From a virus (Duplodnaviria; Caudoviricetes), in the IMG/VR virus record IMGVR_UViG_2731957577_000001, positions 64,001 through 128,000 of that record: a stretch of 64,000 nucleotides of DNA; one strand, 5' to 3'. Positions within the stretch are counted from its first letter, which is position 1. Every line of letters starts with the position of its first letter. Below are positions 1 to 64,000 of this stretch, piece by piece. Made by a program: the position numbers and the translations under genes. The notes below the pieces were generated by a model. It was given only the letters and a program-made list of their open reading frames with translations. It ran no database searches and was not told the origin of the DNA.

Positions 1-2
1 AG

Positions 3-629
3 ATTTACAAGGAGATTGCCTCAGACATCGCGCAGTATTGCAAGAACAATACCTTGGATCTCAAAGTCTATGACGACAAGCGGATGTTCCGCATGGTCAA
101 CTCTTTACACAAGAAGAGCGGGCGCTATAAGGTGCCGATTTCCCATGCCGAATTCGAGCGCTTGAGCCTCTCGCAAATTCGGGATTTGGCGATACAACCG
201 AGATACGTGTTACCGCCGATGCCGCAAGTCAATCCAAGGGTCAAACATTCCATCCAGCGGGTCATCGACAAGTGGACACAGCGAATCAATCAACGCAAGG
301 AATTTGAAGGTCGCTTTAAAAAGCTGGAGCAGCTCCCGGTTTGTATCCAAACGATGCTGAGTGAGAAGAACTTCCGGGAGACCGTGGATGAACGAAACAA
401 CAGCGCCACAGCGCTCACGAGCTTCTTTATGCAACAGGGGATTGAACGCGAAGAAACCTTGGCACGGATGAAGCAGTGGAGCGAGGAACGCTGTCTGCCG
501 CCGCTTCCAGCCCGCGACATCGAGATCATTGTCAACTCGGTCTACAACGGTGGATATCGCTACGGATGCGAGAGTTTCCGGCGTTTGAGTGGCGTATGTG
601 ATCGAGACCACTGTCCTCTCTTTGCATGA
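3..629 (+). CDS. Primase/primase-polymerase (AEP-type), C-terminal part with PriCT-like and Cys-rich (Fe-S-like) region; 5'-truncated by window edge
   Basis: Frame open from position 3; 'YDDKRMFRMVNSLHKKSGRYK' AEP-like motif, 'ERNNSA..L', 'PPLP..DI..IVNS', terminal 'YGC...C....CP'; lies upstream of DnaB. Confidence 0.7.
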   Translation: MYKEIASDIAQYCKNNTLDLKVYDDKRMFRMVNSLHKKSGRYKVPISHAEFERLSLSQIRDLAIQPRYVLPPMPQVNPRVKHSIQRVIDKWTQRINQRKEFEGRFKKLEQLPVCIQTMLSEKNFRETVDERNNSATALTSFFMQQGIEREETLARMKQWSEERCLPPLPARDIEIIVNSVYNGGYRYGCESFRRLSGVCDRDHCPLFA

Positions 630-651
630 GGAGAAAGGAGCCGACGAGTGC

Positions 652-939
652 ATGTCATGGTTGTCTAAGATACTTTCGGCATTCCGTGGACCATCCAGTG
701 AACCATCCAGGAGCCTTGTGATGGATGAAAAGCTGATTGAAGAGATTCGCAGCACTCCACCTCCGCCAATCAGGAGCGTGCCAATTGAGTTTTTTCAACG
801 AGAGATCCGAATCGGCAATGACCGGTTTATCGCGCCCAAAGACGGTCAGGTTGTCGTGACATACGAAAACGGAGAAGTGCGCTCCGTTGAAACACGTGTA
901 CGGGAGGTAGTATACAGATGGCCGTTAGTGAGAAGCTGA
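652..939 (+). CDS. Hypothetical protein
   Basis: AAAGGAG RBS upstream of ATG 652; overlaps ferritin start. Confidence 0.55.
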   Translation: MSWLSKILSAFRGPSSEPSRSLVMDEKLIEEIRSTPPPPIRSVPIEFFQREIRIGNDRFIAPKDGQVVVTYENGEVRSVETRVREVVYRWPLVRS

Positions 940-1487
940 TGGGCGAACTCATTCGCCAGATGAACGAGGAGTTTATGAACGAGAAGATCTATTTGGCGAT
1001 GTCCTGTTATGCAGCCAGCCAGCACCTTGAGGGCTTTACGAAGATGTTCATCTATCAAGCCAAGGAAGAACATAAGCACGCCATGCGCTTTTTCCACTAC
1101 ATCGTCATGCAAGGCGGACGGCCGCGGATCTACCCGACCGATGAGCCACAGAACTTCTTTGATAGCATCACCGATTGTCTCCGGACTGCTGTCACACATG
1201 AACAGCAGACCACCGAGCGCATTTATCATCTGACACAGCTTGCCGAAGAAGAAAAGGAGTATTCCACGCAGGAATTCTTATCCTGGTTCCATCGGGAACA
1301 AGTTGAAGAGGTACACACCTTCTCGGATCTGTTGGCCCAAGCCGCGGCATTGGATAGTGATCCCGCCACACTGATGGCGTGGGATCACCGGATCTTCCGT
1401 CAGTATGAAGATGAGCAGCGATTCGCTGATGACGATTTCATGGGATTCAAGGATTATGAGGGAAAACCGAAGAAACATCGAGATTAA
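918..1487 (+). CDS. ftnA: Non-haem ferritin
   Basis: Ferroxidase pattern 'QMNEE..N..IYLAMS', 'QAKEEHKHA', 'HEQ..T..I', 'FLSWFHREQVEE'; GGAGG RBS. Confidence 0.9.
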   Translation: MAVSEKLMGELIRQMNEEFMNEKIYLAMSCYAASQHLEGFTKMFIYQAKEEHKHAMRFFHYIVMQGGRPRIYPTDEPQNFFDSITDCLRTAVTHEQQTTERIYHLTQLAEEEKEYSTQEFLSWFHREQVEEVHTFSDLLAQAAALDSDPATLMAWDHRIFRQYEDEQRFADDDFMGFKDYEGKPKKHRD

Positions 1488-1505
1488 GAAAAACGGATCT
1501 TATTA

Positions 1506-1534
1506 TTGAAGTGTATTACAACATCGTTTATACT
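1506..1534 (+). promoter_or_regulatory. SigA-type promoter with overlapping degenerate TGTAATGCATTACA operator (1507-1520)
   Basis: TTGAAG-17bp-TATACT; TGAAGTGTATTACA matches the palindrome at 11/14. Confidence 0.65.
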
Positions 1535-1648
1535 CAGGGTGCGAGTGCGTTCCTCCTTTTTGTCGTGGCACGAGGGAATGCCGTCTCCCTTGTGCAAGAA
1601 TCGCTCAAGGCAGCGGCGCTTGCAGAATGGAGACAAGAGGTGAATTCA

Positions 1649-2755
1649 GTGGAAGGCCTCAGCTTTGAAGAAGCCTTGCGGCAAGTACAATGGATGGAGC
1701 AACCCGCTCAACCCCAGGTGCAACAAGAGCCGTTCTCGACGGATGATATAAATCCTCATCGTTTGCGCGTAACCAATCCGGATGGGCTGCTCGGCCGGCC
1801 GCTGAATAAGATTGAGGCCATGATGCTTCAGAACATCGAAGCGGTGGATGAATACGCGTGGTCGCGCGGATCCCGAGGCGGTCTGGATACCGGATGGGAG
1901 CTGTTCAATGACGCCATCGAAGGCGGCTTACAGCCCGGTCTGATTCTCTTTGCCGCGGCACCGAACGTCGGGAAATCGGCCATGATGTTGCAGATTGCAA
2001 AGACAGTCTCAGAGCGAAACGAAAACGTCTATGTATCCTATCACTCACTGGACGACAGTAACAACGAGCTGCTTCCGCGCTACATCGCCTGCGACCAACA
2101 GATCAAGATCGCACAGGCCAAGATGCCTGAAAAGTTCTCGGATCAACCGGAGATCATTGAGAAACGCAACGAAGGGCTTCGGAATCTGTACCGAAACATC
2201 TACCGCTTTGGCATGTATGACTCCGAGAATCTAGGCACCAGTGTGGAAGCGATTGAACAACACATCAAGGACATCCTGATGGAGTTGCCAGAAGGCGTCA
2301 AACTCGTCATCTGCATCGACAGTTTCAATGACCTGACCGTGGAGTCACAGAAGTTTAGCAACAACGATGCGCGCAACGAGTATGTCGCCAAGATGCTCAA
2401 AAGCTGGACGGTTCGATACAACGCCGTCGTCATGTGTACGGCACACCTTCGGAAGACCAATGGCAAACGGCCAACGGTCGACGATCTCAAAGACACGATT
2501 CGACTTCAATACGAAGCCAACCTGATTCTCCTTTTGTACAACGAGGTCGGCATCAAAGAAGAGAATGCCGCGGTGTACTGGATGGATGAAGAAGAAGAGA
2601 CGAAGATGCCCGTCATCGAGTGCAAATTTGCGAAGAACAAGTTCAGTTCCTTTAAGGGAACGCGATTCTATGAGTTCTTCCCAGACTTCTCGTTCATGAT
2701 TGAAGCGCCCATCGAGGCGTGCCGAAGATACGCTTCGCTGATTTATCAAGGCTAG
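1649..2755 (+). CDS. dnaB: DnaB-like replicative helicase
   Basis: Walker A 'AAAPNVGKS', 'ICIDS', 'AHLRK...RPTVDDLKDT..LQYEAN', 'KNK'; GTG 1649 preceded by GAGGTG. Confidence 0.9.
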   Translation: MEGLSFEEALRQVQWMEQPAQPQVQQEPFSTDDINPHRLRVTNPDGLLGRPLNKIEAMMLQNIEAVDEYAWSRGSRGGLDTGWELFNDAIEGGLQPGLILFAAAPNVGKSAMMLQIAKTVSERNENVYVSYHSLDDSNNELLPRYIACDQQIKIAQAKMPEKFSDQPEIIEKRNEGLRNLYRNIYRFGMYDSENLGTSVEAIEQHIKDILMELPEGVKLVICIDSFNDLTVESQKFSNNDARNEYVAKMLKSWTVRYNAVVMCTAHLRKTNGKRPTVDDLKDTIRLQYEANLILLLYNEVGIKEENAAVYWMDEEEETKMPVIECKFAKNKFSSFKGTRFYEFFPDFSFMIEAPIEACRRYASLIYQG

Positions 2756-2766
2756 GAGGTGGTTTC

Positions 2767-3033
2767 ATGGAACTGCTAGACACCAAGAGTGCGCGGGTGG
2801 GATACATCCTTCAGACCTTTCCAGACGCGCGCAACAATGACAATCTGCTCTGCAAGCTCTATTGGGAACTCTTTGATGGCGCGACCGATTTGAATGACAT
2901 CATCTATGCGACGAAAGCCGAGGTCATTCGGCGCGCCCGACAGCTCTGGAATGCAAAAGGCATGTACATGCCCACCGACCAGAGAATCATCAACCGCCGG
3001 CTACGCGTCAAGCGGAGTCAGAAGACTACATAA
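2767..3033 (+). CDS. Phage hypothetical protein
   Basis: AGGAGG RBS; 'P.ARNND..L...YW...DG' and 'E.IRRARQ' patterns typical of small phage proteins. Confidence 0.6.
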   Translation: MELLDTKSARVGYILQTFPDARNNDNLLCKLYWELFDGATDLNDIIYATKAEVIRRARQLWNAKGMYMPTDQRIINRRLRVKRSQKTT

Positions 3034-3039
3034 AGGAGG

Positions 3040-3588
3040 TTGACTATGAGCGAGATGGTACATGTTGAATCCTCAGACAGCGCATTCGCCACGTTCCTAC
3101 AGGAGTATGTGCAGAGCAATATGACACAGCGAGTGCGCCTGGAAACCACGATTGAAGAGTACCAATCCCTTCGAGATTACGTGGCCGAGCGCATTGACGA
3201 TCAAATCAACCTGATTGAGCAGTGGCAAGAACAACTCAACACAGGGACAGGAATTGCCACGCCCGACATGCTCAACGTGGCCCAAGGTCGTCTCCAGCAA
3301 GACCGTGACTTGCAGGATGAGATCGACCGGATTCTTAACGATCTGAATGCCCACAAACATGAACTCAGCGATCGTGTCCACACCTATCTGATGGACCTAT
3401 CCAAGATTGAGATTCATAGTGGGGGATTCGTCGCACACATCTTTGGCTACAACCGGGATGTACAGTGGGATCCAGACAATTCGTCTTTGACGTTCACAGC
3501 CGCGGGAGCGCGCGCGGAAACCGCGGTTTCCGTCCCGCTGTCGAACTGGAGAGACTCCTCGAAGTTCACCATCATTCTCAAGAGTTAG
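3040..3588 (+). CDS. Hypothetical protein (coiled-coil N-terminus, beta C-terminus)
   Basis: 182-aa ORF with AAGGAGG RBS. Confidence 0.65.
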   Translation: MTMSEMVHVESSDSAFATFLQEYVQSNMTQRVRLETTIEEYQSLRDYVAERIDDQINLIEQWQEQLNTGTGIATPDMLNVAQGRLQQDRDLQDEIDRILNDLNAHKHELSDRVHTYLMDLSKIEIHSGGFVAHIFGYNRDVQWDPDNSSLTFTAAGARAETAVSVPLSNWRDSSKFTIILKS

Positions 3589-3601
3589 GAGGCCGCCACG
3601 G

Positions 3602-4600
3602 TTGATCTTTTCCTACTACTTGGACGTCGATAAGACCCATTTGATCAATATGAAGTTCAACGTCAAGCAGATCCTGGTCCAGAATTCCATGCTTCAAGTC
3701 ACGTTTGACGCAGTGGTCGAGGAAGTTCTGGATGGAACCGTGCTTCACTCGGAATCTCAAAGCGGTGCATTCACGCTCTCTTCCAGCCGCGTGGATGATC
3801 CCACATCTTCGGATGGATACGACATCAACTTCATCCGCACCCGATATGCGGATCAAAACAAGTGGATCTTTGAAATCCAGAACAACAGCCAACCCGATCA
3901 GGTTGTCCTCGTGGGGCTTTACAGCACAACGGCAACCGGAAACCCGCTGGGCGAGGACATCATTCAGGATGATGACTCCTACAACTTTATCCTGAAGGGC
4001 AACAACATCGGCCAACTCGAAGAAACGTATGTGCCGCCGGTGCTCACGCAGAATGTGGTCAACACGGACTTCTCACAGCTCGTGTTGCCGTACGGATTTA
4101 CCACGGTATCCGGCATATATGACTCTGCAGTGGGTAGGTTCTTGCTCAGTGACTTTTCGCATACGTTCCCGAACTCGATTGATCCGGATACAGCCTTTAC
4201 CCTGACGGCGAATCTCGCGCCGATGCAAACCGATTCCGTCAGTGACGAGATCTTTCATGTCACACTTCACGGCATTGGTCAGGTGACGTTGTACAAGACG
4301 TACTTGGCATACCTGCGGGAAGGTGACGACCCGAGCAACACGATAACGATCTTTTTCGGGGCATCGGCCGATCCAACTTGGTTCCTATCGCCTCCACCGT
4401 ACTTTACCGACAAATCAAAGTTCAGTGTCCAAGCGGACGGAGCCGGAGGCGTAACCGTCAAATACGCCGGAGTATCTTTGATTGGAAGTTATGACCCATC
4501 CAATCCATTTGCAGGCGTGGACCTGCAAGCCGCAGCGAGAGCAGACAAAAGTCTGGTGGTCTGCGCCTTTGACAACTACACCATTGAATTCTTCAAGTAA
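3602..4600 (+). CDS. Hypothetical beta-rich acidic protein (possibly virion-associated)
   Basis: 332-aa ORF with AGGAGG RBS; S/T/D/F/V-rich. Confidence 0.6.
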   Translation: MIFSYYLDVDKTHLINMKFNVKQILVQNSMLQVTFDAVVEEVLDGTVLHSESQSGAFTLSSSRVDDPTSSDGYDINFIRTRYADQNKWIFEIQNNSQPDQVVLVGLYSTTATGNPLGEDIIQDDDSYNFILKGNNIGQLEETYVPPVLTQNVVNTDFSQLVLPYGFTTVSGIYDSAVGRFLLSDFSHTFPNSIDPDTAFTLTANLAPMQTDSVSDEIFHVTLHGIGQVTLYKTYLAYLREGDDPSNTITIFFGASADPTWFLSPPPYFTDKSKFSVQADGAGGVTVKYAGVSLIGSYDPSNPFAGVDLQAAARADKSLVVCAFDNYTIEFFK

Positions 4601-4612
4601 GGAGCGAGATTC

Positions 4613-4945
4613 ATGCTGATTGGCTACACCAAGACCGTTGCCGAACTCCGGACACACATCAACAACCGAATCAATGACATCAAGATGCAGATCAACGAGA
4701 TGGAAAAGGAATTGCGGGATCTGGAGGCGGATATCCGATACAATCCACCCGAACGTGGGGTGCCGGATGACCGACTGAAGGACCGTATTCGTTTGAGCAC
4801 CGAGATTGACGATCTGCAAAATGATCTCGCCTGGCTTCAGGCCAAACTCGAAGAGGCCGAGAACTCCCAGGATCAAAACCAGTCGGTGTACCTGTCTCTG
4901 AATGACTGCATCCGGCTAGGGGTTACGGAAGACGAGGAGGCATAA
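4613..4945 (+). CDS. Coiled-coil hypothetical protein
   Basis: AAGGAG RBS; heptad pattern. Confidence 0.6.
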   Translation: MLIGYTKTVAELRTHINNRINDIKMQINEMEKELRDLEADIRYNPPERGVPDDRLKDRIRLSTEIDDLQNDLAWLQAKLEEAENSQDQNQSVYLSLNDCIRLGVTEDEEA

Positions 4946-4947
4946 GC

Positions 4948-5286
4948 ATGACAGAAGCCGAGCGCAGAGAACTGGTGGAGCGATACAAACAAGAACGAAT
5001 CCGGCAGGTCAACCTGACCGCCCCTAAGAGCGCCATCTATGGCAAGGAAGACATGCTGAATCTGCCGCGGCATCGCGTCTTGCATAAGTGTCACAACTTC
5101 GAGGAATGTCCGCTGTGCTACAAGTGCCGGGCCTACGACCCGAAATACGAATCCTGCCGGCGCTGTGTGCTGGCGAAAGAAGGTCTTTTGTGCGACACCT
5201 CCTATCATCGGACTGACATCATCAATCGCATGATCACCCGAGAAAGGATTGATCTGGATGCCAAAGAGCAACAGAGGGCCGTTTAA
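4948..5286 (+). CDS. Cys-rich (Zn-binding) hypothetical protein
   Basis: GAGGAGG RBS; 'CHNFEECPLCYKC...CRRC...C..H'. Confidence 0.6.
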   Translation: MTEAERRELVERYKQERIRQVNLTAPKSAIYGKEDMLNLPRHRVLHKCHNFEECPLCYKCRAYDPKYESCRRCVLAKEGLLCDTSYHRTDIINRMITRERIDLDAKEQQRAV

Positions 5287-5290
5287 CGGC

Positions 5291-5539
5291 ATGACGTGGG
5301 ACCAGGTCGCCCTCATCATGGCGTCCCAAGCGGCTTCCCGGCCTGTCTATTGTCGGTACTGTGGAATGGATATCACACGTCCATCCAGCAAACAGCCCAG
5401 CGGACCGAATGGCGCGTGGCGTGCGCATCTGGATTGGGAGATTCAAAACGAGGCTCACCTGAGTTGCCACGAGAAGTACGTCATCGAGCAACGCAAGCAA
5501 GCCATGCAACAGTTCCATCGAGGAGGAGCTATGTCATGA
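5291..5539 (+). CDS. Zn-finger hypothetical protein
   Basis: 'CRYCG...HLSC'; fits operon spacing. Confidence 0.5.
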   Translation: MTWDQVALIMASQAASRPVYCRYCGMDITRPSSKQPSGPNGAWRAHLDWEIQNEAHLSCHEKYVIEQRKQAMQQFHRGGAMS

Positions 5540-6024
5540 CAGACATGGAGAAGAAGTTGATGTTCCGCAGTGAAATTGAGAGCGTAGAAACCACGGAGAT
5601 TCGGGAATTCCTCATGGAGGCTATTGAGAAAGCACCCGACAGCTTCTTTGAAGATGAAGAACTGGTCTCCAAGGCCAAGAAAGCATTCCGTGTTGTCCAA
5701 CACCTGTTGGATGAGGAAAAGACCAAAGGCGGGGTACGGGATATCATTCTCGCCGGCACATTGCTCTGTGACACGCTCTACAACGAGATGCCCGAGCCGT
5801 TCAAGGCGTTGCATCCTTGTGCCCCACGCATTTACTTTGCCGATCTGAAACATGAAGTGCATCAGGCAATTTGGGATGGTATCTTCCAGATCATCGAGTC
5901 GCATGAACATGACGTCAACACATCGCCGTTGCTCGAAGCCAAAGCCGGCACGCCAGGGTACTTCGTATTCTTGGCGTACTCGTTCATGAAGCCTGACTTC
6001 GTAAATGTAACGATAGGCGAATAA
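5536..6024 (+). CDS. Degenerate HD-domain-like protein
   Basis: 'DIILAGTLLCD', 'HP', 'IIESH' resemble HD-fold helices but the HD dyad reads CD. Confidence 0.45.
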   Translation: MTDMEKKLMFRSEIESVETTEIREFLMEAIEKAPDSFFEDEELVSKAKKAFRVVQHLLDEEKTKGGVRDIILAGTLLCDTLYNEMPEPFKALHPCAPRIYFADLKHEVHQAIWDGIFQIIESHEHDVNTSPLLEAKAGTPGYFVFLAYSFMKPDFVNVTIGE

Positions 6025-6130
6025 TCGATATGCCGCCGGCCCCAATCCTAGGTTGGTTGGGGCTGTTCCATCTATCCAAGCGTTGCCCCATAGCGTCTTT
6101 CAAAAGTAAAATGCGAATACAACCGCTGTA

Positions 6131-6144
6131 TGTAGTGCATTACA
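6131..6144. promoter_or_regulatory. Palindromic operator upstream of nrdJ
   Basis: TGTAGTGCATTACA (13/14), downstream of TTGCCC-18bp-TAAAAT (6083-6112). Confidence 0.6.
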
Positions 6145-6195
6145 TAATGTGCATTGCATCGAGGTGACTATATACGACGTGGAGGCAAAGGAGCA

Positions 6196-8400
6196 ATGAG
6201 TGTACAGCTACGTGGTTTCCATAGGAAACTCTTTCAGACTCGATATGCTCAAAAGAGCCTGGATAAAGAAAGGTACATTGTACCGGGCGCCGATGTTGTG
6301 ACGTTGATTCGGGATGGGAAGTACCCGGTGCGTGAGACCGCCACCGTTACCCGTGTAGACGGCGAGACCGTTCACATGATCCTCACCAGCGGCGATATGG
6401 TAGGCCAAGAATTCAGCCAGAACATCGCTCATGTGGATGCGCTGGTGGAAACAGAATGGGAGCATGCATCGGAGCGCGTTTCAACCGCTGTGGCCGGGGT
6501 AGAGAAACCCGAAGTCCGCAAGTCCCATCAGAAGAAGTTCCATCATGCCATATCAAACTTTTTATTGATCCCAGCCGGCCGCATCCTCTCTGGCGCCGGA
6601 GATGACTCCTTCGTCACTCTGTTCAACTGCTATGTGACGGCAATCAAGCCACCAAAAGGCCAAGAACGGTATGGTCGCGACAGCCGTCAAGCGATCTTTC
6701 ACACGATGGGCTTCATCACGGAAATCATGGCGCGCGGTGGCGGGAATGGAACCTGTCTATCGGTTCTGCGACCGAAGTATGCGACGTTGTCTCAAACCAA
6801 GGGCAAGTCAGCGGGCGCGGTGCATACCGGCAACATGATCAGCTCCCTCACAGACTGGGTGGAGCAAGCCAACCGTCGTGGGGCCCAGATGCTGACCTTG
6901 CACGACTGGCACCCCGATGTATTCTATACCGCCGATGAAAACGACTCTCTCTATAATGAGGACTTCATTGGTGCCAAGAATAAGCCAGGCTTCATGGAAG
7001 GCAACAATTCCTCCGTTTTGGTGTCCGATGCCTTTATGCATGCGGTCGAACATGATTTGAATTGGGATCTTGTATTTCCGGACACCACGCATCCCGCCTA
7101 CAACCTTGAGTGGGATGGAGACCTCAACAAATGGAAAGCCAAGGGCTATCCGGTCAAAGTCTATCGCACGATCCGCGCGCGAGACATGTGGAAGAAGATC
7201 ATCCACTGCAATTGGCGTTCCGCCGAACCCGGCATCATCTTCATTGACACTTGCAATCGGATGCACAATGGCTGGTACCTCGGCACGATTATGGCCACGA
7301 ACCCATGCGGCGAGCAGCCGATTCTCGATGGCTCGACCTGCAACTTGGGCGCCATCAACTGGGGTCGCATGATTAAGCCGGTTGGAGAAGACGAGCTGGG
7401 AACCATCTATGACGTCGATTGGGATCTGCTGAAAAAGACCGTATGGGCAGGTGTCCGGTTCCTGGATAACGTCATTGACGTCAGCTTTTATTGGGACAAG
7501 GACCTTGAGCGTTGGCAAAAGGGGGAACGCCGTGTCGGCCTTGGCGGCATGGGCATCGCAGACTTCCTCATTGCCATGCGGAAGCGGTATGGCTCCAAAG
7601 AAGGCAACGAACTCATCGAGAAGGTCATGCGGTTCATTCGTGACGAGGCATACCGTTGCTCGATTGAATTGGCCAAGGAGAAAGGGCCATTCCCGTTCTT
7701 TGATCGCGACAAGTATCTGGAGAGTGGCTTCGTCAAGACCCTCCCCGAAGACATCCAGCAAGCGATCTATGAGCATGGCATTCGCAATTTGACCTTGCTG
7801 ACCTTTGCGCCGACCGGTACGACTGGCAGTGTCACGCCGTCCCTGCTCGATCCCGAAGGATCCGTGTCCACGGGTTGCGAACCCCACTTCGCCATGAAAT
7901 ATCACCGGCTTTCGCGGGTGGGTTCGACCATTCAATATGCAGGTGTCGCAAAAACATGGATAGATGAACATCCAGGACAGGAGCTTCCAGAGTGGTTTGT
8001 GGGTGCAATGGATCTCACCCCGGAAGAACACGTGGGTGTCCAAGCCGCGCTCCAGAAGTACGTCGACAGCTCCATTTCTAAGACCGTCAACTGTCCGGCC
8101 GATTACACGGAAGAACAAGTGGCCGAGGTCTACATGCTGTTATACAAGTCCGGCTGCAAAGGCGGGACCATCTATCGGGACGGTTCCCGTTATGAACAGA
8201 TCCTCAGCCTCACGGATGAAGAGGAAGCACCGGAGACGGCGGAAGAAAAGGCCGGGGAGACCAATGAGATGCCGGCGGTTCAAGACAAATATGCCAATTG
8301 GGAGTGCGTCGGTTGCGGCAGCAAATCCTTCGTACTTGTTGAGAATTGCCCGCAATGCACGGAGTGTGGTCTACAAGTGTGTTCCATTGGAGGACATTGA
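6196..8400 (+). CDS. nrdJ: Class II (adenosylcobalamin-dependent) ribonucleotide reductase
   Basis: 'PAGRIL', 'LFNCYV', 'RRGAQM', 'AEPGIIF', catalytic 'TNPCGEQ', 'CNLGAIN', 'APTGT', 'SISKTVN', 'KGGTIYRDGSR'; C-terminal Zn ribbon; no R2 subunit nearby. Confidence 0.92.
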   Translation: MSVQLRGFHRKLFQTRYAQKSLDKERYIVPGADVVTLIRDGKYPVRETATVTRVDGETVHMILTSGDMVGQEFSQNIAHVDALVETEWEHASERVSTAVAGVEKPEVRKSHQKKFHHAISNFLLIPAGRILSGAGDDSFVTLFNCYVTAIKPPKGQERYGRDSRQAIFHTMGFITEIMARGGGNGTCLSVLRPKYATLSQTKGKSAGAVHTGNMISSLTDWVEQANRRGAQMLTLHDWHPDVFYTADENDSLYNEDFIGAKNKPGFMEGNNSSVLVSDAFMHAVEHDLNWDLVFPDTTHPAYNLEWDGDLNKWKAKGYPVKVYRTIRARDMWKKIIHCNWRSAEPGIIFIDTCNRMHNGWYLGTIMATNPCGEQPILDGSTCNLGAINWGRMIKPVGEDELGTIYDVDWDLLKKTVWAGVRFLDNVIDVSFYWDKDLERWQKGERRVGLGGMGIADFLIAMRKRYGSKEGNELIEKVMRFIRDEAYRCSIELAKEKGPFPFFDRDKYLESGFVKTLPEDIQQAIYEHGIRNLTLLTFAPTGTTGSVTPSLLDPEGSVSTGCEPHFAMKYHRLSRVGSTIQYAGVAKTWIDEHPGQELPEWFVGAMDLTPEEHVGVQAALQKYVDSSISKTVNCPADYTEEQVAEVYMLLYKSGCKGGTIYRDGSRYEQILSLTDEEEAPETAEEKAGETNEMPAVQDKYANWECVGCGSKSFVLVENCPQCTECGLQVCSIGGH

Positions 8401-8442
8401 GTTTCATTGGAGGTGTGGCGAGCACCTCCGGTCCAGGAGGTG

Positions 8443-8652
8443 ATGCTTGTGAAGGGACTCGGTCTACGAGATGGAATCCGCCTCCTTCTTATGTCCGTCC
8501 TCATTCTCGGCGTCATGCTTTATCTCTCTTGGACCGTCAGTTTGGCGTTTGGGCTCTTCGTCTTGGTCTTTGGTGTGGTTGAAATCGGCACCGAACTGTT
8601 TTGGATCTGGCTTGTGCAAGGAGGTGAGGAACATGGACATCCGACAAGCTGA
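8443..8652 (+). CDS. Small membrane protein
   Basis: AGGAGG RBS; two hydrophobic stretches. Confidence 0.55.
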   Translation: MLVKGLGLRDGIRLLLMSVLILGVMLYLSWTVSLAFGLFVLVFGVVEIGTELFWIWLVQGGEEHGHPTS

Positions 8653-9109
8653 CCTCATTTTGGTGCGCGGCCATGGGCCAATTGAACGCATCATCGAACA
8701 CGTTACCGACAGCCCGTATTGTCATGTTGCAGGACTGGTCAAGGACAATGAACTCATTGAGGCCCAGGCTGGACACAAGATCGGATACCAAGCCCTGGAC
8801 TACTACGACGGTGTATCCGATGTCTTTACCTGCGACATGGCGACCGAGGAGCAACGGCAGCAGATCGTCGAATGGGTTGTCAACCGGCTGGGTGGTCATT
8901 ATGACTATCTGCTGATTGGTTGGGAGGCATTACACTACATTCTCCATGTCGACTTGCCTTACAACCCGGATCCGAACCGGTTTGACTGCTCCCAACTGTG
9001 GTCGGAAGCGTACCGCTCCGTCGGAATTGATTTGTGTCCAGGGATCAAGTTTCCCTCACCGGCAGACACCGCGAACTCTCCGGTACTCCGAAAGGTGGGC
9101 TCCTTTTAA
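8633..9109 (+). CDS. Permuted papain-like amidase (YiiX/YebB-like NlpC/P60)
   Basis: 'ADLILV', 'SPYCHVAG', 'IEA', 'YD', 'FDCSQL...Y', 'SPAD'; His precedes Cys. Confidence 0.8.
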   Translation: MDIRQADLILVRGHGPIERIIEHVTDSPYCHVAGLVKDNELIEAQAGHKIGYQALDYYDGVSDVFTCDMATEEQRQQIVEWVVNRLGGHYDYLLIGWEALHYILHVDLPYNPDPNRFDCSQLWSEAYRSVGIDLCPGIKFPSPADTANSPVLRKVGSF

Positions 9110-9144
9110 GGAGTCACCATACATAGCAGGGGGGAGGGGCTATC

Positions 9145-9591
9145 ATGGAACTGCTATCCGAGTATGTCAAACGCCAACGTAACAGACGTCGATGGGTCGT
9201 ATCCATCGATGAACTTGAACCGGACAGCTACCGCACGCCACTGACAGAACGACTGCGAGACTTTATCGGCCAGCCAATTACGCCAGATTTCCAGAATCGG
9301 TTACAGCGAACGTTCGATGAGTATTTTCAGGAGATGCAATATATCAACCCACTGTACCAACCGGAATATCTCTATGAGGATCACTTTGTGATCGTGCCGG
9401 GCGAACGCGAATTCAGGCTCTCACACATCCCTGAACCTTCATCGGTTCTCGTATGGATCAACGAGACTCTAGCCCATTTGTTTGATGACTATACCTTAGT
9501 CGGAGACACCATTGTGTTTTCCGAATCACCGAATCGGGGAGATCTGCGAGTCCAATATCTGGTTCGAGCGCGGAGGCCCGTATGGAACTGA
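9145..9591 (+). CDS. Hypothetical protein, MEL[IL]xxY N-terminal family
   Basis: Starts MELLSEYV; GGAGG RBS. Confidence 0.7.
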   Translation: MELLSEYVKRQRNRRRWVVSIDELEPDSYRTPLTERLRDFIGQPITPDFQNRLQRTFDEYFQEMQYINPLYQPEYLYEDHFVIVPGEREFRLSHIPEPSSVLVWINETLAHLFDDYTLVGDTIVFSESPNRGDLRVQYLVRARRPVWN

Positions 9592-9881
9592 TTTCGGTCT
9601 ATATCGATCAACACCGGCCAACGGTTCACATTGACGATTTGGACATCGAGATTGACCTCGAAAAGTTGCAAATCACCGTGAGGTCGAGGGAATCCAGGAT
9701 GCTCTGTGTGGAGCAATTGCTCTATGAGCTTGGGATCTACAGCGCCGAGGAACTGCCGTGGATTGACATGCAACCGCCCGTCTATCTCGATGAAAAGACC
9801 ACGGTTCACATTGACGTGATGCCCAAGTACAGAAGACGTTTGTGGGAGGCCGTAAATTGGAACTCATTGCTGAATACATGA
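9582..9881 (+). CDS. Hypothetical protein, MEL[IL]xxY family
   Basis: Starts MELISVYI; GGAGG RBS; overlaps upstream stop. Confidence 0.7.
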   Translation: MELISVYIDQHRPTVHIDDLDIEIDLEKLQITVRSRESRMLCVEQLLYELGIYSAEELPWIDMQPPVYLDEKTTVHIDVMPKYRRRLWEAVNWNSLLNT

Positions 9882-10075
9882 AAGCACAGGAAGAGCGAGA
9901 GGAAGCCATTCAGGAAACCATCAATCGATTCATCGAGGAAGTATGTAACCAAATGCGTCAGGCCCTTGATTTCGATTTACATTCAAACGATGAAGTTCGC
10001 AACTACTTTGGTGAAACTCCATCTCCTACGTACCAAGTGCTTCTCCACTATGGGGGTGAAGATGTATGGAACTGA
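9857..10075 (+). CDS. Hypothetical protein, MEL[IL]xxY family (TTG start)
   Basis: TTG GAA CTC ATT GCT GAA TAC ATG = MELIAEYM; GGGAGG RBS. Confidence 0.7.
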   Translation: MELIAEYMKAQEEREEAIQETINRFIEEVCNQMRQALDFDLHSNDEVRNYFGETPSPTYQVLLHYGGEDVWN

Positions 10076-10290
10076 TTTCTGCCTACCTTGAGAACCGTGA
10101 CAAGGCACGACTCGATGAGTTGACCGAAGCCTTCAACACGTTTCTAGACAGCTACAAGAAATTCATGGAGGACGCTGGAATCATTCCGTATTACGGGTTT
10201 CCCAATGACCAACCCACTTGGGTCACACCGATATGGCAAGAACCTCGAAGACCTGACTGGGAGGGCGCTGTACATTATGCAGCCTCTTGA
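10066..10290 (+). CDS. Hypothetical protein, MEL[IL]xxY family
   Basis: Starts MELISAYL; overlaps upstream stop. Confidence 0.7.
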   Translation: MELISAYLENRDKARLDELTEAFNTFLDSYKKFMEDAGIIPYYGFPNDQPTWVTPIWQEPRRPDWEGAVHYAAS

Positions 10291-11020
10291 GCTGACCGTA
10301 AACGATCTGTACGAATTCAAGGCTTGTCCCCTGCGGTTTAAGTTCATGCGTTTGGACAAGCAGCCCGTCAAGATGACGGAGAATGATGGCCTGCGGGAAG
10401 CCGTGAAATCCACCATTAGCTACTTCTATTTCAACTTGGCACAAGGCAAGTTGGTGGGCATGGAAGATCTGAAGCAGAAGTTTGGTTCCATCTGGTATGA
10501 GCGCAACAAGATCTACAACATCATGTATGACGACAAAGTCAAGCAGCGAAAGCGGGAGCTAGAAGCCATCTCGATGTTGGCCTCATTTCATCGCCAACAA
10601 AAGTTCCACCCCGACAAAGTGGTGGCCGTAAATCTGGACTTTCGGATCCCATTTGGAGATGACCTCTATATCTCCGGTCAAATCCCCTTGATCCGGGAAA
10701 GTCCACGGGGTCTTGAGATCGCGCACTTCAAGGTCGGCAACCACAAGCCGGATGAGTTTTGGACCAAGACCGACATGGGGCTAACCATCGAAGCCATTGC
10801 CTTTGAGTCGATCTTTAAACAGCAGGTGCCAAGCATCTGTCTACACTATCTCAAGGCCGGCACAACGGTCTATACCAAGCGGACACGAAAAGACTACCAG
10901 CGTCTCTACAAGACGATCCGCATGATCAAAAAGACGATGGAGGAAGGCTGGTATTATCCTCGAGAGTCCTATCACTGTGACAAATGTCCAGCCAAACAAC
11001 CCTGTATGGAGTGGACTTGA
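10277..11020 (+). CDS. PD-(D/E)XK / Cas4-AddB-like nuclease fold, catalytic motif apparently degenerate
   Basis: 'FKACP..F', C-terminal 'HCDKCPAKQPC'; 'GQIPLI' and 'IAHFK' stand where GxID and IxDxK are expected. Confidence 0.7.
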   Translation: MQPLELTVNDLYEFKACPLRFKFMRLDKQPVKMTENDGLREAVKSTISYFYFNLAQGKLVGMEDLKQKFGSIWYERNKIYNIMYDDKVKQRKRELEAISMLASFHRQQKFHPDKVVAVNLDFRIPFGDDLYISGQIPLIRESPRGLEIAHFKVGNHKPDEFWTKTDMGLTIEAIAFESIFKQQVPSICLHYLKAGTTVYTKRTRKDYQRLYKTIRMIKKTMEEGWYYPRESYHCDKCPAKQPCMEWT

Positions 11021-11403
11021 TGGAACTCATTCAAGCCTACCTAAGCCGCTGTCCGGAGCCAAAGAGCAAGCCGATCCAACATCACGCACCCTGGGCTCGT
11101 GATGTCACATCGTTGTCTCGTCGCGCGAATGCACTCGAAGACCTCTTCCTCGAGCACGGTGTGGCACTGGCTCAATATCGGGCCCTGGAATTCGCAACCC
11201 GTATAGAACGCGAGCACCTAAATGACATCCATAATGTTGAGCGAGAATGGGAACAGGCTCTGCAGGAACTTCTTGAGGAAGAACACCGAAAACGACAAAG
11301 ACAAAAGAGACGATGGCACACAGTACCGTTGATATGGACATGTCTGTGTCTTCTGTTGATAGGACTGGACCTGATCATAGCGATCCTACACCGCACTCAT
11401 TGA
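11020..11403 (+). CDS. Hypothetical protein with C-terminal TM helix, MEL[IL]xxY family
   Basis: Starts MELIQAYL (TGATG overlap); hydrophobic C-terminus. Confidence 0.7.
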   Translation: MELIQAYLSRCPEPKSKPIQHHAPWARDVTSLSRRANALEDLFLEHGVALAQYRALEFATRIEREHLNDIHNVEREWEQALQELLEEEHRKRQRQKRRWHTVPLIWTCLCLLLIGLDLIIAILHRTH

Positions 11404-11419
11404 AAGGAGGTGAGAGGAT

Positions 11420-11614
11420 ATGAAATCCTTCAATGAACTCCAAGTCATCGTGGCCAATGAGATTAAGCAACACGGCGCCGTGACACCCCAGACTGCCGTA
11501 ACCCTCATCGGCCATATTCAAGCCTTGGAAGACAAGGTTCGCAAACTCGAACAAAAGCTCCAAGCCACCAAGCCAAGGGACGAAGGTACCAAAGAGAGCA
11601 GTGGGGAAGAATGA
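11420..11614 (+). CDS. Hypothetical protein
   Basis: AAAGGAGG RBS; 64 aa. Confidence 0.55.
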   Translation: MKSFNELQVIVANEIKQHGAVTPQTAVTLIGHIQALEDKVRKLEQKLQATKPRDEGTKESSGEE

Positions 11615-11656
11615 GCCAACATGGGACACAGGGGTGAAAAACCAAGGAGGATTCAT

Positions 11657-12565
11657 ATGCAAGAACGGTTTTTCACCACGGATGCACACGACTTGCAAAT
11701 GGTCAGGGCCGAACAGATCGGCGTGGACTATGTAGACTGGGGTCTACAGGTGATCATGGCACCCGAGGTCTGGAACAAAAGCATAGGCCAAGGCGTCAAA
11801 GTCGGCATCCTCGACACAGGCGTCGATTTCACGCACCCTGATCTCCGGGATAACATCGCCGCCTACATGGACTTCACGGGGTCTCCGGCCGGCCCACGAG
11901 ATGTAGAAGGACATGGCACGCATGTCGCCGGCATCATCGCCGCTGAATCGAACAATGTGGGCCTTGTCGGCGTCGCACCAGGAGCCAAGCTATATTGTGC
12001 CAAGGTCCTGGGCGATAACGGCAGTGGCGGGTTTGACGCCATCATCCGCGGCATTGATTGGTTGATTCAACAGGGCGTGGATGTCATCAATATGTCCCTG
12101 GGATGTTCCGTCGAGCCTCCGCAGGAAGTCCATCAAGCGATCCAACGCGCCGCGGCCGCCGGGATTGTCATCTGCGCAGCCTGTGGCAACGAGAATACCG
12201 ACGTCGGCTGGCCGGCCAAGTACGATGAAACGATTGCGGTATCCGCAATGGGTATGGACTACAACCGGGCGGAGTTTAGCAATCACGGCGTGAAAAACGA
12301 GATCATTGCGCCGGGTGTTGACATCCTATCTACATTCAAGGGAAGCACCTACGCACGTCTGTCCGGCACCAGTATGGCGACTCCAATTGTCACAGGTTCT
12401 GTCGCCTTGTACATCTCGATGATCAAGGCGCAGACCGGCAAACGTCCACCGGCGGAACAGATACATGCGGCGATTGACGCCTCCGCCGTTCACCTTGGCA
12501 AGGAAGGAAGAAACGAGGATTTCGGCGTAGGACTGATAAATCTCGTGAAACTCTTAGGAATTTGA
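11657..12565 (+). CDS. Subtilisin-like S8 serine protease without signal peptide
   Basis: Catalytic triad motifs 'ILDTG', 'HGTHVAG', 'GTSMATP'. Confidence 0.92.
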   Translation: MQERFFTTDAHDLQMVRAEQIGVDYVDWGLQVIMAPEVWNKSIGQGVKVGILDTGVDFTHPDLRDNIAAYMDFTGSPAGPRDVEGHGTHVAGIIAAESNNVGLVGVAPGAKLYCAKVLGDNGSGGFDAIIRGIDWLIQQGVDVINMSLGCSVEPPQEVHQAIQRAAAAGIVICAACGNENTDVGWPAKYDETIAVSAMGMDYNRAEFSNHGVKNEIIAPGVDILSTFKGSTYARLSGTSMATPIVTGSVALYISMIKAQTGKRPPAEQIHAAIDASAVHLGKEGRNEDFGVGLINLVKLLGI

Positions 12566-12566
12566 A

Positions 12567-12593
12567 TAGGGGGCTATGTTCCCCCTGTTTTTT
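12567..12593 (+). terminator. Rho-independent terminator
   Basis: AGGGGG..CCCCCT stem followed by GTTTTTT. Confidence 0.65.
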
Positions 12594-12621
12594 CGCTTCA
12601 GCCTATGCTATCATGTGTCTG

Positions 12622-12653
12622 TGCAATGCATTACACTGTTGCAACGCATTACA
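12622..12653. promoter_or_regulatory. Tandem palindromic operators
   Basis: TGCAATGCATTACA (12622-12635) and TGCAACGCATTACA (12640-12653), just downstream of extended -10 TGCTATCAT. Confidence 0.7.
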
Positions 12654-12673
12654 TCAAATCGAAGGAGAGGAAA

Positions 12674-12829
12674 ATGATGGGCCACAAAGTCCAGATCATC
12701 GAAGATCTTGGCAAGGGCGTCCTCCGAGAGCAATTGGCCAAGAAGGGAGAGAAGTCGGATGCTCATCGGGAGCAAACGCAAGAAGAACTTCGTCCTGGAG
12801 AGTCAAACGCACGAGCTGAAGACGAATGA
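12674..12829 (+). CDS. Small hypothetical protein
   Basis: AAGGAGAGG RBS directly after the operators. Confidence 0.45.
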   Translation: MMGHKVQIIEDLGKGVLREQLAKKGEKSDAHREQTQEELRPGESNARAEDE

Positions 12830-13217
12830 TCAGGTGCTGATTGTCCAGCAGAAGTCCGATGGCGGAATCACCAACTATGACTTGATTCTCGAGCCGGACA
12901 AGTTTGATCAGCTTGGATCTGAGGTGCGCCTGTCTTTCGAGGAATACTGCGAAACCATCAACGATCTGGTCACGGAGGAAGAAGACGACTGGGATTCGCT
13001 CCGGATGAAAGACCAAATCAACATGACACGGGATGCGATCCTCGAGCGGACGATTCTCAAATACGCCAAGGAAAAGTACGGCCTCGATCCGGAGCAATTT
13101 AACGGACACGACATGAATTACATCAAGCGATATGGGTCGGACGGGAGTTTCCTCGGCGAAGCCGTCATCGTCACCTTGACGATGATCCCGACGATGAATG
13201 CGGCCGTGAAAGGGTGA
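12759..13217 (+). CDS. Hypothetical acidic protein
   Basis: GGGAG RBS before MLIGSKRK. Confidence 0.6.
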   Translation: MLIGSKRKKNFVLESQTHELKTNDQVLIVQQKSDGGITNYDLILEPDKFDQLGSEVRLSFEEYCETINDLVTEEEDDWDSLRMKDQINMTRDAILERTILKYAKEKYGLDPEQFNGHDMNYIKRYGSDGSFLGEAVIVTLTMIPTMNAAVKG

Positions 13218-13777
13218 GACACATGTTGGTCCCCCTGGAGCTGCCGATGATGATGTATGGCAAGTACAAAACCAGCTGGTATGTCAACGACCCGTCCGGT
13301 GCCACGGATCCAAGGACCGGGAAGCCGAAGAAAGTGAAGAAGACAAAGATCGTAGAGCACTTAGAGGAACGCGGCGATCCCGGGTTTTATCCAAGTGTCA
13401 ACCACATCTATCAGAACATCCGTGGCGGCGGCAAAAAACTGACAAAAGCTGCAGAGCAACTACTAGCAAAGTGGCGCAGTCTGGCGAAAGCATGGGCGGA
13501 GGAAGTCGGTTGGGAATGCACGCACGGTGAAAAGGTCATCGTCGAAGTTACGGCCTTCTTCCCAGACAACCAAAAGAGAGACACGTCCAACGTATACAAG
13601 CTGATGATGGATGCTTTGGAGGGTGTCATCTACGATGACGACTACTACGCCCTTCCGCGAACGATGGACTTTCAAGTCTTGCCCAAGGATAGCGCAAAGC
13701 GACCGTATTTTCGGCTCCACATCTACAAGAAAACCGACGAAGATCTGCATGGGCGTCAGGTTGCAGGAGGTTTTTGA
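13214..13777 (+). CDS. rusA: RusA-family Holliday junction resolvase
   Basis: 'PSVNHIY', 'RDTSNVYKLMMDALEGVIYDDD'. Confidence 0.85.
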   Translation: MRHMLVPLELPMMMYGKYKTSWYVNDPSGATDPRTGKPKKVKKTKIVEHLEERGDPGFYPSVNHIYQNIRGGGKKLTKAAEQLLAKWRSLAKAWAEEVGWECTHGEKVIVEVTAFFPDNQKRDTSNVYKLMMDALEGVIYDDDYYALPRTMDFQVLPKDSAKRPYFRLHIYKKTDEDLHGRQVAGGF

Positions 13778-14532
13778 TGTCGGACGAGTTGGTCCTGCGC
13801 TATCAGCAAACTGGAGACTGCGCCGGCCTCATCGAGGCATACCGGCCATACATCGAGAAGTTTCAGCGCATGTTTCTCACTGGAGACATTGACTTTGGAA
13901 ACTACGACATCCGACGGTTCCTCGCCTGTTACATATCGGACAAAGAGACGGTACGAAGTCTATGCCGTGGAAAATACCACAGCAAGCAGGCCATTCAGGA
14001 AGCCTATCGGGTGCTCGAGAAAATACGCCGGGTCTTTGACGGCTATGAGTCTGACGAACTCTTTCATGAGTTGTTGATCCCGTTTCTCACATGCGCAAGG
14101 TGTTACGAGCCTTCCGGCAAGACGTTCAGTCAATATCTGTACAGCTGCTTTCGATACCGACTCAAGCGGCTCATCGATGAACGACTGTTGGATACCAATG
14201 GGGAAATGGCCTATTGGGACATGCACGAGCCCGCCAGTGAAGCCTTAGAGGACGAGTTGGACCTCGACCGCCCTGAGTACATGGATCCCAGCGAGCCCGT
14301 GGATTTGCACAGTCTACTCTGGCTCAACGGCACCCTCTGCGGAGACACGTTCCGGGATCTCACGTACACCGAGCGATACATCCTCGTCAAGGCCTATGAA
14401 GATGGTCTGGATGAACGAGCCATCGCACAACTGACAGGGTTACACCATCGCTCTGTATACCGAATCCGCAAACGATTGATTGAGCATTTCCGCAACCTGC
14501 GGGATAAAGGAGAATTGAAATGGATCAGGTAG
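13777..14532 (+). CDS. Sigma-70-family sigma factor-like protein
   Basis: 'ELVLRYQQTGD...LIEAYRPYI', 'YEPSGKTFSQYL', region 4 'LTYTERYIL...Y..G.....IA...G.....V.RI'. Confidence 0.75.
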   Translation: MSDELVLRYQQTGDCAGLIEAYRPYIEKFQRMFLTGDIDFGNYDIRRFLACYISDKETVRSLCRGKYHSKQAIQEAYRVLEKIRRVFDGYESDELFHELLIPFLTCARCYEPSGKTFSQYLYSCFRYRLKRLIDERLLDTNGEMAYWDMHEPASEALEDELDLDRPEYMDPSEPVDLHSLLWLNGTLCGDTFRDLTYTERYILVKAYEDGLDERAIAQLTGLHHRSVYRIRKRLIEHFRNLRDKGELKWIR

Positions 14533-14780
14533 CCATCATCAACCCCGATGCGAAGGTCGCTGGAATGGCTTGCAAGACGAAACAAGACGAACACACGTTA
14601 ATTCCACTGGACTGCTACGGCCGTGACATCGAATTCCTCGAGGACCGAATTGTCATCAAAAATCTCATCGTCCCGCACGCATGGTTTGAAGCCGTCCAGT
14701 TTTTCGACGAGAAGCACTGGAACGATATTGTCGAAGCGATTCGTCGGAAAGAAGCCCTCGATCTCTCGTATGCTCAATAA
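14520..14780 (+). CDS. Hypothetical protein
   Basis: AAAGGAG RBS. Confidence 0.55.
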   Translation: MDQVAIINPDAKVAGMACKTKQDEHTLIPLDCYGRDIEFLEDRIVIKNLIVPHAWFEAVQFFDEKHWNDIVEAIRRKEALDLSYAQ

Positions 14781-14785
14781 TTCTC

Positions 14786-14833
14786 TTGATTTCACACCTT
14801 CTTACGTTTATAATGATTGTGTAATGTATTACA
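14786..14833 (+). promoter_or_regulatory. SigA promoter with operator at the start site
   Basis: TTGATT-17bp-TATAAT (14786-14814), then TGTAATGTATTACA (14820-14833). Confidence 0.75.
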
Positions 14834-14849
14834 CGAAGGTTGTGAAGAC

Positions 14850-15707
14850 ATGCCTGTGCTGCAACCGATGATCGATCGGTTCCTTCAACAGAAGCAACAG
14901 CAAAACGACCGCCCGATGCGGAACAAGTTGCATCCATCGACGATCGGCATGTGTCAACGCAAGATCGTCTTTGAGATGATGGTTGTGCCTCGGGCGCTGG
15001 ATCCGCCGCGATTGGCTCGGGTGTTCGACAATGGACACAAGGTTCATGAACGATATGAGCAACTGTTCATGGACATGGGCATCGGAGTGGCACGAGAAGT
15101 TAAACTGGAGAAGGGAGACATCTCAGGTCACACCGATGCCTTGATCAAGCTGTATAGCTTTGCGGCGCCACAGGGCGAATACTGGCTTGTGGAACTCAAA
15201 AGCGCCTCCTCGAAATCCTTTGAGTGGATGGTCAAGAACAACCAACCCAAGAAGGAACACAAAGCGCAACTGACGTTCTACATGCACCTAAGCGGGATCC
15301 ATAAAGGCGTCATCCTGGTGGAGAACAAAGACAACCAGGAGATCTGGGAGTACGAGATGGAGTACGATCCAGTCTTCGGCCAACAGCTTGAACAAAAGGC
15401 ACTGTGGCTGATTGATTTAGCCAAGCACCGCATCCTACCGCCGATCCCAAGGGGTTTTTCGCCGTCTCATTACAAATGCGCCTACTGTCCATTTGCGATG
15501 TATTGCCACTATGGATCCCGAACCGAAGATGGGCAAGAGCGTTACCCGATTCCGTTCATGCCGGGGACGGAAGCGTATCGGGATATACTCAAGATCATCG
15601 AAGCGATGGAGCAAGGCAAGTCGATTCCCAACGTCATTGAAGGGGATACCATCGGGGAATTGATCCAAGAAATGACAAGAAAAAGCCAGACGTATGTCGA
15701 CGCTTAA
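14850..15707 (+). CDS. Cas4-like PD-(D/E)XK exonuclease
   Basis: 'HPS.IG.CQR', 'G...H', 'GHTD', 'VELKS', 'QL.FYM', 'C.YCPF..YC'; no CRISPR context. Confidence 0.8.
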   Translation: MPVLQPMIDRFLQQKQQQNDRPMRNKLHPSTIGMCQRKIVFEMMVVPRALDPPRLARVFDNGHKVHERYEQLFMDMGIGVAREVKLEKGDISGHTDALIKLYSFAAPQGEYWLVELKSASSKSFEWMVKNNQPKKEHKAQLTFYMHLSGIHKGVILVENKDNQEIWEYEMEYDPVFGQQLEQKALWLIDLAKHRILPPIPRGFSPSHYKCAYCPFAMYCHYGSRTEDGQERYPIPFMPGTEAYRDILKIIEAMEQGKSIPNVIEGDTIGELIQEMTRKSQTYVDA

Positions 15708-15730
15708 ATCCGATGGTAAGAGAGGTTGGG

Positions 15731-16051
15731 ATGAGCATGGTATTCGTCGATGTCGGTTTCAGCAACTTTATGGACGCGAGCAAGATCATTACGATCAGCC
15801 GGCCGGATTCGAGCCCGATCCGCCGGTTAGTCGGCCACGCCAAGGACAACAATCGGTACATCGACCTGACGCAAGGGAAGAAGACCCGTTCGATCATCGT
15901 GAGTGCCGGCGAACAAGGTCTGGTTGTCACCGCTTCTGCGGTCCAGACTTCCACGATTATCGGGCGGATTCGCAAGGCGTTCGAAGACTTGTTTGTCTCC
16001 CGCTTGGATCCCGCTGGCTTGGCGGTGATTGGAGAAGGTGGGTCCGAGTAA
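15731..16051 (+). CDS. remA: RemA (DUF370) extracellular-matrix regulator homologue
   Basis: 'VGFSN...SKII.I..PDSSPIRRL...AK.....IDLTQGKKTRSII......SAVQ..TI..R' follows the B. subtilis RemA pattern. Confidence 0.85.
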   Translation: MSMVFVDVGFSNFMDASKIITISRPDSSPIRRLVGHAKDNNRYIDLTQGKKTRSIIVSAGEQGLVVTASAVQTSTIIGRIRKAFEDLFVSRLDPAGLAVIGEGGSE

Positions 16052-16076
16052 TCCCCAACAAAGGAGCGATGGACGC

Positions 16077-19000
16077 ATGTGCAACCTGGTTCACCTGCAC
16101 GTTCACTCCGAGTTTAGTGAGTTGGACGGGCTCTCCAAGGTGCAAGACCTGGTGGCGCGTGCGAAAGAGATCGGGAGTACCGCCCTGGCCCTAACAGATC
16201 ATGGCGTCATGGGTGGTATTCCCGATTTTATCACCGCATGCGAACAAGCAGGAATCAAACCCATCCCGGGCGTCGAAGCGTATATGACGCGCAACCGGCT
16301 GCTCAAGGGCGAGTTTCTCAAGGAACGCCGGCTGGAGTTGTGCGAGAAATACAAGATCAAGGAGAAGGTCCTCAAGACCTTTATCCGCACCATCGAAAAG
16401 CAGCCGGCCAGCTTCATGGATGAAGCGACGGAACTACTCAAGGACTATCTCATGGCTCCGCCATCGGGCGACCTCTTTCATCTGACGTCGGGCGAGCTAT
16501 CCAAAGACGACGTTCTGAAAGAATTCCATCGGGAGGTCTATGACTATCTCTCGTATGACAACTATCACATCGTCCTGCTGGCGATGAACAATCAAGGGTT
16601 GGAGGATTTGTATGCCATCATCAGCGACGCTCATCTTCATGGATTCTATAGCGATCCTCGCACTGATCTTGCTTTTATTCGCGATCATGGGCTCGGGAAG
16701 AATCTCATTGCGACTTCGGCGTGCCTCGGCTCTTGGTTCGCTCGGCTGTGCCTTGCTGGGCTTATTGATGACGCTGTTGCTTTTATAGAAGAGTGCAAGG
16801 AGACGTTTCATGCGTTTTACCTGGAGAAACAAGCGACCCATCTGCCAGAGCAGATTCAGCTCAACCAGATCATCGACGATTTAGCGGCGCGGACAAACAC
16901 ACCGAAGATCATCACAACCGATGCGCATTATGCCCGCCAAGAGGACATCGACACGCATGACATCCTCATCTCGGTCAACTTCGGCAAGTGCGTCTTGGAT
17001 CCAGATCGCCTCCGTTACGCACCGGAATTCTGGATGAAATCCGAAGAGGAAGTGCGCAGCATTTGCGACGATGAGGAAGCCATTCTCAATACGAAGCGCA
17101 TTGCCGAGATGGTCAATGTCGCGCTTCCGAAGGAGCCGCTATTTCCAAAGTTCATTGTCGAAGAGGGAGACAGCCCGGAAGAGATTTTACGCAAGACAGC
17201 CTGGGATGCGCTGTTCCACTACGTCATCAAGAAGCCAGTGGACCTCGAGCGCTACTGTCAGCAGCTGGCCTATGAACTTGATGTCATTACAAGTCTTGGC
17301 TTTGCCGACTACTTTCTTGTGGTTTCGGACTACATACGCTGGGCGAAACAAAATGGGTATGAAGTCGGGCCTGGACGCGGGTCGGCCGCGGGTTCTCTGG
17401 TCGCATTCATGCTCGACATTACGACACTTGACCCCATCAAAAACAACCTGATGTTCGAGCGGTTCTTGAACCCCGAAAGAGCGGGGTATCCGGACATAGA
17501 TGCAGATTTCAGCTATGAGGCCGCCAAAGCGGTTCAACAGTATCTTAAAGACAAGTATGGCCAGGATCGGGTTGCACAGATTGGCACCTACGGCACCTTC
17601 GCCGCGCGGAAGGTCTGTCGTGCAGTGGGGAAGGCCCTTGGGTATAGCGATCAGGATCAGGACAAGTTTGCCAAGGCCATTCCGGCCAGACCCAACATCA
17701 CCCTCGAGGAAGCCTACAACGAAGAGCCGTTGGTCCAGGCCTACGCTCGCCAGCATCCTGACTGGTGGAACGCCATGAAGAAACTCGAAGGACACATCAG
17801 TCATCATGGTGTGCATGCTGGAGGCGTCGTCCTTTCTCCAGTCCCGTTAACGAAAGTGGTACCGCTTCGTCTGGATAGCGAAGGCCTTGCGACCACGCAA
17901 TACGATATGGAGTGGATTGAGAAGTTCCTGGTCAAGTTCGACATCTTGAAACTCGATACGCTGGATCTCATCAAGTACACCATGCAATACGCGGGCATCT
18001 ATGGGAAAGTCGATCTGAATGAAATTGATCTCAATGACCCGAAGGTGTACGAGGAGATCTACAACAAGCTGAATTTGGCCGGCATCTTTCAGTGCGAGTC
18101 GAAACTTTACCATGACATCATCTCCGCGATGAAGCCGAACTGCTTTGAGGATATCTCGGTCATCGTGGCGCTCGGCCGCCCAGGACCATTGGACCTCATC
18201 CCGGACTACATCGATCGGAAGTGGGGCCGAAAGAAAGTCGAGTACCCATTGCCTGAACTGGAGCCGATTCTCAAAGACACCTATGGAGTCTGGGTGTATC
18301 AAGAACAAATGATGCAGGCCAGCGTCATTCTCGGCGGACTCACACGCGGTCAGTCCGACATGATCCGAAAGGGTGTCGCCAAGAAAAAGCATGACCTCAT
18401 GCACAAGTGGATCGACCTGATGATCTACGGGTCTGAGCGGTACAAAGAGATGCGCCGCGAACACAATGCCATCGTCAATGCGATGAAAGCACGCGGGGAA
18501 GAGGTCCCGAAAGAGATGATGGACAAATACGATCCAGACCTGGATAAGGTTCCGTATGTGGAAGGTGCCATCAACCGGGGTTTTGATGAAGCCACCTTGC
18601 TCAAGATCAAAGAGGACTGGATCAAGTTCGGTAACTACTGCTTCAACCGCGCACACTCGGCTGCATACGCCAAGTTGTCGGTTCAAACGGCATGGCTCAA
18701 GACGTACTATCCTGTCGAGTTCATGGCGGCACTCCTGACCATTGCTGGTGACAAGAAGGCCAAGGATGGCACGCCAAAGACGGTCCTGTATATGCAGGAA
18801 TGCGAGAAGATGGGCATCAAGATTCTGCCGCCGGATATCAATGAATCCAACGCATCTTGGACACCCGTTGTCCATCCGGAAACGTACCAGAATCACCTCA
18901 AGGTCCACGTGGATCTGGGAACGAAGCCGGAAGAAGTGCAACTCAAGCCCGATGCCATTCGCTTTGGTCTGGGCGCCATTGCAGGGATCTCCAAAGAATC

Positions 19001-19547
19001 GGTCGATGAGATCATCAAATATCGTCCGTATACCTCGGTCGATGATGTCGTCGAACGGGTCAGCAGCCGCAAGATCAACAAGAGCAAGATTGTGGCTTTG
19101 ATCAAATCGGGCGCCTTTGACTCGATCAACCCAAACCGAAATCTCTTATGGCGCAATTACATCAAGAGTCGCGGGGAGGACTACGAGGCGATTCCAGCCC
19201 GCACCACCAAGAAAGACATCATGAGCTATGAGCGGGAGTATCTTGGCACCCTCATTACCGTACAGACCCGCTGGGACACGATTCCCAACGGGAAGGAAGA
19301 CGTACAGATCACGGGCTATGTCCTGAAGGTTGAGCCCTTTACGGCCAAGAAAACCGGTAAAGAACATTGCCGAGTCCTCGTGGAGACGCAAGAGGACGAG
19401 CGAAATGTCCTCGTATTCGGGACCAAATGGCAGCAACATAAAGGCCGCTTGGCACCCGGGCTGAAGGTCATTATCAAAGGCAAGAAGTCTGGCGAGGACC
19501 TTTTGGCAGATTCCATTCACTATGTCATGGCTGGGGTGAGCGCATGA
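16077..19547 (+). CDS. dnaE: DNA polymerase III alpha subunit
   Basis: PHP 'HLHVHSEFS.LDG', 'TDHG'; 'GPGRGSAAGS', 'FERFLNPER..YPDIDADF', 'KFDIL', 'FNRAHSAAY'. Confidence 0.95.
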   Translation: MCNLVHLHVHSEFSELDGLSKVQDLVARAKEIGSTALALTDHGVMGGIPDFITACEQAGIKPIPGVEAYMTRNRLLKGEFLKERRLELCEKYKIKEKVLKTFIRTIEKQPASFMDEATELLKDYLMAPPSGDLFHLTSGELSKDDVLKEFHREVYDYLSYDNYHIVLLAMNNQGLEDLYAIISDAHLHGFYSDPRTDLAFIRDHGLGKNLIATSACLGSWFARLCLAGLIDDAVAFIEECKETFHAFYLEKQATHLPEQIQLNQIIDDLAARTNTPKIITTDAHYARQEDIDTHDILISVNFGKCVLDPDRLRYAPEFWMKSEEEVRSICDDEEAILNTKRIAEMVNVALPKEPLFPKFIVEEGDSPEEILRKTAWDALFHYVIKKPVDLERYCQQLAYELDVITSLGFADYFLVVSDYIRWAKQNGYEVGPGRGSAAGSLVAFMLDITTLDPIKNNLMFERFLNPERAGYPDIDADFSYEAAKAVQQYLKDKYGQDRVAQIGTYGTFAARKVCRAVGKALGYSDQDQDKFAKAIPARPNITLEEAYNEEPLVQAYARQHPDWWNAMKKLEGHISHHGVHAGGVVLSPVPLTKVVPLRLDSEGLATTQYDMEWIEKFLVKFDILKLDTLDLIKYTMQYAGIYGKVDLNEIDLNDPKVYEEIYNKLNLAGIFQCESKLYHDIISAMKPNCFEDISVIVALGRPGPLDLIPDYIDRKWGRKKVEYPLPELEPILKDTYGVWVYQEQMMQASVILGGLTRGQSDMIRKGVAKKKHDLMHKWIDLMIYGSERYKEMRREHNAIVNAMKARGEEVPKEMMDKYDPDLDKVPYVEGAINRGFDEATLLKIKEDWIKFGNYCFNRAHSAAYAKLSVQTAWLKTYYPVEFMAALLTIAGDKKAKDGTPKTVLYMQECEKMGIKILPPDINESNASWTPVVHPETYQNHLKVHVDLGTKPEEVQLKPDAIRFGLGAIAGISKESVDEIIKYRPYTSVDDVVERVSSRKINKSKIVALIKSGAFDSINPNRNLLWRNYIKSRGEDYEAIPARTTKKDIMSYEREYLGTLITVQTRWDTIPNGKEDVQITGYVLKVEPFTAKKTGKEHCRVLVETQEDERNVLVFGTKWQQHKGRLAPGLKVIIKGKKSGEDLLADSIHYVMAGVSA

Positions 19548-19723
19548 TTCGACGATTCAAGTGCTGGCTCTTTGGACACGACTGGCGCTTCTCTCATTAT
19601 GGGAATCTGTATCATCGTTTCGAGCGGTGCGCGAGATGTGATACCATCCGCGATTTAGGGTGGGATGACGACTATGCAAGGTCTGTGGAGATGTGGGTAT
19701 GGAACTCATCGAGGCTTATCTGA
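19544..19723 (+). CDS. Small Zn-binding prophage protein (DUF1660-like), 59 aa
   Basis: Own translation: MIRRFKCWLFGHDW...CARC; ATGA overlap with dnaE; below ORF-track cutoff. Confidence 0.6.
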   Translation: MIRRFKCWLFGHDWRFSHYGNLYHRFERCARCDTIRDLGWDDDYARSVEMWVWNSSRLI

Positions 19724-20061
19724 GAACAACCATTGATAGCTGTCAGTTTTGGATCTCGGATCGAAGCTATGCGCCTTGGGAAATTAACTGTGAATACATT
19801 GAAATCAACTACCATCCCACAGACCCACTTGATTGTTCCGGTATCATCTGCATCCAAAAAGACGTAATGCAAGAAGTAGTTCAATACGCAGAGGGATGGC
19901 AGGTGAGGCCTTCTACATTGATCCTGTGTTATGAAAACGGGGATATGGTGCCCTATGAAGTCATGTCCCTCAACATTGAAGAGTACCAAGGCGACTCTGT
20001 CCAGTTCCGGTTCACGGCCAAACGAGGAGAGGACACATGGAACTTATCACAAGATATCTGA
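19699..20061 (+). CDS. Hypothetical protein, MEL[IL]xxY family
   Basis: Starts MELIEAYL; GGAG RBS. Confidence 0.7.
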   Translation: MELIEAYLRTTIDSCQFWISDRSYAPWEINCEYIEINYHPTDPLDCSGIICIQKDVMQEVVQYAEGWQVRPSTLILCYENGDMVPYEVMSLNIEEYQGDSVQFRFTAKRGEDTWNLSQDI

Positions 20062-20489
20062 GGGCCCGCCAACCTCATTATCAACCATTCCTTGCTGCGG
20101 GATACCAGCGATGTGTGGCGCGAAGAGGCGACCATGCGATCGACGTATTCATCAATCCAGCTTCTTTTTTAGCCACGTGTGAAGAGAGGAGGCTTATGTT
20201 CGATCGAGAGGGTTATCGCATCCATCCCGGAACCCTCCTGGGAGGCAGCGCCTCCTTCTCGATGGGCTTTGAATCGCGCGAGGATCTAGACTTGTGGTTT
20301 GGCCTTATAAATGGTCATACCTTTGATCTGGAACTCTGGCACGCGACATTGACGGGATGCTACGTCATCAGCTATTCCACGAGTCACGAAGTCATCCCTC
20401 AAAATCACACCGACAATCGCGTGATGGAGTACCAGGTTTGCGTATGTTTTCAGCATCTCGCTTTGAAACCAAACAAATTTGTGTCATAA
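20037..20489 (+). CDS. Hypothetical protein, MEL[IL]xxY family
   Basis: Starts MELITRYL; AGGAG RBS. Confidence 0.7.
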   Translation: MELITRYLRARQPHYQPFLAAGYQRCVARRGDHAIDVFINPASFLATCEERRLMFDREGYRIHPGTLLGGSASFSMGFESREDLDLWFGLINGHTFDLELWHATLTGCYVISYSTSHEVIPQNHTDNRVMEYQVCVCFQHLALKPNKFVS

Positions 20490-20507
20490 TGTATGCAATG
20501 TATTACA
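20463..20507 (+). promoter_or_regulatory. Promoter plus palindromic operator
   Basis: TTGAAA-16bp-CATAAT (with TG extension), then TGCAATGTATTACA (20494-20507). Confidence 0.6.
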
Positions 20508-20527
20508 TGAAAGGGAGGCGTCCTTTT

Positions 20528-20854
20528 TTGGAACTGAATGAGTATCAAGAGCTGGCATCACGAACCGCGAGGACGGACCGCCCCTTCTTACAGACGGTGG
20601 CCAACTTTGCACTCGGCGTAGCCGGTGAAGCAGGAGAAGTGGTCGATGAGGTCAAGAAGCTCATCTATCATGGCCATCCTCTGGATAAAGACAAGATGAA
20701 GAAGGAACTGGGCGATGTCCTATGGTACACATCCCAACTGGCCCGAGCCTTCGGGATTGAGTTGGATGACATCGCCATCACAAACCTTGAAAAACTGAAA
20801 GCCCGATATCCAGACGGGTTCTCAGAGGAAAGGAGCCTTCATCGAACTGTATGA
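20528..20854 (+). CDS. MazG-like NTP pyrophosphohydrolase
   Basis: 'NEYQ..A.RT', 'LG.AGEAGEV.D..KK', 'ELGDVLWY', 'N..KL..RYP.GF'. Confidence 0.88.
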   Translation: MELNEYQELASRTARTDRPFLQTVANFALGVAGEAGEVVDEVKKLIYHGHPLDKDKMKKELGDVLWYTSQLARAFGIELDDIAITNLEKLKARYPDGFSEERSLHRTV

Positions 20855-20927
20855 GCAAGCCAGGTTTTCGCTGTGGATAGAGCGAGGATGAAGATGGGAA
20901 GCGGGAGGACGACCAGGGATTTATGAG

Positions 20928-21248
20928 GTGAGACTCATGAATCCAAAGGAACTGATCTGGTATGACAAAGGGGACACCGTGATCGTCATCGATCCACTCT
21001 CTCCTTATGATGGATGGATCGGGACCATTGAAGTCGCCAATCCCAAGAAGATGCGATATCTGGTTGCCTTTGAACACAAGAGGGTCAAGGACACCTTCTG
21101 GTATAACCAGATCCGACCCTACCGCTCTAAGGAAGATTTATTGGCCATGATTGATCTGGCCCTGGCTTTAGGGCCGGCTGCAGAATGGATGTTCCATGAC
21201 TGGGTAATCGAGTTGCACACCCGATTTCCAGAAACCCGAGGGAACTAG
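20928..21248 (+). CDS. SH3/KOW-like plus IDEAL-like domain protein
   Basis: 'KGDTVIV....GWIGTI'; 'MIDLALALG...W.F'. Confidence 0.55.
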   Translation: MRLMNPKELIWYDKGDTVIVIDPLSPYDGWIGTIEVANPKKMRYLVAFEHKRVKDTFWYNQIRPYRSKEDLLAMIDLALALGPAAEWMFHDWVIELHTRFPETRGN

Positions 21249-21288
21249 CAAAGGGGATGCAGGGGTTGTGACTTCGGGAGGGTAATAG

Positions 21289-22548
21289 ATGAGCTGGACT
21301 TGGACATCAGAAGAAGGACGCAGGGCACTTCAAAAAGCCATTGAGCTACGCGAAGATGGACTTTCTTACAATCAGGTAGCCACCATCATCAACTCGAGTT
21401 TCGATGCTCGAGTCACAGGAGAAGCGGTACGGCGCGCACTTCACCGCCACGGACACTTGTTGGAGCCAAGCCTGAACCCAGAAGAAGATGACGAAGAAGC
21501 TATCCGACGCATGATTGAAGACGCCAAAGAAAAGGCACGGGAAGAGCGGGACAAGAAACTCGTCAGTCAGCTCTTGCGCGAAAGAGGACGAACCGAACTG
21601 ATTCTGGAGACGTTCCGAAACTGTATTGAAGCGTTCCCAAAGGTGAAACTTCAGCCGCCCAAACCTGTGGCGCTTCGCAAAGATCCGGAAGAAGCTCTGT
21701 TGCTATTCAGTGACGCGCAGATTGGCGAGAAGATCACCTTGGAAGAGACCAATGGTCTTGGCGCCTACAACATTGACATCTTCCAACACCGCATGCGTCA
21801 TCTCACAAATGAAGTCCGACGCATCGCCCGGGAACAGAGCCTGGCACACCCGATCCGGAAACTCAACATCGCGATGCTGGGCGATAACGTCGATGGAATC
21901 AACGTCTACCGCGGCCAGGTGCATCACCTCGATGTCATGATCGTCGACCAGTTCCTCATTGGAACCTGGGAAATCGCCAAGTCTTTGGTCGCCTTGCTCG
22001 ACACGTTTGACGAGATCGAGATCTGGGGCATCGTTGGGAATCACGGGCGCATCGGAAAGAAGGGTGAGAACCCGAGCCATATCAACTGGGACTACATCAT
22101 GTACAAGATTATGAAGAGGTTGCTCGATGAGAACTACGGAGACCGGATTAAGTGGAACATTCCCGTATCCAACTGGACCCTGGCCGAGATTAACGGGCAT
22201 AACTTCTTGTTCTTGCACGGCGATACGATCAAGGGATGGAATGGCCTTCCGTACTACGGCATCGACCGCGCAGACTCTCGGTTGACGAAGATGTTGGCGG
22301 CACATGGACGGTTCTTCCGGTACCTGTGCCTGGGCCATCACCATAACCCGGCGGAGATTGACAGCCCCGGCGGCGAGAAGATTCTCAATGGCACAATGGT
22401 CGGTGGCTCCGAGTTTTCCATCAACCAGCTTCATACCTCGAGTCTGCCGAGCCAGTGGTTCTTTGGCGTCAGCCAAGAGCAAGGCATTACGTGGCGCCAT
22501 AAGATTCTCCTGAATGTGTTTCCCGACGCCAGGGAGGAAAGTGCATGA
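21289..22548 (+). CDS. Calcineurin-like metallophosphoesterase with N-terminal HTH
   Basis: 'SDAQIG', 'LGDNVDG', 'GNHGR', 'HGD', 'GHHH'. Confidence 0.85.
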   Translation: MSWTWTSEEGRRALQKAIELREDGLSYNQVATIINSSFDARVTGEAVRRALHRHGHLLEPSLNPEEDDEEAIRRMIEDAKEKAREERDKKLVSQLLRERGRTELILETFRNCIEAFPKVKLQPPKPVALRKDPEEALLLFSDAQIGEKITLEETNGLGAYNIDIFQHRMRHLTNEVRRIAREQSLAHPIRKLNIAMLGDNVDGINVYRGQVHHLDVMIVDQFLIGTWEIAKSLVALLDTFDEIEIWGIVGNHGRIGKKGENPSHINWDYIMYKIMKRLLDENYGDRIKWNIPVSNWTLAEINGHNFLFLHGDTIKGWNGLPYYGIDRADSRLTKMLAAHGRFFRYLCLGHHHNPAEIDSPGGEKILNGTMVGGSEFSINQLHTSSLPSQWFFGVSQEQGITWRHKILLNVFPDAREESA

Positions 22549-22766
22549 AGCGATATTTACCGACGCTCATCCGCCAAGGACGGATTCTGATTCTACTGGC
22601 CATCGCGATTTTCATTGCAAAGATGTGGGGACAGACCTATGCATTTCTGTTCCTGGCCTACTGGATCCTGTGTGATCTCTCGGATATTGAGACCGAGCTC
22701 ATCGAACAAAAAGAAAGGCGTGAACAGTTGTGGAACAATATCTTTCCTACTCGAAAGCCTTTTTAG
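22545..22766 (+). CDS. Small membrane protein
   Basis: GGAGG RBS; hydrophobic segments. Confidence 0.5.
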   Translation: MKRYLPTLIRQGRILILLAIAIFIAKMWGQTYAFLFLAYWILCDLSDIETELIEQKERREQLWNNIFPTRKPF

Positions 22767-22966
22767 CCGCCTTGCAGTCCGCCATGACCAAAGAGGAACT
22801 CGACAACTGCATGGCCTGTGCAGAGGAGATTTATCAAGCGATAACGCCAATCATTGAGAAGCACAATCTCAATATCCGAGAGGCGCTGAACACCGTGGTG
22901 GCTGTCAACACAACCGTCGTGGAACTGGCAAAGGAACAGATGGAAGAACGGAGGAATGTCCAATGA
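22730..22966 (+). CDS. Hypothetical protein
   Basis: Operon-fitted ORF. Confidence 0.45.
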   Translation: MEQYLSYSKAFLAALQSAMTKEELDNCMACAEEIYQAITPIIEKHNLNIREALNTVVAVNTTVVELAKEQMEERRNVQ

Positions 22967-23259
22967 TGAAAGAACTGATTGTCGGAGAGATTCTCACGCA
23001 GTTGGCCGCGGCCAATGCTCAACTCACCGAGATCGCCAGGGCAATCGAACAAAACTGCGAGTCGATGCGGGATGTGATAGATGTCGTCTTGGCTGAAGAG
23101 GAAGACGAGGCTGACCTGTCTCCCGAAGACGAAGCTACAGAGAGTGTTCTCCATGAACTGTTTCAGTCCCTGCCTCCGGGAACTCAAGTGATCGCTGTCG
23201 ATCCAGATGACTTTCTGGATTTCATTCGGAAAAACAACTTCGACGTATCGGAGGATTGA
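22963..23259 (+). CDS. Acidic hypothetical protein
   Basis: GGAGG RBS; ATGA overlap. Confidence 0.55.
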   Translation: MMKELIVGEILTQLAAANAQLTEIARAIEQNCESMRDVIDVVLAEEEDEADLSPEDEATESVLHELFQSLPPGTQVIAVDPDDFLDFIRKNNFDVSED

Positions 23260-23864
23260 ATATGTACCTGATTGCCTTAGAGGGACTGGACAAAAGCGGG
23301 AAGGCCACACAGGTACAGCTGCTTCAGGATCGACTCGAGAAGGGCGGCAAGAAGGTCACCACGATGGACTTTCATCGCTACGATACGCCAACCGGACAAC
23401 TCATCATGAAATGGCTCAGAAGGGAATGGGAGGTCTCCCAGGAGACCATTGAGTTAATCATGACGGCCGATAAGCAGGCCCAACAGGAGAACTTCCAGCG
23501 ACTCGAACAAGAAGGATATGACTTTCTCGTCTTAGACCGGTATACCCTGAGTCAAATCGTTTACTCTCAAGCCGCAGGCATTGAATGGCTATGGACACTG
23601 GCATTGCAAAGCCACCTACGTCAACCGGATCTCGACATCTATATCGACATCACACCCGAAGAGTCCATGCGGCGCAAGGGCAAATGGGGCGAGAATGACC
23701 GTTACGAAAGCGACTTAGCCTTCCTGAAGAGAGTACGCGAGAATTACCTGAGTTACGTCGATAAAATTCACTCTACCAGTGTCGCCATTGTCGATGGGAT
23801 GGCCAGTATCAAACAGGTCCATGAAGCCATTTGGTCCTATGTATCCAACGAATTCCTTCATTAA
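23256..23864 (+). CDS. tmk: Thymidylate kinase
   Basis: P-loop 'EGLDKSGKAT', 'LDRY..S...Y', 'PDL.IY.D'. Confidence 0.9.
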   Translation: MNMYLIALEGLDKSGKATQVQLLQDRLEKGGKKVTTMDFHRYDTPTGQLIMKWLRREWEVSQETIELIMTADKQAQQENFQRLEQEGYDFLVLDRYTLSQIVYSQAAGIEWLWTLALQSHLRQPDLDIYIDITPEESMRRKGKWGENDRYESDLAFLKRVRENYLSYVDKIHSTSVAIVDGMASIKQVHEAIWSYVSNEFLH

Positions 23865-23877
23865 ATATCAAATATCG

Positions 23878-23900
23878 ACCCTCCTCGAGAGGGTTTTTTC
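23878..23900 (+). terminator. Rho-independent terminator
   Basis: ACCCTC-CTCGA-GAGGGT followed by T-tract. Confidence 0.7.
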
Positions 23901-23952
23901 TTGATTTTGTCGAAGAAGAAAAACATGGTGATCATTCCTCGGAGGTGCCAGT

Positions 23953-24708
23953 ATGAAGAAAGTTGTTGGGTATGGATTGGCCTTCATCCTTGGTCTCGTC
24001 ATGAGCGGTAGTACGGCTCTTGCCGCAACAAAGACGGCAAATGATACTTATCCTACAGTCGTCAAGTTGCCACCGAAGAACGTCAAATTCAACAAACCAC
24101 CCTATATAATTCCTTGGGGTCCCGACCATAACTCTAAGGGTGTCATCAACACGTTCTACTATAGGTCCTATTACGAAGTGATGGGGAATCCGACCTCAGC
24201 CATGATAAAGGCTGCTCAAACCGGCTTCACGTATGCTCGCACCCATGACAAGAGCCTCACGGTCGGAAAAGACACCATTAATTTTCACTGGGTGGGCGTC
24301 GGAGACTGGGACGGCTACCTTTGGGATGGTGATGGGTGGTGTACTTTCTATGTGAAGATCGACGACAATGACTGGGGACACTTAACCCATATGTTCAAGA
24401 CCTATAAGAAGAAACAGATCATTGCCGCATGGGACAAAATCTGTAAGGACGTGTACAACCATTCCGTGGCTATCAAGAACGGACTGGAGGGCGTCGGAGT
24501 CGAATTCGACTACAATGGCATCCTTCACTCCAACCCGACCCCGTACTTAAACCCAAATACCACGAGCGAGGGGAATCAGTATCACAAGTTCGCAAAAAAT
24601 AGCTGGCGCATGAACTTGAATGTGGTCAATTACATCGGAAGTCGGGATAGCAAACAATCCGAAGTGGCTCCTCCAGTCATTGTTGGGGACATCAGAAGTC
24701 ACAACTAA
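23953..24708 (+). CDS. Secreted hypothetical protein
   Basis: Sec signal peptide 'MKKVVGYGLAFILGLVMSGSTALA'. Confidence 0.7.
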   Translation: MKKVVGYGLAFILGLVMSGSTALAATKTANDTYPTVVKLPPKNVKFNKPPYIIPWGPDHNSKGVINTFYYRSYYEVMGNPTSAMIKAAQTGFTYARTHDKSLTVGKDTINFHWVGVGDWDGYLWDGDGWCTFYVKIDDNDWGHLTHMFKTYKKKQIIAAWDKICKDVYNHSVAIKNGLEGVGVEFDYNGILHSNPTPYLNPNTTSEGNQYHKFAKNSWRMNLNVVNYIGSRDSKQSEVAPPVIVGDIRSHN

Positions 24709-24844
24709 TCCGGCCAGGAAACATCCTCAGACGAAACCGAGGAGTAACCAAACCGGTTACGCGCTGATACTGTTGACCCGCTTCGGCGGGGTTTTCTTTT
24801 GTCGTAACGAAAAACCCGTCCATTAACGGTACTCGAACAAAATA

Positions 24845-24872
24845 AGTTTACATAAGCTTTCTTATCGGACGT
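24845..24872 (-). other. dif-like XerC/XerD (CodV/RipX) recombination site
   Basis: Minus strand ACGTCCGATAA-GAAAGC-TTATGTAAACT vs B. subtilis dif ACTTCCTAGAA-TATATA-TTATGTAAACT (recalled); 11-6-11 layout, right arm identical; intergenic between convergent genes. Confidence 0.75.
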
Positions 24873-24962
24873 TCAAAAAATGGAAAGGAGGAAGTGTTTC
24901 CACTCCCCATCGGATTGCAGTCCGAGCCCCAGACTCTCGGGGAACCGGATGCCGCATGATGA

Positions 24963-25829
24963 TTAGTACAGGTTGGTGCCACCCTCAACGGGCAACTCCT
25001 TTTTATCGCTGTCCTTCAAATTCTTCCACATGCCAGGATGGAAGTAGTAATAATCCGCGATCTGATACGCCTTCTTGAAGTCCATATCTACCATATCACG
25101 GAAATTATCCCAAGCGATCTTCTTGGCGGTCGCCCGGCTCCACTCAATCTTCACAGCCGGTTGCGTGGATTGTTTGCCATATTGATCCGTAAAGTCGGCC
25201 ATGCCCCACAAGCGGACCATGGTGACCTTCGGGTTCTCGAACAGCTTCTGCGACCACGCCGTCATGGTCTGAGCCAGGATCTGTGCATAGTCAGTCTCAT
25301 TCCAGACGGCATCTGGCTTCACTTTGACCCAGACAATCTTGTCGCCCTGGGTCTTTGTCCCGGCATTATCCAGCACCTGCACGCTGGTAATCTCCGAGGT
25401 AGATGCCGTTTTTGTCATCTTTTCTGCCTCACCGATGGCCAACTGCACGTTCTCCACCGATACTGTTTCGTTCTTCCATTCTGGTGCTGGTTTTGATGTG
25501 GCTGGCTTGGCTTCCGGCTTCTCGGTCTTGCTGTTCGTCGTTTTCGTGTTCGACGTATCTTTAGATGCGGTCTGTGTTTTCTTCCCGGCAGTCTGGGATG
25601 TTGCGCTGCCGTTGTCCCCGCTATTTCCGCCGAAATTGGTCGCCGGTCCGATTATGATCCAGGCAATCGCCCACGCCGTCACCAGCCAGCGGGCCGCTTT
25701 CGTGCCACGCTTTCCTGCCCACATCCAGATGGCGGCAATCGGTGGCACAAAGATCCCCAACACCCACAGATACCAACTCTTGCGCTTCTTCTCTTCGGTT
25801 TCCGACACGAGCGCTTCTCCCCCTTGCAA
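24963..25829 (-). CDS. Membrane-anchored extracellular protein
   Basis: Two N-terminal TM helices, S/T/K-rich linker, globular C-terminus. Confidence 0.7.
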   Translation of the reverse strand: MQGGEALVSETEEKKRKSWYLWVLGIFVPPIAAIWMWAGKRGTKAARWLVTAWAIAWIIIGPATNFGGNSGDNGSATSQTAGKKTQTASKDTSNTKTTNSKTEKPEAKPATSKPAPEWKNETVSVENVQLAIGEAEKMTKTASTSEITSVQVLDNAGTKTQGDKIVWVKVKPDAVWNETDYAQILAQTMTAWSQKLFENPKVTMVRLWGMADFTDQYGKQSTQPAVKIEWSRATAKKIAWDNFRDMVDMDFKKAYQIADYYYFHPGMWKNLKDSDKKELPVEGGTNLY

Positions 25830-25931
25830 GTGTTTATAAATCGATTATACCTGACGAATTTTGTTTAGTCAGAAGCCTCCTTCTAATTTGTCCTCGAATT
25901 GCCGATGGATCACCTCCTTATAAGGTTGGGA

Positions 25932-25986
25932 TTGTCGAACCCCCATGATCGACGTATAATCAGATCATCAATCGAACACATGTTCG
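25932..25986 (+). promoter_or_regulatory. SigA promoter with LexA/DinR (SOS) box
   Basis: TTGTCG-17bp-TATAAT (25932-25960); CGAACACATGTTCG (25973-25986) fits CGAAC-N4-GTTCG. Confidence 0.8.
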
Positions 25987-26003
25987 CATATGGGGGTAAG
26001 GAT

Positions 26004-26129
26004 ATGACACAGACAAAGACACCGATCGACGAGGCGATTCATCAGATTTGGCTTGAATTACGCAAGACACTCCAAGAGTTTGAGGAACTGTTGGAACAAG
26101 CAGAGGGTTCGTCGGATCAGCGTACATAA
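26004..26129 (+). CDS. Small SOS-regulated helical peptide (41 aa)
   Basis: GGGGG/AAGGA RBS directly after the SOS box. Confidence 0.5.
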   Translation: MTQTKTPIDEAIHQIWLELRKTLQEFEELLEQAEGSSDQRT

Positions 26130-26230
26130 ATCTCCTTGGTGGGATGTTATCATTTTCCACGGCCAAGGAAATGATTGTTCTTGTATCATATAGAGGATGC
26201 CGATCTTCGCTGGACTGAGGTGGCGGAGTA

Positions 26231-26893
26231 ATGTGCGGACGCTTCACTCAAGCCTTTGAGAACTGGGGAGACGTCTTGAGAACCTTCGGGGTGGTGGACG
26301 ATGGATTCCGCGTGCCGCCCAGATACAACATTGCTCCCTCTCAAGACGTTCCCATCATTATCTCGGATGGGCAAGCCAGACGTATTGGACAGGTCCAATG
26401 GGGGCTGATCCATCCATGGTCTCAGTCATCCAGAAGTCGCATCCGTCCGATCAACACTCGGGCGGAGACACTGTTGGCCAATCGGTGGTTTCGATCCTTG
26501 GTTCCCAAAAAGAGATGCATCGTACCCGTGGACTCTTTCTACGAGTGGCGCCGAAACACCAAACAGCCCTTGCGCATCCAGCTCGAGCGCCGGCCCGTAT
26601 TTGCGCTGGCAGGTATTTATGACGTTTGGCACAGCAAAGACGGCCAAAAGGTCAGTTCCTTTGCCATTGTGACCTGTTCCCCCAATGTTTTTATGCTCGG
26701 GATCCATGACCGCATGCCCGTGATCCTAGATGAAGATGGCGTCAACTTGTGGCTGGATCGTTCCGTGACCGACCCGGAAGTCGTAACCTCCGTCCTCACC
26801 CCCACCACGGAACCTATGAAGGCTTATCCGGTCCACCCGAAAGTCGGAAATGTACGAAATGACGATCCTTCGTGCATCGAACCGTATGAGTGA
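26231..26893 (+). CDS. SOS response-associated peptidase (SRAP/HMCES abasic-site protein)
   Basis: 'MCGRF', 'RYNIAPSQ', 'WGL', 'NTRAET', 'FYEW', 'IHDRMPVIL'. Confidence 0.92.
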   Translation: MCGRFTQAFENWGDVLRTFGVVDDGFRVPPRYNIAPSQDVPIIISDGQARRIGQVQWGLIHPWSQSSRSRIRPINTRAETLLANRWFRSLVPKKRCIVPVDSFYEWRRNTKQPLRIQLERRPVFALAGIYDVWHSKDGQKVSSFAIVTCSPNVFMLGIHDRMPVILDEDGVNLWLDRSVTDPEVVTSVLTPTTEPMKAYPVHPKVGNVRNDDPSCIEPYE

Positions 26894-26907
26894 TTTATGA
26901 TAGAATC

Positions 26908-27258
26908 CTACCGACCGAATGATTCACTTCCACCGTACTCTCCGATGGCACACAATGCCTCGGAGAGTCCTTTTTGTCTCGCCTGAACCCTGCGGATCAT
27001 AAAGACTAAATCTTCAATCACCTCTTGATACACTTGGGCTCGGATCGGATCTACATTTGGAAGACGTTCCGTGTAAGCATCAATGAGTTCTTGGAGATCG
27101 TTTTGCTCCTGAGTTGCAGCGTCGATCCACATTTGGACACGCTGACGATCCGCATGTCGTTGCCGTGCTTGTTCCGTCGTGACAACGATATGGCGGATTG
27201 TGTGTTCTTGTGGCAACGGAAATCCGGATGGAATCGAGGGAGAAATCAGAGCATCCAT
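26908..27258 (-). CDS. Hypothetical protein
   Basis: AAGGAGG RBS; helical. Confidence 0.55.
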   Translation of the reverse strand: MDALISPSIPSGFPLPQEHTIRHIVVTTEQARQRHADRQRVQMWIDAATQEQNDLQELIDAYTERLPNVDPIRAQVYQEVIEDLVFMIRRVQARQKGLSEALCAIGEYGGSESFGR

Positions 27259-27331
27259 CCTACATCTCCCCTCCTTGCATTGTTTTCGAGAAAGATAAAA
27301 AAGCCGCCCATACGAAGACGGCTATCGTTTA

Positions 27332-28219
27332 CTACTGCAGATTTTGAACCTCCTTACTTGCACGTTTGTAGAATTGAAGATATTGCCGTTCGTCCTCTTT
27401 CGTATTTTCACTGTTTCCTGTTCCGTCGATCCGTTCATTGTAATCTTGATAAAGCGAGGTCAAGAATACCCATGCTTGAGCAGTGTCGGAGCGTGCCTGA
27501 TAGACTTTAGGATCTTCTTCTGGTGAATATCGATACGAGATTTTGTGATAAACATTCCACCCTTCCCGATTGTGTTCTGAAACATAACTACTCCAATCAG
27601 TTGGATCGGGCACGCCTGCCATTTGTAGTTTCATCCACTGGTAATATTGATTCATGAAGGACAGATAACTTTTTAGATATGCTGCTGAAACACGGGACTT
27701 TATGGGATGAATGTTGAGTTTGAGATTGACCACCTTGCGAGCCTCTAGTTCTTTTTCTCCGTATTCTTTTTTCGCAAGTCGGCCTGTTAAACGCTCTCCA
27801 TTTTGTCCCACTAATTTTAGGATGCCTTTCGACTGGTTTTCGGAATTCGCAAAGAAATCTACGGTGATGACATAAGGCCCCTTCTGCAGTTCTTTCCAGT
27901 TATGCGGTGTGATGGATGCTTGATAATGTCCATTCTGTACCTGCACTGTCTGACTGCTACCGTAGTATTTTTGTGTATTGGCCAAATCAAAATCCACATC
28001 GACGTTTGCACCGTCCGGAAGGTCGGTACTGCCTCTCACGACAATATTACTGCCTTTCGTATAAACAGAATCGATGGTTAACATTGAATACGATTTGTGT
28101 GTAACGACAGTGTTTTTGTGTGTAACCACAGTGTTTTTGGTGGAACTCGATGGTTGGTTACACGCGGTAAGTAATAGCATCGGAATACAAGCCAGGACCC
28201 GATATGCGCGATGAGACAC
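27332..28219 (-). CDS. Lipoprotein (lower GC)
   Basis: Lipobox 'LLTAC'; tandem KNTVVTH repeat. Confidence 0.7.
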   Translation of the reverse strand: MSHRAYRVLACIPMLLLTACNQPSSSTKNTVVTHKNTVVTHKSYSMLTIDSVYTKGSNIVVRGSTDLPDGANVDVDFDLANTQKYYGSSQTVQVQNGHYQASITPHNWKELQKGPYVITVDFFANSENQSKGILKLVGQNGERLTGRLAKKEYGEKELEARKVVNLKLNIHPIKSRVSAAYLKSYLSFMNQYYQWMKLQMAGVPDPTDWSSYVSEHNREGWNVYHKISYRYSPEEDPKVYQARSDTAQAWVFLTSLYQDYNERIDGTGNSENTKEDERQYLQFYKRASKEVQNLQ

Positions 28220-28260
28220 TTTTAATCCTCCCAGACAAAAATTCCATATTTGATGATATC

Positions 28261-28560
28261 CTAACCGATATGCCTTTGGAATACATATTGGATCTGAATC
28301 CCAATGGACTTGATCCCCTGAATCAATATGGGATCATGGGATAGACAACTCGGAGACACACAAACAATCGTCGATACGGTTCCATCCTGAATATCATTCA
28401 AGAGAGCTTGGAATCCTGGACAATCTAGAGTATCACCAGAAGCCCCACAGTCGACGTACTCTTGATAAACAGCGCGTCCGACATGGTCCCGACACGCCTT
28501 CAGTTGGCGTTCGATCTCTGCCATATCCATGAGATCGGTCCGGGCATAGATACCAATCAA
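28261..28560 (-). CDS. Serine recombinase N-terminal domain only (degenerate)
   Basis: 'IYART', 'Q...C', 'Y.D.GASG....PGFQ.LL'; catalytic YxRxS is altered and there is no DNA-binding domain. Confidence 0.6.
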   Translation of the reverse strand: MIGIYARTDLMDMAEIERQLKACRDHVGRAVYQEYVDCGASGDTLDCPGFQALLNDIQDGTVSTIVCVSPSCLSHDPILIQGIKSIGIQIQYVFQRHIG

Positions 28561-28578
28561 GCATCGAACCTCCTATGT

Positions 28579-29274
28579 TTAGGCTGGCACAGGAGCCTGG
28601 AGCATCCCGGCTTGGATGAATGCATTCTGCAAATCTACCATCATTTCCTGCATGGCCGGCCAGCCGTCCTGCTTCTTTCGCAACACATAGCTGGGGTGAT
28701 ACGTATGGAGCATCGGGATGCCATTGAACTCTCTCCAGATCCCACGCTCTCGGCTGATCTTCAACCGGCTCCCTTCGGATCGCATGGCCCACATGGCCGG
28801 ATTCCCCAGGGTCACTATGACCTTTGGCTGAACAATCGCGATCTCATTAAACAAGTGCGCGTTGGAACAGCACCGTATCTCATCCATCGTGGGTTGGCGA
28901 TTGTTCACATCCGTCCGGCACTTGACGACGTTCGTGATATACAACCGCCGCCGGTCCACGCCAAGTCTCAACAACGCCCAGGTCAGGAGCTGCCCCGCCG
29001 CGCCGATCAGCGGTAGATCATAGGCCTCCTCTTGTGCGGCCGGCGCCTCCCCAATCAACATGACATCCGCTTGCCAACTCCCTGTACCACGGACTGGGCC
29101 CTGACATCCCAACGCTAACGGACAACGCCGGCATTCACGGATATTAGTGTCCATATAAAATTGCTCATCCACCAGGTGCTGAGTATATTGGTTGACATAC
29201 TGGATCTCCTGGAGCGGATATCCCGCGTTGACCAATTGACGTTCAATCTCAGACCAGTCACGGACGTCCGCCAA
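28579..29274 (-). CDS. Uracil-DNA glycosylase, family 4 (Fe-S)
   Basis: 'C..C.L', 'GEAP', 'TNVVKCR...NR.P..DE...C', 'YHPS'. Confidence 0.9.
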   Translation of the reverse strand: MADVRDWSEIERQLVNAGYPLQEIQYVNQYTQHLVDEQFYMDTNIRECRRCPLALGCQGPVRGTGSWQADVMLIGEAPAAQEEAYDLPLIGAAGQLLTWALLRLGVDRRRLYITNVVKCRTDVNNRQPTMDEIRCCSNAHLFNEIAIVQPKVIVTLGNPAMWAMRSEGSRLKISRERGIWREFNGIPMLHTYHPSYVLRKKQDGWPAMQEMMVDLQNAFIQAGMLQAPVPA

Positions 29275-29332
29275 GATCCTCCACCTCCATGTTTAACTTG
29301 TCAGCAACTTGTGTCAGACTTATAATGAGTGT

Positions 29333-29473
29333 TGAAGACGGCAATCATAAAAAAAGGCCCCACCAGCAGCCACTGGTGAGGCCTGGCGGGCCGACAAGGC
29401 CTACCCATTGCGCCGAGAGCAAAGCAATCTGTCAGCGGATGGTCGACTGGCCCGAGTCGACCATCATTCATTT
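29333..29473 (+). ncRNA. Putative antisense (antitoxin) RNA A
   Basis: TTGTCA-17bp-TATAAT (29298-29326); overlaps 3' end of locus A mRNA; ends at hairpin 29439-29464 plus CATTCATTT; ends approximate. Confidence 0.55.
29349..29384 (-). terminator. Terminator of locus A mRNA
   Basis: AGGCCTCACCAG/CTGGTGGGGCCT stem followed by a T-tract on the minus strand. Confidence 0.75.
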
Positions 29474-29559
29474 ATGATGAACTCAAAGCTGACAGCCAGG
29501 AGCCAGAGGTGTCCAGCTATAGGTACTGGGACGACTCTGATCCGAAGCACTCGCTTCAT
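29464..29559 (-). CDS. 31-aa peptide A (MKRVLRIRVVPVPIAGHLWLLAVSFEFIINE), candidate type I toxin
   Basis: AGGAGGTG RBS sequestered by upstream CCACCTCCT; extended -10 TGCTATACT (29689-29697); similar to peptide B. Confidence 0.65.
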   Translation of the reverse strand: MKRVLRIRVVPVPIAGHLWLLAVSFEFIINE

Positions 29560-29733
29560 CGGCACCACCTCCTCGGCTCACACCTAACGCAACAGGTAGA
29601 GCCGAGTCGGCCCACATCTGTGTGAGCCATAGGAGGTGGCTGGGCCTACAACGGATAGATTCATCTTACGATGAGTCCCGCCACTTCAAGTATAGCATCT
29701 ATATAACCCCATTTCCTAGAAGGAATTCTCAAT

Positions 29734-29979
29734 ATGAGCCGGATTGTCGAACGACCCATTCAATCCATCCAAACCAATGACCGAGGCGAACCGGTGGCAT
29801 GGCTGGATCGCGGTGTGACCCACCGAGTTGTTGAGATTCTCGATGCCTGGAGAGAGGCTGGAAATTGGTGGGAAGACGAACCGAATCGAGCCATGTATCG
29901 TGTGCTTACATCGGAGAACTACGTGTATGATCTCGAAGAATCCGAAGGCAAATGGAAGGTCTATAAAGTGTGGGATTAG
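29734..29979 (+). CDS. DUF6504-like small protein
   Basis: 'V.EILD.WRE.G.WW', 'YDL.....W....VWD'. Confidence 0.7.
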   Translation: MSRIVERPIQSIQTNDRGEPVAWLDRGVTHRVVEILDAWREAGNWWEDEPNRAMYRVLTSENYVYDLEESEGKWKVYKVWD

Positions 29980-30133
29980 GCCGCCCATTTGATTTCTATT
30001 CTAGATCATGGGCGTGCTATACTAGAAATGACCCATCTCTATAGATGGCCAACGTCTTGTTGTTGGCTGACACCCCCTCGGCTGCTGTGGGACGGTGCGG
30101 CGCCTTGTCGGAGGGCCGAGGGGGTGAGAGTTG

Positions 30134-30226
30134 ATGCGGTGGTTTCGCATTCGCGTGACGCTTTTACCGACCGGCCATGCGTTTCTGCCTTGGATCGTTC
30201 GTGTAGAGCTTACCATAAAGAAGTGA
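30134..30226 (+). CDS. 30-aa peptide B (MRWFRIRVTLLPTGHAFLPWIVRVELTIKK), candidate type I toxin
   Basis: GAGGGGGTG RBS inside a perfect 12-bp stem with 30071-30082; extended -10 TGCTATACT (30015-30023); similar to peptide A. Confidence 0.65.
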   Translation: MRWFRIRVTLLPTGHAFLPWIVRVELTIKK

Positions 30227-30331
30227 CGACCGGTTCTCAGCCAACCGGTCGTCGTTAGCGACTCACCATCAACTCCGACAAGCGTTGCACCGTCCGTCGG
30301 GACCCTGCCAGTCAGCCTCTGGCGGGGTCTC
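30217..30331 (-). ncRNA. Putative antisense (antitoxin) RNA B
   Basis: Minus-strand TTGTTA-18bp-TATAAT (30367-30338); ends at hairpin 30226-30252 plus CACTTCTTT; ends approximate. Confidence 0.55.
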
Positions 30332-30452
30332 ATTCTTATTATAGTCAATGTGCGTCTCATGTAACAACATGCTGAAACGAATCCAAAGGTCAATGAACTT
30401 ACTCTCCCAGAGGTCGACCTCTCTAAAAAGCATGATTCATAAAATCATGATT

Positions 30453-31067
30453 CTATGAAATCGCTTCTCCCTCCCGCTCGGGATGCGGACGCAGATCTAC
30501 CTGGGGCGGCTCCTGTGCCTTGCAGTAGAGTTCAATCGGCATGCCCTGGCTCAGCCACTGCGTGAGCTCTTCGATATAGCGGCCGCGCTCAATATATTGT
30601 GCCGCCTGTTTTCGGATCGCAGCTCTGGCCAGTTCTTCTGTCTCCCCAAATGCCTTAAACAAGCAATTCCCGTTAGGTAGCCGCAGCATATAGACGTCGC
30701 CTTTTGGCCACTCGTCGATGGCAATGGCATCATGCCAGCCTTCGTGATAGGCGGCTTGGACAAACTTCAGAGTTCGTAGGCCACTCAAAATCTGCTCTGG
30801 GGTACTTCCCCAATGGGTTTGGAGCTTTTTCAGAAGCTGAGAAGCCCATTGAAAATGAGTATACCGATCCGCCTGGACTTCCGCATGGAACCCATACCAC
30901 TCGTCATACTCCGGGTCCGTTTGCCATTCAAACCGTACTCTATAGTCCGAATACCCTTTGTGTTCCCGGACGACAACCGACAAGTGTTCGTACCGATTAC
31001 CATAGGAATGGCTCGGCGGCAGACGATAAATCAAGAAGTATTTATTGGGACGACGAATCTGCGTCAT
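30453..31067 (-). CDS. Hypothetical protein
   Basis: AAAGGA RBS; 204 aa. Confidence 0.65.
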   Translation of the reverse strand: MTQIRRPNKYFLIYRLPPSHSYGNRYEHLSVVVREHKGYSDYRVRFEWQTDPEYDEWYGFHAEVQADRYTHFQWASQLLKKLQTHWGSTPEQILSGLRTLKFVQAAYHEGWHDAIAIDEWPKGDVYMLRLPNGNCLFKAFGETEELARAAIRKQAAQYIERGRYIEELTQWLSQGMPIELYCKAQEPPQVDLRPHPEREGEAIS

Positions 31068-31089
31068 GAAGGATCATCCTTTCTTGGCA

Positions 31090-31154
31090 TAAAAGGAAGA
31101 CCCCTGTGATTGACTCACAGGGGTCTTGCGCTAAACGGAACTATGAAGTTTGTC
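31090..31154 (-). ncRNA. Putative ~65-nt sRNA complementary to the leader of the rep-like gene
   Basis: Minus-strand TTGTCA-18bp-TATTAT promoter (31190-31161, TG extension); 13-bp terminator stem 31097-31127; carries the complement of 31257-31272. Confidence 0.6.
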
Positions 31155-31369
31155 ACCGACATAATAGCATAGAAGTCATAGCTATGACAACTGAAAAATA
31201 TCGACTTGGTTCGGCAGGAAATCTTTTCGCCTTAGCGAATATATGCTATGATTCTGTTGCGCTAAACGGAACAGGATGCCTGTACCCTATACAGGTTATC
31301 TACGTCTGTTTTGGCGCACCCATTAACGGTGCGCCTCGATTTTTATAGAGAAAGGAGTGCGGGGATCGA

Positions 31370-31996
31370 GTGCTCGACCACAAAGACACGGGCAAGTATA
31401 CATACTGGATGAAGCACTTTGAGAACGGAGAACTGATCGAGGTCCCTGAGTCGAAGATAGAAAACATCTCCCTTGACACGCTCGACAACGGACCGGTCAT
31501 CCCCTTGCATCAGGGTGGATTCGCACAGATCCCTGCCTATTGGCTCTACTTCTGGTGTCCCTTTCTCTCGGTTCACGCTCAGTCTATATTTACGCACTTG
31601 ATCGCCCATACATACATAGACAAGAACTGGTGCCAGATCAAGCGTGAAACGCTCGCTGCAGAATGCAACATGAGCCTGTCCGCCTTCAACAAACACTTCG
31701 AGCAACTTGAACGATACAAGCTGGCTTGGCGCATCGAGGTGAGAACCCCGGATGGAAGCAACCTGCCGAACATTTACATCACGAGGAGGCAAATGCCCCT
31801 CATCCCGCAGGAACTTTACGATCAATTATCGGACCGGCTCAAGGACATGCATGATCAGTACATCGAGCGCATGGCCAAAAGCGGCATGCTGTACCTGGAT
31901 GTGGAGTATGAACGTCCACTTCCCGAACCCAGCCCACCGCCGAAAAGACGCGGCAGACCAAAAGGCTCAAAGAACAAACCCAAGGCGTCTGAATAG
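31370..31996 (+). CDS. wHTH replication initiator-like protein
   Basis: 'IFTHLI.H......CQIKRETLAAECNMS......HF.QL....L...E.R..DG.NLPNIY.I' resembles HTH_36-type Rep N-termini; AAAGGAG RBS; own terminator. Confidence 0.6.
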   Translation: MLDHKDTGKYTYWMKHFENGELIEVPESKIENISLDTLDNGPVIPLHQGGFAQIPAYWLYFWCPFLSVHAQSIFTHLIAHTYIDKNWCQIKRETLAAECNMSLSAFNKHFEQLERYKLAWRIEVRTPDGSNLPNIYITRRQMPLIPQELYDQLSDRLKDMHDQYIERMAKSGMLYLDVEYERPLPEPSPPPKRRGRPKGSKNKPKASE

Positions 31997-32041
31997 GCGC
32001 CTTTTTTTATGCCCAGAAAAACACCTTCCACGAGAAAAAAT

Positions 32042-32277
32042 ACCCCCTCCGTAATACGGACCCTCTATTTTTTCTGGTGTAACCCGTATCTCTTCTGGAG
32101 GAACCCCTATTCCGTATCACATAAGGTCCATTTCACCGTGCGGAAGGTAGATTCTTTCTCACAGACGGTGGAATCCGTGAAACGGAAGCATTGGTTCCTT
32201 GATGCGGAAGGGCACATTCCACCACAAAGAAACCCACCTTCCGTCACAAGGAAAGCAGGCTTACATACGGCGGAGAC
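32042..32277. repeat. Degenerate ~21-22-bp periodic array (iteron-like, candidate origin)
   Basis: About 11 units with recurring TTCC..../....CGGAAG cores directly downstream of the rep-like gene. Confidence 0.5.
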
Positions 32278-32330
32278 AAAAGAATAGATCTTTGAATCAG
32301 ATCCAATAAACAATTCTCCTCCTACTCCTA

Positions 32331-32660
32331 CTATATAGGGGAGACGGAGCTTTGAACCTGCACATTCTCAGGAAACTCCATCGCGAGGTTCTCGAGTCCA
32401 TGAAGAAGACATCGAAGCAGGAGCTGAACCTGATCCGACTGAAGGAGCGGAGGAAGGTCCACCTGAAGATACCCAGGTCTGGACTTCACTCTGATGTCGA
32501 CGCCGAGCAATTCCCGGATGGAACTCACCGTGTTCCTCGACAGTACAGACACCGCAGCACACACGATGTCCGTTCCCGGATCGCCAAAATTGGCGTGCCC
32601 GTGGATCTCTACCCTTTCGATCTTCCCTGTAAAATCTCTACCCACCACCACCCTAATCAT
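32331..32660 (-). CDS. prp: Ribosomal-processing cysteine protease Prp (DUF464)
   Basis: 'GHANF...G.DIVCAAVS.L', 'G.L', 'GL.NL..EFPENV'. Confidence 0.88.
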   Translation of the reverse strand: MIRVVVGRDFTGKIERVEIHGHANFGDPGTDIVCAAVSVLSRNTVSSIRELLGVDIRVKSRPGYLQVDLPPLLQSDQVQLLLRCLLHGLENLAMEFPENVQVQSSVSPI

Positions 32661-33325
32661 TGGGCTTTCACCAAGTTGCCGTTTTGCTCTGCCTTTAAGG
32701 TCACCGGTTCAGCCACCATTTCCGAGTTGGCCATCTGGAACGCTTTCACCATCAGGTCATACTTTTCCTTGAGTTCGCGATAATCCTTGACGAGCGATTG
32801 ATACAAAGGATGATCTTTCACTCCCTCATCGGAAATCTCGCGAGCCTCTGTCTCTAATTCATAGATCCGCTGTGCCTGTGCCTTGATCGTCTCTTCAAGC
32901 ACACGCTGCTGTTCAAAGAGTGCCTTTACGTGACGCTCGGATGCCTTATACATTCCCTCGAGCTTTTGATTGCGTTGCTGCAATTTCTTGGTGTCCTGGT
33001 CCACCTGTCGCAGGGCACGAATAATACCGGCCAGATCCATAAACGGGGTTTGTGAAAGATCCTCCGTGGTCTCCTTAGAATCATTCACGACATGGATGGG
33101 CATGACTTCAGCCATCTCGGTCTCTCTGCGCTTCCGACGGCGCCGCATTTGATTGAAGTGCTGACGAATAGAAACCGGTGTGCGCTTGAGCCGCTCACTC
33201 GCCTCCGAGAAGATTTCGGCATCATCGATGCCTAGCAAGCTCTGCTCCTGGACAAACTCCTCCAACCAGCGCTCCTCATCTTCCGTCCAGCGCGCATTCT
33301 TGTTGATGGGATACACGTTCGCCAT
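32657..33325 (-). CDS. RsfA-like regulator (Myb/SANT-like N-terminus plus coiled coil)
   Basis: 'RWTEDEERWL...V', 'F.E....L.RT', C-terminal 'EQNGNL'. Confidence 0.6.
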   Translation of the reverse strand: MANVYPINKNARWTEDEERWLEEFVQEQSLLGIDDAEIFSEASERLKRTPVSIRQHFNQMRRRRKRRETEMAEVMPIHVVNDSKETTEDLSQTPFMDLAGIIRALRQVDQDTKKLQQRNQKLEGMYKASERHVKALFEQQRVLEETIKAQAQRIYELETEAREISDEGVKDHPLYQSLVKDYRELKEKYDLMVKAFQMANSEMVAEPVTLKAEQNGNLVKAQ

Positions 33326-33584
33326 GCCTCAATCTCTCCTCTTCTTGCTGAAGATATGAAATCGCAGCATCGAGCCCGCGTTTGTCCGTTTGGGTTTGCC
33401 ACCAGGTGTACAGAGGCATCCAGTCTTCCAAATCCCAGACCAACACCAAATGCTGATAGTGATACAGACTCAACACAGGCTGACTGAGGTATCGGCCAGG
33501 TAACGCCTTCCATTTGCGTTTACGCGGCTCGAACCCTTTGAAGAATCGGTCAATCGCTTCATGCAGCTGTTGCAGTTTTTTCAC
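33276..33584 (-). CDS. Hypothetical protein
   Basis: Operon-fitted ORF; start uncertain. Confidence 0.5.
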   Translation of the reverse strand: MKKLQQLHEAIDRFFKGFEPRKRKWKALPGRYLSQPVLSLYHYQHLVLVWDLEDWMPLYTWWQTQTDKRGLDAAISYLQQEEERLRHGERVSHQQECALDGR

Positions 33585-33688
33585 CGCGGAACACCCCGCA
33601 CAGGTTCCCTCGATTTGACCCTTGCCTCCTGTGCTTTTCACACCCAAGAGCGATGCCCCAAGCACAGGAGACAGAGGCCTTCTGTGAG

Positions 33689-33910
33689 TTACCTTGCATC
33701 CACATGCTCCTGGATGAAACGTCGAAAGAGCGGATTTTGAGTCTGAATCAGCCAGCGCACGTACGCAACATTCTCCCGTCCGTAGGCGCCTTTTCGTTCC
33801 CGTGCGGGAACTTCTTGTTCAAATTGCGCCCACAGTTTCCGGTGTTCATCGGGATACGCATCGGCAAAGGCGTTCGTAGCAAAGATGGCCCGTTGGAACT
33901 CTAAATTCAT
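33689..33910 (-). CDS. Hypothetical protein
   Basis: GAGGAG RBS. Confidence 0.55.
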   Translation of the reverse strand: MNLEFQRAIFATNAFADAYPDEHRKLWAQFEQEVPARERKGAYGRENVAYVRWLIQTQNPLFRRFIQEHVDAR

Positions 33911-34338
33911 GCTGCTGTCTCCTCGCTGTTCGGATCAAAAAGCCAAAGCTGACTCTCGGTTACAGTCGTATTCCATCGGTAAGCCAGCCGGCCGTTTTCC
34001 ACGACGTAGAGCATCGATCCGATCCGGTACTGGCCATCCTCCAATGCCACTTCATCACCAATGAAACACCCCTCAAAATCCACCGGATTGCCGTCCAACC
34101 CCATCGGGGGTTCGTACAAGGGAGTCACCTTCACCTCGTCGACGTCCACCTCGACCCACACAGAAACCCCAATGGTCAACTCGTACGTCTGACCACATCG
34201 AGGGCATTCGTAGCGACGAGAGTCTTTCAAGCTCTCCACGTTGAACTCAGCTTCTTCCACCAGTTCGGACTCAAGATCCGTTTCAATTTCCTCTCCGCAT
34301 GTGCAGACGATCCGCTTCCTATGGTACTGTGCCTCCAT
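33907..34338 (-). CDS. Zn-ribbon protein
   Basis: 'CTCG...CPRCG'; AGGAGG RBS. Confidence 0.6.
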   Translation of the reverse strand: MEAQYHRKRIVCTCGEEIETDLESELVEEAEFNVESLKDSRRYECPRCGQTYELTIGVSVWVEVDVDEVKVTPLYEPPMGLDGNPVDFEGCFIGDEVALEDGQYRIGSMLYVVENGRLAYRWNTTVTESQLWLFDPNSEETAA

Positions 34339-34349
34339 GTTTAGTCCTC

Positions 34350-34535
34350 CTAGCCAACGGCAATGACATCAAACGCATCACCGAGTTTCTCTCGAATCTC
34401 ATCAGGAGTCGCTTCGACGACCGCCATCAAATGGTCATTGACCGAGATGACCTCAACCTTTTGTTTCAACGCATCGACCTGAGATGTATCCTCTAACTGA
34501 ATGAAATAGACAGCCACAACATCGACCTCCTTCAA
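34350..34535 (-). CDS. Small hypothetical protein
   Basis: First gene after the operator-containing promoter; start uncertain. Confidence 0.5.
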   Translation of the reverse strand: MKEVDVVAVYFIQLEDTSQVDALKQKVEVISVNDHLMAVVEATPDEIREKLGDAFDVIAVG

Positions 34536-34547
34536 GGATCATAGGCC

Positions 34548-34597
34548 GTGTAATGCATTACACAATCAAGTATAATACACAAAACACGGCCTCTCAA
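34548..34597 (-). promoter_or_regulatory. SigA promoter with perfect palindromic operator
   Basis: Minus strand TTGAGA-17bp-TATACT, then GTGTAATGCATTACAC (34548-34563). Confidence 0.8.
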
Positions 34598-34612
34598 TGG
34601 AAAAGCTGTGCG

Positions 34613-35971
34613 TTATGCGTTCGTTTCGCCTTCAACCGCTTCAGATTCGCCCGAACCGTTCTCCTGCGCCTGTTCCGCCGCGGCAGCTACATCCTCGGCA
34701 AACGGGTCTACTTCGGCTTCCGGTGGATTGAAGTCCTCGATCACGACACTATCCTTCATGTACGTGGTACGGATCGGGGTCACCAAGTCCAGATCCGACG
34801 AGCTGGTACCGGACACCCGAATCACAAACGGCGTCTTCGGAGACGTGAAGCAAAGCACAACCTGTTCCTCCGGAGAGATGGCGCCAAGCATGTCGAGGAG
34901 ATACGCAACGTTAAAGCTCGTTCCGATGTCCTTGCCCTCGGAAGACAGAGGCCGAATGTCTTCCTGGAACTTGCCATACTGGGTCGGATCGGACAGGAAC
35001 CGAACTTGGCCGTTCTTCGCGTCGACCAAGATATGAGCTGTTGTCACGCCCACATCATTCGCATACAAGGTCGCGCGACTCAGCAACTCCCTCAGCTCGC
35101 CGGCGCGAAACTGAATCTTAGTGCTGAAGTCAGGTGGAATGATCCGGTCGGTATCCGGGTATTGATCGTGCAACGTGCGAGTATAGATCGTGGTGTCGTC
35201 CAACTCATACAACACATAGCTCTTATCGAACCGGATTGTCACCATATCAACGTCCTTCAGGTGTTTCACTACTTCGTTAATGGAATCGGCCGGAATCACA
35301 TGGTTGCCATCCTCCACCTCACCGGTCAGTTGATACGACTGCTGCGCAAGACGGTGAGAATCGCATCCAATGGTCCGGAATATGCCGTCCTTGACGATGT
35401 GGTTCACGCCCGTCAGAACCGGCCGCGTCTCCGATTTGGATGTCGCATAGACAGTGCGGCGATACATCGTTGCCAGAACCGCGGACGGAACGGAGAACGA
35501 TAGCTGTCCATTGACCGACGGCAGCTTGGGATACTGGTCAAGGTGCAGACCCGCCAGAGACATCTTGGCGCCCTTGAACTTGATGAGCGTCTGAAGTTTG
35601 TTGAACTCGATGGTCACATGCTTTCCAGTAACACGGTTCACCAGGTCGACGAACTTACGACCCGGGAAGATAAGGCCGCCACCCTCTCCCTGAACGCGGA
35701 ACGACTCCATATCCGTGATGACGGTCTTCGTATAGAAGTTGCTGTTTCCGCCGATCAGCGTGATCTTGTTGTCCTCAACCTGAAAGTAAATGCCCTGGAG
35801 CGCCTGGGAGGGCGAGTTCTTTGACACCGAGTTTCCGACCTTACGAACCGCCTCACGTAACACTTCGCTCTTGATGGTCAGTGTGAACACCTGATTGGTC
35901 GTAAAGACCTGCTTCTCGGCCTCCTTCTCCAGTTCAACCGCCTTCTTCAGGTCAGCTTCTGCAAGCGCCAT
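34613..35971 (-). CDS. dnaN: DNA polymerase III beta sliding clamp
   Basis: 'L.GIY', 'YP.LP', 'ETRPVLTGV', 'DSHRLA', 'YPD..RIIP', 'FNV.YLLD', 'P.R'; acidic extensions. Confidence 0.92.
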   Translation of the reverse strand: MALAEADLKKAVELEKEAEKQVFTTNQVFTLTIKSEVLREAVRKVGNSVSKNSPSQALQGIYFQVEDNKITLIGGNSNFYTKTVITDMESFRVQGEGGGLIFPGRKFVDLVNRVTGKHVTIEFNKLQTLIKFKGAKMSLAGLHLDQYPKLPSVNGQLSFSVPSAVLATMYRRTVYATSKSETRPVLTGVNHIVKDGIFRTIGCDSHRLAQQSYQLTGEVEDGNHVIPADSINEVVKHLKDVDMVTIRFDKSYVLYELDDTTIYTRTLHDQYPDTDRIIPPDFSTKIQFRAGELRELLSRATLYANDVGVTTAHILVDAKNGQVRFLSDPTQYGKFQEDIRPLSSEGKDIGTSFNVAYLLDMLGAISPEEQVVLCFTSPKTPFVIRVSGTSSSDLDLVTPIRTTYMKDSVVIEDFNPPEAEVDPFAEDVAAAAEQAQENGSGESEAVEGETNA

Positions 35972-36020
35972 GATACATTCCTCCTCTTTTTAATTCCCTA
36001 AAATTCGGCGACAGCCGGCT

Positions 36021-36383
36021 TTAAGCCGTAACGGATTTGCGTTCGAGTTTCTGGATGGCGATGACTAACTGGACATCGAGTTCCTCCATCGTCTCCTCAT
36101 CGTAGATGGGCATACCCAACTTGGAGGCCACAAGGATCTCGAGTCTTGCGCCTTTTGAATCAAGCCAGTTCGGAAGGACCACCACTGCATCGGCATCCAA
36201 CATGGCCTTGATATCCCTACGCAGGTAATCCTCCCACGACCAACCCTCGACATAACCGAGCCGCGCGGGATTGATGACCTCATATCCCTTCTCATTCAGC
36301 CGTTCCTCAGCGGCGAAAAAGGCCTCATAGTTGTAGTTCTCCATTCCAGACATCGGGCCGCTGATGTAAATCTTCGTTGCCAT
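36021..36383 (-). CDS. DUF4406 / nucleoside deoxyribosyltransferase-like protein
   Basis: 'KIYISGPMSG..NYN..AF', 'NPA', 'W.DS.GA.LE..VA..LG'. Confidence 0.8.
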   Translation of the reverse strand: MATKIYISGPMSGMENYNYEAFFAAEERLNEKGYEVINPARLGYVEGWSWEDYLRRDIKAMLDADAVVVLPNWLDSKGARLEILVASKLGMPIYDEETMEELDVQLVIAIQKLERKSVTA

Positions 36384-36409
36384 ACAAATACCCCTCAAGC
36401 AGAAGTTTT

Positions 36410-36688
36410 TTATCTCCAGGGGAGCGCGCCTGAAAGCAAGACGCTTGTCTCCACCTGTCCATCCCATTCTTTCGGGATCGTGACTTGGCCAGACTTCACA
36501 TCCACGATGATCGGATACTGATTGTCGGTGGAGTATGCAAATGTGCGAAGCCGACCTGTCTGCGGATCGTACTCCATCGAGGCCAACATCATGCCATCGA
36601 CCATGATCGCCACACCCGGACAAGGATCATCTGGGTATCTCATGACTTCAATCGTCCCAAGCGGAGTCTTCACCGGCTCCAACATCAT
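36410..36688 (-). CDS. Hypothetical protein
   Basis: GGGAGG RBS. Confidence 0.5.
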   Translation of the reverse strand: MMLEPVKTPLGTIEVMRYPDDPCPGVAIMVDGMMLASMEYDPQTGRLRTFAYSTDNQYPIIVDVKSGQVTIPKEWDGQVETSVLLSGALPWR

Positions 36689-36700
36689 CCCTCCCATCCG

Positions 36701-37570
36701 TCAGCTCAAGATCAGCTCAAGCTGGCCTTGGGCTACTTTACGACTGTTGTCCGCAATCTTCATCGGAGGGTCATATGGATCGAACCCACCGAGGCCATCC
36801 GGCATCAAGGCGTACCAGGGCGCATACCAGAACATCTGGATCTTGCAAAGTTTGACCGCGACCAGATTCATGTCCACCGCATAGGCCCGAAGGATGTAAT
36901 TACTCTGCGGAAGAAGCATGGCACCGCACCCTACACTTGGTTCACAGGTAGTCTTTCTCTTGAGTGCCTCCGGGTCTTCCCCGCCCACCAACATCTTTGT
37001 CATCATCACGCACAGATGAAATGGAGTGGGAAAGTACCCGAGGGCGCCCCGGTATCCCCGACCCATTTCGTCACACAAGATTTGACTCATGTAGTCGGTC
37101 GGGTTATCCAGAACCAGAAACAGATCAAACATCCGGTAGTAATGCTCATTCAGTTCAGATGAGATGTCCGGCGGAGAGTTTCTGGCACCAAAACCCCAAA
37201 GCAACCAATCTGCAAACTTCTCAATATTGGACTCCCATCGATAATCCTCTAAGCACTTGGTAAGCATCTTATGGGTGGCGGCCACGCCCGAACTCCCTCG
37301 ATCTGCCCACTGGATTTGAGGAATCGGGCCGCTATCCGCAATCGTGCCTTTGGCTACGATGTCGAGCCACCAATTCCACCGACCCCAGAGCAGCTGGTCA
37401 TACGCAAGCAGGAATGGGAGCAACCAACCCTTCTTCTCGAAGACCTCGTTGGCGTTTTTCGGCGCGCCACCCATTGCGCTGGCACATTCGAAGAACGTGC
37501 TGTGCATCTCCAAGAGCTTTTCAGGATCGAATCGCTCAACGCGGTATAAGCTCGTTGATTTCTTCTTCAT
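36701..37570 (-). CDS. N6-adenine methylase (HsdM)-like protein, SAM-binding part only
   Basis: 'GYFPTP', 'EPSVGCGAML', 'AVD'; no NPPF motif. Confidence 0.6.
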   Translation of the reverse strand: MKKKSTSLYRVERFDPEKLLEMHSTFFECASAMGGAPKNANEVFEKKGWLLPFLLAYDQLLWGRWNWWLDIVAKGTIADSGPIPQIQWADRGSSGVAATHKMLTKCLEDYRWESNIEKFADWLLWGFGARNSPPDISSELNEHYYRMFDLFLVLDNPTDYMSQILCDEMGRGYRGALGYFPTPFHLCVMMTKMLVGGEDPEALKRKTTCEPSVGCGAMLLPQSNYILRAYAVDMNLVAVKLCKIQMFWYAPWYALMPDGLGGFDPYDPPMKIADNSRKVAQGQLELILS

Positions 37571-38006
37571 CGTCTTCGTCCTCACCACAATGCACAATGA
37601 ACGAGTCAGGGACATACTCTCCATCGGGAAGCGCGCTCCACTTATACGCCTTCAGAACGGCTTCCTCCAGGCATTCAGCCTCAACCTTAACAACCCCGGA
37701 CATCGTCCAGCTTACAGGCAATCGATATGTCTTAGTGGTCCGATTCCCACGAAAGACCAGGCTCGGAGCGTCCTCTGAACTGCCGGGACGTTCCTCGAAG
37801 TCGGCTTCATTGAAGCTGTAGACTTGAGTGCCGATCCCATCATCCAAGATTTCAAATACGCGCGCGTCGTCCGTCTCGGGATCAAAATCTTTCCAAACCA
37901 CTTGAGCCAATGAGAGTCTTGCTTCCTCAAGGGTCGGCTTGGACCACAAATCCTCCACAATTCCACCGTTGGACACGATGCACACATACCTGGAAACAAT
38001 GTTCAT
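37536..38006 (-). CDS. Acidic hypothetical protein
   Basis: AAAGGAG RBS before MNIVSRYV. Confidence 0.55.
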   Translation of the reverse strand: MNIVSRYVCIVSNGGIVEDLWSKPTLEEARLSLAQVVWKDFDPETDDARVFEILDDGIGTQVYSFNEADFEERPGSSEDAPSLVFRGNRTTKTYRLPVSWTMSGVVKVEAECLEEAVLKAYKWSALPDGEYVPDSFIVHCGEDEDDEEEINELIPR

Positions 38007-38120
38007 CGATAAACTCCTTTCCAATAGATCGGATTGGCCAACAGATTCTGTAGGCATGTCGTAAATCCCGTGAAAATAAGTAGCTTTGGAAGAAAATCCA
38101 GTTCATCGAGGTCATACCAA

Positions 38121-38402
38121 TCAAGAACCATCGGAAATACTCCTCTCCCCTCCGTCGATGCGGCGTTTGAGCCAAGAAAACGTGATTTTGAGGCGGCGGA
38201 ACACAAACGCAATCCCTTGAGTGGCCTCACCCCGATGATGAATGATCCCAAACCAATGGATGGCTCGGCCGGTATTGGTACGCCAAGAGTCGCCCTTGTG
38301 TTTCGCCCACGCCACGTATACCCCGTATCCCGCGAAGGCCAATCCACGCGCGGAGTAATCAGGGTCATCATGACGAATCCGAATCAACCATCTCACCACC
38401 AA
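38121..38402 (-). CDS. Hypothetical basic protein
   Basis: Operon-fitted ORF. Confidence 0.4.
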   Translation of the reverse strand: MVVRWLIRIRHDDPDYSARGLAFAGYGVYVAWAKHKGDSWRTNTGRAIHWFGIIHHRGEATQGIAFVFRRLKITFSWLKRRIDGGERSISDGS

Positions 38403-38413
38403 ACCGCCGGCGC

Positions 38414-41400
38414 TCAGAAGAGCGCCAGCTCGTATTGGCCTTCGGCGACAAGCTCTTTCTTGCGCTTGCCCTTGTTGTAAGACGCTGCGTCTTGCACCAG
38501 CGTGAACATCTCCTCGACATGGGCCAGATAATCGGCCAAGTCGAGGGCAGATATCCGGCCGGCGGCCACATCCTCTTGCATCTGCTTGACGATGCCTTGC
38601 TGGATGCGACGGACTTCCTCGATACCCAGCGGGTTCATATCGTACCCGTCATAGCCTTCAAACGTCGCATTCTGCAGCTCCTCATACGTCGCATTGATTC
38701 GCTGCCAGCGGCTCTCGATGGAACTGACATCATCCAGCGTGCCTTCGTTGACGAGTTTCTTGGCCAACGCGGTGATGCCCTCACCACTATCCGCCATCGC
38801 CCGCAAGCCTTCCTCAGAGAACTTGCCTTGCAGCGCCAATGCGGCGTCAATCTTGCGAGCAATGTGTTCCAAAACATTGGCCTGGATAGTATCTCGATAA
38901 ACCATCGTGTAGACCTCGACCGGTTGCGTCTGCTTGATCCGCCAGGAGCGGCGGCTGGACTGCATGTAGTTATAGGTGGAGTAATCCATCTGGTAGTAGA
39001 TGATGGTCGGGAACATGAGCAAGTCGAGACCCACGGACACCAGGCGCGGGTTGGTAATCAGAACATCCCAATCATGCTTCTCCATCATCTCATGCAGCCA
39101 GGCTTCCCGGTCCTCTTGCTTCGGCATCTGGATACCGTCATAGACACCAGAGGCCTTTAGGATCCCGACATTGTATCCATCCGCCTTGAGTTTCTCGTAC
39201 AGGTACGTGTCGACGCCATTGGATCCTGTGAACCGGCAATACACCAACACCTTTCGACCGCGACGGTGAATCTCATCGTCGAGCTTCAAGGTCAACTCAT
39301 GGTACTTGGTCGGAATAAACGTGGACGGATCGAAGTTCGTAGGCACCGTGATCACATGCGTGAGTCCTTCATTATCCTCATACGTGATGGGACCCCAATT
39401 CCACGGTGTATCCGAGTATTGATACAACGTGTTGATGTACGTCGACACATGCCGCATGCCACCGGTCAGGAACAGACTCTGACGCATGATGCTACCGATC
39501 TCGTCTTCCACTTGCTTGTAAGCGGCGAAATGCCTTTCATCCATCTCGACGAAGATGGGCTCTTCTCGATACGGCGGCAAGGCATATCCGAGGTCGGCCA
39601 GTTCCACAAAGGCACAGTTGCTAATCAAGTATCGGGAGAACACATGCGGTGAGACACCCGCACGCTCCCTCATGCCGGACTTCTTTCGGTTCGACAACGG
39701 TCTCCCGTTCCCCAGGTGCTGTTTGTACGAGTGTTCATAGACCCCGTACCGCTCGATGAACAGGGACAAGTCGTTGTAGCTGATGCTCTCCCGAAGCAAA
39801 CGCTTAGGATCCAGACGCGCCAAAAGGTAGAAGATGTCGGACGCCATGCCACCGAGCAACGTCCCGGTCAGCAGGATCTGCTTCTCGGTATGATTGATCA
39901 GCTGGCCAAACGCCTTGGCGCGGTCGGTCTCGCCGCTCTTGTATTCATGAACTTCGTCGGCGATGAGATACTTGAAGAACCCGCGCCGAAGACGCTTATT
40001 GATCATCCATGCCGGAGACACCTTCCGATTCAGGGAGTCTTTCTTGAGGAGCGCAGGCCGCCACAAGACAAACCCACATTCCTGCTCATGTTTCGACGGA
40101 TCCTTGACCATGTGCTTAGGTAAGTCCGCCGTGCGAACCCGATTGCGGCACACATAGTTCTCGGCCTTCATCGTGTTCATCCACTTGCCGTTGCGCTTGG
40201 TTTGGAAGAAGTGCTCATCGGCCGGCTCCTTCTTCCGAGCCATGAGCAGGCCGCCACACTGCGGGCAATGAAACCCGGTATCGGTCGTCACGACGGTCTC
40301 TTCTTCCCGACCGGTATTGATGTTGAAATACGGTTCTCTCCGGAACCGAATCCGAGCCTTTTCCCCATTGGCTTTCCGTTCCTTGGCGTCCGCCGCGTTA
40401 TACCGCCAATCTTGAATCGGCTCCATCGGATACGTCGCCTTTGCCACATCGGAGGACATGACCCAATACTCAATCTCACTGGGCCGATAGGGCATCTTCT
40501 CCATCTTCAAGACGTTTCGCCATGAGGTGATTTCATATACCTTGGCGCCAGGGACACGCTCTTTGATCTCCCGCTTCCACTTCTCGACCATAATACCGGG
40601 AACGAACACCAGCGCCCGGTACGGATCCACCTTGCCCTTTGACATATGCTCGGTGATATAGGGAATGACCGCACCCATCGCGGTCTTGCCTGTCAGTTGT
40701 GTTACCGTATGGGCTTTTTATCCCATACTTCTAACGGTTCATATTCCCGTTAGCTCAGCATACCTTTTCACCCTCGACTCAACGTTAGGGTGGCGCGGCC
40801 TCGTGGGAGCATTATTCCTGTTACCGGTCAGCTCCTATGCGTTGCCCCTGACTGGGATTTGCCCAGCCTTCGGTTCGGGTCAGCATCTCAGCCTTCCCGC
40901 TTAATTCCGCGCTATTGCCCACTACATTTCTGCAGTGGCGGGCATCATCTACCCATCTCGCCCACGACGAAGCAATACTTCTCGTCCTTGAGCGTCTTGG
41001 CAACCCCCATCACCACGTCGGCCTGTGGCGGAAAGAGACCCGTGACCCCATTCTTGTTGGCGTGCAGGTTCACGTCATAGAACGCCGGCGAGTGTTTCTC
41101 CTTGGTCGGATCAAATCGAATCTGGCTATTCTCCTGAATCCGATCGCCCAGCGCGCTGGCAAAGTGGCTCAGGTACGTATCGAGAGAGTCGCAATCCTTG
41201 AGAACCGACTGTTCATCAGTCCGGCCATCATCAAGAAGTGCAAAGTCCAGATCCAGAGACTGAATCCCCTCGGTGATGATGTTCTCCAAGTCGCGTTCCG
41301 TAATCTGAAGCAGACCGGCCTTGAGCGGATACTCATTGCCATAGCAATGAACCGTCAGCTTTCGGAAGTAGCCGAGGTCGATGCACTGTTGAACAATGTA

Positions 41401-41925
41401 ATCCGCCCACTCTTCCAGCATGGGGGTGTTGTAACGATCATTGAGGATGCGGAAGATCTGCTTCTCAATATCCCCATCCCACGCCAGAATGAGTTCTTCG
41501 GGTGGCCGGCGCGGTTCAAGACCCTGTGCCAATCGCTCATCCTCTTCTCGCTGCCAATCCTGTCGAGCCTTAATGTTCGGCTTGGCACACTTGGCAACGA
41601 CCAACATGTGGGTCAAATCCTCGACCCGAGTTTCAAACACGTCAAACGCATTGCGGTCGGGCATGACGACATCGAAGCAGGTATGGCCCTTTTCGTAGGA
41701 ATTGCCTTCCGCGCGCCGAATTTGGCCGGTCTTAAAGTCGTTCATGAATTCGACGACTTGATGCACCTTGCTGTCGGCACCAATCACGTTGGCTAGATAC
41801 ACAGTGCGATGACGCCGCTGATAATCTACCACGAGCAGATCAATATACGCCTGCGCGCGCTGGTGCCGAGCATACATTTCGAGCAAATAGATCTCGTTGC
41901 TCTGAAAATCCGCCACTTTGAACAC
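38414..41925 (-). CDS. SF2/SNF2-like helicase, two exons (41925-40951 and 40693-38414), 1084 aa when spliced
   Basis: Splicing restores Walker A GEMG|TGKT; 'DEVH', 'LTGT', 'GLDL', 'QSSRRSWRIKQ'. Confidence 0.88.
40694..40950 (-). mobile_element. Group I self-splicing intron without ORF (257 nt)
   Basis: Follows exon U, ends in G; P1 GGGU/GCCC with U.G pair; core-like segments AATTAAGCGGGAA, CCGAACCGAAG, GCAACGCATAG, AAGGTATGCTGAG (P7 GCATA/TATGC); removal restores frame and motif. Confidence 0.88.
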
Positions 41926-41928
41926 CTC

Positions 41929-43179
41929 TTACATGAGTTTGTGAAATTGCCCGTGACGATCTAAGAACTTCACACCGATGTGGTAATACTCTCGTTCCTT
42001 GATGCGCGTTACACCTTCTTCATCTTCTTCCGTCGTCTCTTGCGACATCTTGACGACGCTCCCCTTGACCAGATGCTGGTCGGGGCCCGTTCCGATGTAT
42101 CCATTCAGATACCCAGACGCCAACATCAAGGCAACGTGACCTTTATGAAGCTGTGTTGGTGGTTTGGGAACCTCGTTATCCAGAACCTGCGAGTACGTCT
42201 GCTGATACGAAGAAACCAGGCTCGACCTGCGGATGAACGACAGCGCTTCTTCCGCGGTTACCGGACCAACTCGAAAGTGCAAAACGTCTTCTTGTCGTTT
42301 CGAAGGAACCTGATACAGCGGTTGCGCTTGAATCGAGATCACCGGAATTTCTTTGTAGGGACGATACTTATACTGCATCAGCTCATACGCATACTCGGGA
42401 TCCCGAATCGCCTTGGGCCGCTTCCGCGCAAAGATAATGCACTTTCTCTGTTCCTCATACTCTGCGTCATCTTGCCGATAGACCCGGATATCGTCGTACT
42501 GATTGGCCAGCTTGAAGCAAATCTGGCTGTCGATGAACTCCTTGGGCGTGACGAAGATGAGGATGCCATTCGGGGCCAGCTTATCCGAAACCAGATTCAG
42601 CAAGAACTTGTCCCAACGGTAGGTCACCATCCGGCGTTCTTGCTCCCGCTGCATCCGGCGGAAGGCAATTTCCCGTTCCTCGATGGTCTTTCTCACCTTG
42701 GCCTCAAACTTCTCCCGACGCTTTTGGATCTCTTCTTCGGTCAACCCCTCGTCACCAAAGTCAATGACGTCCTCATCTTGTGCCTCTTGTGCTTCCAGCA
42801 GCCGGCGGACTTCCGCTTCAAAGTCTGGAATCGTGAAGGGGTCATAGTCCCGGAAGATCTCATCAATCAATCGGCTGTCCACATCCGGGTTCATGACCAC
42901 CAGCGAGAAGGCTTCCGGCGTCACCTTGGACTCATTTTTATACGAGGACGTGCAGACCTTCGTGAACCTTTCCCGCGCGCGATTGGCTTGCCATTGATTT
43001 TCCGTGACCCCATACCGATAGGTCTCCGGGTGCATCCTTGTAATCTCATACAGCACTTCCCCATCGCCGCACCGATAATCCAGAGCGGTGACGGCCTGGC
43101 CCTCTGGGAACTTCAAATACGTGCGAATCACTTGGCACGTAAACTTGCTCAGTGGCTCATTCATCCACCGTGCGTACAT
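41929..43179 (-). CDS. Class I SAM-methyltransferase-like protein (DUF6094-like), degenerate
   Basis: 'LDYRCGDG', 'YGVT', 'FSLVVMNPD', 'L.PNGILIFV.P', 'L..GH..L.LASG..NG'. Confidence 0.65.
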   Translation of the reverse strand: MYARWMNEPLSKFTCQVIRTYLKFPEGQAVTALDYRCGDGEVLYEITRMHPETYRYGVTENQWQANRARERFTKVCTSSYKNESKVTPEAFSLVVMNPDVDSRLIDEIFRDYDPFTIPDFEAEVRRLLEAQEAQDEDVIDFGDEGLTEEEIQKRREKFEAKVRKTIEEREIAFRRMQREQERRMVTYRWDKFLLNLVSDKLAPNGILIFVTPKEFIDSQICFKLANQYDDIRVYRQDDAEYEEQRKCIIFARKRPKAIRDPEYAYELMQYKYRPYKEIPVISIQAQPLYQVPSKRQEDVLHFRVGPVTAEEALSFIRRSSLVSSYQQTYSQVLDNEVPKPPTQLHKGHVALMLASGYLNGYIGTGPDQHLVKGSVVKMSQETTEEDEEGVTRIKEREYYHIGVKFLDRHGQFHKLM

Positions 43180-43193
43180 GGCCTCTCTCCTCC

Positions 43194-43688
43194 TCAGATC
43201 GTTTCATCCAAACTGTAAACGTCAAAATCAATGAAATCCTCGTCATCCAACGAGAAAGGATTGCGAACCCGGCGTGTGGACCTTGAGTCTGCATAGTCGA
43301 TACATGCCGTTAAGTCATGAATGACGGCATCGATCAACTCAATGGGGATCCCTCGCTGTAAATACCCAACCGTGCTTCCAACTTGCCGACCATGATGGGC
43401 TGTCTTATCGCGGAAGATCCCACCCTCTGCGAATGTGGTCTCAATGATGGCAAAGGGAACGGGGGATTCGAGTTCGAAGGTGTGATCATCGGTCGCTTTG
43501 AATCGAACCATCACACGATACCATTTGTCCTTGACCTGGAATCGCTTCGAAAACACCTTGACCTTGGCGGTGAAGCGATCCAACAGCCACCCTCTTGCTT
43601 CTGAGGTCATGACGTCAAACGTATCCGGGTGGATGCCGCTCATGCGAATCGGAGTGACATTGTACATGTAAGCCTGAATCAATTCCAT
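43194..43688 (-). CDS. Hypothetical protein, MEL[IL]xxY family
   Basis: Starts MELIQAYM; AAGGTG RBS; TGGTATAAT promoter upstream. Confidence 0.7.
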   Translation of the reverse strand: MELIQAYMYNVTPIRMSGIHPDTFDVMTSEARGWLLDRFTAKVKVFSKRFQVKDKWYRVMVRFKATDDHTFELESPVPFAIIETTFAEGGIFRDKTAHHGRQVGSTVGYLQRGIPIELIDAVIHDLTACIDYADSRSTRRVRNPFSLDDEDFIDFDVYSLDETI

Positions 43689-43783
43689 GTTTGATGTTCA
43701 CCTTCTTTAACTGACGCGGGTATTATACCATAGTTTATGAAAATAGGGCACTACTTGTGTAGTGCCCTTCATGATTCTCGATC

Positions 43784-44323
43784 TTACTTCAATTTGCTTT
43801 GCAAATACTCACGAAGCGCCTGTGTCGATGGGAATCCAATCGGCTCCAGGCCCATATCGTACTTTACAACGTCGAGGATAATTTCGATGAGTGTGCTTTG
43901 TGTAATCGCGCAGCCGCCATTGAACTGATTCTCTTCGGAAAAATCGCTCGTCCACTTGTAGATCTCCCGGTTGTAGATACCTACCTGTTTCATGACCGGT
44001 TTGTTCGGGCTGTAGAGCTTCGGATCGAGCCCTGGACGATATACATGTCGAGCTTTCCTTGGGACCTCTGGATATTCGGTGTCCGTTTTGGAATCCGGCG
44101 GTGCAGATGGTGATGGAGCAGAAGGTTCTTCTTGGATCGATTTTTGCCGGGTCACGGCAACTTCATCCACAGTTCGAACCGAGGTAGGAGCAGAGGCCGG
44201 CGCGCGACGAACCATCGAAGCCATCGAGAAGGAAGGCTCTTCCCATTCGTCTTCCTGTGCGGCTTGACGGTGCTTACTTTCGCTGGCCAGCCTCTTGAGT
44301 CGGCTCATTGTATCTTCTGCCAT
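43784..44323 (-). CDS. Hypothetical protein, disordered N-terminus with possible ribbon-helix-helix C-terminus
   Basis: Own promoter TTGCCA-17bp-TATAAT (44394-44366) and downstream hairpin. Confidence 0.55.
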   Translation of the reverse strand: MAEDTMSRLKRLASESKHRQAAQEDEWEEPSFSMASMVRRAPASAPTSVRTVDEVAVTRQKSIQEEPSAPSPSAPPDSKTDTEYPEVPRKARHVYRPGLDPKLYSPNKPVMKQVGIYNREIYKWTSDFSEENQFNGGCAITQSTLIEIILDVVKYDMGLEPIGFPSTQALREYLQSKLK

Positions 44324-44402
44324 GAAACTCTCTTCCCTTCTCAAGACCTCCACATTTCAAGTCCCATTATAGGAAAGAGAGAATTTCTTGGCAAATATTT
44401 TG

Positions 44403-44666
44403 TTAGGATTTTTGCACCACTTTCGGTTCCTTCTCTTCAATCGAATTCACAAGTTCCTGTACTGCATTGTAGATGTGCTCATCACCCCAATATTGCTCGG
44501 CTTCAATCACATAGATCTCACCAGTTTTAGAATCCGTAACCAAAACTCGAAGTGGCGACCCAATATTAGGGGAATCCCAATAGGAGATCAGCTTGGTATT
44601 TTGATCAAAGTCCACAGACTGATACGCCTCAGATACTACATCCACAGAGTATCGATCCCTAAACAC
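44403..44666 (-). CDS. Hypothetical protein
   Basis: GGGGAG RBS. Confidence 0.55.
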   Translation of the reverse strand: MFRDRYSVDVVSEAYQSVDFDQNTKLISYWDSPNIGSPLRVLVTDSKTGEIYVIEAEQYWGDEHIYNAVQELVNSIEEKEPKVVQKS

Positions 44667-44685
44667 GGCAATCTCCCCTTCTTCC

Positions 44686-45336
44686 TTACGCGGCTTTCAC
44701 AATCTCATAGACACGACGCAATTCTTCATCGGTCAGTTCGTTAAAGAACTGGAATGGCTTTACTGCCTTCATACACTCATGGTGCAACAGGTTAATGTCC
44801 ACTCCACGCATCGACAGGTCCATGAGCATCGCATTGATCTCGTTTTCGAGACGTACACGCTCCGGATTTGGCGTCTGCGGCTGGTTGACACCCATCTCAT
44901 CCAGTTCATCACTGCAAATATGATCCGGATCATCGCCCGTTGGAATGGCAAATGCCTGCCGTTGCATGTACTTGTACGCCATCGTCATGGCTTTCGCGAT
45001 GCCCTTATCCTGTGAATCCGAACCCTGACCACCAACATTGATAACCTCGTATTCTCCAGTCTGCACGTCGATGATCTTGTACTTCATGTTCACGGTGGTG
45101 ACCTGGTTGTTGATCTGAAAGTCCATATTCACAGGGAGGATGATCAGGCCAAGATCCAGCAGATGCCGCCGGATTTCTTGGGTCATCTTCTCCTCAGATA
45201 GGTAGCTGTACCGAGTGGATTTGAAGCTGATAAATCCGTCCTTCTTGAGATACTTGACACGACGCATAACCTCAGAGATTTTCTGATACAGATTCAACGT
45301 CTTCTCAGCTTGCGGATCCACCTGATTCTGTTCCAC
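44686..45336 (-). CDS. ERF-family single-strand annealing protein
   Basis: 'L.QKI..V......KDG', 'Y.Y', 'G.DS.DKG..KAMT.A.KY.....F.IPTGDDPD'. Confidence 0.85.
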   Translation of the reverse strand: MEQNQVDPQAEKTLNLYQKISEVMRRVKYLKKDGFISFKSTRYSYLSEEKMTQEIRRHLLDLGLIILPVNMDFQINNQVTTVNMKYKIIDVQTGEYEVINVGGQGSDSQDKGIAKAMTMAYKYMQRQAFAIPTGDDPDHICSDELDEMGVNQPQTPNPERVRLENEINAMLMDLSMRGVDINLLHHECMKAVKPFQFFNELTDEELRRVYEIVKAA

Positions 45337-45543
45337 TGTCCTCGACCTCCAACAGTTGATTGGGATGCATGGAAGTATGCGGACGGAATACCGCGACCTG
45401 ATCCAAAGACTGAAGTTCACGTTTGAGCCGCCGGAGCAACTCAATCACCTCCGGCTTGGTCAGATCACGCTGTGCCTGATGCCTCCCCTGGTTGTCAGTC
45501 CACACGACCGTCCACATGGATGAAATCACCTCATGGTCTCGTT

Positions 45544-46935
45544 TCAGCCTGCAATCAAATGACGCTGGTTGTGCTTGTACGTATCCACCCGCGCCTTGAT
45601 CGACTCATAGCTCACCTCAAAGAGTTCGGATGCTTGCCGGATGTATATGTCCAGTTCAACCGGATCTTCAACCTGGCTCAGAACCTCGATGACTTTTCGC
45701 ATCCGTTCTTGTTGCAATTGTGCAATCTCGGATTGATGATAAAAGATCTGGTCATAGGTCTCACGATGAATCCGTTCCAACCGCCACTGACTTATGGTAC
45801 GCCGATGCTTCTCCATCCAGCGAAGCAGCTGATCAGGTTCATCTTCGAAGTTGTCACAAAGATCACAGGGATCTAGACCCTCTGGCATTGGGATGATAAA
45901 CGTCTGGATACCGTGAGACGTCAGCATCTTGGCATCCCGCTCGATGGCCTTCATGCCGGCTTCATCCCCATCTCGCATCGAGACGACCCGCTTCGCGCCG
46001 GCGCGCACCAAGAGTTTCGTCTGGGCTTCGGTGAGCGCGGTTCCCATCGTGCAGACGGCATTCTGGACACCATATTTGTGGAGCTTGATGACATCCGTCC
46101 AGCCCTCGACAATCACAGCTTCGCCCCACTGGCGAATGAACTCTTTTGCGATGTGCATGCCAAAGAGGTGATTGCCCTTGTCAAACTCCGGATACGGATG
46201 GTCCTTGTAATACGGGTCATCCGGCTTGATAGAGATTCGGTCCAGATACTTCACAATCGGCATCTTGCCTTCGGCCTGCAGTTTCTTGTTCGCCTCGGCC
46301 AACACGTTGGGAGGAAGCATCGTCCGGCCGGTAAAGCTGATGATGTTCCCGTGAAAGTCAAACAGGGTAAAGACGATGCGATCCTTGGTATTCCGAAAAT
46401 CATAGTCCACGTCATCACCAAAGCCGAGCTTCCAAAGCAAAATGTCTTGCATCGTGAACCCGCGCTGATAGAGGTATGCCAGAGCCTCTTTGTTGTTCAT
46501 GAGGTTCTGTTGAAACCGCTCAGCAGCTCGCTCACAATACTCAATCCACTTGGCGCGAAGATCCTGTTTTCGCTTGGCTTCAGGATCCAGAACCGGCAGT
46601 GGCTCACCTAGGAAGTTGGCCAACCACTCAATCGCTTCGCCAAGATTGCATCGTAAAATGCCCTTCAAGAAACCATACACATCACAAGACTGAACGGTGC
46701 TATGGTTTCTGGAACCAGCGCCACAGGCATAACAGCCAAAGGTCTGTTTGTCCGTCCGAACATGGAAACTCGGATTCTTTTCTTCATGAAACGGACAACA
46801 CGCCACATAGTCGCGGCCCATCTTCTTCAGCGGCACAAACTGAGAGATGACCGCCACAATGTCGGCCTTCGACTTCAGATACTCCTTGAATTCATCTGGA
46901 TAGTACGGCACATCGACCCTCCTCTCCTTGATCAA
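45544..46935 (-). CDS. dnaG: DnaG-type DNA primase
   Basis: CHC2 'CPFHEEKNPSF...C..CG', 'F.GR', 'KYL', TOPRIM 'VEG..DV', 'DGDEAG', 'DP.D'. Confidence 0.92.
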   Translation of the reverse strand: MIKERRVDVPYYPDEFKEYLKSKADIVAVISQFVPLKKMGRDYVACCPFHEEKNPSFHVRTDKQTFGCYACGAGSRNHSTVQSCDVYGFLKGILRCNLGEAIEWLANFLGEPLPVLDPEAKRKQDLRAKWIEYCERAAERFQQNLMNNKEALAYLYQRGFTMQDILLWKLGFGDDVDYDFRNTKDRIVFTLFDFHGNIISFTGRTMLPPNVLAEANKKLQAEGKMPIVKYLDRISIKPDDPYYKDHPYPEFDKGNHLFGMHIAKEFIRQWGEAVIVEGWTDVIKLHKYGVQNAVCTMGTALTEAQTKLLVRAGAKRVVSMRDGDEAGMKAIERDAKMLTSHGIQTFIIPMPEGLDPCDLCDNFEDEPDQLLRWMEKHRRTISQWRLERIHRETYDQIFYHQSEIAQLQQERMRKVIEVLSQVEDPVELDIYIRQASELFEVSYESIKARVDTYKHNQRHLIAG

Positions 46936-47420
46936 ACTCCAAAAAGACGCGATAGCGACGATATCTCGACCTCGAAATCAACCTTCTTCACGCGCTTCGG
47001 AATGTAGCAACTGCCGTCTGGATTGTACTTGGCCGGAGATTGCTCCGGGAGGTCAAAAGTCCCATCAAGAGGTGTATGAAAAACATCGGATATAAGCCTT
47101 AGCATTCCAAACGAAGTTACATTCACGAAGCGGATCCGGGTGGCAGAGGGAAAATACTCGTGACAACGACTCTTCAACTCATTGAGCATCCTTCGGGCGA
47201 TCCCTTGTCTTTGATGCGACTTCTTGACCATGACCCAGGTACAGCGGACCACAGAAGGATCGGTGAGGTCTTTGAACACATGTATCTCGCCGATGTCTTT
47301 CCCATATTCAATCTTGAATCCGTAGCCGTCAGGCGCTATCGTAGACCAGGAAAGCGGTCGGGAATCCCTTTCCCGGTTCATCTCATTCCTCTTTGAATTC
47401 GTCCGGATAGTACGCCACAA
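46932..47420 (-). CDS. GNAT-fold acetyltransferase-like protein
   Basis: 'V...HQRQGIARRML' acetyl-CoA motif A. Confidence 0.6.
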   Translation of the reverse strand: MWRTIRTNSKRNEMNRERDSRPLSWSTIAPDGYGFKIEYGKDIGEIHVFKDLTDPSVVRCTWVMVKKSHQRQGIARRMLNELKSRCHEYFPSATRIRFVNVTSFGMLRLISDVFHTPLDGTFDLPEQSPAKYNPDGSCYIPKRVKKVDFEVEISSLSRLFGV

Positions 47421-47467
47421 ACGATCATCCCTCCTTGGATCAATCCCCTAAATGGAGCGATAGCGAC

Positions 47468-50400
47468 TCAGTCATCGTCTTTCATAGTTGGCAGGATGCC
47501 CCGTTCAACATACTTTACGGCGTCCACTTCCTCGCAGACTTCACGGGCATGATCGCGAGCTGGCGCCTCACTGGCGTAGATGTACAGCTCACCCTCGACG
47601 GCCAATTTATCCCCGTCTTTATAGACGTCGAAAAGGCGTTCTCCGTACCAACCACGAAACGGCTCAAGGACAATCCAGTGATTCGGGAAATCCGGATGAT
47701 CCACTGGCCTTACAAACACCTTCTGGTTCGGATCGATACTTTCGACGTAAATGGTCCCCTTCATCGATTCTCCTCCTTGAGTTTCTCACGTTCCTGTCGC
47801 GCCCACTCAATCCATGCCTTGAGGGCTGGGTTTGTGACTTCAATCGTTGTTCCTCGCAGTTCAAGAACGTGATGCGCGGCTTCAAGTTCCCGGGCCAACA
47901 TCTCGATGGTTCGTAGTTTCTGGAGGTCCCAGCAAGTACCACAGAGACAAAACGCCTCTTGAATCTCATCGGGAGTTAACGGCTGAGCTTCAATCATCTT
48001 GTTCATCCTCCCAATCAATCCATGCTTTCACGTCTTCAGGAATCGAGTCTAGAGCAGCCTGCGCGATATCAACCGATGCCTTCCCATCGCTGTTAGCGAC
48101 TGTAGACAACGCACCCGCCATGTTCCGCACTGTGTTCGCCAAGACATAAATCGTGTTCATGGCTTCCACATGTTCCGCAGGTCGAACATACATGAGTTCA
48201 GTACCTTCACCGCTCATCTGCCGGAGCAGATCATAGGTCATGTAAAACAATTCAGGTGAAAACATGTTCGAACCTCCTATGGACTGGTGATCTCAAAGAT
48301 GCCTCGAAATCCCTTCGGAAAGCTCGTGATACCTTCGCTCTCTCTCGACACGGCGCGACAATCGCCGATAGGCTCGCTGGACTTTCCGTTCCAAAGGGAT
48401 GCCCAATAGACGTTCCCACCAGTTGTAGTGGATGACCTGATACTTGTTCCCGCACTCTACTACGAACTCATTCCCTCGAATATGTCGAACTCCCATGATA
48501 ACGTCCTCCGTTCCCTTGGCCTTTTTGTAAATCATCGGTCCCTACACAAGAAGTACACCGAGAACAACCAACGGCCACAAGAGACACGCCAGGGTCCACT
48601 CGGTACGGGTCATACGGCGTGGCGCAAGATCCCCATGCATCTGGGAAGCAATAAATGCGACTGCTACACTAGTGATGAGATACAATCCAATAAACGCGAG
48701 GATTTGCTCAGCAGACGTCAATGTTCATAGCGCCTCCTTTTCCGCGCACCTTGTCATAGGCTTCACGGGCTATTTGAACAAAGAAGTCGCCTTGCATCGA
48801 CTGTTTCTCTCTGAAATTGTTGAATACAATCCGCGCCAATGCATCCAGCATGATGGCGTTTTGATTTTCTAACTCAGACAACCCCTTGACCATCTTTTCG
48901 TTGCATTCATGCGCCCGCTTCACTTCCTCATGCAGACGCTTGTTGCGCTCCCGCAACTCCTCAATTTGTTCTCCCCGAACCTTGGCGAGAACCTCACCCG
49001 ACATCGTGTGGACCTCTTGCGCCTCATCACAGAATTCGGTGAGCCTGTGTATCTCCTCCAATTTATCCCGCATGATGGCGTTCTGTTGTTCTAATTCCTT
49101 GATATAGTCCATCATGTGTTGCTTTTGCGCACGAAGAGATGTCACTAAGTCAAAGGCTCCGATCGGACACTCACTATCTATGATTGATTGTAACTTTACG
49201 ATCTTTTGGTCGCGCTCGTCGATTTGTTCAAGGAGGAATCCGATACTTGTGCACCCTGACTTCGGGGAACTAACCGACCACGGATTCTCCAACGCTTCTT
49301 CGTAGCTTCGAGTCTCGGTGTGTCCATCAATAAACGTTGCTACAAACTGCGTGCCGTTTTCGTCTGACCTCACCGTAACAGGATGCTTCATGTCGTGTTC
49401 CCAGGCATCCCTTATCGCCTGTATGCGCTCGTTATCGTCCATCACTCGTCCCCTTCTCCAAACTCGCCGCTCTGGAGTTGGGCTAGTGCTTTGTCGGCAA
49501 TATGTTGACAATCAGCTAAGGCATCAAATGGGCTATACACAGGTACATCTATCCATCCTCCAGCGGATTGCTTGGAGATGTCCTTTAACGCCTTCTGCGT
49601 CACCTTCACCGCCGCAATCAGTTTTGGCCCTACCTCGTATCGCCATCCTGCTTCTGTGATCCGTCCATCTTTCATCGCTTGCTCAATCTCGTTCAGCCAT
49701 TGCATTAGGCTTCACCCCGCTTTCTCCAGAGCGCTACCGGAGATGCTACCATACTGCGGGGCAACTTCCGCTCAATGCGTTCAGCCAATGCCTTTCGCTG
49801 ATTGCAGACCTCACATTCCTCCACTTTGCACTCCATGTAGGACGTCTCAAGCGCTCCCAACAGTAATACCAACTCTGTCTGCGTGAAGTCCATCCGACGG
49901 ACCTTGTTCTCGTCCACTACCAACCTTCACACACCCCTTCCTCACTCGGTATGATCCGCATGGCAAAACGGACATCCATCCTTATTCGTCGCCTCAAACC
50001 GGAACAAGTCTGACTCAGAGAGAACAATGTCGCGGACTTTATCGGCATAGCGTCCGCCAATACATCCGCATGGCTCGTTAATGTCCGTAGCAATCACGGT
50101 GTAGTGCTTAGTCGCCACGAATTGAACCCTCCTTTTCGGTTGCTATTTGCAACTCACCGGCCGCTTGGCAAATACGCCGGGTCAAATACTCATCCAATCC
50201 TTTGCACGCACGATCGGGATGATGATGGCAGTACCAAGTCTTACGAACTCTCTCCACGACGTCTTGCGGCTGTCGAAGGAGCCTTTCCGCAGAATCTCTA
50301 TAGTATCCTGTGACCATCGCACAGTCGTGACATGGCTTTGGGAGGAGTTCAAGCGGAGGTTGTTCAGCCCACCAGCGCCAATACTCACTTTCATGAACGA

Positions 50401-50681
50401 CAACTCGCGGGCGGCGAATTCTAGGCATCCAACTCGTCCCTCTGGACCTGGTGAACTTCAATCACGACATGCTTTTCATCTTTGACCGGCAGACGAATAA
50501 TCCCTTTTGCAAAGAAGGCCGCCCCAATCAGAAAAGCCACGATCGAGAAGTTATCACAGGCTGCTTCTTGAGCGGATTTCGCCCACAAATGCCACCCGAA
50601 ATACCACGTTTCCAGTGTGTTAAACACCAAGGCCAGTGTGATCAATACAAGACCAATCGCCGTGAATGATTTTGCGGTCAT
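47468..50681 (-). other. Array of about 11 short, tightly packed phage hypothetical genes (47468-47764, 47761-48018, 47990-48265, 48293-48535, 48542-48721, 48708-49442, 49442-49705, 49705-49923, 49942-50118, 50108-50428, 50421-50681)
   Basis: Overlapping start/stop junctions with SD sequences; two are membrane proteins, several contain CxxC. Confidence 0.55.
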
Positions 50682-50717
50682 GATGGTTCCCTCCGGAAAA
50701 AACGAGGGATGAACGCA

Positions 50718-51704
50718 TCATCCCTCGAGGTTTAGGATGTACCGAACCAGGTCGGTGATTTGCTCGCTCATGTCTTTCCTAAACTCGCGGACGCTCAGCG
50801 CGAGAGCTTGTGGCTTCTGTTCGCAATATCGATCCAGTGTAGCCAGTATATTCTGGTGCATCTTACGGACAACGTCCACGTCGATGGCGAATTTATTTTC
50901 CGCCTGCTCGCTCCGCAAGATCTGCAGTTCCTGGCGAAGCATCTCCAGTTCTTCGCGCATCGATTCCGCCGCTTGAATCTGGCGGTTGCGGTCGTCAATC
51001 ACCTCTTGAACCAGCTTCAGATTCTGAACGGTCGAGAGCTGATCGGACAAAGAACGGAGATAGGACATCGCCTGATGGATCGATTCCGTCAAGACCGCCA
51101 TGATCTCACGGTCATCTTTCTTGAGAATCTCTTGTGCGGTCGGAATCGACTCCATCTGTTCCAGAAACTCGCGGACTCGCTCATCCAGATTGACTGGCCG
51201 CTCTGTTACACCCGAAGTCTGGCCAAAGACGGTTTCATCCGCCAACGCCGTCACAGGCGCTGTAGTCTCCACTTCCTTGGCCGGTTCCGGCGTAGGTTGT
51301 GCAGCTTGAACCGGTACAGACGATTCTTTGGGAACAGACTCTGTCTTTGGCTCCAGTGTCACCAAATCTTTTTGAGGTCGAACGCCGAGCTTTGCAAACA
51401 AATCCGCCAGAGCAGCGTCATCTTCAGGACCAGAAATCTTGATCGATTTCTTCACAAATGGGCTGTTCTCAGGTAGCTTATAGATCTTGCGGTTGTACTG
51501 ACCGCGGCGATCCAACTGAATCAATTCTCCAGCCTCGACCAGCTTCTTGAGATGATAGTCCATCGTCGGCCCTTGAACCCCAAACATGTCTGCCAGTTCC
51601 GTGGACGCAATCTCAATGGTTCCATCCGGAGATTGCTCAATTAAATCAGCCATGTATTGTAAAACTTTATGTCGGTCAACTTTTCGAGCCGTCTGTGCGC
51701 TCAT
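50718..51704 (-). CDS. Winged-HTH DNA-binding protein with C-terminal coiled coil
   Basis: 'STELADMFGVQGPTMDYHLKKLVEAGEL' HTH plus wing. Confidence 0.7.
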   Translation of the reverse strand: MSAQTARKVDRHKVLQYMADLIEQSPDGTIEIASTELADMFGVQGPTMDYHLKKLVEAGELIQLDRRGQYNRKIYKLPENSPFVKKSIKISGPEDDAALADLFAKLGVRPQKDLVTLEPKTESVPKESSVPVQAAQPTPEPAKEVETTAPVTALADETVFGQTSGVTERPVNLDERVREFLEQMESIPTAQEILKKDDREIMAVLTESIHQAMSYLRSLSDQLSTVQNLKLVQEVIDDRNRQIQAAESMREELEMLRQELQILRSEQAENKFAIDVDVVRKMHQNILATLDRYCEQKPQALALSVREFRKDMSEQITDLVRYILNLEG

Positions 51705-51796
51705 GAGAAAGCCCCTCTCACTTTGGCCTTATACGCTTATAATCGTCTTCTTGAGACCATTATAAACGATAAGTTCAAGAAAAGTACAGACGGCGA

Positions 51797-53746
51797 TCAA
51801 GATAGCTTCACTTTTTGCAGAATTTCTTCGGGAAGTTCGTCCAAGAACCGAGATGGCTTGACAGAAATCAGGCCGCGAGGCCCTTGCCGCATCGTAGTGT
51901 ATGTCAAGAAAAGACGTTTTTCTGCTCGGGTAATGCCGACATACGCAAGCCGACGTTCTTCCTCCAACTCATGCGCTTCCTTGCTACGCCAAGACGGAAA
52001 GACGCCTTCATTCATGCCGATGATAAAGACCACCGGAAACTCCAGGCCTTTACTGGAGTGCATGGTCATCAGCCGTACCGCGTTTTGGCCCTTTTCCTCC
52101 ACATCCGTGAGCAGCGAGATTTCCTGCAGAAAGTCTCCGAGTGTCTTGTCTGGATGGTCTTCTTGATACTGATGTACCAGTCGAAGAAACTCCTCCAGGT
52201 TATCCAGCTTGTCCTGGGCTTCTTTATTCTTGGTGTTCTGCCACATGGCCACGTAGCCCGTCTTATCTAAGACATACTTCACGAACTTCTCGAGATCGCG
52301 AGTCTGGTGGGCGCGCAGATCTTCCAGCAAAGACAAGAACACTTTTACCTTACCGTTGGTCGCTTTCTTGATCTGTTTGATGTCGTCAATGCTCCGCAAC
52401 GCCCGATGAATGCTGACTTTGTAGTCATTGGCGTACTTAATGATATGTTCTTCAGACGACTTCCCTATGCCGCGCGCGGGCTTATTCAGAATGCGAAGCA
52501 TCGCGGCATCATCCTTGGGGTTATGGATCACGCGAAGATACGAAACCGTGTCCTTGATCTCCTCCCGTTCAAAGAACGCAGACCCACCCACGACCTTATA
52601 CGGAATGAAGTTCGGCACAAAGAGTTGCTCTAGGGCCAGAGATTGTGCATTGTTCCGGTAGAGCACGGCGAAGTCTGACCACGCATACCCTTCTTCCATG
52701 ACCATCTTCTTGATCTTTGAAGCCACGTATGCCGATTCCTTGCGCTCATCGGACAGCTCGATGACCTGGATGGCATGGCCGCCTTTCTTGTCCGTGAAGA
52801 GGTTCTTCTCTTTCTGGTTTGGATTGTGTTTCATGATCATGTTTCCGGCATGGACAATGACCTCGGTGGACCGGTAGTTCTGGTCCAGATAAATCGTCGT
52901 GCAAGGGAAGAACTTGCGCTCGAAGGACAGAATGTTCGAGATGTCGGATCCGCGGAAACCATAGATGGACTGATAGTCATCGCCCACGACAAATAGATTG
53001 TTCTGTGGCCAAGCCAGGTACGACAGAAGCATGAACTGCGCATGATTGACGTCCTGATACTCGTCCGCAAAGACGAACTTAAAACGGTTCTGCCAATACT
53101 CGCGGGCACCTGGAAAGTCGTTCAGGATCTGAACGGTGTTCATGATAAGGTCGCCAAAATCCATCGCATTGGCTTCCTTCATGAACTCTTGATACTTGGC
53201 ATAGACCTGGGCCATGACCTCATATGTGGGCGAATCCGCGAGATTATACAGACACCAATCGGGAGTATGCAGAAGGTTCTTGGCTTGATCAATGTAATGC
53301 AATGCCAGACCTTCTTTATAGTCCTCCTCAATGCCCATCATCTTGTAGATGCGTTCAAGAAGTTTGAGCTGGTCGCTAGTGTCATAGATGACAAAATTGC
53401 GTTCATAGCCGAGAAGATGTGCGTATTTGCGGAGAATGCGGACACAAAGGGAGTGAAAGGTCCCCATCCAGATTTGCGCCGCCTTCTCTTCACCGATCAC
53501 CTTCGTGATGCGCTCTTTCATCTCGCGCGCGGCCTTGTTGGTGAAGGTGGCGACAAACATCTCACTGGGCTGAACGCCATGATTCGCAATCATGTTGGCG
53601 ATGCGAACGGTCATCGTGCGCGTCTTACCCGAACCGGCGCCAGCCAACACGAGGACGGGCCCATAAATCGTTTCGGCCGCCTGCCGTTGATTCGGATTGA
53701 GTTCGGACAGCATCTGCTCAATTGGGGTGGTTGTTATTGTGGTCAT
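51797..53746 (-). CDS. pcrA: PcrA/UvrD SF1 helicase
   Basis: 'LNPNQ', 'AGAGSGKT', 'TFTNKAA', 'DEYQD', 'VGDDYQSIYGFRG', 'NYRS', 'H.SKGLEF', 'EERRLAYVGITRA'. Confidence 0.95.
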   Translation of the reverse strand: MTTITTTPIEQMLSELNPNQRQAAETIYGPVLVLAGAGSGKTRTMTVRIANMIANHGVQPSEMFVATFTNKAAREMKERITKVIGEEKAAQIWMGTFHSLCVRILRKYAHLLGYERNFVIYDTSDQLKLLERIYKMMGIEEDYKEGLALHYIDQAKNLLHTPDWCLYNLADSPTYEVMAQVYAKYQEFMKEANAMDFGDLIMNTVQILNDFPGAREYWQNRFKFVFADEYQDVNHAQFMLLSYLAWPQNNLFVVGDDYQSIYGFRGSDISNILSFERKFFPCTTIYLDQNYRSTEVIVHAGNMIMKHNPNQKEKNLFTDKKGGHAIQVIELSDERKESAYVASKIKKMVMEEGYAWSDFAVLYRNNAQSLALEQLFVPNFIPYKVVGGSAFFEREEIKDTVSYLRVIHNPKDDAAMLRILNKPARGIGKSSEEHIIKYANDYKVSIHRALRSIDDIKQIKKATNGKVKVFLSLLEDLRAHQTRDLEKFVKYVLDKTGYVAMWQNTKNKEAQDKLDNLEEFLRLVHQYQEDHPDKTLGDFLQEISLLTDVEEKGQNAVRLMTMHSSKGLEFPVVFIIGMNEGVFPSWRSKEAHELEEERRLAYVGITRAEKRLFLTYTTMRQGPRGLISVKPSRFLDELPEEILQKVKLS

Positions 53747-53783
53747 GATTCGCCTCCACAGTGAATCTCATTCAGGCCGTGAC

Positions 53784-53975
53784 TCATTGATCACGATGAT
53801 CCTTGTTCAACTCCTCGCATTTGACCATCGCTCTGCGAGCAATCTCAGCCAATTCGGTCGCAAACCCGCCAATGCCTATACCCACTAAACGCCAAGAACG
53901 TTCCGCATAATCGATACGCTTTAAGGCGTCCCACATGATGGCGTTTTGTTGTTGCAACGTATCCATCGCAATCAC
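53784..53975 (-). CDS. Small hypothetical protein
   Basis: AAAGGAG RBS; QNAIM module. Confidence 0.5.
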   Translation of the reverse strand: MIAMDTLQQQNAIMWDALKRIDYAERSWRLVGIGIGGFATELAEIARRAMVKCEELNKDHRDQ

Positions 53976-54003
53976 TCCTTTCTACAAAATGGAGCGATAG
54001 CTC

Positions 54004-54519
54004 TTATCCAACCTGAATATCCTGATAAAGCTCACGCAGGCGCTTGATCCCGTTTTGATAATGGTACTGGACGGTTCCTGGATGAACACCACACAACTTG
54101 GCGATGTCGGTGAACATCCAACCCTCCACGTCATGAAAGAAGATGGCTTCCGCCTGTGCCTTGGTCAGCACGTTGGTTCGAATCCAGTAACGCAATGCGC
54201 GTAACACACGGTCATACGTTTTGTCCTCTTGGTAGACGGGAGCGGGAATGCGCACAATGAATTCCCGAATCTCTGGGTCCGGCGAGGTATCGATGCTCAT
54301 CTTGTTGTTCACGCGTTGGTAGTTGATGCGCTTTGCCAAACGCGACTTGGCGTGGGTCCCTTGAATCCGCCACAGTGCGTACTCTTGGAGAACATCATCC
54401 TTGGTCATGCCGCGCTTTCTAGCCAGCGCCGCCAGCGATTTCGGGCTGACCTGAAGGTGAGGGTTGATGCCTTCCAGCGCACGCTCAATGTCCTTATAGT
54501 CCAGAATAAGTGCAGTCAT
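54004..54519 (-). CDS. Sigma-70 region-4 HTH protein
   Basis: 'LTKAQAEAIF.....GW.F.DIA..CG....TV..H...GIK.LR'. Confidence 0.7.
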   Translation of the reverse strand: MTALILDYKDIERALEGINPHLQVSPKSLAALARKRGMTKDDVLQEYALWRIQGTHAKSRLAKRINYQRVNNKMSIDTSPDPEIREFIVRIPAPVYQEDKTYDRVLRALRYWIRTNVLTKAQAEAIFFHDVEGWMFTDIAKLCGVHPGTVQYHYQNGIKRLRELYQDIQVG

Positions 54520-54565
54520 ACCAACCAGACTCCTTATGTAACCAAAGGGGCCAAGGGCCCCCGTT

Positions 54566-56092
54566 TCATCGTCTCTTGGCGAGGGAAATCAGGGTCGGGT
54601 GAACCTCAAGCAACTGTTGATACAACGACTCAAAGGTCTCGCGAATATCCCACTGCGCTTGTTCGCTCGTGCGCAGATTGATGAGATGATACGCTTCCCA
54701 CAAGTTAAAGTGGGCCACGATTCTGCGCCGATGACAGTTGAGAACGCAATACTCGCGATAGCCGAGCTCTAATATATCGTATAGGGCTTTGGCTTTCTCT
54801 GCGACCTCATAGACGATATCCTCAAGTCCTGCTTCCTGAATGCGCGGTGGTACGGTAATGCCAAGGTTTGCGCTCGGCCGGCTGAACACAAAGTTCGTTT
54901 TCCGGTTGTGACGAAGCAGCTGGTGCCAACTGGCTTCCGAAATCAGCAGTTCCGCTTGGTAATCCACCTGCTTGAACATCTCGGGCGGAACATCATGCGT
55001 CCCCATTTCCCACAAGAGATCTTGGATGGACTCAACCAGATACGATTCACTCATCGTCCGCGCGCGGGCCAGCGCCTCCCGGAATCGAAGGCCCTGCTCC
55101 TGAACCAGGACTTGCGCGATGATGTTCACCATTGCGTGACGTTCCGAAGGTGCCTTCTGAAGGCCCACGTAACTTACTTCGGGAAAATCGGGGAAGTATT
55201 CCGTCGTAAACCGATGTTTGATCCGTGCCTTACTCTTCGCCATATATTCAGAAGGCTCGGCATGCTTGAGCAGTGTCGGCAAGATCTTGGAGATCTCCTG
55301 CTTGAGATTGTCGGCGAGCTGATGAACCTCGGCAAAGTCTGAGTTGTACAGTTTGACAATGCCATCTCGCCAGGCGCGGCCGTTGGCTGTCATGCCAAGA
55401 TTCGTGAACATGGCCAGTGGCAACACGTAGCGCGCGTCTTCAAAGGCGAGCTTACGCAAAGCGACATCTCGCTTGGTTGATTCGCTAAGACTTGCCGGCA
55501 ACAGTGCGTCCTTGTCTTTGTCCTTCAGATGGTTGTACACGCCCTCAATCAACTGTTCAAAGGCGTCGTAGCACTCGTTCATCAGCAATTCAAAGCGCTC
55601 GTGGCGCGGATCGTCTTTCGGAATCGGGTTGTACCAGTCGCCGCGCTTTGGCTGCTGATACCGCTGGCTGTACTCGGTGATCGAGAGAAACTCATTCGAG
55701 AGTTCCAATTCGGCCGAAGCGAGTCGAGACACCTTTTCAATTCCCACATGCGCTACGGCGTGTTCGGCCACGGAACTGTGCCCGTAATTCACGGTCCATT
55801 TTTCATGGAACTGGGCAGCTCGCTCGGACAAAGGCTTGAGATCCAGTGTCCGTCCATCGACTTCAACATGCCCCTTCTCCAGGGCTTCACGGAGGAGTTC
55901 CTTAAAGGACTTGGGGCTTCGAGAAACCCATGCAAACAAAACCGCAACGAATTCTTCGGGCAAGTTGGTTACGCCATAGACATTCCCATCCAGATTCGTG
56001 ATGAACGGAGATAAGTCCACGGCTTCACGGGGCTTTTCCGTCGGCCGGGAAGCTCGGCTCTTGTTCTTCTTTTGCTCCTGGGTGTGTGCCAA
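54566..56092 (-). CDS. thyX: Flavin-dependent thymidylate synthase, tandem-domain ThyX
   Basis: 'YGH.SVAEH', 'E.SQRY', 'EDARYVLP', second repeat 'QLLRHNR', 'LR....AQWDIR'. Confidence 0.88.
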   Translation of the reverse strand: MAHTQEQKKNKSRASRPTEKPREAVDLSPFITNLDGNVYGVTNLPEEFVAVLFAWVSRSPKSFKELLREALEKGHVEVDGRTLDLKPLSERAAQFHEKWTVNYGHSSVAEHAVAHVGIEKVSRLASAELELSNEFLSITEYSQRYQQPKRGDWYNPIPKDDPRHERFELLMNECYDAFEQLIEGVYNHLKDKDKDALLPASLSESTKRDVALRKLAFEDARYVLPLAMFTNLGMTANGRAWRDGIVKLYNSDFAEVHQLADNLKQEISKILPTLLKHAEPSEYMAKSKARIKHRFTTEYFPDFPEVSYVGLQKAPSERHAMVNIIAQVLVQEQGLRFREALARARTMSESYLVESIQDLLWEMGTHDVPPEMFKQVDYQAELLISEASWHQLLRHNRKTNFVFSRPSANLGITVPPRIQEAGLEDIVYEVAEKAKALYDILELGYREYCVLNCHRRRIVAHFNLWEAYHLINLRTSEQAQWDIRETFESLYQQLLEVHPTLISLAKRR

Positions 56093-56155
56093 CCATCGCA
56101 CCTCCAAAAAGATGAGGAGAACGTCTGTCCTCCTCATTGGGTCTCAGTCTGCTCT

Positions 56156-56464
56156 TTAGGTCACGATGCGGACAGGGATCGGAATGAAGTTGTATCCGCC
56201 AAGACCCAGGCTCCTTGCAATGGAACTCGCATGCTCCATCTGACCCAACGCAACCTTGCTCTGGATCCCCAGATCCCGCGGCAGGCCTTTGAGCAGCGAG
56301 GCCTCCGATTGAAACTTCATGGGTTTGACCCCGGTTTTGATGTGCCCCTTGGACGCTGGTCGCGACGCAGTCATTCCGTTCATCTGACGAAACCGACCTT
56401 CGGAGATGAATTGAATGGCCTCTCTCGCATCGGCTCCATAGTGAAACAACGCCACAACCATCAC
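56156..56464 (-). CDS. Hypothetical protein
   Basis: AAGGAGG RBS. Confidence 0.5.
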   Translation of the reverse strand: MMVVALFHYGADAREAIQFISEGRFRQMNGMTASRPASKGHIKTGVKPMKFQSEASLLKGLPRDLGIQSKVALGQMEHASSIARSLGLGGYNFIPIPVRIVT

Positions 56465-56480
56465 CTCCTTTCAGGAGGCG

Positions 56481-56696
56481 TTAGTTCAAGTCGTTAAACA
56501 CCGAAACGCTCGGGCCATCATCGTAATACTCCGGTTTCTTACCGGCCTCGACGAGCTGGCCGCCAGCCTGAGACAGGTGCAGTTCAATGTCCCGAGTCAC
56601 TTCTGTACAACTCGTGCCCTGTCCACCAATGACTTCGAACTTCACGCCGCCGCCTTTCGGAATCGTAAACTTCACCTTGTGCTCCTGCATGATCAT
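56481..56696 (-). CDS. DUF2997-family protein
   Basis: 'F.I...G.V..EV.G..G.SC...T..IE..L.....KPEYY'. Confidence 0.8.
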   Translation of the reverse strand: MIMQEHKVKFTIPKGGGVKFEVIGGQGTSCTEVTRDIELHLSQAGGQLVEAGKKPEYYDDGPSVSVFNDLN

Positions 56697-56717
56697 GATC
56701 CTCCTCTATAGCTCCAT

Positions 56718-56915
56718 TCATGCTACGGCCACACGCAGCCGGTATCCTTGACTACGAAGCGCAGACACGGTTTTGACAACGTCCTGAAGGAAGCTGCATT
56801 CAATCACGGCATCCAGAGAACCGTCGAGATACGTGGCCACACGATAGCCCGAGAGAAACGGACTCCCGTGTGGCGTAATCACGCAGTATTCCTTGAGTTC
56901 TTCAAAGGCGAGCAT
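56718..56915 (-). CDS. Hypothetical protein
   Basis: Start abuts upstream stop. Confidence 0.45.
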   Translation of the reverse strand: MLAFEELKEYCVITPHGSPFLSGYRVATYLDGSLDAVIECSFLQDVVKTVSALRSQGYRLRVAVA

Positions 56916-57302
56916 TTATGCCCACTGCGTAGCTAGAATTTCAATCTCGCCGTTCTCGTTGACCGTGATGTCTTCCTCCCGTACGTTCCAACGGTTCTGT
57001 TCGCAAATGTCCAAGACTCGATACTTGTCATGAAGCTGAGCGACCGTGCCGGTGAACGCCTTCTCACCCCACGGCATCCGGAACCAGTCGGCAATCAGTT
57101 CATACTCCCCGGATTCTTTCTTGTTGAACCCAATGGGAAGCAGTTTTCCGTTACGAACAACGGCCAGTTCTACACGCCGACGGTCGCCATACCCGGTATC
57201 GATGACCTGATCCTTTCTGAGTCCCAGACCCATCTCTTCCAGCGCTTTGGTCAGATACGCCTCATTGTTCACCGGACAGGCATAGGTCGCAAAATGACTC
57301 AT
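56916..57302 (-). CDS. DUF1257 (Ycf35-like) protein
   Basis: 'MSHF......L..AL..MG', 'IGF.....YEL.AD', 'G.I......W'. Confidence 0.85.
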   Translation of the reverse strand: MSHFATYACPVNNEAYLTKALEEMGLGLRKDQVIDTGYGDRRRVELAVVRNGKLLPIGFNKKESGEYELIADWFRMPWGEKAFTGTVAQLHDKYRVLDICEQNRWNVREEDITVNENGEIEILATQWA

Positions 57303-57375
57303 AGAAAACCCCTCTTTTCATGTATGGATTTTGCCCCACGAGATCGAAAAGAACTGCTGGGTTTATTGTAGGGCA

Positions 57376-57762
57376 TTACAATCGGCCTGTAAAGTACGTT
57401 TTTGCAATGTTTCTGAGTAATTCCACGCGTTTTTTCTGGATTTCAACGACTTGGTTATAGACACTCTCGGGCATCTGATCGAGTTCCTCTTGGGTATAGT
57501 TCTTCTCGATCAAGGTCCGGAGACTCTTGAGACTGTGCTGCATGAACTCTTCAAAGTGCGGCGCCAAGATGAGGCGATACACATGAAGATGTCCCACGCG
57601 TTTCTTGAAGTCCTCCAGCAGTTGCTCAAACTCAGCCACCTCATCCATCGCGAAGTCGATGGCTCGCTGGAACTTTTGCTTCTTGTCCAGATCCTCCTCG
57701 AGTTGAAGGTTCTTGGACACAAAGGCATAGGCTTTTTGTCGCTCGACCTCTTTGTCGTACAT
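57376..57762 (-). CDS. Hypothetical helical protein
   Basis: AGGAGG RBS. Confidence 0.6.
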   Translation of the reverse strand: MYDKEVERQKAYAFVSKNLQLEEDLDKKQKFQRAIDFAMDEVAEFEQLLEDFKKRVGHLHVYRLILAPHFEEFMQHSLKSLRTLIEKNYTQEELDQMPESVYNQVVEIQKKRVELLRNIAKTYFTGRL

Positions 57763-57772
57763 GAGTTACCTC

Positions 57773-59395
57773 CTAGTCTGCGATGTCCAAATCTCCCAGG
57801 TCGATCACGCGCAGCCGCGGCTTGCTCCCTCCCTTGTACTCTCCATGAAGGAGTCGATGTTCATGACTGGAAGCGCACTTGGCGCTCGTCTTGGCCCATT
57901 CACGAAGATCCGACAAGAGCTGCGGATTGCGCTTGGCCAGCGGAACGGTCTTCTGGATTTGTTCGCGGATGTCCTCTATGAGGATGTGGTGAGATGGGCG
58001 TTCTCCCTTTCGGAAAGACGCATAGGCCCTTCGGCCGGCTTCGGAGACTACCGATTCAATTTCAGCACCGGAGAAGTCCTCCATTTCCTTCGCCAGCTTG
58101 TCGATGGTTTCCTCATCGAATACACCCGGCTCCGCCGTATCACCGACCTGATAACCTCGCTTGATCAAATGAATCTTGAGGATCTCCTTGCGTTCATCCA
58201 GATGTGGCAAGGATACAAAGAAGACCTCATCAAATCGGCCGGCACGGGTGAGTTCCGGCGGCAGCTTTGTGACGTCATTCGCAGTGGCGATGACAAAGAC
58301 GGGCGCCGTCTTTTCCGAGAGCCAAGTCAAGATGGACTGAACCACGCGGGAAAGTGTACCGGAGTCGGAACGATCCGAGCTTCCCATACCGGCCAATCCC
58401 TTTTCCATCTCGTCAATCCAAAGCACACATGGGCTGACATCCTCCGCCAGCTTCAAGGCACGGTCAATGTTCTTTTCAGACTGACCGACGCGAGAATCCA
58501 TGATGGAACCCATGTTCATCTTCAAGAGAGGCAAGTTCCACATGTGTGCGACGGAACGAGCGGCCAGCGATTTACCGGTACCCGGAAAGCCGACCATGAT
58601 GCAGCCACGAACCGGATCCACGTTGTAGTTGCGGGCTTCGGGATCAAACGAATAGTACGCGTCCCGGAACCAATCCTTGACGATGTCCATCCCACCCACT
58701 TGATCCATATCGCCGAGCTTGGTGATGTATTCAAGCAAACCCGTCTTGCGGATGACCTGTTCCTTTTCGGCCACGATCTCCGAGAGGACAATCCGCTTAT
58801 TCTTCGCAACGGACTTCTTCAAGACATTCGTGATCTCCATCTCGGTCATCCCGACCAAGGAGTGAATCAGCGCTTCCCGTTCACGCCCTTCTGGTACCGG
58901 AAGCTCGCGCATCCGGAGATAATTCTCCATCGCTTCCAGTTGCTCAATCACTTGCTCTCGGGTCGGCAACTCGTATTTGACTACCGTCACCAGTTTCTCC
59001 AACTCCATTGGGATGTTATAGGAGTTGGGAGCGGTCACGATGATGGGCTTGTACACTTTATCGGGCAACTCCAGAACGTCTCGAAACTTGCGTTTGACCT
59101 GTGGATTGCTCCACAGATCATGAAAGTCCTTGAGGATATAAACGGCTTGCTCGGTAGAATTTTGAATCCGGTCCAGGATCAGAACGGGGTCAAACATCTT
59201 TTCGGCTTGCTCCCCGGTAATCAGATCCACAAGGCCTGCGGTTATCGTCCAGTAGTACCCTTGATAGGACTTGAGTTCGATGAGCGACTTCATATCCTGC
59301 TGAAACCGATCTTCCTCATAAGTCGTCACCAGGATCATGCGGCGCCGGCTGTTCATCAGCATACTGATTTCCTGCATCCCTGTCAGTTGACTCAT
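57773..59395 (-). CDS. Ycf46-like AAA+ ATPase
   Basis: 'T.EE.R', 'LKDFH', 'EK.Q.I.K.G.LEY', 'GG...K.W', 'GFPGTGKS', 'WIDEMEK', 'TAN', 'LPPEL.R.GRFDE.FFV.LP'. Confidence 0.88.
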   Translation of the reverse strand: MSQLTGMQEISMLMNSRRRMILVTTYEEDRFQQDMKSLIELKSYQGYYWTITAGLVDLITGEQAEKMFDPVLILDRIQNSTEQAVYILKDFHDLWSNPQVKRKFRDVLELPDKVYKPIIVTAPNSYNIPMELEKLVTVVKYELPTREQVIEQLEAMENYLRMRELPVPEGREREALIHSLVGMTEMEITNVLKKSVAKNKRIVLSEIVAEKEQVIRKTGLLEYITKLGDMDQVGGMDIVKDWFRDAYYSFDPEARNYNVDPVRGCIMVGFPGTGKSLAARSVAHMWNLPLLKMNMGSIMDSRVGQSEKNIDRALKLAEDVSPCVLWIDEMEKGLAGMGSSDRSDSGTLSRVVQSILTWLSEKTAPVFVIATANDVTKLPPELTRAGRFDEVFFVSLPHLDERKEILKIHLIKRGYQVGDTAEPGVFDEETIDKLAKEMEDFSGAEIESVVSEAGRRAYASFRKGERPSHHILIEDIREQIQKTVPLAKRNPQLLSDLREWAKTSAKCASSHEHRLLHGEYKGGSKPRLRVIDLGDLDIAD

Positions 59396-59682
59396 CCGTT
59401 TCTACGCCCCCAGTCGTACGTAATGTTGGTCGCGCCAATGGCTGCAAGTTTGTCGCGGATTTCCCGGACAAACGGCTCCCAAGAACCACAACCCGGCCAG
59501 CGGCTTAATGGCGGCATGGCATACCACACGCCTTTATACTGAAAGACAAACTTCGCACCCGTTACATAAGCGCCTACGTCGCCATACGCATTGGCTTTTC
59601 GGGCCCACTCACTCTGGATGGCCTTCAGTTCAACCGGCACATCGGCGTGTGGACCCATGTAGATCGCGTTGACAGTTGGCAT
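59392..59682 (-). CDS. Hypothetical protein
   Basis: GGAGG RBS; ATGA overlap. Confidence 0.55.
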   Translation of the reverse strand: MPTVNAIYMGPHADVPVELKAIQSEWARKANAYGDVGAYVTGAKFVFQYKGVWYAMPPLSRWPGCGSWEPFVREIRDKLAAIGATNITYDWGRRNG

Positions 59683-59703
59683 CGTACCCCTCCATGAAGC
59701 CAG

Positions 59704-60606
59704 TCACAGATCCAAATCGATGTCGGCAAACTTGCTGACCAGCGCCGCCTTCTTGGCTTGCTCGGCACTCTCCTTGAGGATATCCTGGCGGCTCGCTGTA
59801 AACCGAGTGAGATATTCACTGTACATGAAATCATTTTTCGACACGGAGAGCAATTCGGACTTAATGTTGTCCGCCTGAACCGCAACCGAATAGCGGTCAT
59901 GATTCTCGTCCCACGGTTCCGGCTTGATGGTGAACTGTTCCATCCGTAAATGGGTCAATCCCAAATCCGATGTGCTTGTCTTCGCATTCTCCATTAACTC
60001 CATGCGATAAATCATCATGTCCTCCAACGAGTAGAACACAAATTCAAAGCGTTGTGGCTTCAACAGGTCGGAGACCGAACGAACCGTGAGGTTGATGTCG
60101 AGTATATCCAGATAAGTGTTCGATTTCACCACCCAGTCTATGTGGTACTCAAGACCCTCAAAGGTACCGACATTCTGGTTGGCCTTCATGTCCGTAATGA
60201 TGCCGATTCCCTTTGTTCTCCGATACGTCACCCCGACTCGAGCCGGGTACCGGCCCTGTTGCCAGCAGTTCGACACATAGGTGTCCAGAAGAGTATCGAC
60301 CGCTTGACGGTACTCCGACGTGGATTCCAGGCGCTCATTCTTACCCTCATAGTGAAGGCGCGCCATAATCTGTTCGAACTCTTCCAGTTCAAACGTATGG
60401 TCAAGCACGTCATCCTGGACCTTCGCGCGGAGAACCACAGTCTGCTCATCATACTTCTCGGGATCCGTGAGAAGCTGCATCGGAATCGAGAGATACTCAA
60501 TGGGATTTAAGATCACCAGTGACTCATTCTCCAGCTTGATCTTCGGTAACAACGACAGGTCAACATAGTCCATCTCGCCTGGATTCGTCGGGTTCGGGAT
60601 GGGCAT
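59704..60606 (-). CDS. Hypothetical acidic protein
   Basis: AAGGAGG RBS before MPIPNP; ends 'FADIDLDL'. Confidence 0.65.
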   Translation of the reverse strand: MPIPNPTNPGEMDYVDLSLLPKIKLENESLVILNPIEYLSIPMQLLTDPEKYDEQTVVLRAKVQDDVLDHTFELEEFEQIMARLHYEGKNERLESTSEYRQAVDTLLDTYVSNCWQQGRYPARVGVTYRRTKGIGIITDMKANQNVGTFEGLEYHIDWVVKSNTYLDILDINLTVRSVSDLLKPQRFEFVFYSLEDMMIYRMELMENAKTSTSDLGLTHLRMEQFTIKPEPWDENHDRYSVAVQADNIKSELLSVSKNDFMYSEYLTRFTASRQDILKESAEQAKKAALVSKFADIDLDL

Positions 60607-60644
60607 CTCACTCAAGCCTCCTTGTGTCAAAGTCAAGATGAGCG

Positions 60645-60881
60645 TCATTCGTTGATCGTTGCGAGCATTTCCTTGAGCCGATGGATGTACGCCTCAAGGG
60701 CATCGATGCACTCAAGCGGAATGGTGATCCCAGTGCCCTGGTATCCGCCTCGGGGACCAATCTTCTCGATTTCGAGCCAAAGACCTTCCCCCTCATCAAA
60801 CTGCATGACGAAACGCTCCGAGTTTGCGGCACCGGGTGAACCTTTGAGCTGGACGCATTCCCGATACGACAGAAAAGACAT
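60645..60881 (-). CDS. Hypothetical protein
   Basis: GGAGG RBS. Confidence 0.5.
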   Translation of the reverse strand: MSFLSYRECVQLKGSPGAANSERFVMQFDEGEGLWLEIEKIGPRGGYQGTGITIPLECIDALEAYIHRLKEMLATINE

Positions 60882-61723
60882 TATGCACCTCCAAAGATCT
60901 TCATGTACTCGTCTCGTTCCACAAAGCGCTGTTCACAATCCTCATCACAAAAGTGCATAGAGTCATCCAGAAGCGCATGGCCACAACAACGGCACGTCTT
61001 TTGGCAGGCCATCCTGCGGTTGTATTCATCGGCATAGAGCATCTCAAAGTGCTGACCGCTTGGGTCACGACGCAGGCTCTCGGCCGCATAGATGACTCGC
61101 TGATTGGCGGAGCCAATGAACATGCCTTCATCCATCGTCGGGGACACCGGAAGGCGCTTGTCATGTTGATAGTCCCCATCCACCAGCATGTCTACGTACT
61201 TGAGCAGTTCAAGAATCTCATCAGGTGTGGCGATTTGATACCGCGATCTGTCCTCTGTCCAACTGCTGCTGTACACCTGGAGTGCTTCATGAACCTCTGG
61301 TCCGTCACACGCGCGAGGAACGAAGACAATGCCATTGCGCAAGAGATTCTCCAGCACATACGCGGTATAGATGACGATATGAAACTTCGGATCAAGTTCC
61401 TTCAGCCGCCTGCAGACCTTGATGAGATTGCGCGTCTGAAGCAGGGGCTCTCCACCGCAGAACGTCACCTGACGATTCCATGCATCCCGAACGATGAAGT
61501 CCACTACTTCATCCACCGTCATTTCGCGTCTCGGGCCGCCAAACTCCCACGTGGTCGGGTTAAAGCAGCCTTGGCACGGATTGACGATGCCCCGGATGCA
61601 GCCTTTCAGGAAAAGCTCCAGACGCTTGCCTGGGCCCGCGGTCCTTGCATCTTTGGTGATGCCAATGAACCACAATCGATCACGGTCTGTCATGCACATC
61701 ACCACTAGGCATTCTTTTTCCAC
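60881..61723 (-). CDS. Radical SAM protein, NrdG (RNR-activase)-like
   Basis: 'GPG.R..LF.KGC......CQGCFN', 'GGEP', 'YT.Y', 'D.LVDG.Y', 'GS.NQR'; CxxxCxxC spacing is expanded. Confidence 0.8.
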   Translation of the reverse strand: MEKECLVVMCMTDRDRLWFIGITKDARTAGPGKRLELFLKGCIRGIVNPCQGCFNPTTWEFGGPRREMTVDEVVDFIVRDAWNRQVTFCGGEPLLQTRNLIKVCRRLKELDPKFHIVIYTAYVLENLLRNGIVFVPRACDGPEVHEALQVYSSSWTEDRSRYQIATPDEILELLKYVDMLVDGDYQHDKRLPVSPTMDEGMFIGSANQRVIYAAESLRRDPSGQHFEMLYADEYNRRMACQKTCRCCGHALLDDSMHFCDEDCEQRFVERDEYMKIFGGA

Positions 61724-62298
61724 TCCAACAGGTCGGTTCTGTAATCAACACTGTTGCACAAGATCAAGCACACCATACGCAACTGATCCTGAAGGTGCCT
61801 CACATCATTTGTCGCGTCTATGATTTCCGCCTGGATCAGATCCCTCTTGTGCCTGAGCATATCAAGCTGGCGTTCGAGGATAACAATCTGTTCATCAAGC
61901 GTCGACATTTGGGTCTTCAGACGGTCCACGGTTATCTTGGACTTGGCTTCGGCGCGTTCCAACTGGGCGTTGAGCTTGTCTACCTCGCGCAACAGTCCCT
62001 TGATGGTCTGCCGATTCACCGGCTCTGGAAAACCAAGGTCGCATTTGAACACGGTAATAAAACACGTGTTGTCAACATCCGTCACGATGATGATGTTGTC
62101 GCGGATGTAGTAATTACGTGTCATGTTGTCGCCAATCTGCCCGCGCCAAAGGAAGCGTGCATGCTCAAACAATTGATGAACATGTCTGTTGATTTGTTCC
62201 TCGTGCGCGATTATGTAATGCTGGCGCTCAGGAACTGTGGTGATGCCTACAATCCGCTCGACATAGCGTTGCTTAAAGTGCTTGGTCAGGTTCACAAC
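61705..62298 (-). CDS. Hypothetical protein (RelE-like 'T.HF.QRY.ER' N-terminus plus coiled coil)
   Basis: GGAGGTG RBS; start approximate. Confidence 0.55.
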   Translation of the reverse strand, partial: VVNLTKHFKQRYVERIVGITTVPERQHYIIAHEEQINRHVHQLFEHARFLWRGQIGDNMTRNYYIRDNIIIVTDVDNTCFITVFKCDLGFPEPVNRQTIKGLLREVDKLNAQLERAEAKSKITVDRLKTQMSTLDEQIVILERQLDMLRHKRDLIQAEIIDATNDVRHLQDQLRMVCLILCNSVDYRTDLLEWKKNA

Positions 62299-62329
62299 TT
62301 CACCTCCCGCTCGAATTCTACTCAGAGCA

Positions 62330-62377
62330 TGTAATGCGTTACAACAAGTATAGTACAGAAAGGTACAGAAACACAAC
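62330..62377 (-). promoter_or_regulatory. Promoter plus palindromic operator
   Basis: Minus strand TTGTGT-18bp-TATACT, then operator TGTAATGCGTTACA (62330-62343, + strand). Confidence 0.7.
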
Positions 62378-62449
62378 GAAAACCGGGCTTACACGAAAGA
62401 AATTTTCGTTAAGCCCGGTTATTCTTCAGCAGATCGATCTCACACGGTA

Positions 62450-62674
62450 TCAAGATGAAGCCAATCTGTATGTTTTGAGCCATGCAGGATCAACTTGCCA
62501 ATACTTCGCCGCCTGCATAACAGCTTCATCCTCGGTGCCCTGGAAGACGCCAATGACTAAATCCGTTGGGTCAATGTCCTGGAATTCCGGATACCCGGTT
62601 TCGTCGTAGTTCCCGGTTTGGATCTCGAGAGACCCCGCGTATTCCGAATCCAGCACCACCAGATAGTCAGACAT
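62450..62674 (-). CDS. Hypothetical protein
   Basis: GGGAGG RBS. Confidence 0.55.
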   Translation of the reverse strand: MSDYLVVLDSEYAGSLEIQTGNYDETGYPEFQDIDPTDLVIGVFQGTEDEAVMQAAKYWQVDPAWLKTYRLASS

Positions 62675-62876
62675 TCGCTTTGCCTCCCTTCAAGGCCAAC
62701 CAGGGGCTTCTCCTTCGACGCGTCTTCCGGGCCATCGTTCCACAGAGGACAAAGAACAGGAACTTGACCAACAGCCACATCAGCTGCAACAACATCAGGA
62801 CACACTCAATCAGCAAGTCCCAAAGAGTCCGGCGCACCACAGGATGGCGTAGAATCGAGCGCAGAATTTTGGTCAT
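62667..62876 (-). CDS. Small membrane protein
   Basis: AAGGAGG RBS; one TM segment. Confidence 0.5.
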   Translation of the reverse strand: MTKILRSILRHPVVRRTLWDLLIECVLMLLQLMWLLVKFLFFVLCGTMARKTRRRRSPWLALKGGKANV

Positions 62877-62887
62877 GAGAGACCTCC

Positions 62888-63445
62888 TTAGACGTTCATC
62901 CGAATCGAAATCGTCTTATCCGTCTCTTGATACTCCACACAGTCGGGCAGATGCTCTTTGAGTGCAGGATTCTCCTCGATCTTCTGCAGGAGATAGTTCT
63001 TTGCCTTTGTGGCATCGAGCTGCGGTTCTTTCAGGAACTGATCCCGTACCCCATTGGCGGCCAGAAACCCTTCAAAGGCCACGGGATCTTTGATGACCAG
63101 GTTGTGATTGACCTTGCGCGGGGAGATCGTCGCCACATCCAGTTTGAGGGCCTTACCGCCGTTGACGTTCATGATGTAATGCTTGACAAGACCATCAATG
63201 TCCTCGATCTGTTCCACCACGCGTTGAATCTTCTTGTCCCACTCCTGCTTGACCGCATCCCGCAAGGCTTTGAGACGGTCGACTTCTTCCCGCAGAATCT
63301 TGCGTTTGATAATGAGCTTTCGAACCATCAGCTCATCGAGCATGAAGGTCTGGCCACCGTTTTCCTCATAGGCTTCCAGCATCTCTTCAATGCCCGCCAG
63401 ATCCTCTTCCAAAATCGCTTCTTCGAACGTTGCTGCAACCGCCAT
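62888..63445 (-). CDS. Gam/Gp157-like host-nuclease inhibitor
   Basis: Long coiled coil followed by 'K.LKL...TI..RK', 'KEP.LD..K.K'. Confidence 0.6.
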   Translation of the reverse strand: MAVAATFEEAILEEDLAGIEEMLEAYEENGGQTFMLDELMVRKLIIKRKILREEVDRLKALRDAVKQEWDKKIQRVVEQIEDIDGLVKHYIMNVNGGKALKLDVATISPRKVNHNLVIKDPVAFEGFLAANGVRDQFLKEPQLDATKAKNYLLQKIEENPALKEHLPDCVEYQETDKTISIRMNV

Positions 63446-63461
63446 GACAAGATCCCTCCTG

Positions 63462-63890
63462 TTAATCGAGTTTGTAGCCCTCGATCGGTTCCTTGCAGTT
63501 CGGGCACACATAGGTCTCGTCGTCAGAGTTTACCTCATCGAGCGGAACGGCCTTTCTCTCAAGGACCTTCTCACTGATGTGGTACCAGGCGGAAACCGTG
63601 GAAACCTCTTCGCAGTATGGACAGGTGCGAACCACGTCCACGACACGGACCCCGAAGCCGCCCTCTCCCACCAACTCAAGGCTTGTCGGCATCCAACGGG
63701 GACCTCTTGCAACTGCATAGGGCTCATCCCAGTCAACGATCACAAGACCATCCTCGATGGAGGACACAGTACCTGTAGCCTTGTGATCGGGATCCAAAGA
63801 CCGTCGTTTTACGCGGTCGCCAGGGGTAAAATCAAACTCCACCAATTCGTTGTCGATCACGACTTTGTGGATAACACGTCCCACACCCAT
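63462..63890 (-). CDS. SH3-like plus Zn-ribbon protein
   Basis: 'F.PGDRV', 'V.WD', 'CPYC', 'CPNC'. Confidence 0.55.
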   Translation of the reverse strand: MGVGRVIHKVVIDNELVEFDFTPGDRVKRRSLDPDHKATGTVSSIEDGLVIVDWDEPYAVARGPRWMPTSLELVGEGGFGVRVVDVVRTCPYCEEVSTVSAWYHISEKVLERKAVPLDEVNSDDETYVCPNCKEPIEGYKLD

Positions 63891-64000
63891 ACCTCCTGAA
63901 AATCCGGCGATAGCCGTGGATTATGCGACCGCGTTCGTCGAGGGGCTCTTTTGAATCAGCTCGTCGACGTAATGCAACAACACATCCAGAGAAGCTGTAT

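Follow-up and report, generated by a model that had tools for sequence, protein, structure and literature searches.

A helicase gene interrupted within its Walker A motif

The minus strand of the 64-kb stretch of DNA analysed here (the window) carries, directly downstream of a gene for a DUF6094 methyltransferase, two reading frames that together cover a single helicase; the window also encodes DnaB, ribonucleotide reductase (RNR), a DnaE-type polymerase, the beta clamp, DnaG, UvrD and ThyX. The first of the two frames, which is exon 1 read unspliced, is 326 amino acids (aa) long and stops at a UGA formed by bases 4–6 of a 257-nt insert. The second appears in the public gene calls as a separate 754-aa protein (P0002), with a start at 40678 on a Met just past TGKT. 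When nucleotides 40950 to 40694 were removed in silico, a stop-free frame of 1084 aa was obtained, and it is only in this joined form that the Walker A motif GTGKT is present. Across GEMG–TGKT, the product of the join shows no gap against 13 unsplit homologues of 1079–1159 aa, all of which read (E/P)MG-x-GK(T/S) at the junction; the closest unsplit homologue, P0003, has 71% identity to it in the part encoded by exon 2. The features of the locus are collected in Table 1.

Table 1. Coordinates of the helicase exons and of the predicted intron and its helices
Feature	Position in window	Strand	Description
Exon 1	41925..40951	minus	~320-aa N-terminal region without a Pfam family, then first half of Walker A; 3' end GUC GUG GGC GAG AUG GGU (VVGEMG)
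Exon 2	40693..38414	minus	5' end ACA GGC AAG ACC (TGKT, second half of Walker A), then Cys-rich insert, SNF2-related domain and Helicase_C
Spliced-exon junction, as predicted			GAGATGGGT-ACAGGCAAG
Intron-less helicase site			GAGATGGGnACAGGnAA
Predicted group I intron, ORF-less	40950..40694	minus	257 nt; begins AGAUGAUGCCC, ends ACACAACUG
P1	40940..40954	minus	GGGU and intron A1 (40954-40950) pair with guide UGCCC (40944-40940); loop of 5 nt
P2 hairpin	40919..40938	minus	CCACUGCA-GAAA-UGUAGUGG
P3, 5' strand	40907..40912	minus	GCGCGG; partner 40798-40793 (CCGCGC); 6/6 pairs covary
P4-P6 domain	40850..40906	minus	J3/4 and P4 (AAUUAAGCGGG, resembling the classical P element); P5 GGCU-GAGA-UGCU; P4' CCCG; P6/P6a CC..GGCUGGG with CCCAGUC..GG
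P7, 5' strand	40836..40840	minus	GCAUA in place of classical GACUA; pairs with 40762-40758 (UAUGC)
P7.1/P7.2-type hairpin	40806..40835	minus	GGAGC...GCUCC, between P7 and P3'
P3, 3' strand	40793..40798	minus	CCGCGC
P8	40769..40792	minus	CACCCU...AGGGUG
J8/7 and P7, 3' strand	40758..40768	minus	AAAAGG, then UAUGC
P9, P9.1 and tail	40694..40753	minus	P9 CUAACGG with CCGUUAG; P9.1 GUAUGGG with CCCAUAC, conserved loop AUAAAAAG; single-stranded tail GGUAACACAACUG ending in omega-G

Exon 2 matched the Pfam families SNF2-rel_dom (28.6 bits, cut-off 24.9) and Helicase_C (27.3 bits, cut-off 23.5), and the helicase matched phrog_62, annotated as 'DNA helicase', at 1.4e-38. With these domains and a Walker A motif of the form GxGKT, the host gene is, as judged from its predicted product, an SNF2-like SF2 helicase. 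In 60 related genomes no close orthologue of it was found, only unsplit paralogues at ~30% identity. A reading of the DNA made earlier from its letters alone (the sequence-only reading) had proposed that the 326- and 754-aa ORFs are one helicase joined at GEMG–TGKT and that standard annotation would make a pseudogene or two genes of them. The join and the 13 gapless homologues confirm the first proposal, and P0002 is indeed listed separately; the two annotated 'genes' are best treated as one helicase, and other public records of the family show the same split.

The insert has the anatomy of a group I intron

The boundaries of the insert follow the group I rule, U being the last base of exon 1 and G (the omega-G) the last base of the intron, and the coordinates that the sequence-only reading had assigned, 40694-40950, proved exact to the base. 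The 3' boundary reads ...AACUG followed by ACA, and the same terminal G is found in every allele occupied at this site and in every relative for which a boundary was set. In P1, GGGU and the first intron base lie opposite the guide so that a U.G wobble, also predicted earlier, falls on the 5' splice site; in relatives elsewhere the guide tracks the exon, with GUGUGGU opposite GCCUCAC in RNR and UUCGGU opposite GCCGAA in the family A DNA polymerase PolA (compared by eye). P1 is short, consisting of four exon pairs and one intron pair, and no convincing P10 pairing of the 3' exon (ACAGG) with the P1 loop was found.

The helices occur in the order P1-P2-P3-P4-P5-P6-P7-P7.1/7.2-P3'-P8-P7'-P9-P9.1. 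The GNRA loop of P2 is conserved in two other alleles of the site (L006 and L218), despite an altered stem; P4 is opened by AAUUAAGCGGGAAGG, akin to the classical P element, and the small P5 has a GAGA loop. The variant P7, GCAUA with UAUGC, was recognized by the sequence-only reading and is present as described, its two strands crossing P3 in a pseudoknot. Between P7 and P3' lies a P7.1/P7.2 hairpin, an extra element typical of IA introns, although the inner P7.2 stem amounts to only ~2 bp in the 257-nt copy. The insert folds at −97.5 kcal/mol (z = −3.65), with none of 200 shuffled sequences as good, and the minimum-energy fold contains P1, P2, P3, P6, P7.1, P8, P9 and P9.1. No ORF of at least 40 aa lies fully within the insert on the sense strand, and none of the three ORFs that overlap it (79, 60 and 96 aa) matched a Pfam family, hence no hidden endonuclease was seen; the earlier description of the insert as ORF-less stands.

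The frame would likewise be restored if, instead of RNA splicing, the insert were passed over during translation, by ribosomal bypass or another form of recoding, or were lost from the DNA itself. Nothing specific speaks for either process. The gap bypassed in T4 gene 60, an example of such bypass, is 50 nt, and 257 nt far exceeds it. Neither a take-off and landing codon pair nor flanking recombination repeats were seen, and group I architecture accounts fully for the boundaries. We therefore consider such a route extremely improbable and favour RNA splicing.

The curated covariance model misses the subfamily

RF00028, the one curated Rfam model for group I introns, gave no match at its gathering score (50 bits) in the whole window or in the genome, and a search of Rfam with 851 nt around the insert at E<=10 returned no group I match, only chance-level hits to SAM-VI and snoRNA models. 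RF00028 was also blank on the subfamily members in loci L002-L006, L012-L018, L022 and L218. Other introns did score with it: among those in helicase alleles of the kind described below, L007, L010 and L220 reached 97.5, 58 and 51.6 bits, L219 fell just under the gathering score at 48.4 bits and L009, which is cut off, gave 26 bits, while introns that share a locus with subfamily relatives scored 77.9 (L012) and 95.8 bits (L022). Because these introns score well, RF00028 is evidently functional in the same loci and blind to the subfamily. We judge its failure on the 257-nt insert to be a false negative. According to a 2025 paper on introns of Bacillus phages, phage variants may escape the Rfam and GISSD models (PMC11878797).

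A family-specific covariance model, R1 (229 positions, 42 pairs), was built from the insert and three relatives. In the 88 sources searched it gave 106 matches, namely the 257-nt intron, the intron of L006 and 104 further. R1 also recognized introns that RF00028 detects, scoring L010, L219 and L007 at 51.7, 45.1 and 24 bits and two of the three orf142 introns of phage Twort at 28.1 and 26.4 bits. In its alignments to the RF00028-positive introns, P7, J8/7, P8, P9, the P9.1 loop and the tail correspond; CAACGCAUAG falls on the classical R element CAACGACUAG and AUGUAUGCUGAG on the S element GAUAUAGUCUGA. The variant P7 thus differs from the classical P7 in that the second and third pairs have traded places.

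The covariance-model search that the sequence-only reading had proposed as a check thus gave a divided answer: the curated model found nothing, while the family model ties the subfamily that RF00028 misses to RF00028-positive introns, proven ribozymes among them. That reading had also counted the lack of a covariance-model hit towards refutation, a rule that would here wrongly discard the intron, as RF00028 misses every subfamily member tested. A match to a single curated group I model is an unsafe test, and family-specific modelling can recover a subfamily that it overlooks.

Covariation in the family and integrity of the core

The 106 R1 matches make up an alignment of 93 distinct rows, in which 97.9% of cells are paired and 41 of 47 pairs show double-sided changes, with a covariation score of 0.458 as compared with 0.114 for shuffled data and ~0.06 for slid partners; this main count was made on a model-fitted alignment and leans towards the model. 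Because the alignment was fitted to R1, two further checks matter. First, P7 had been left out of R1, as the pseudoknot is not representable there; nevertheless, P7 is 96.4% paired across the family, with compensatory change at two pairs (AU to GC or CG, and CG to AU), and 70 of 72 rows retain its first G-C pair. Second, de novo folding with RNAalifold of a MAFFT alignment of 36 members recovered P3, P4, P6, P7.1, P8 and P9.1, with compensatory change at 27 of 37 pairs. Covariation of the kind expected for a group I intron is found in the core, in both the P3-P8 and the P4-P6 helices.

The same family alignment bears on whether the 257-nt copy could be the decayed remnant of a group I intron and have lost the ability to splice, leaving the helicase a pseudogene or two separate polypeptides. 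The copy has no endonuclease gene, its P1 is short, its P10 unclear and its P7.2 reduced, it has no match in the curated model, and gene callers already list two proteins, all of which would fit decay. Against this, wherever a column is at least 95% conserved among 85 other members (59 columns), the copy carries the family base, and all its helices are paired; because these near-invariant columns are intact, its core is not decayed. The two exons are free of stops for 325 and 759 codons, with all conserved helicase motifs retained in the homologue alignment, and the break lies inside the P-loop, so that neither half could bind ATP alone. Decay is in our view unlikely, and we continue with the reading of an intron that splices.

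Relatives in other phage genes

In blastn searches of phage records, halves of the insert matched unannotated gaps within split genes. In Alicyclobacillus phage MMB025 the gene order is DNA polymerase, endonuclease, match, DNA polymerase; in a Bacillus phage the match lies upstream of a truncated replicative helicase; and in Exiguobacterium and Listeria phages it lies at a terminase gene adjoining an HNH or another endonuclease. Two exact-pattern scans identified relatives in genome contigs, and a 19-mer spanning P6'-J6/7-P7 was found in 91 viral and 100 genome contigs. Members of the R1 family occur at classic intron sites in RNR, PolA, terminase and DnaB genes, and such places in genes of DNA metabolism are textbook targets of homing.

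Full-length relatives were delimited at NPCG–EQPL of RNR in Parageobacillus, Anoxybacillus and Bhargavaea, where they measure 258–259 nt or 1200 nt, and at NFG–VMYG of PolA. From P3 to the 3' end they are 74–90% identical to the helicase intron, and they have the GCAUA/UAUGC P7, the P9.1 loop and the tail in common with it. They differ from it in host gene and therefore in guide sequence; the RNR copies also lack P2, and some relatives (the 1200-nt introns of L012 and L016) hold an insertion of ~940 nt with an ORF.

A structured RNA without an Rfam match might instead be a non-intron insertion that entered the helicase by chance, for example a miniature transposable element or the gene of another structured non-coding RNA. 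The distribution of the relatives argues against this, since they invariably interrupt conserved codons of essential phage genes, are sense-oriented and have the U...G boundary, and R1 cross-matches proven group I introns. In addition, the insert is present once in its genome, no target duplication flanks it and the exon sequence is continuous over the join. We regard a chance insertion of this kind as highly improbable and retain the group I reading.

Occupied and empty alleles at the Walker A site

Alleles of the site were counted from a protein search and contig look-ups. In the protein search, several shorter helicase homologues start right after Walker A, and the DNA of seven was fetched. 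L006 and L218 carry, at the Walker A site, members of the same subfamily as the 257-nt intron (332 and ~300 nt), which differ from it by compensatory changes in P2, P3, P6, P7, P7.1, P9 and P9.1. In L007/L008, L009, L010, L219 and L220 the identical position is occupied by a classical group I intron. These introns resemble the 257-nt intron in being inserted after the GGT of GEMG and before T/SGK, with U before the insertion and G as the last base. They are unlike it in belonging to a separate lineage, with textbook P, Q, R and S elements and lengths of 382–1096 nt, and in that one of them (L007/L008) contains a homing endonuclease gene, a LAGLIDADG ORF, whereas the 257-nt intron has none.

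Intron-less alleles, which the sequence-only reading had suggested looking for, were found in L215, L216 and L217; at the junction L215 reads GAGATGGGG followed directly by ACAGGCAAGACC. Exon 1 ends in GGT in all seven intron-bearing alleles whose upstream junction is on the contig (L009 is cut), while the Gly codon of the three intron-less alleles is GGG, GGC or GGA, with U at position −1 in none. This restriction of GGT to occupied alleles fits the predicted intron, because a group I intron needs U at −1. In species-representative genomes, further alleles numbered none with P0003 as the query and only two with an alignment.

Genomic context and mobility

The same contig has a Terminase_6N match and a weak capsid match, and homologous helicases lie on contigs of 195–229 kb, one of which is labelled a plasmid. 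The carrier of the helicase is probably a phage-like replicon of about 200 kb (~198 kb). A mobile repeat was considered and rejected: the insert sequence is present in one copy in the 3.63-Mb genome and is absent from all of the 60 related genomes. Having no endonuclease gene, the 257-nt intron should be unable to home by itself, and together with its single copy this means that there is no sign of recent mobility. It may have been inherited vertically, or it may have moved in trans or by recombination.

Predicted splicing and its consequences

Boundaries, the P1 U.G pair, omega-G, the pseudoknot, covariation, homologues and empty alleles all support the proposal, made in the sequence-only reading, of a group I intron in the Walker A motif of an SF2 helicase. 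We conclude that nucleotides 40950 to 40694 are very probably an ORF-less group I intron of Twort-like architecture, a candidate member of the phage-type subgroup IA2, which lies between the Gly and Thr codons of Walker A and is predicted to splice.

The mechanism would be the standard two-step splicing initiated by guanosine. The primary transcript would fold, and a free guanosine docked in P7 would attack at the 5' splice site, on the phosphate that follows the U of the U.G pair in P1; the 3'-OH thereby released on exon 1 would then attack after the terminal G, and the ligated mRNA would encode the 1084-aa helicase, its P-loop intact. Without splicing, the RNA would give only the 326-aa N-terminal fragment, because of the UGA at intron bases 4–6, or at best also a C-terminal fragment devoid of the P-loop. 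As neither fragment has a complete P-loop, helicase activity should depend on splicing, and the fact that both exons are nevertheless open and conserved argues that splicing occurs. The 257-nt intron leaves the known understanding of group I intron function unchanged.

With this intron, the P-loop of an SNF2-like helicase joins the conserved motifs that are targeted by homing introns, and a single site offers a comparison among empty alleles, ORF-less introns and endonuclease-bearing introns, the introns being of two lineages. A broader reading can be put forward tentatively: the intron may be part of a large, coherent and mostly phage- or prophage-borne subfamily, marked by the two-pair swap in P7 and missed by RF00028, with at least 190 loci (matches of the exact-pattern scans) in Bacillota and several other phyla. 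If so, surveys based on RF00028 under-count the introns of phage genes, the subfamily may deserve a model or subgroup of its own, and the Walker A codon is a newly recognized homing hotspot of two lineages.

Comparison with known introns

The group I introns of T4 td, nrdB and nrdD and those of SPO1 and SPbeta are phage-borne and interrupt genes of DNA metabolism. At E<=0.01, R1 matched nothing in the records of T4, SPO1 and SPBc2, and these introns are therefore not close relatives of the helicase intron. That group I introns reside in phage DNA-metabolism genes has long been known (PMC3984707), and a Streptococcus phage has been described whose DarB-like/SNF2 helicase gene contains a group II intron (PMC12350094). 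Our search of the full-text literature turned up no SNF2-like helicase in which a group I intron had been reported. The sequence-only reading had called such a host unusual; with respect to the literature this stands, if weakly, but the 257-nt intron is not a one-off, as several public alleles are split at the same codon by two lineages.

The introns in orf142 of Staphylococcus phage Twort belong to subgroup IA2 and are self-splicing. Like the 257-nt intron they are ORF-less and compact (~250 nt) and lie in phage genes, and they have the same helix order, with the additional hairpin that separates P7 from P3'. For the two that R1 matches, P8, J8/7, P7', P9, the P9.1 loop and the 3' tail UAACAnAAnUG align with those of the helicase intron. 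They are unlike it in their P4-P6 sequences and host gene, and all three score 63.6–100.9 bits with RF00028, as compared with nothing for the 257-nt intron. Subgroup IA2 has been reported to be heterogeneous (PMC11878797). The features that point to this subgroup here are the P7.1/P7.2 hairpin, which is present and covaries, and the R1 matches to Twort, which are weak but significant. P7 itself differs by the exchange of its second and third pairs, being GACUA/UAGUC in Twort and GCAUA/UAUGC in the helicase intron.

The Gly codon at the helicase insertion site

All seven intron-bearing helicase alleles have GGT as the Gly codon immediately 5' of the intron, namely that of the window, two further alleles carrying an intron of the GCAUA-P7 subfamily (L006, L218) and four carrying a classical group I intron (L007, L010, L219, L220). 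In the three intron-less alleles (L215, L216, L217) the same codon is, in contrast, GGG, GGC or GGA. This difference is consistent with a need for the U.G pair, or with exon sequence next to the site being co-converted during homing. Another contig of the genome that holds the window carries a second such helicase, a distant, unsplit paralogue (1107-aa frame) with 32% identity to the split helicase.

Related introns at other loci

The Rfam group I model, RF00028, scored all three introns of Twort orf142. Its alignment ends ∼37 nt short of the intron end, which R1, the covariance model built from four subfamily members, places at ...UAACAUAAUUG. The P9.1 and tail portion of these introns seems to be missing from RF00028.

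In Bhargavaea and Anoxybacillus, ribonucleotide reductase genes of the prophage type contain a 1200-nt subfamily intron, with an insert of ∼940 nt that holds an ORF. The Bhargavaea gene has a second, classical intron nearby, which is RF00028-positive. In the IMG/VR contig L022, a single classical group I intron shares a stretch of 2 kb with two subfamily matches.

Coordinates of the features discussed
Feature	Position	Strand	Remark
Gly codon, intron-bearing	window 40951-40953		
Gly codon, intron-less	L215:~4960		
Helicase paralogue	G000:C28:3687-5033		
Twort orf142 introns	L214:2107-3044		Twort record 16606-17543
Ribonucleotide reductase introns, Bhargavaea	L012:320-1539, L012:2230-2661		
Ribonucleotide reductase intron, Anoxybacillus	L016:3697-4916		
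Group I intron matches, L022	4209-4493, 5216-5413, 5989-6201		
ThyX-like ORF, 523 aa	window 54566-56137	-	Thy1 domain matched in two stretches
DUF6094 methyltransferase gene	window 41929-43179	-	directly upstream of helicase
Terminase_6N match (596-aa frame), marginal Phage_capsid match	G000:C7:172136-172579, C7:180651-181136		outside window

Genomic setting

Because of its Terminase_6N and marginal Phage_capsid matches, the ∼198-kb contig bearing the window appears to be a jumbo phage, or else a phage-plasmid, carrying replisome genes of its own. The ThyX-like ORF is about twice the size that we would expect of ThyX, and may reflect duplication, fusion or insertion. The position of the methyltransferase gene relative to the helicase is kept in L215, L218 and L220, and the pairing of methyltransferase with helicase may resemble DarB-like antirestriction proteins.
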